Shown: piece after piece, positions 1 to 18,581 of the stretch | Layout of the letters: every line of letters starts with the position of its first letter | Numbering within the stretch: position 1 is the stretch's first letter | Source: Calditrichaceae bacterium | GTDB lineage: Bacteria > Calditrichota > Calditrichia > Calditrichales > JBFXGD01 | Assembly: GCA_050178385.1 (NCBI GenBank) | Contig: JBFXGD010000044.1 | Coordinates: forward strand, 3,864-22,444 | Direction: 5' to 3' | Length of the DNA: 18,581 nucleotides | Translations under genes and position numbers: made by a program | The notes under the pieces: model-generated | The model's database searches: none | Told to the model about the DNA's origin: nothing | What the model saw: the letters and a program-made list of their open reading frames with translations, nothing else

Positions 1-177
1 TGAAGTAAGCCGCTTTTAAACGCGAGTTTTGAAACAAATTGCGGCGGTTTGCATGGGAAATATTTTGAAATAATGGCCTACCTTCGCAAAGAATAAATGG
101 AAAAATAGACAGAATAAATTTATCAATCAGACCGGATGCGATAAAAAGAATCACTTTCCGCATATGATTGACTCTCT

Positions 178-1092
178 TTAAATCCGCTCCGGTTCAATAT
201 GGATCGATACAAATGTATCTTCTCCATATTCTTCTTTTAATCTCTGCTCGGCAAGCGTTGAAATATGATGCGCGTCGACTATATTTAATGAGGGGTTGAC
301 TTTTATATGCAAATCTATGGCAATATTATTGCCGATTTTCCGGGTCTTCAGGTTGTGAGGGTTTGTTGCGCCGGGTACGCTTTTTATGATTTCAATTATC
401 TCGGTGTTCGCGTCTTCGGAAAGTGAAGCCTCCGCCAGTTCATTTGCGCTATTCTTTAAAATAAGGATTGCCACTCTTAGAATTAAAAAACTGACTAAAA
501 CTGCCGCCAGGGGGTCCAGTACACGCCACGAATCACCTAAAATTATGGCTCCGCCGATACCTAGAGCGGCGGCGATTGAAGAAAAAGCATCCGAACGATG
601 ATGCCAGGCGTTCGCGATAATGGCATCGCTTTGAATCCATTTGCCGATACGATGAGTGTATTGATAGAGGACTTCCTTGACAATGACAGAAACGAGGGCT
701 GCGATAAAGGCAATCCAGCCGGGACGTCTTAAAACTTCACCGTTTAAGGTGTCATAGATTTTGCTGGCTCCACCCCAAAAAATACCGACAGCCGCGATTA
801 TAATCATGATGCTTATAAGTATGGTTGATAATGTTTCAAATTTACCGTGACCATAATTATGAGTTTTGTCTTTCGGTTTCTGAACAATGTGGAAGCTGAT
901 GATGACAATAAAATCAGTGACCAGGTCAGAAAGTGAGTGAATCGCATCGGCAATCATCGCTGCGCTGTGTCCGATGATGCCGGCAATCAGCTTAAACACA
1001 ACTAAAATAATTTCAAAAATGATACCAATCCAGGTCGCTTTTTTTGCTTCCCGGGATCGTTCGGTACTATCTTTAATCTGAAGGCTTTTCAT
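178..1092 (-). CDS. Cation diffusion facilitator (FieF/YiiP-family) metal efflux transporter
   Basis: 304 aa. It has the CDF signature 'SAAMIADAIHSLSD' (HxxxD), 'HNYGHGKFE', the TM5 'HHRSD', several hydrophobic helices and a C-terminal dimerisation domain ending 'IHIEP'. Confidence 0.93.
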   Translation of the reverse strand: MKSLQIKDSTERSREAKKATWIGIIFEIILVVFKLIAGIIGHSAAMIADAIHSLSDLVTDFIVIISFHIVQKPKDKTHNYGHGKFETLSTILISIMIIIAAVGIFWGGASKIYDTLNGEVLRRPGWIAFIAALVSVIVKEVLYQYTHRIGKWIQSDAIIANAWHHRSDAFSSIAAALGIGGAIILGDSWRVLDPLAAVLVSFLILRVAILILKNSANELAEASLSEDANTEIIEIIKSVPGATNPHNLKTRKIGNNIAIDLHIKVNPSLNIVDAHHISTLAEQRLKEEYGEDTFVSIHIEPERI

Positions 1093-1117
1093 TTTGACAG
1101 TTATTCCTGTTGCTTTA

Positions 1118-1708
1118 TTATGATAAACGTGTACTGTTTTGGAAATCGCTTTCCTTAAAAATGACTGCGGAGAATCGGTATATCTCTGTTATTGGGTCTT
1201 TCCAGGCGCTTTGATCGATATTTGCTTTGAGACATGTTTGGTTAAGAAGCGTTTCTCTGCTCCAATTGTATTCGGTAGCAACCTGTGGTAAAAGCAGCCC
1301 CTCATGTGGCAGGCGTCTGATTAATAATCCGTCTCTGCCAACTTCTATTTCTGTCAGATTTTTTACGCGGATCATCGGGCTCAATACAGATATCTCTATT
1401 TCTGCGTCAGAAAGTTCTGATTCTGATATCGGGTTAAAACGGGGATCATGAAAAGCGGCGGAAATCGCCATTTTTCTGACTGATTCCACTAATGCGGAAT
1501 AACCCTTTATATAGCCTATGCATCCTCTCAATTCTTCATGAATCTTTATGGTCACGAATACGCCGGTTTTTGTATTGAGTCCGTCAGAATAGTGGGCTTC
1601 AAAATTTGCCTCCAAGCCTTTGATCTCGGAGGCGATTACCTGCCTTGCCGTTTGCAGCAGATATTTTTTTTCCTCATTTGATAGATTTATGTCATATGAT
1701 TTTGTCAT
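1118..1708 (-). CDS. amrA: AMMECR1-domain protein (AmmeMemoRadiSam system protein A)
   Basis: It has the motifs 'GVFVT', 'LRGCIG', 'AAFHDPRF', 'EISVLS' and 'GLLLPQVA'. An AGGAG RBS lies upstream of the ATG. Confidence 0.92.
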   Translation of the reverse strand: MTKSYDINLSNEEKKYLLQTARQVIASEIKGLEANFEAHYSDGLNTKTGVFVTIKIHEELRGCIGYIKGYSALVESVRKMAISAAFHDPRFNPISESELSDAEIEISVLSPMIRVKNLTEIEVGRDGLLIRRLPHEGLLLPQVATEYNWSRETLLNQTCLKANIDQSAWKDPITEIYRFSAVIFKESDFQNSTRLS

Positions 1709-1932
1709 TAAGAACTCCTGTTATCGGGAAATATAAGGAAAAAAAACAAGTGCGACAATTATTGTCTGTAAGGATAACATCATATTCGTATAAACCCGCT
1801 TTTCCTGAAAACTTCTTTGACGGACTGATTTATTAGTAAGTTTTTTTCATTATCGGTGATAAAATTTGTAAACTTCCGTCATCTAAATTTATTGAACATA
1901 CGGAAAATATTTTATTAGAATCGGACTAATAT

Positions 1933-3384
1933 ATGCAGATAGATAATTATTTAAAAAAGTATTTCAAATTTGAATCGTTTCGAGGACAACAAAAAGCAAT
2001 CATTGAACACCTGATTAACAAAAAACACGCCCTGGTAATCATGCCTACCGGATCAGGAAAATCGATACTTTATCAGCTGCCGGCGCTTATGCTGCCCGGC
2101 TTAACGGTTGTCATTTCTCCCTTAATCGCTCTTATGAAAGATCAGGTGGACAGCCTTATAAAGAAAAATATCGATGCTGCCTTTATCAATTCATCTTTAG
2201 GAAAAAAAGAGAGGGAAGAAAGATACAGGAATATTGAAAATGGGCACTATAAAATGATATATGTGACTCCGGAAAGGTTTAGAAAAACCGAATTTCTGGA
2301 TGTGCTTTCCCGACGGGAAATCAGTCTTCTGGCGGTAGATGAAGCGCATTGCATAAGCCAGTGGGGACATGACTTCAGGCCGGACTATACCCGTATCAGG
2401 GAGTTTCGGAAGCTTATGCATGATCCTTTAACGATCGCGCTGACCGCTACAGCCACCCCCGCGGTACAGGCTGATATCATTAGACAATTGGGACTCCGGG
2501 AGAATGAGATTCGACTCTTTCATGAGGGAATCGACCGCCCGAATCTGTTCTTGGATTACAGGGATCTCTGGGGTGAAGATGAAAAACTAAAAGAAATATT
2601 AGAGATTGTGGAAAACAATCCTGGCAGCGGAATAGTCTATTTTGTGTTAATCAAAGATTTAATGCGGATGAGTGAGCTGCTTCATACAAAAAAACGGCCG
2701 CATCTGGTTTATCACGGCGATTTAACAGCGCCGGAAAGAAAAAGGATTCAAAATGAATTCATGAGAAAAGACAATAATCTTATTCTCGCTACGAATGCCT
2801 TCGGGATGGGAATCGATAAAGAATCGATTCGTTATGTGATCCACGTGCAAATACCGGGTTCACTGGAAGCATATTACCAGGAAATTGGAAGGGCGGGGAG
2901 AGATGGAAAGAAATCGGTCTGCACGCTGCTCTATGATGAACAGGATCTGAATATTCAGCTGGAATTCATGCGCTGGAACAATCCTACTGCAGAATTTTAT
3001 GACCGCGTGTATCATCTGCTGCTTTCAGATATAGAGCGCGTGAATGGCGAAGGACTCGATTATTTAAAGGAGCAGATGACCTATAAGAATAGGCGTGATT
3101 ATCGCGCGGAAACCGCCTTGGCGATTTTAGAGCGGTATGGGGTGATTGAAGGCAGCATTGAGCAAAAAAATATAACGGTTGTTTCCGAACTTCCCGACGC
3201 GCTTAGTGAACAGGAGTTACTCGATCATAAATTAAAAAATGAACAGGACAAATTATATAAAATGATGCTCTATACTAAATTAAGTACCTGCCGCAAAGCC
3301 TATATTCATGAATATTTTGGTTTGGAGCATCCGGATGAATGTATGACTTGTGACAATGACATAAAAATGACTAAGAGCGATTGA
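1933..3384 (+). CDS. recQ: RecQ-family ATP-dependent DNA helicase, short form without HRDC
   Basis: It has motif I 'MPTGSGKS', 'DEAHCISQWGHDFRPDY', 'LTATAT', 'ATNAFGMGIDK' and 'QEIGRAGRDG', plus a C-terminal Zn-type segment 'CRKAYIHEYFG...CMTCDND'. Confidence 0.93.
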   Translation: MQIDNYLKKYFKFESFRGQQKAIIEHLINKKHALVIMPTGSGKSILYQLPALMLPGLTVVISPLIALMKDQVDSLIKKNIDAAFINSSLGKKEREERYRNIENGHYKMIYVTPERFRKTEFLDVLSRREISLLAVDEAHCISQWGHDFRPDYTRIREFRKLMHDPLTIALTATATPAVQADIIRQLGLRENEIRLFHEGIDRPNLFLDYRDLWGEDEKLKEILEIVENNPGSGIVYFVLIKDLMRMSELLHTKKRPHLVYHGDLTAPERKRIQNEFMRKDNNLILATNAFGMGIDKESIRYVIHVQIPGSLEAYYQEIGRAGRDGKKSVCTLLYDEQDLNIQLEFMRWNNPTAEFYDRVYHLLLSDIERVNGEGLDYLKEQMTYKNRRDYRAETALAILERYGVIEGSIEQKNITVVSELPDALSEQELLDHKLKNEQDKLYKMMLYTKLSTCRKAYIHEYFGLEHPDECMTCDNDIKMTKSD

Positions 3385-4258
3385 CAAAAAACACTGAAAG
3401 AATGATAAGCCCAGCCCCGGAAATAGCAAGAGGGTCGGGGAACTGATCCCAGATCAATAGCCCCCATCCGATTGAAAAAAGGACATTCATATACCCGACA
3501 TTAGTCGCTCTGGCGGCTGTTTCACGGTGCAGGCCGCGGGTCATAAATACCTGCGCGATCTGGGTGGCTATCCCGACACCAAACAGCGCCAGCCACTCCG
3601 GGATGGTCGGCCAGACAAAGGAATATGTTGTATCAGGCAGGGAAACCAGGGTCGCGAAACCGGAAAAATACAGGATAATGGTGAATTCGTGGTCAGATTT
3701 TCCGAGAACCCTCACCGTTACATAAGCGATGGAAGTACAGACCGCGCCGCTTAGTCCGATTATGGTCGCGTAGGGATCAAGCGAAAATGTCGGTTTGATA
3801 ATCAGTATAATTCCCAAAAATCCAACGAGATACAATCCCCATTGTTTGTTTGTGTTTACCTCCTTCAATATAAACGGCGCGATTAGAGCGGTAATCAACG
3901 GATTTGTATATAATAAAAGTGTTGAATCGGCTATGGGCAGGACGGTCAGGGTATAAAAGAAAGCCGATAAACCGAAAAACCCAAAAACCGCCCTTATGAT
4001 TAGTAATCCGCGGCGCTTGCCGGTAATCGAAATATGACCCTTTCTGATGAGGTAGAAAGTCATCAGAAAAGCTAATAATGATCTGATAAACACAATTTCC
4101 TGAGAGGGCAGCCTTGAGCCGGATAATTTGACAAAAACGGCCATCACGCTGTAAAAGAAAGCGGCGGCGATCATAAGTCTGATTCCGGGTGTGAAGGCAA
4201 ATTGCCGCTGTAGATTATTTAGGATTTTAGTTCTGAACATATGTGTTTTTCTGTACAA
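3371..4258 (-). CDS. DMT/EamA-family transporter
   Basis: There are about 10 hydrophobic helices in two EamA-like repeats ('APFILKE', 'GIILIIKP'). The start is uncertain because downstream ATGs exist. The 3' end overlaps the convergent recQ by 14 nt. Confidence 0.88.
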   Translation of the reverse strand: MYRKTHMFRTKILNNLQRQFAFTPGIRLMIAAAFFYSVMAVFVKLSGSRLPSQEIVFIRSLLAFLMTFYLIRKGHISITGKRRGLLIIRAVFGFFGLSAFFYTLTVLPIADSTLLLYTNPLITALIAPFILKEVNTNKQWGLYLVGFLGIILIIKPTFSLDPYATIIGLSGAVCTSIAYVTVRVLGKSDHEFTIILYFSGFATLVSLPDTTYSFVWPTIPEWLALFGVGIATQIAQVFMTRGLHRETAARATNVGYMNVLFSIGWGLLIWDQFPDPLAISGAGLIILSVFFVNRS

Positions 4259-4375
4259 ATTAAATCATGAATATACATGCTTTTTTGTATCAAATCAGCA
4301 AAATAATATGAAATGATTTTTGTTGCCGGAATGAGGGATGAATGATATTCGGCCAAATGATATGACGAATGTTTC

Positions 4376-5593
4376 TTAGTTCTTAAGGCTGAAATTTTTC
4401 TCAGCCATTTCCGCGATTATTTTACCAATGCTGATGGACGCTGTCGCGGCCGGGGATGGGGCATTCAGAACATGAATCATGTTTTCGGCTTCAACAATGC
4501 GAAAATCATCGACCAGGCTGCCGTCAGGCGTTAAAGCCTGAGCCCTGACTCCGGCGCCTCCCGGAGAAATATCGGATTCTGTGATTTCAGGTATGAGTTT
4601 TTGCAGCGCCTTAACAAAGGCATGTTTATAAAACGACCGGTAGAATTCACCGAGTCCGGTTTTCATGTATCTGGCCGCGAGACGGATAAAACCCGGGTAA
4701 GTGAATGTATCAATAGTATCTTTTAAGGAGAAGCTTGTCTTCTGGTATCCTTCCCGTTTGAAGGAAAGAACGGCATTGGGCCCGGCTTCAATTCCTCCGT
4801 GAATCATTCTTGTGAAGTGAACACCCAGAAAAGGAAATGAAGGATCGGGGACGGGATAAATCAGATTGTTAACGAGATGGTGTTTCTCAGAATTTAACTT
4901 ATAATATTCCCCGCGGAAAGGGACAATCATCAGACCGGGATTGATCCCACAGATTTTGGCTATCCGGTCAGACTGTAATCCGCCGCAATTTATGAGATTT
5001 ATGGCCCTCACATCGCCGCTGGTGGTTTTGATGATCAGCTCTCCGGAATAACGGCCAAGCTCCGTGAATCTCGCATTGGTGATGATATCATTTCCTGCTT
5101 CTCGAATCACTCTTGCAAATGCTTCGCATACATCTACATAATCAACAATTCCGGTTTCAGGGACCAACAGGCCGGCTATTCCTTCCACATGGGGTTCATA
5201 TTCTCTAAGTTCTTCGCGGTTTAATTTTTTGAGACCTGTAAGGCCGTTAGCGAGTCCGCGTTTTTCCATATCATCCAGAATGGCAAGTTCTTTTTCACTG
5301 GCAGCCACAACAACTTTGCCGCATTTTTCATGAGGAATTTCATGACGCTGACAAAATTCATACATAGCCTTTCGCCCGGTAACACAATTTTTGGCTTTTA
5401 GTGAACCGGGTTTGTAATAAAGACCCGAGTGAATGACTCCGCTGTTATTACCTGTCTGATGACGCGCAATATGCTGCTCGGCCTCAATCACAACGATTTT
5501 CATATTGGGGATTTGGGACAATACCATCGCAGAAGCGAGACCGACAATGCCGCCGCCAATAATTGCCACATCATATTTCCCGGATGCGTCCAA
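4376..5593 (-). CDS. lhgO: L-2-hydroxyglutarate oxidase/dehydrogenase (FAD-dependent)
   Basis: It has the FAD motif 'IIGGGIVG', 'HQTGNNSGVIHSGLYYKPGSLKA', 'IYPVPDPSFPFLGVHFT', 'AGVRAQA' and 'HVLNAPSPAATAS'. The start is TTG, preceded by GGAG. Confidence 0.93.
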   Translation of the reverse strand: MDASGKYDVAIIGGGIVGLASAMVLSQIPNMKIVVIEAEQHIARHQTGNNSGVIHSGLYYKPGSLKAKNCVTGRKAMYEFCQRHEIPHEKCGKVVVAASEKELAILDDMEKRGLANGLTGLKKLNREELREYEPHVEGIAGLLVPETGIVDYVDVCEAFARVIREAGNDIITNARFTELGRYSGELIIKTTSGDVRAINLINCGGLQSDRIAKICGINPGLMIVPFRGEYYKLNSEKHHLVNNLIYPVPDPSFPFLGVHFTRMIHGGIEAGPNAVLSFKREGYQKTSFSLKDTIDTFTYPGFIRLAARYMKTGLGEFYRSFYKHAFVKALQKLIPEITESDISPGGAGVRAQALTPDGSLVDDFRIVEAENMIHVLNAPSPAATASISIGKIIAEMAEKNFSLKN

Positions 5594-5650
5594 TCCATTC
5601 TCCAGTTTCTTTTAAAGATTGTGTGACATGGCTTTACATAATCTTAGTAA

Positions 5651-6466
5651 TTAATTCCTGTTCATCAGTTTTTCGACATCAATGAGACCGATCGGCTCGG
5701 TGCAATCTTCGTCTTCAAAACGCAGATAGACGATATCATTAAAAATATCAATTTTATCCACAAACGCCTTGCCCCTTTTTGTGTACACCAATGTTTCGAG
5801 GGGCGGGAATTTTTTGAGAGATGCCTCGTAAAAACCTTTTTCAAATAACAGGCAGCATTTCAGCCTGCCGCAGACACCCGTGATTTTTGACGGATTTAAC
5901 GGGATATTTTGTTCCTTGGCATATTGTGTTGAGATCGGTTCGAAGTCTTTTATGAATGAAGAACAGCAAAGCGGTTTGCCGCAAACACCAAGGCCGCCTA
6001 TCCGGCGGGCTTCGTCCCGGACGCCGATCTGTCTCAGCTCAATCCTGGTTCGGTAATATGCCGCCAGATCCTTTACCAGTTCGCGGAAATCAACCCGTTT
6101 GTCACTTGTGAAATAGAATGTCAGCTTGTTATGATCATATTGATATTCCACATCAACAAGCTTCATATTTAATCCGTGCTTTTTGATTTTCTCGCGGGCG
6201 ACTACAAAACCCTGGGCTTCCTTCCTCCGGTTTTCGTCCAATTCCTTTAAGTCTTCCGGGCCTGCTTTGCGGATCAGAACTTTTGGTTTACCCTTAATTT
6301 CGCTAAGGGTGACCAGTCTTCCAACCTTACTTATCGTGCCCATATCTATACCTTTATCCGCCTCAACGATAGCGTAATCACCAGGTTTTAGCTTTATTTC
6401 CTTGGGATTAAGATAGGGGGCGCGTCTATTCCCTTTGAAAGATATTTCTACCAATTCCGGCGTCAT
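5651..6466 (-). CDS. ricT: PSP1-domain protein, RicT/YaaT family (Fe-S binding)
   Basis: It has the PSP1 motif 'KLTFYFTSDKRVDFRELVKDLA...TRIELRQIGVRDEAR' and the Cys clusters 'CGKPLCC' and 'CGRLKCC'. It overlaps holB via ATGA at 6463-6466. Confidence 0.92.
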   Translation of the reverse strand: MTPELVEISFKGNRRAPYLNPKEIKLKPGDYAIVEADKGIDMGTISKVGRLVTLSEIKGKPKVLIRKAGPEDLKELDENRRKEAQGFVVAREKIKKHGLNMKLVDVEYQYDHNKLTFYFTSDKRVDFRELVKDLAAYYRTRIELRQIGVRDEARRIGGLGVCGKPLCCSSFIKDFEPISTQYAKEQNIPLNPSKITGVCGRLKCCLLFEKGFYEASLKKFPPLETLVYTKRGKAFVDKIDIFNDIVYLRFEDEDCTEPIGLIDVEKLMNRN

Positions 6467-7581
6467 ACCGTACTCTCCTTCATTCTAATCTGTGTTTTGA
6501 TCAGATGATTTTTTATTTCGATGGCCAGGTTGACTAGAGTCGATGCCGTATGTGCATTATGAGTTATATCAATATATGCTTCTTCTGCCAATTCAATCAA
6601 CAAATTAAAATCAGCTTTTTTATAAATTTCCACGAATTTTTCTATTTTCATTGTAAAATCTATATTTATAAAATCACTGTTTTCATTGAGTATTGAGTAA
6701 TGCAGAGAGTCCCTCAACCATAGAATAAGTAAATTTAATATTTCCAAAACAACATTCTTGTCCCGGTTTTTGATTATTTCATCAACCGTATTTGATACCT
6801 GCAGCATATTATTTGATGCGATGGTCGCTAAAAACTTGTAAACCAACTCACGCTGCGATTCAGATCCCGAATGAAGAAGTGAGAAGACCCGCTTGACATT
6901 ATTTTGAGCGATTCGGATCAATGGAATTAAATCAATCTCAGTTTTTTCGTAACGTTTGATGATGGGAATGATTTGTTCGTCTGAGAATTTCGGGAAAAAA
7001 ATCAGCTGACATCTGGATCGGATAGTCTCCAGTAAACTGTTACGATCATTTGTAGTCAGAATTATTATCAGGTTTTCAGGAGGCTCTTCCAGCAGTTTCA
7101 GGAACGAGTTGGTGGCTTCTCGCGACATATAATCAGCCTCTGAAATAATAAACACTTTTTTAGATGCCTCATAGGGGGCGTATTTTGATTCGATCTTTAA
7201 TTCACGGATGGTATCGATCGGTATGTTCTTGTGACCGGAGATTTCAACATTCTTGTATATGTTTTTTCTTTTTTCCGCAATGATTTTTGCAACCAGTTCA
7301 TTGGCTTTCTCAGGTGTTTTCTGTTTTACAACAGGAAATATAATCTTTATGTCCGGGTGATTAATGTGATTGATTTTGATACAGGATGGGCATTCCCCGC
7401 ACGGGCGTCTGTCTTCGGAAGAACAGTTTAACGCCTTGGCAAGCTCAAAAGCGAAAGCTTCCTTACCGGTTCCGTCATCACCGTAGAACAAGTAGGCGTG
7501 AGCAAGACGGTTGCTGTTGATGCTGTTAATAAAAAATCTTTTTACTCTATCCTGAACGAATGAGTTCTCAAAGTATTTCAT
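6463..7581 (-). CDS. holB: DNA polymerase III subunit delta'
   Basis: It has 'RLAHAYLFYGDDGTGKE', the Zn module 'C..PCGECPSC', 'HPD', 'NSFLKLLEEPP' and the SRC motif 'TIRSRC'. It sits in the conserved position upstream of ricT. Confidence 0.92.
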   Translation of the reverse strand: MKYFENSFVQDRVKRFFINSINSNRLAHAYLFYGDDGTGKEAFAFELAKALNCSSEDRRPCGECPSCIKINHINHPDIKIIFPVVKQKTPEKANELVAKIIAEKRKNIYKNVEISGHKNIPIDTIRELKIESKYAPYEASKKVFIISEADYMSREATNSFLKLLEEPPENLIIILTTNDRNSLLETIRSRCQLIFFPKFSDEQIIPIIKRYEKTEIDLIPLIRIAQNNVKRVFSLLHSGSESQRELVYKFLATIASNNMLQVSNTVDEIIKNRDKNVVLEILNLLILWLRDSLHYSILNENSDFINIDFTMKIEKFVEIYKKADFNLLIELAEEAYIDITHNAHTASTLVNLAIEIKNHLIKTQIRMKESTV

Positions 7582-7914
7582 TAATATATATATAAATCCA
7601 GTGATTGCTTTAGTTTACTATATTAAAATATACATAAAATTTGCAGGTTAATAAAGCTGAATTGTTTTAAAATTCAATTATGAGAGATATTTACGGCTGA
7701 AACGAAACTTTTCCGGTAAACAAAGAGTTATTCGTTATTCATTCCAAGTCACTCTGAAAGGGTCATAAAATTTCAGGACCGTTCATCGTAATGACAGGGT
7801 ACCGACCTTGTTCCGATGTGATTTCAATTCATTGTATTGATAATTAATAGCGGAAATGCTATCTTTAGAGAAAGCAGTTAATAATTGCGTAATTGATAAA
7901 GGAACAGAGATTAG

Positions 7915-8793
7915 ATGGATCGGCGCCAAAGGATTTTGCTTTTTGCAATTCTCCTTTCACTCTTACTTCATGTTTTCATGTTTTTTCTACTGGACAAAGA
8001 AAAATGGCTGGTATTCAGTATGGAGAAAGATAAGGAATCCTTTCCTCAGGAATTAACATTTCTTTTCCCGGAGAATAAACCTGATGATGAGTCAAAACAG
8101 GTTGTGGAAAATATAAATGAAAATGAATTAATGCCGGATAAATCAAATCTGTTGTCTGATAAAAATTCAAGGGCGCGGAATCCGATTAAAACTGATGAAA
8201 TCAGTGACCTGCCAAGCAGTACAGGAAATACGCCGTTCCCGGATTTTTCCGCGCCATCTTCAAAGCCAAGCATGTCACAACCGGCGCCTTACAGGCGTTT
8301 TGACAGCAGGGCGCTGACAAATAATGACCCCGGACAGGATAAGATTCGGACTGATTCGGAAAAAGAAAAAAATGAACAGGACGAGGCTATAAAAAGTTCA
8401 ACCGCGAGCAGCGGGGCGAACCAGATGCTTGAGCAAAAAAAGTTTTCGGTCGAAGAGGTTGGAGCCCTTTCTCTCAGTACTTATCAATGGGAATGGGCGC
8501 CATATATTCACGCGCTCAAGGAAAAATTGGGACGAGTCTGGTATGCGCCCACAGCATACTACCGGCTGGGATTAATCCACGGGTATTCGATAATTACATT
8601 CGAAATTGACCGTAGCGGAGAAATAATCAGGATGGAACTTGTGCGGCATGAAGGGCATGAATCACTGCAAACATCGAGTACGGAAGCAATAAAAGCTTTG
8701 TTTCCTTTTATGCCTCTGCCGGAAAATTTCCCGGAAAATACACTAACGATAACTGCAAAATTAGTATACCCAGATTTAAGAAGCAGGAGATAA
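7915..8793 (+). CDS. TonB/TolA-like energy transducer
   Basis: A single N-terminal TM helix carries S-x3-H ('SLLLH'), followed by a long polar Pro/Ser-rich spacer and a TonB/TolA-type C-terminal domain ('ITFEIDRSGEI...PFMPLPENFP'). It lies 3 nt upstream of an exbB-like gene. Confidence 0.82.
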   Translation: MDRRQRILLFAILLSLLLHVFMFFLLDKEKWLVFSMEKDKESFPQELTFLFPENKPDDESKQVVENINENELMPDKSNLLSDKNSRARNPIKTDEISDLPSSTGNTPFPDFSAPSSKPSMSQPAPYRRFDSRALTNNDPGQDKIRTDSEKEKNEQDEAIKSSTASSGANQMLEQKKFSVEEVGALSLSTYQWEWAPYIHALKEKLGRVWYAPTAYYRLGLIHGYSIITFEIDRSGEIIRMELVRHEGHESLQTSSTEAIKALFPFMPLPENFPENTLTITAKLVYPDLRSRR

Positions 8794-8796
8794 AAT

Positions 8797-9441
8797 ATGA
8801 TTGAATTATTCCAACGCGGCGGAATAATGATGTATCCGCTATTATTGACATCACTTGTCGCTCTGGCATTTATTATTGAGCGCGCCATTCTTTTACGAAA
8901 GAAAAAAGTGCTCATTCCGGAGATTACATCGGTAGTCAACAACTTTTCGTCGTTAAAAGACATCGACCTGGCCAGTACAATTTGTGAAAAATACGAAGGT
9001 CCTCTTCCGAATATTATAAAAATCGGGTTAAAAAATTATGATCTTCCGAAATCTGAAATAAAAGATATCCTTGAAGATCAGGGCCGGCAGGAAATCCGGA
9101 AATTGGAAAAAGGACTTGTGGTGCTGGAAACGTCCGCGTCGATTGCTCCTCTATTGGGACTTCTGGGAACTGTTATCGGGATGGTAGAGGTATTCGCCGT
9201 GATAAAAGATCAGGGTATAGGGCAGACAGCTGCTCTTTCAGGCGGTATCTCGCAGGCTTTGCTGACCACCGTAACGGGTTTGTTTATCGGTATCCCCGTT
9301 TTAATCGCCTATAATTTTTTTACAAACAAGGCGGAAGGCCTTGTTCTTGATATTGAAAAATACACGAATGATCTTATTCAAAAAATTGTAAATATTAAAA
9401 AGAGTGAACAACAGACTCAACCGGCTCAATCGCAAAAATAA
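8797..9441 (+). CDS. exbB: MotA/TolQ/ExbB proton channel family protein
   Basis: It has 'GGIMMYPL', 'APLLGLLGTVIGM' and 'GGISQALLTTVTGLFIGIP'. Confidence 0.9.
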   Translation: MIELFQRGGIMMYPLLLTSLVALAFIIERAILLRKKKVLIPEITSVVNNFSSLKDIDLASTICEKYEGPLPNIIKIGLKNYDLPKSEIKDILEDQGRQEIRKLEKGLVVLETSASIAPLLGLLGTVIGMVEVFAVIKDQGIGQTAALSGGISQALLTTVTGLFIGIPVLIAYNFFTNKAEGLVLDIEKYTNDLIQKIVNIKKSEQQTQPAQSQK

Positions 9442-9459
9442 AATCAGAGAATATTTAAG

Positions 9460-9858
9460 ATGAAGTTAGCAAATAAAAAAGTACGGAAAATCTCAATCAA
9501 TTTAACATCGCTGATTGATGTTCTGTTTATCCTGATTATCTTCTTTGCAGTATCGTCAACTTTTCTTGAACAGCCGGGTATTGAGCTGGAGCTGCCAGAA
9601 GCTGTGAGCTCTGAGACTCATACAACCCAGAAAATTATTATTTATGTGGACAAGGATCAAAATGTATTTCTGAACGACGATTTGGTGTCCATGAATAATC
9701 TTCTGGATGAAGTGAAGAAGCTGGTAAAGGCAAAAGACGATAAAAGCATCGTGCTAAAAGCAGATGCACGGGTGACACATGGATGGATTATAAAAATCAT
9801 GGATGCGCTGAGAAAAGAAGGTATATATAAAATTGTAGTCTCGACGGTAAAACCTTAA
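9460..9858 (+). CDS. exbD: ExbD/TolR biopolymer transport protein
   Basis: It has 'INLTSLIDVLFILIIFF' with the essential Asp, and the periplasmic 'VLKADARVTHG...MDALR'. Confidence 0.92.
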   Translation: MKLANKKVRKISINLTSLIDVLFILIIFFAVSSTFLEQPGIELELPEAVSSETHTTQKIIIYVDKDQNVFLNDDLVSMNNLLDEVKKLVKAKDDKSIVLKADARVTHGWIIKIMDALRKEGIYKIVVSTVKP

Positions 9859-9920
9859 ATGTATGATATATACGTCCGGAATGCTTTGCGTTGCTCTCAA
9901 ACCGGGTTACAGGTGGGAAT

Positions 9921-11228
9921 ATGTCTCCAAAAAAAGATATTAATTTTGCTCTATTAGGTTTCGGAAAACTGGGAACGGGATTCTATAATATCTGGATGAA
10001 TAAAAGGGATAAGATTAAGGAACAAACAGGTTTTAATCTTGTTCTGAAAAAGATTCTGATCAAAAATAAACATTTTAAGCGTTCCGTAAAAAAACTTGAC
10101 AAAAACCTCCTCACGACCGATTTGGATGATATTCTAAATGATTCAGAAATTCAGATTGTTATTGATGCGATGGGCGGGATAGAACCAACGTTCACGATAA
10201 TAAAAAAAATGCTCAATAGCAGAAAACATGTTATATCCGCAAACAGAACATTACTCGCATCAAAAATGCATGAATTAGCTGATCTCGGCAATGAGAACAA
10301 AACTTACATACTCCCGGAACCTTCACTGGGAGGCGGAATACCCATTATCAGCGCCCTGCAGAGGGATTTGATTGCCAACCGTATAACATCGGTGACGGGA
10401 ATCCTAAGCGGGACGTCAAATTTTATACTCTCCGAAATGACCGACAAGCAAATTTCTCTGAAAGAGGCTTTGCAGTCACCGGAAATTATCAAAATAGGGG
10501 AAACGCTCTCCATCATTGATTATGATGGTTCGGATGCCGCGCAGAAGGTTGCGATACTTGCCGCTGCTTCTTTCGGTGTGGAGATAAATTTTCTTAATAT
10601 TTTTGCTGAAGGGATATCCGATATTTCGGAATTTGATATCCGCTGCGCGGAAGATTTTGGCTATAGATTTAAACTCCTTGCCATACTGCGGGATCATCCC
10701 GATAGTTTTGAGATAAGGGTACATCCAACACTTGTCCCAAAAGATCATCCTCTAAACTCTGTTAAAGGCCAGTATAACGCCTATTACATTATGACCGATC
10801 TCCTTGGAGATTATATGATTTACGGGAAAGGGGTAGGTATTGAATCCACGAGCAGCCTGCTTCTTCGCGATATTGTTGAAATAGGCACCCGCTTATATCA
10901 TCATCCTACAAAAATTAATTATCAATTGTCATGGAACAACAAGCCTGTATTACCTATCTCAGAAATCCAGACATCTTATTATCTCCGGTTTCCATGTGTG
11001 GACAAACCGGGTGTCATAGGACAAATTGCAAATATTTTAGGGCAGTATTCCATAAATATCGGATCGGCCCACGCGGAAGTGGATAAAAAAGCGAACAATG
11101 GTAGTTTCGGGTTTGTGCATATCTTTGTGGATGATTCCAAAGAGAAAGATATTCATGAGGCGCTTGACAGGATAAGGGAACTGGATATAATTAAAGACAG
11201 AATCAAATTATTCAGGATTCTGGATTGA
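9921..11228 (+). CDS. hom: Homoserine dehydrogenase-family protein with C-terminal ACT domain (divergent)
   Basis: It has the Rossmann 'LLGFGKLG', 'GGGIP', 'GILSGTSNFIL', 'DAAQK', 'RVHPTLVPKDHPL' and the ACT 'DKPGVIGQI'. The start was moved from TTG 9891 to ATG 9921, which has an AGGTGGGA RBS. Confidence 0.85.
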   Translation: MSPKKDINFALLGFGKLGTGFYNIWMNKRDKIKEQTGFNLVLKKILIKNKHFKRSVKKLDKNLLTTDLDDILNDSEIQIVIDAMGGIEPTFTIIKKMLNSRKHVISANRTLLASKMHELADLGNENKTYILPEPSLGGGIPIISALQRDLIANRITSVTGILSGTSNFILSEMTDKQISLKEALQSPEIIKIGETLSIIDYDGSDAAQKVAILAAASFGVEINFLNIFAEGISDISEFDIRCAEDFGYRFKLLAILRDHPDSFEIRVHPTLVPKDHPLNSVKGQYNAYYIMTDLLGDYMIYGKGVGIESTSSLLLRDIVEIGTRLYHHPTKINYQLSWNNKPVLPISEIQTSYYLRFPCVDKPGVIGQIANILGQYSINIGSAHAEVDKKANNGSFGFVHIFVDDSKEKDIHEALDRIRELDIIKDRIKLFRILD

Positions 11229-11235
11229 GGAGAAT

Positions 11236-11889
11236 ATGAGAAATATTACATTTAAAAGCGGACAAATCTATAACCCCACAAAAATTATTGGGGTTGGCAG
11301 GAATTATTCAGAGCATATAAAGGAAATGCAGTCAGAAAAAACTGCGGATCCCGTTCTGTTTATCAAACCGGTCAGCGCTTTGTGTGATATAATGAGTCCA
11401 TTACTGCTTCCAAAAAATTATGGATCAGTTCATCATGAAATAGAGCTGGCAGTATGTGTGGGTAAGTCAGGATCCAATATCCGGATCGGCGACGCCCTTG
11501 ATTTTATCGCGGGATATGGCCTTGCATTAGATCTGACACTTCGCGACCTTCAGGCCGAAGCAAAAAAAGCAGGTCTGCCCTGGGCTGTGGCAAAAGGTTT
11601 TGATAACTCATGTCCGGTATCAGTTTTTGTGCCGGCGGCAGATGTTGCAGATGTGAATAATCTGAATTTAATGTTGAAAGTTAACGGAGAAGTCCGACAA
11701 AAAGGCAATACAGGACAGATGCTGTTTAAGCTTGATGTATTGATTGCATCTATCAGCCGTTTTTTTAGACTAGAAAAAGGAGATATCATTTTAACGGGTA
11801 CTCCTTCCGGGGTTGGCCCGCTTCATGAAGGTGATAAAATTGAAGCGACCATTGATCAGATCGCTTCAATCCGGACATCTGTATTATAA
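11236..11889 (+). CDS. Fumarylacetoacetate hydrolase family protein (YcgM/FAHD1-like)
   Basis: It has 'KIIGVGRNYSEH', 'HHEIELAV', 'LDLTLRDLQ', 'PWAVAKGFD' and 'GDIILTGTPSGVG'. A GAGGAG RBS overlaps the hom stop codon. Confidence 0.92.
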   Translation: MRNITFKSGQIYNPTKIIGVGRNYSEHIKEMQSEKTADPVLFIKPVSALCDIMSPLLLPKNYGSVHHEIELAVCVGKSGSNIRIGDALDFIAGYGLALDLTLRDLQAEAKKAGLPWAVAKGFDNSCPVSVFVPAADVADVNNLNLMLKVNGEVRQKGNTGQMLFKLDVLIASISRFFRLEKGDIILTGTPSGVGPLHEGDKIEATIDQIASIRTSVL

Positions 11890-11895
11890 TTCAAA

Positions 11896-12861
11896 TCAGG
11901 CGAGAAGCTGCGCTAGCTTGAAGAGGTTTTTGTCTATATTTTTCTGTTTTGTCCATGAATCTTCCAGAGGAGTAAAGACAATCTTGCTGTTTATTTCGCC
12001 GACCATAGCATCAGTTTTTCCGTTGAGTAACCCCAATACAGCCTGGCTCCCAAGAAGACTTCCAAGAAGACGGTCTCTTGATGTCGGAGAACCACCTCTT
12101 TGAATATGGCCGAGCACCACAACCCGGTATTCCATTCCGCTGATTCTTTTAATCCGGTTGGCGATGGTAAAGGCATTACCCTCCTCTTCTCCTTCAGCGA
12201 CAACAACAATACTGCTTGTTTTGCCTTTTTTACGTCCTTCAAATATTCTTTCGGCCAATTCAGTGATATTTGTTTTTTTCTCAGGCACTAAAATCTCTTC
12301 CGCGCCTCCCCCAATACCGACTTCGAGAGCGATAAATCCTGAATTTCTCCCCATCACCTCTATGATAAACATACGTTCATGAGAATCAGCCGTATCGCGG
12401 ATCTTATCGATGGCATCCAATGCGATATTCACAGCCGTATCAAAACCGATTGTAAAGTCTGTGCCGTATATATCATTATCAATAGTGGCCGGTACACCGA
12501 CTATTGGAATCTGATGTTCTTCCGCAAAAAAGTGTGCCCCGTGAAATGTACCGTCACCTCCGATGGCAACGATTCCTTCAATATCCAGCTTCTGCAGAAA
12601 TTTTGCACCGGTCTCCCGCCCCTGAGGGGTTTTCCATTCATCACATCTGGATGTTTTGAGGATTGTTCCTCCTCGTTGTATTATGTTGGAAACGGAATGG
12701 CGGGTAAGTTCCTGATATTCTTTATAGATAAGTCCTGTAAAGCCTCTCTCGATGCCATATACTTTTATATTGTTGTTTATTGCGGTTCGGACAACGGCGC
12801 GAATACTGGCATTCATGCCCGGCGCGTCTCCGCCGCTTGTTAATACAGCTATTGCTTTCAT
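11896..12861 (-). CDS. pfkA: ATP-dependent 6-phosphofructokinase
   Basis: It has 'LTSGGDAPGMN', 'GGDGT', 'TIDND', 'EVMGR' and 'LGHIQRGG'. The true start is ATG 12861 with an AGGAG RBS (321 aa), not TTG 12987. Confidence 0.95.
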   Translation of the reverse strand: MKAIAVLTSGGDAPGMNASIRAVVRTAINNNIKVYGIERGFTGLIYKEYQELTRHSVSNIIQRGGTILKTSRCDEWKTPQGRETGAKFLQKLDIEGIVAIGGDGTFHGAHFFAEEHQIPIVGVPATIDNDIYGTDFTIGFDTAVNIALDAIDKIRDTADSHERMFIIEVMGRNSGFIALEVGIGGGAEEILVPEKKTNITELAERIFEGRKKGKTSSIVVVAEGEEEGNAFTIANRIKRISGMEYRVVVLGHIQRGGSPTSRDRLLGSLLGSQAVLGLLNGKTDAMVGEINSKIVFTPLEDSWTKQKNIDKNLFKLAQLLA

Positions 12862-12902
12862 TATATTGCTCTCCTGATATTCTGTCTCCGGATGAATGGA
12901 AT

Positions 12903-12987
12903 ATAATACATTTTTTCCATTCAAAGTCAAAACTCGATGGTCAAATTTTAAGCTGGTAAAGGTATAGCATGGATTCAATTTTGTCAA
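12903..12987 (-). promoter_or_regulatory. Two candidate sigma-70 promoters for pfkA
   Basis: On the minus strand: TTGACT (12930-12925)-N16-TATTAT (12908-12903), and TTGACA (12987-12982)-N17-TACCTT (12964-12959). Confidence 0.5.
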
Positions 12988-13074
12988 CTGATATGTGAAA
13001 ATATATTTTGTTTGGATGCATAGGAAATCATACTTAACTTGGATTGTAAAAAGTACAATTATTATGGAATAACA

Positions 13075-13854
13075 ATGAAAGTAAATATAGATAAATTACA
13101 GGGCATGGATCGTTTGTTGTATGTCATGAAACGTCTGCGCAAGGATTGTCCATGGGATGCCGGGCAAACGCATCAAAGCCTAAAAAAGTACTTACTTGAA
13201 GAGACGTATGAAGCGTTGGAGACAATAGATAATGAACGATGGGACCTGTTGAGTTCCGAATTGGGGGATATATTGCTTCAAATTGTATTTCATAGTGAAA
13301 TAGCGAGTGAAAATCGAAATTTTAAATTTGAAGATGTGGTTCACAATATTACAAAAAAGATGATTGACCGGCATCCGCATGTTTTTGGAGATAAAAAATT
13401 AAAAACCGCGTCAGATGTCAGTCAGAATTGGGAGCATTTGAAAGTAACCGGAGAAAACAGGGAATCAATTCTCAGCGGTATTCCAAAAAACTCCCCCGCT
13501 CTGCTGCAGGCGCAGCGATTACAGGAAAAAGCCGCGACTGTAGGATTTGAATGGGATGAAGTGGAATCAGTAATAGAAAAAATTGATGAAGAACTACAGG
13601 AGTTCAAAGCGGCGTTCCAGGCGATGGAAACAAAAAATGTTGAACAGGAATTTGGAGATCTGCTTTTTAGTCTGGTTAACCTGAGTCGTTATATTAATAT
13701 AGATTCTGAGGATGCATTGCGTAAAACAAACGCGAAATTTGTGAAGCGGTTTAAACATATTGAAAATCAGTATCACAATAATCCAAAGGCGATGAAGAAT
13801 GCGAGCCTCGATGAGCTTGACCGGCATTGGACAGATGCCAAAAAGAATGAATAG
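13075..13854 (+). CDS. mazG: Nucleoside triphosphate pyrophosphohydrolase MazG (tandem domain)
   Basis: It has 'LRKDCPWD', 'EETYEA', 'ELGDILLQIVFH', 'RHPHVFG' and a second domain 'EELQE...EFGDLLF'. The likely start is ATG 13075. Confidence 0.94.
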   Translation: MKVNIDKLQGMDRLLYVMKRLRKDCPWDAGQTHQSLKKYLLEETYEALETIDNERWDLLSSELGDILLQIVFHSEIASENRNFKFEDVVHNITKKMIDRHPHVFGDKKLKTASDVSQNWEHLKVTGENRESILSGIPKNSPALLQAQRLQEKAATVGFEWDEVESVIEKIDEELQEFKAAFQAMETKNVEQEFGDLLFSLVNLSRYINIDSEDALRKTNAKFVKRFKHIENQYHNNPKAMKNASLDELDRHWTDAKKNE

Positions 13855-13865
13855 GTGGATTTGGG

Positions 13866-14900
13866 ATGCCGAATGACTATCTGAGTTCCCTGGGGTTGTA
13901 TGAAACACCCGAACAACTCCTGCAGGGCACAGGCAAATTTCTGAGTAAATATATGAAGTTGCGGAATTTTGTCCTTATGAAGCACCGCGTTCACCCGGAC
14001 CCATTTGTATGTTTGTTGAATCATTATGAAGACCTTGACCTGTCATTGACGCAAAATTCTCTAAAAAACTTCAATATTGATGTATGTCCTTACCAACCCG
14101 TGAAATATTTGGAAAATTATTATTGTTTCGGTGAAGGGGATTTCACAAAGAATGATGTCATATTCATAGTATCAAAAAATAAGATTCCGGAAAGCGTTAT
14201 TGATGTAATGAGATCTTATGATTCATTGAGTCGGCAATGCCGACAGGTGCGCGAGGCGGAAAAAATACAAAATCAGACAGAATATACAGGAATCATTTCA
14301 CAATTAATGCATGATGTCGCTTCATTGTTAAATCTCAGCCGGAATATCCAAAATCCGGACGAGTTGACAGAACGGATTCATTATCAGGAGAGGGCAAACA
14401 CCCGGCTGCTTCAGTATATACGGAAACCGGAATTATTTCTGACAGAAATCGGTGTTAATGAATTGATTTTGGATACCATCGCTCTCATGGAAATTTCTGC
14501 TGAAAAATTAAATCTGAAAATTAATTCTAACAGGGAGAAAATTCAGGTTGATGTGGAGCTTTTTTCAAAGGCCTTAATTGAAATTATTAAAAATTCAATC
14601 GAAGCGGTTGATAACGATTTATCCGGTATTTCAATCTCGGTCGATATGTTGTCTGCACTTTCTCCATTTAATAAAAAATCCTGGATGCGGTGCGAGATTC
14701 GTGATACGGGAAACGGTATTTCTGAAGATTTCAAAGAATTTGTCGGAACACCGTTTTTTACGACCGTGAAGAACAAAGGCCATACAGGGTTGGGACTCCC
14801 GATATCAGAGAAAATTATTAATGCCCATAAAGGCTATTTGGAAGTAAATTCAGTACATGGAAGTGGCACAGTCGTTACATTATACTTACCTTCTGATTAA
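13866..14900 (+). CDS. Soluble sensor histidine kinase
   Basis: It has the H-box 'QLMHDVASLL', N-box 'EIIKNSIEA', G1 'DTGNGI', F 'FFTT' and G2 'GHTGLGL'. No TM helix is evident, and the N-terminal ~140 aa are unassigned. Confidence 0.88.
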   Translation: MPNDYLSSLGLYETPEQLLQGTGKFLSKYMKLRNFVLMKHRVHPDPFVCLLNHYEDLDLSLTQNSLKNFNIDVCPYQPVKYLENYYCFGEGDFTKNDVIFIVSKNKIPESVIDVMRSYDSLSRQCRQVREAEKIQNQTEYTGIISQLMHDVASLLNLSRNIQNPDELTERIHYQERANTRLLQYIRKPELFLTEIGVNELILDTIALMEISAEKLNLKINSNREKIQVDVELFSKALIEIIKNSIEAVDNDLSGISISVDMLSALSPFNKKSWMRCEIRDTGNGISEDFKEFVGTPFFTTVKNKGHTGLGLPISEKIINAHKGYLEVNSVHGSGTVVTLYLPSD

Positions 14901-14906
14901 GATATT

Positions 14907-16256
14907 ATGAAAGATTCACAGCACAAAATTCTTGTTATTGAAGATAACGCGGTGTGGCAGCAGAGTTACCGAAAATGGCTCGGAACCGGTTATGTTTTTG
15001 AATTTGCCGCTGATATTTCTTCCGCAGAGGAGGCGTACATAAGCTTTCTTCCCGATATAGTCCTGCTGGATCTCAGTCTTCCGCAGGCTAAGCAGGGGCT
15101 CACGATACTGGATTTTATTATCGGCAGAGGGCGGGATTCCAAGGTCATCGTTATTACCTCCTCGCAGGATCATCAAGACGCTCTTGAAGCGCAGAAGCGG
15201 GGCGCGTATGCTTATTTTTTTAAGGGGGAAAATATTGAGGACGAATTACCCTTTCTTGTCAAGCGGGCTACTAAAATGCAAATTCTGGAAAGAGAAAACA
15301 GAGAACTAAGACGAAAATTGACAGGTACCCTGCAATATGAAGGCATTGTTGCGGTCAGTAAACAGATGCAGAGCATATTGCAATTGGTTGAACAGATCAG
15401 GAATACCAATGAACCGGTGCTTATAACGGGAGAGTCGGGTGTTGGTAAGGAGATTATCGCAAAACATATTCATAAGCGCAGCAGAATATCAAGAAGGCCG
15501 TTTGTCGCCATAAATTCAGCTGCTTTGCCTGAGAATCTTCTTGAAAACGAATTGTTCGGCCACGAAAGAGGCGCTTTTACCGGCGCCAACGAATTAAAAA
15601 AGGGGCAGTTCGAACAAATAAATGGAGGGACTCTATTTTTGGATGAGATCGGGGAGCTTCCTCAGTCAATGCAGGCAAAAATTCTTAGAGTCCTTCAGGA
15701 AAAAAAGTTTTTTAGATTAGGCGGCACAAAGGAAATGGTTGCTGATTTTCGCCTGATCGCAGCGACGAACAGTAATCTCAGCGAAGAAGTAAAAAGAAAA
15801 AATTTTCGTGAAGATTTATATTATCGTTTGAATGTCATTCCTATTCATATCCCACCACTTCGTGAGCGACCGGATGATATACCGGCCCTGGTCAATCACT
15901 TCACCGGTTACTATTGTAAAATGAATAGACTACCTGTACCTAAGTTGGATGCGGCGCTGGTCGCGTATCTTTCAAAACTGGAATGGAAAGGTAATATTCG
16001 TCAGCTTGAGAACACGCTCATCCGCATGCTCGTGCTGAATCTGAAAGTTCTTGGGATAAAGGATATTCCGCAGGATATTCAGAATGAAGTGAATCCTATT
16101 ATTCAGAATGCCCTGGTTAATAAATATTCTTTGGAACAACTGACAAATATGTATGCGAATCTTGTATATGAATATTCGGGAAAAAACAAAAAAGCTGCCT
16201 GTGAATTTTTACAAATTAACTATAGAACATTAATGACCCGCCTTCGAAAATCCTAA
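14907..16256 (+). CDS. Sigma-54-dependent response regulator (REC-AAA+-Fis HTH; NtrC/PrsR-like)
   Basis: It has the REC motifs 'LVIED...VLLDLSLP', Walker A 'GESGVGKE', an intact GAFTGA, Walker B 'LFLDEIGE', 'FREDLYYRLN', 'WKGNIRQLEN' and the C-terminal HTH 'NKKAACEFLQINYRTL'. Confidence 0.95.
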   Translation: MKDSQHKILVIEDNAVWQQSYRKWLGTGYVFEFAADISSAEEAYISFLPDIVLLDLSLPQAKQGLTILDFIIGRGRDSKVIVITSSQDHQDALEAQKRGAYAYFFKGENIEDELPFLVKRATKMQILERENRELRRKLTGTLQYEGIVAVSKQMQSILQLVEQIRNTNEPVLITGESGVGKEIIAKHIHKRSRISRRPFVAINSAALPENLLENELFGHERGAFTGANELKKGQFEQINGGTLFLDEIGELPQSMQAKILRVLQEKKFFRLGGTKEMVADFRLIAATNSNLSEEVKRKNFREDLYYRLNVIPIHIPPLRERPDDIPALVNHFTGYYCKMNRLPVPKLDAALVAYLSKLEWKGNIRQLENTLIRMLVLNLKVLGIKDIPQDIQNEVNPIIQNALVNKYSLEQLTNMYANLVYEYSGKNKKAACEFLQINYRTLMTRLRKS

Positions 16257-16308
16257 TTGTAATAATTGCACTTTTCCTACATTATGAATTGTAATTTATG
16301 CAATTCAT
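16255..16308. promoter_or_regulatory. Tandem dyad enhancer (UAS)-like sites
   Basis: Site 1 is AATTGTA-ATAAT-TGCACTT (16255-16273) and site 2 is AATTGTA-ATTTA-TGCAATT (16287-16305). They are offset by exactly 32 bp. Site 2 extends to ATGAATTG-N9-CAATTCAT (16284-16308). Confidence 0.7.
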
Positions 16309-16325
16309 GACGGCATATTTTACCC

Positions 16326-16338
16326 TAATATGTTGTTT
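16326..16338 (-). promoter_or_regulatory. IHF-like binding site
   Basis: The minus strand reads AAACAACATATTA, one mismatch to WATCAANNNNTTR. It has an adjacent A-tract and lies between the dyads and the -24/-12 element. Confidence 0.35.
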
Positions 16339-16396
16339 TTTTTGAGATTATCAATATTAGTGAGTTATGTTGTTTAGAAATAATAACTTACGCTGA

Positions 16397-16412
16397 TGGC
16401 ATGCTAATTGTA
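16397..16412 (+). promoter_or_regulatory. Sigma-54 (-24/-12) promoter
   Basis: The sequence is TGGC-ATGCTAA-TTGTA against the consensus TGGC-N7-TTGCW. The spacing is exact, with GT instead of GC at -12, about 100 bp downstream of dyad site 2. Confidence 0.65.
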
Positions 16413-16442
16413 TTAACAGAATACAAAATAAGGTTGGAGCCG

Positions 16443-16658
16443 ATGAAGCCGGAAGATATAATCAATAGTAATCTGAAAATCAGCATTCAGGATGATGAAA
16501 GCGGGAGAAGATATTACAGTGTGCGTCTTGTTTTTTCTGATGAGGATATACTAACCGTATATAGAGACAATATGAGTGAATTAATGAGTGATTTGCCTCA
16601 TATTATCGGTTCGGCAATGCAAGCCCGGTTAATTTCAGATGGTTTGTTAACAGTTTAG
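16443..16658 (+). CDS. Hypothetical 71-aa acidic protein
   Basis: ATG 16443 is preceded by an AGGTTGGAG RBS. The ORF-track start at 16401 lies inside the sigma-54 promoter, so it was rejected. Confidence 0.75.
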   Translation: MKPEDIINSNLKISIQDDESGRRYYSVRLVFSDEDILTVYRDNMSELMSDLPHIIGSAMQARLISDGLLTV

Positions 16659-16663
16659 ACCAA

Positions 16664-16672
16664 GGGGGGGGG
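16664..16672 (+). repeat. G9 homopolymer directly before a start codon
   Basis: The sequence is CAA-GGGGGGGGG-ATG (16673). Confidence 0.85.
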
Positions 16673-17044
16673 ATGAAAGTTTTTATTTGTGAACAGGATC
16701 AGTTGAGAGCAAAATCTATGCAGGATATACTCGGGGTTTATAACTATACGGTAGTAACTATAAATAAACAAACAGATCTCATAAAAGAGGTTACGAGTCA
16801 TAGGCCTGCTGTCATTATTATGAATGAATGTTTCGCAAAAAACTCAGGATCTGATACGCTGAATTCTTTACGGCGTGATCCGGTAACAGCAGAAATCCCG
16901 GTTATATTTATAGGAAAAGATCACCGGTTTCTTGATGATGGAGATGCCTTGACTGAGTTTGTGGAGGAACCCATTAAGATAAAGAATCTTCGTCATTATA
17001 TCGACAGGTGGACAATATTCAAGAGTTTATATATAAAGCATTAA
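16673..17044 (+). CDS. Single-domain receiver (CheY-like) protein, atypical/pseudo-receiver
   Basis: It has the REC fold pattern 'MKVFICEQD...RPAVIIMN...SGSDTLNSLRRDPVTAEIPVIFIG...FVEEPI'. The phospho-Asp, Thr/Ser and Lys positions are all substituted. Confidence 0.82.
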   Translation: MKVFICEQDQLRAKSMQDILGVYNYTVVTINKQTDLIKEVTSHRPAVIIMNECFAKNSGSDTLNSLRRDPVTAEIPVIFIGKDHRFLDDGDALTEFVEEPIKIKNLRHYIDRWTIFKSLYIKH

Positions 17045-17045
17045 A

Positions 17046-17138
17046 ATGGAAATCAGTTACCTTTTAATACATATGTTTTTCGTGTCCCTTTGGTTTGTTT
17101 TCAAAGGAATCAATATCAAGGATGATGTTTTTCATTAA
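17046..17138 (+). CDS. Candidate 30-aa hydrophobic small protein (MEISYLLIHMFFVSLWFVFKGINIKDDVFH)
   Basis: The ATG is 1 nt after the pseudo-receiver stop (TAA-A-ATG). It has a ~16-residue hydrophobic stretch and ends before the terminator. It is below the ORF-track cut-off and has no separate RBS. Confidence 0.3.
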   Translation: MEISYLLIHMFFVSLWFVFKGINIKDDVFH

Positions 17139-17159
17139 AACTGATTGGTTAATATCAGT

Positions 17160-17200
17160 AAAGCTTTAAGATGGAATACCCATCTTAAAGCTTTTTTTTT
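17160..17200 (+). terminator. Rho-independent terminator
   Basis: A perfect 15-bp stem AAAGCTTTAAGATGG / CCATCTTAAAGCTTT with loop AATAC, and a T-run from 17192 to 17200. Confidence 0.9.
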
Positions 17201-17225
17201 ATCTGTTTTTTAATTATCTTGACAG

Positions 17226-17693
17226 ATGATTATAGGGTTGATTTCAGATACGCACAATATTCTGCCGGAAAAAATATTTAGTATATTTGAAAATGCAGAT
17301 TATATCATCCATGCCGGTGATGTCGGCTCTAATGATATATTAGTTAATCTGGAAACCATTGCGCCGGTTAAGGCCGTTTACGGAAATATGGATTCATTCC
17401 CTTTGGTTAGCGATTATAAAAGAATGGAGATATTTAACCTGGCGGGATGGTCATTCTGTTTAATTCATTCGATAAGCAGCACCAGATCTTTTGCATATGA
17501 ATTATTTAAAATGCAGAAGAAAATAGATATTGTAATCTTTGGCCACACCCATCAAAAAGAGCACACGGTTTTTAATGGAATTCAATTTATCAACCCGGGT
17601 AGTGCTTCAAAGCCAAGACACTCGGTTAAAGGATCTGTGGCCCTATTACAATTAAACAAAAATGATATAGAAGTTCGATTTGTTCATATATAA
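17226..17693 (+). CDS. YfcE/MJ0936-family metallophosphoesterase
   Basis: It has 'ISDTH', 'IHAGDV', 'AVYGNMD', 'GHTH' and 'INPGS'. Confidence 0.92.
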   Translation: MIIGLISDTHNILPEKIFSIFENADYIIHAGDVGSNDILVNLETIAPVKAVYGNMDSFPLVSDYKRMEIFNLAGWSFCLIHSISSTRSFAYELFKMQKKIDIVIFGHTHQKEHTVFNGIQFINPGSASKPRHSVKGSVALLQLNKNDIEVRFVHI

Positions 17694-17729
17694 AAAAAGA
17701 GTCAATTCGATTATGAATTGACTCTTTTT
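17694..17729. terminator. Bidirectional rho-independent terminator
   Basis: AAAAAGAGTCAATTC-GATTAT-GAATTGACTCTTTTT is a perfect 15-bp inverted repeat between convergent genes. Confidence 0.9.
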
Positions 17730-17732
17730 GGT

Positions 17733-17927
17733 TTATCCGTAAATTTCTTTCTCATTGCATTTGCAGACACCGATGTTTTGTTCCTGAAAACGGTATGCGC
17801 CTTCTTTTTTGGAAGGAACAACTTTGACCGTTAATGCATGTGAATAAAATTCTCCGCATACGGGGCAGGATTTTCCGTGTCTTGCCATCTTCAGCGTCTT
17901 GCTGACGAAATCTTGTTTCTTAGCCAT
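17733..17927 (-). CDS. 64-aa basic Cys4 protein, DUF4295 / ribosomal protein bL38-like
   Basis: It has a strong GGAGGA RBS, a Lys-rich 'MAKK' start, CPVC and CKC, and 'KVVPSKKEGAYRFQE', which resembles the DUF4295 beta-hairpin motif as I recall it. Confidence 0.6.
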   Translation of the reverse strand: MAKKQDFVSKTLKMARHGKSCPVCGEFYSHALTVKVVPSKKEGAYRFQEQNIGVCKCNEKEIYG

Positions 17928-17959
17928 TATTTATCCTCCGGCTGATTGTTAATCAAATC

Positions 17960-18581
17960 TTAATTTTTAAAAAAACGTTCAATTGTATGTGAAAAGAGAT
18001 TGCTGTATTCTGTTAATAAATTTTTATGTTCATCTTTGTACTTCCCCGCAATTTCGTGTTCAAGGGTAATCATACCAACAGCCTCTGAACCGAGGCGGAT
18101 AGGCACAGAAAGAAACGAACGCAATCCATGATTGGATTTTTCCTGCTTTGAAAATCGCGGTATAAAGTAATCGCCTTTATCAATATTATCTATTAAATAA
18201 GGTTTATTTTTTAGTATTACCCACCCGTTTAAGCCATCATCAAGAAGAAATTGATAGCCTCTTCTGAATGGATCGTCAATACCGACAGCTTTATTAATTA
18301 CTGCTCTGTCCGTCTGTCCCCCTTCAATGTCCTTTGTGGCGATAGTTAATTTGGACGCTTCAAATTCAGTTGCCAGAAAGTCGACAAAAAAATCAATACA
18401 TTCATTGAAATTTCTTCCGGTATTTAGATATTTTGCAAGCTTGAGATTACGTCCATCAAGATCATACCTGAGAAGAGTACTTTTATACTGAAGTTTTGTT
18501 GTCACTGCCGACCGGGTGTTTTGATTAATTTGCTGCAAAACCGGCGCATCTTCCAAATTGAAAAAACTGGGTGTATCTGCG
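17960..18581 (-). CDS. GAF-domain protein, C-terminal part (5' end beyond the window)
   Basis: It has the GAF-like 'GLNGWVILKNKPYLIDN' and 'RSFLSVPI...AVGMITLE'. The reading frame stays open from the TTG at 18556 to the window edge. Confidence 0.8.
   Translation of the reverse strand, partial: ADTPSFFNLEDAPVLQQINQNTRSAVTTKLQYKSTLLRYDLDGRNLKLAKYLNTGRNFNECIDFFVDFLATEFEASKLTIATKDIEGGQTDRAVINKAVGIDDPFRRGYQFLLDDGLNGWVILKNKPYLIDNIDKGDYFIPRFSKQEKSNHGLRSFLSVPIRLGSEAVGMITLEHEIAGKYKDEHKNLLTEYSNLFSHTIERFFKN

Follow-up and report, generated by a model that had tools for sequence, protein, structure and literature searches.

A predicted sigma-54-dependent switch of the phylum Calditrichota and its adjoining operon of three small-protein genes

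Organization of the locus

The window, an 18,581-nt stretch of Calditrichaceae contig JBFXGD010000044.1 (assembly GCA_050178385.1), contains closely packed genes for a MazG-type pyrophosphohydrolase, a soluble histidine kinase and an NtrC-type sigma-54 activator (bEBP), followed by two palindromes, a sigma-54 promoter, three small genes and a terminator (Table 1). The genome of origin (94% complete, 320 contigs) possesses rpoN, as the sigma-54 control proposed in the initial annotation demands, and ~25 activator genes.

Table 1. Features of the locus, with positions in the window
Feature	Positions	Strand	Basis or remark
mazG-type nucleotide pyrophosphohydrolase gene	13039..13854	+	PF03819 MazG, E 6.1e-38
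Soluble histidine kinase gene, 344 aa	13866..14900	+	HATPase_c, E 2.6e-16
NtrC-type sigma-54 activator gene, 449 aa	14907..16256	+	Sigma54_activat PF00158, E 3.6e-69
UAS 1, distal enhancer palindrome, TTGTAATAATTGCAC	16257..16271		invariant alignment columns
UAS 2, proximal enhancer palindrome, TTGTAATTTATGCAA	16289..16303		invariant alignment columns
T-tract between enhancer and promoter	16333..16343		partly conserved as TTGTTTTT, consensus line of alignment A1
Sigma-54 promoter, TGGCATGCTAATTGTA	16397..16412	+	invariant columns; correct -24/-12 spacing
Acidic 71-aa protein gene, orphan family	16443..16658	+	orthologues in relatives
Stand-alone pseudo-receiver gene, 123 aa	16673..17044	+	PF00072, E 1.2e-7
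30-aa single-pass membrane peptide gene, MEISYLLIHMFFVSLWFVFKGINIKDDVFH	17046..17138	+	coding signature
Intrinsic terminator	17160..17203	+	15-bp stem and 5-nt loop (17160-17194), then T-run

In the kinase, a poorly conserved N-terminal domain of ~135 aa precedes a DHp region (His149) and a catalytic domain. No Pfam profile matches residues 1-135, which belong to no known family, and no hydrophobic segment was seen on reading the translation. Across 12 aligned kinases there is no variation in the SQxxHD H-box or in the N, G1, F and G2 boxes (S145, Q146, H149, D150, N243, G282, G284, FTT-K and G308/G310); overall identity to orthologues outside the genus is just 24-38%. The activator consists of a receiver (Response_reg PF00072, E 3.2e-14), an AAA+ domain (AAA_lid_14, E 9.8e-18) and a C-terminal Fis-type HTH, which HTH_8 matches only weakly (17.3 bits, under the 22-bit cut-off; E 0.004). 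The acceptor Asp55 and the GAFTGA motif were read from the translation. The 35 other loci in which an orthologue is adjacent encode proteins 52-94% identical to it. The profile matches and the GAFTGA motif thus bear out a kinase followed by a GAFTGA-intact REC-AAA+-HTH activator. The description of this circuit as self-contained does not hold in full: the kinase and activator genes come after mazG, with gaps of 11 nt (mazG to kinase) and 6 nt (kinase to activator). The three probably form one operon, with mazG as its first gene.

The two dyads expected from the activator stop codon onward were located, each 15 bp long. UAS 1 begins one base past the TAA stop, has one mismatch to the consensus TTGYA-N5-TRCAA and is centered 134 bp upstream of the -24 GG; UAS 2 lies 32 bp from UAS 1 with its center 102 bp upstream of the same GG. 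In alignment A1, columns T26, T27, G28, A30, C38 and A39 of UAS 1 are invariant, as are T58, T59, G60, A62, C70 and A71 of UAS 2. The -24/-12 element was correctly described with respect to spacing, with the -24 GG at 16398-16399, but the -12 position (16410-16411) is GT instead of the canonical GC. Relatives have TTGC, TTGT or TTGA at this element. The predicted start site is near 16422-16424.

An IHF-like site had also been proposed between the dyads and the promoter. The IHF consensus WATCAANNNNTTR has three matches in the window and none within the intergenic region at 16257-16443, which leaves this feature of the earlier description unsupported. Only the partly conserved T-tract is found there, and it may act as an intrinsic bend. 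The genome includes two genes of the HU/IHF family.

Conservation and uniqueness of the regulatory elements

The locus was compared with 36 related Calditrichota loci (37 in total). The order mazG-kinase-activator-71-aa gene-pseudo-receiver gene is found in all 20 loci that were viewed over a wide region, and recurs in the distant families f5, f7 and f8. In 19 aligned intergenic regions with a mean column identity of only 45%, the invariant columns include TTG.A/CA in both dyads and TGG.A/TTG in the promoter (G167, G168, A170, T177, T178 and G179). The promoter pattern TGGYA-N6-TTG occurs in 33 of 37 loci, and 31 of 37 pass a strict combined test for paired palindromes plus promoter, with constant geometry across the phylum: dyad spacing in these 31 is 31-33 bp, and the proximal dyad is centered 99-103 bp upstream in most loci from the taxonomic order to which the window belongs. 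Five of the six loci that failed are near-misses, with TGGCG (L072), CTGC at -12 (L069), a second dyad with two mismatches (L070 and L087) or dyads 41 bp apart (L067); the sixth (L073) is a paralogous copy without the elements.

The palindromes might instead serve a different regulator (a repressor, for example) or only mark where the activator gene ends; the operon would then be transcribed mainly by read-through from mazG-kinase-activator or by way of sigma-70, with the TGGCA-N6-TTG sequence incidental. Binding by the activator is inferred, the -12 element is non-canonical, and no terminator was found between the activator gene and the promoter, so that basal read-through into the small genes is possible. 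Moreover, one weak sigma-70-like match (9/12) is present at 16342-16371. However, this match sits in unconserved columns, and the alignment of 19 sequences shows no conserved sigma-70 promoter, whereas all 19 retain TGG.A and TTG at fixed spacing. The distance between dyads and promoter varies by only a few bp across families, as predicted for enhancer action from one face of the helix. The elements also travel with the operon. In two genomes (G063 and G065) the orthologous activator gene (53% identity) lies ~1.0 and 0.9 Mb from the operon, which retains the dyads and promoter, and none are found behind the activator gene; read-through from the activator gene does not drive the operon in these genomes because of this distance. 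Furthermore, in f5 and in genome G002 these elements stand immediately before the gene for the pseudo-receiver. This explanation of the palindromes is therefore highly improbable, and the comparison supports the initial interpretation that the activator drives the small-protein operon.

The paired dyad was also sought elsewhere. Among 119 promoter-like matches in the window's genome, two core dyads 40-220 bp upstream of TGGYA-N6-TTGY were present at this locus only. A strict pair pattern, TTGNA-N5-TNCAA-N15-19-TTGNA-N5-TNCAA, was scanned in five genomes. It has one match each in G003 and G082, and in G065 one match at the module and a further site with another type of half-site. There was no match in G000 and G002, where one dyad has a mismatch, and the reversed control pattern yielded none in all five. 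Single strict dyads are not enriched genome-wide (22 found, 25.7 expected), and targets with one or degenerate sites therefore would be missed by these scans. In genome G034, a second 71-aa gene, preceded by a separate dyad and by a sigma-54 promoter that fits the consensus, heads a group of large secreted-protein genes, so the regulon can be larger in some genomes.

Products of the small-protein operon

None of the three products belongs to a described family. The 71-aa protein is encoded in 39 of 41 relatives and in 51 of 86 genomes of the phylum, and is absent from one family and one further genome. It has 13 invariant columns, and an AlphaFold model (pLDDT 83) has a three-strand sheet with a C-terminal helix. 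No Pfam or NCBIfam family matches it, and only 10 matches were found among 1.84 billion representatives. The protein appears to be an accessory part of the output.

The pseudo-receiver was recognized as such in the initial annotation, which the PF00072 match and an alignment with DivK bear out. Asn51 replaces the acceptor Asp and Glu99 the conserved Lys; by DivK numbering, Asp10 is replaced by Gln, Asp53 by Asn, the Thr by Gly or another residue and Lys105 by Glu. Across families, Asn is usual at the acceptor position, and Asp occurs in just 3 of 37 sequences. The alpha-5 motif KIKNLRHYIDRWT is invariant. Thus, judged from its residues, the protein is predicted to be non-phosphorylatable, with alpha-1 and alpha-5 surfaces that are invariant across the phylum. 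A full-length orthologue is present in 83 of 86 genomes of the phylum, and no similarity to the activator's own receiver was detectable. The best structural matches of the predicted model (pLDDT 81) are the receivers of DivK and FrzS (Foldseek E ~1e-7; TM 0.74-0.79), to which sequence identity is just 17-23%. Unlike these, the family has an alpha-5 motif specific to it and invariant (EP-KIKN-RH---RW--FRSLY), is predicted to be sigma-54-controlled and, by the organism names seen, is confined to Calditrichota. FrzS has been described as not being phosphorylated, and stand-alone and pseudo-receivers act through partner binding.

The third ORF, previously listed as a possible ORF of 30 aa, has 17046-17138 as its correct coordinates and starts 1 nt past the stop codon of the pseudo-receiver gene. 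An ORF of 29-39 aa that starts -1 to +17 nt from this stop is present in the window and in 26 of the 36 other loci, including all 20 of the loci L022-L041. As ~42 nt here (17088-17135 of the window) show 85-100% identity to 13 other loci, in which the neighboring proteins are only 50-60% identical, and as codon identity at columns with the same residue is 0.63 compared to 0.49 in the C-terminus of the pseudo-receiver, the conserved stretch might be a structured non-coding RNA. The pattern of change is that of a coding sequence, however. All 21 sequences keep the peptide frame open, with the ATG 2-17 nt past the preceding stop and a length of 29-34 aa, and each of the other five frames carries stops in 16-21 of the 21. 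Differences are most frequent at the third codon position (0.55), followed by the first (0.38) and second (0.23), and the N-terminal half of the peptide diverges yet remains hydrophobic. RNAalifold found almost no shared structure in 16 sequences (-0.37 kcal/mol, 4 pairs), and no Rfam match had E < 0.4. A non-coding RNA is accordingly very doubtful; on this coding signature and conserved frame, the ORF is a real, conserved third gene for a predicted membrane peptide.

The strong terminator noted originally would end a predicted transcript of ~780 nt. In a genome of the same genus the stem is kept and the loop differs, and a crude scan found hairpin-plus-T-run sites in 20 of 37 loci. A metatranscriptome contig of 158 nt (at least 99% identical) covers 16542-16697, running from the last part of the 71-aa gene through the spacer and just 25 nt into the pseudo-receiver gene; it could be DNA carry-over, and provides a weak RNA hint for the operon.

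Output of the circuit and comparison with known systems

The regulatory mechanism is of the ordinary NtrC type. From the genes and motifs we infer phosphotransfer, DNA binding, the start site and all steps after translation as follows. The soluble kinase would autophosphorylate on His149 when its variable N-terminal domain senses a cytoplasmic cue, and would pass the phosphate to Asp55 of the activator. Activator oligomers would then bind both TTGYA-N5-TRCAA palindromes, three helical turns apart, and open the sigma-54 promoter by using ATP and the GAFTGA loop. Translation of the transcript would yield the 71-aa protein, the pseudo-receiver and the membrane peptide, of which the pseudo-receiver most likely signals by its abundance through binding to a conserved partner. 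The peptide may tether the pseudo-receiver via a conserved cytoplasmic tail (FKGxxIKDD). The circuit output thus probably acts via protein-protein contacts, with the pseudo-receiver as its putative constant target and effector.

An alternative is a feedback device in which the small proteins act on their own kinase or activator, and the real activator output lies at other promoters that were missed by the scans. Known accessory proteins behave analogously: ZraP acts on ZraS, CpxP on CpxA, PspA on PspF and MgrB on PhoQ. Cytoplasmic small proteins could reach the kinase here because it is soluble, single or degenerate dyads could escape detection, and the secreted-protein operon in G034 implies extra targets in at least one genome. 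Nevertheless, the window's genome, G003 and G082 each have the paired dyad only once, and a circuit that targeted only its own brake would be without output. The pseudo-receiver is far better conserved (29-93% identity) than the kinase (24-71%), the sensor region of which has been remodeled from 671-677 aa, GAF domain included, in families f5 and f7 to the 344 aa found here. A paralogous pair of 71-aa protein and pseudo-receiver, moreover, adjoins kaiC-kaiB without an activator nearby. A feedback role is consequently unlikely. As the paired palindrome occurs at no other place in the genomes scanned, the three small products are better viewed as the circuit output than merely as a feedback brake, which fits the earlier suggestion of a cascade node. 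We consider it likely that the locus is a dedicated NtrB/NtrC-type two-component switch of Calditrichota whose sole recognizable direct target is the adjoining mini-operon. This would place three tiny, uncharacterized products under sigma-54 control in a little-studied phylum.

Among the closest known systems is ZraS-ZraR/zraP of Escherichia coli, in which a kinase and an NtrC-family sigma-54 activator have as main target an adjacent gene for a small non-enzymatic accessory protein, with a -24/-12 promoter and sites for the activator. In NCBIfam, the best matches of the kinase and activator include ZraS and ZraR, although with scores far under the equivalog cut-offs (75 versus 479 bits for ZraS; 259 versus 760 for ZraR). 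Unlike the soluble kinase of this locus, ZraS is a membrane sensor. The periplasmic ZraP, which exerts feedback on ZraS, has no similarity to the products encoded here, namely a pseudo-receiver of the cytoplasm, the acidic protein of 71 aa and a membrane peptide. AtoS-AtoC and NtrB-NtrC (glnAp2) share the domain order and the tandem palindromic activator sites, which lie ~100-140 bp ahead of a sigma-54 promoter. In NCBIfam the kinase is best matched by AtoS (E 3.4e-28) and the activator by the PEP-CTERM response regulator, AtoC and NtrC (E ~1e-104 to 1e-106), all with scores below the curated cut-offs (352 versus 714 bits for AtoC; 348 versus 559 for NtrC). The half-site here is TTGYA in contrast to the TGCACC type of NtrC, and the targets are not metabolic enzymes. 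As a cascade node, the circuit resembles LuxO-Qrr and GlrK/GlrR-glmY, in which a phosphorylated NtrC-type regulator has only small regulators as direct sigma-54 targets; the outputs of those systems are small RNAs, whereas three small proteins are encoded here.

Kinase and activator genes

The gene content of the region was established from an ORF listing and Pfam scans, which revealed a run of co-directional genes. The mazG and kinase genes are separated by 11 nt and the kinase and activator genes by 6 nt. Because these gaps are so short, the three genes probably form one operon. The initial annotation had described the region as a self-contained sigma-54 circuit: the linkage of activator and target holds, but the kinase and activator genes are themselves linked to mazG.

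Features of the sigma-54 module and adjoining mazG gene, in window coordinates
Feature	Position	Setting	Basis or remarks
mazG	13039-13854	co-directional run	ORF listing and Pfam
Histidine kinase gene, 344 aa	13866-14900	co-directional run	HATPase_c, E 2.6e-16
REC-AAA+-HTH activator gene, 449 aa	14907-16256	co-directional run	Sigma54_activat, E 3.6e-69; Response_reg, E 3.2e-14
First palindrome, TTGTAATAATTGCAC	16257-16271	starts one base after activator TAA stop	
Second palindrome, TTGTAATTTATGCAA	16289-16303	32 bp beyond the first	
Sigma-54-type promoter, TGGCATGCTAATTGTA	16397-16412		-24 GG, correct spacing, GT at -12
71-aa ORF	16443-16658	co-directional run	no family
Receiver-like ORF, 123 aa	16673-17044	co-directional run	Response_reg, E 1.2e-7
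30-aa ORF	17046-17138	co-directional run	
Terminator	17160-17194 plus T-run		15-bp stem

The related contigs are labelled Calditrichota. In a set of 20 short loci, the 71-aa gene was followed by the receiver-like gene in every case and the activator gene lay upstream in 19; the twentieth contig begins at the small gene. All 20 wider loci preserved the order mazG, kinase, activator, 71-aa gene, receiver-like gene. Outside the genus, identities in these wider loci were 57-73% for the activator, 46-62% for the receiver-like protein and 44-59% for the 71-aa protein, but only 28-38% for the kinase. Residue H149 of the kinase, within an SQxxHD His box, was invariant in 12 aligned kinases, and the N (N243), G1 (D280xGxG), F (FFTTxK) and G2 (GxGL) boxes were conserved in the 12 sequences. 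The Pfam HisKA model did not match the kinase, no hydrophobic segment was seen when the translation was read by eye, and residues 1-135 matched no Pfam or NCBIfam family. Kinases of the window's lineage are 344 aa with this unmatched N-terminal part, and the orthologous proteins of families f5 and f7 are 671-677 aa (L081:6952-8967 and L087:7399-9432), a GAF domain preceding the His box in f7. Judged from these comparisons, the sensor part of the kinase has been remodelled while the activator and the target stayed fixed.

The AAA+ domain of the activator scored 232 bits with PF00158 (cut-off 20.2 bits), and its translation includes the motifs ERGAFTGA, GESGVGKE (Walker A) and LFLDEIGE (Walker B). 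The receiver domain scored 53.5 bits with PF00072 (cut-off 30.2 bits) and possesses E12-D13 and the acceptor D55 (LLDLSLP). The C-terminal match to HTH_8 was weak (residues 427-448; E 0.004), with 17.3 bits compared to a cut-off of 22 bits; an INYRTL motif in the C-terminal region is conserved among relatives. Thus, the kinase and GAFTGA-intact activator were identified as originally described, with the helix-turn-helix below the family cut-off. The genome also encodes RpoN, on which the proposal depended, in a 490-aa frame on contig C97 (Sigma54_DBD, E 4.1e-58), along with about 25 sigma-54 activators.

Predicted enhancer and promoter of the small operon

The activator and 71-aa genes are separated by 186 nt. 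Two TTGYA-N5-TRCAA palindromes, candidate binding sites for the activator, precede the -24 GG, with their centres at distances of 102 and 134 bp, inside the range of about 80-150 bp expected of paired activator sites; the pair commences at the activator stop as initially observed. The candidate promoter (TGGCAT-N5-TTGT) matches the TGGCAC-N5-TTGC consensus in its GG and spacing, but the -12 element reads GT rather than the canonical GC; relatives have TTGC, TTGT or TTGA at this position. An IHF-like site had also been suggested between enhancer and promoter. The IHF consensus WATCAANNNNTTR occurred three times in the window and not within 16257-16443, and the segment between the elements is unconserved apart from a partly conserved T-tract, which does not sustain the suggestion.

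In 19 of 19 aligned intergenic regions, TTG.A...CA in both palindromes and TGG.A and TTG in the promoter were invariant; the mean column identity of this alignment was only 45%. A strict combined test required two dyads with at most one mismatch each, separated by 30-34 bp and followed at a distance of 60-200 bp by TGGYA-N6-TTG. It was passed by 31 of 37 loci, and the dyads and promoter are thus conserved in orthologous loci as had been predicted. The exceptions have TGGCG in the promoter (L072), CTGC at -12 (L069), two mismatches in the second dyad (L070 and L087) or 41 bp between dyads (L067), and one is a paralogous copy without any of the elements (L073). Among loci belonging to the window's order, most place the centre of the proximal dyad 99-103 bp upstream of the GG.

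Among 119 promoter-like matches in the window's genome, two core dyads occurred together with a sigma-54-like promoter at the module only. Single strict dyads were not enriched (22 found, 25.7 expected). The strict double-dyad pattern was present once in each of two further genomes, G003 and G082, and in G065 once at the module and once elsewhere, with half-sites of an unrelated type. The window's genome (G000) and G002 have no strict double match because one dyad has a mismatch, and a reversed-pattern control yielded no occurrences. Because the paired site is unique in the genomes scanned, the operon is read as the output of the circuit, in agreement with the original proposal that small regulator-like products are what the activator controls. 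The main rival, that the small proteins act purely in feedback, is considered unlikely.

A candidate second site was noted on contig C57 (L066; G000:C57:1473-1600, minus strand), where a good sigma-54-like promoter, TGGCACACGCTTTGTA, precedes a gene for a 204-aa lipoprotein and a single strict dyad lies 57 bp further upstream. A same-genus genome retains this promoter and not the right half of the dyad, and the gene was present in 3 of 26 genomes; it was rejected as a conserved target. The promoter is probably served by another of the resident activators.

In genomes G063 and G065 the activator orthologue (53% identity; the only match at E 1e-120 or better) is located ~1.0 and ~0.9 Mb, respectively, from the operon. 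The operon retains both palindromes and the promoter in these genomes, and none of these elements was found behind the unlinked activator gene. Because the elements stay with the operon at this distance, the arrangement argues that they belong to the target and would be read in trans. For the same reason, read-through from the activator gene is unlikely to be the main drive for the operon. One metatranscriptome contig of 158 nt, the only RNA contig on the locus, covers 16542-16697 at 99% identity or more; it crosses the spacer, enters the receiver-like gene by just 25 nt and could derive from DNA, and such contigs are uninformative on start site, strand and level. The strong terminator reported initially was located downstream of the operon. 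A short hairpin (CTGAT...ATCAG, 17142-17161) lies between the stop codon of the 30-aa ORF and the terminator; in a same-genus genome its stem is kept and its loop is completely different.

Products of the operon

The receiver-like protein was modelled as a normal receiver fold (pLDDT 81) with DivK and FrzS as best matches. In the alignment with DivK, Glu-Gln replaces Glu9-Asp10, Asn51 replaces Asp53, Gly81 replaces Thr and Glu99 replaces Lys105. Of 37 sequences representing all families, 34 have Asn and three have Asp at the acceptor position, and Glu-Pro stands in place of Lys-Pro in 36. As the modelled receiver fold is not accompanied by the acceptor Asp, the acidic pair, the Thr/Ser or the Lys, the protein is classified from its sequence as a pseudo-receiver, as the initial annotation had it, outside the phosphorylatable, CheY-like receivers. 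The alpha-1 and alpha-5 surfaces are invariant (EP-KIKN-RH---RW--FRSLY). A duplication of the activator's own receiver was considered as the origin of the protein and was rejected since the two show no similarity (E 0.73). When the phylum genomes were searched with a profile of the family, 83 of 86 had a full-length orthologue at E 7.5e-23 or lower; the other three are 62-84% complete, with best E-values of 8e-12 to 3e-9, and generic receivers scored at most 54 bits. Family f5 and G002 do not have the 71-aa gene; there, the activator gene is followed by ~200 nt with two palindromes and the promoter and then directly by the pseudo-receiver gene. On this comparative evidence the pseudo-receiver is the predicted constant target of the circuit, because it occurs in 83 of 86 genomes and is kept where the 71-aa gene is absent. 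Family members are named only 'response regulator' or 'hypothetical protein' in public databases.

Comparison with homologues placed the start of the 71-aa gene at the ATG at 16443, preceded by GGAG. An 85-aa frame in the mechanical ORF list (16401-16658), commencing at an ATG inside the promoter, was discarded because the homologues start at 16443. The ORF recognized initially is conserved in 39 of 41 relatives, and a profile identified it in 51 of 86 phylum genomes, with strong matches in f1-f4 and f6, weak matches in f7 and f8, and none in the 17 genomes of f5. Where the match is weak, the gene still has the activator gene on one side and the pseudo-receiver gene on the other, and the palindromes and promoter are present. 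The protein is acidic by residue count from the translation, and its model comprises three strands and a helix (pLDDT 83). Neither Pfam nor NCBIfam contained a family for it. No fold was assigned from Foldseek against the PDB (best E 0.027, to PX, Pur-alpha and COMM domains) or from a wide VIA-align search (best Z 5.2, inside the noise range); ribosome hibernation factors among the VIA-align matches had Z-scores of 4.0-4.8, likewise inside this range. The best score in the ESM Atlas, 0.82, was under the level that counts. Only 10 matches were found among 1.84 billion representatives, three of which are long repeat proteins matched over a short stretch. The C-terminal half of the 71-aa protein, consisting of strand 3 and the helix, also occurs in two metagenomic proteins, P0009 (105 aa) and P0010 (114 aa), joined there to unrelated N-terminal parts, one of which presumably resembles an ArsC/Spx-type CxxC protein. 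Both proteins may be genuine fusions or products of faulty gene calling. Complex prediction for the pseudo-receiver and 71-aa protein, using paired 20-row alignments and no controls, produced a score of 0.00 that is uninformative either way.

Both the window and 26 of 36 other loci, among them all 20 of L022-L041, have a hydrophobic ORF of 29-39 aa whose start lies -1 to +17 nt from the stop codon of the pseudo-receiver gene. The C-terminal motif [FY][KR]G-x-x-[IVL][KR]DD is common to 22 of 37. In the 21 sequences compared, this frame is open throughout (21 of 21), and the five alternative frames have stops in 16-21. The first, second and third codon positions differ by 0.38, 0.23 and 0.55, respectively. 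The 3′ half of the ORF is unusually similar at the nucleotide level, with a codon identity of 0.63 compared to 0.49 for the pseudo-receiver C-terminus, and synonymous changes are present. RNAalifold found no shared RNA structure after the pseudo-receiver gene, and Rfam gave nothing below E 0.49 for 16200-17300. The peptide has no family in Pfam or NCBIfam. The coding signature indicates that the ORF, listed initially as only a possible one, is a real third gene. By the positive-inside rule, the charged conserved tail of the predicted membrane peptide should face the cytoplasm.

Paralogous copies of the small genes were detected in two genomes, each a single case. In L073 (G044:C1:61600-71600, 1827-5637), a second pair of 71-aa and pseudo-receiver genes (5025-5237 and 5254-5637) directly follows genes for a REC-LuxR regulator, KaiC and KaiB. 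The kaiC gene is split in two ORFs (2711-3847 and 3850-4287), and kaiB is at 4351-4731 (KaiB, E 1.5e-27); no activator, palindromes, sigma-54 promoter or membrane peptide was found at this locus. KaiB binds pseudo-receiver domains in cyanobacteria. As a general partner KaiB was rejected: the link is limited to one paralogous copy because the window's genome, 94% complete, has no KaiB match. L100 (G034:C321, 6157-6536 and downstream, minus strand) has a second paralogue of the 71-aa gene but no pseudo-receiver gene with it. At the contig end, a TTGTA-N5-TACAA dyad and a promoter of consensus sequence, TGGCAC-N5-TTGC, precede this paralogue, and genes for large secreted proteins (207, 455 and 1351 aa) come after it. 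The end of the 1351-aa protein looks like a type IX secretion sorting tail. The locus may be a second activator target in G034 or may derive from a second strain in the bin.

Two neighbors of the module also recur. A gene for a YfcE-type phosphodiesterase (17226-17693) follows the terminator and recurs close by in different families. A minus-strand gene (17960-18581), truncated at the window end, encodes a protein with a C-terminal GAF domain and is convergent with the module. A GAF-domain gene neighbors the module in many relatives, and the one scanned, in L081 (f5), encodes a 593-aa GAF-GAF-GGDEF protein.

Proposed circuit and relation to known systems

Activators of the NtrC family form AAA+ oligomers once their receiver is phosphorylated; these oligomers attach to tandem sites upstream and, via the GAFTGA loop, remodel the closed complex of sigma-54. 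By this scheme, the kinase would phosphorylate the adjacent activator, which would bind the two palindromes, and transcription would start near 16422-16424 and end at the terminator hairpin to give a transcript of ~780 nt. This wiring, from kinase through activator and palindromes to the small operon, is very probably correct. The reading of the output carries roughly even odds: the operon would be the output, the pseudo-receiver would be the effector, signaling by its abundance through protein-protein binding, the membrane peptide would be a possible anchor and the 71-aa protein an accessory. The pseudo-receiver is favored as effector because it is the constant member of the output operon. 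A broader formulation is offered tentatively. A single-target sigma-54 two-component system might relay a phosphorylation signal as the amount of a receiver that cannot itself be phosphorylated; this receiver would bind a conserved partner, assisted by the peptide and the 71-aa protein. The 71-aa protein and the pseudo-receiver would form a pair attachable to other timing or signaling systems, exemplified by the copy behind kaiC-kaiB in one genome; that logic would be new.

Overall, what the initial annotation observed is confirmed and its interpretation is supported with four corrections: the lack of an IHF site, GT at -12, the third gene and the linkage to mazG. The regulatory half has a whole-phylum footprint and a fixed geometry, and in two genomes regulator and target have become unlinked naturally; it supplies a defined set of promoter, enhancer and activator for Calditrichota genetics. 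If the pseudo-receiver is the effector, the module would be a clean case of signaling by the dosage of a dead receiver domain, and the conserved 30-aa peptide is of a kind usually missed by gene callers. At the level of search results, no description of the module was found in literature on sigma-54 or two-component themes in Caldithrix or Calditrichaeota, or on pseudo-receivers, sigma-54 and enhancer-binding proteins.

The module resembles NtrBC, AtoSC and ZraSR in domain order and site geometry, but differs in that it reaches none of their equivalog cut-offs: the activator scored 355.5 bits for the PEP-CTERM regulator TIGR02915 (cut-off 502.6), 351.8 for AtoC (714), 348.5 for NtrC (558.6) and 258.9 for ZraR (760). 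Because these NCBIfam cut-offs are missed, the module is filed by sequence as an NtrC-family system and in no narrower class. The regulation is ordinary textbook NtrC-type, and the output consists of three small-protein families without description that are conserved across the phylum and appear to be the sole regulon of a phylum-wide two-component system. The main target of ZraSR is zraP, which encodes a small accessory protein, and small regulators are the only known targets in the LuxO-Qrr and GlrR-glmY systems. By analogy, ZraSR-zraP, LuxO-Qrr and GlrR-glmY may be viewed as the conceptually nearest counterparts of the module.
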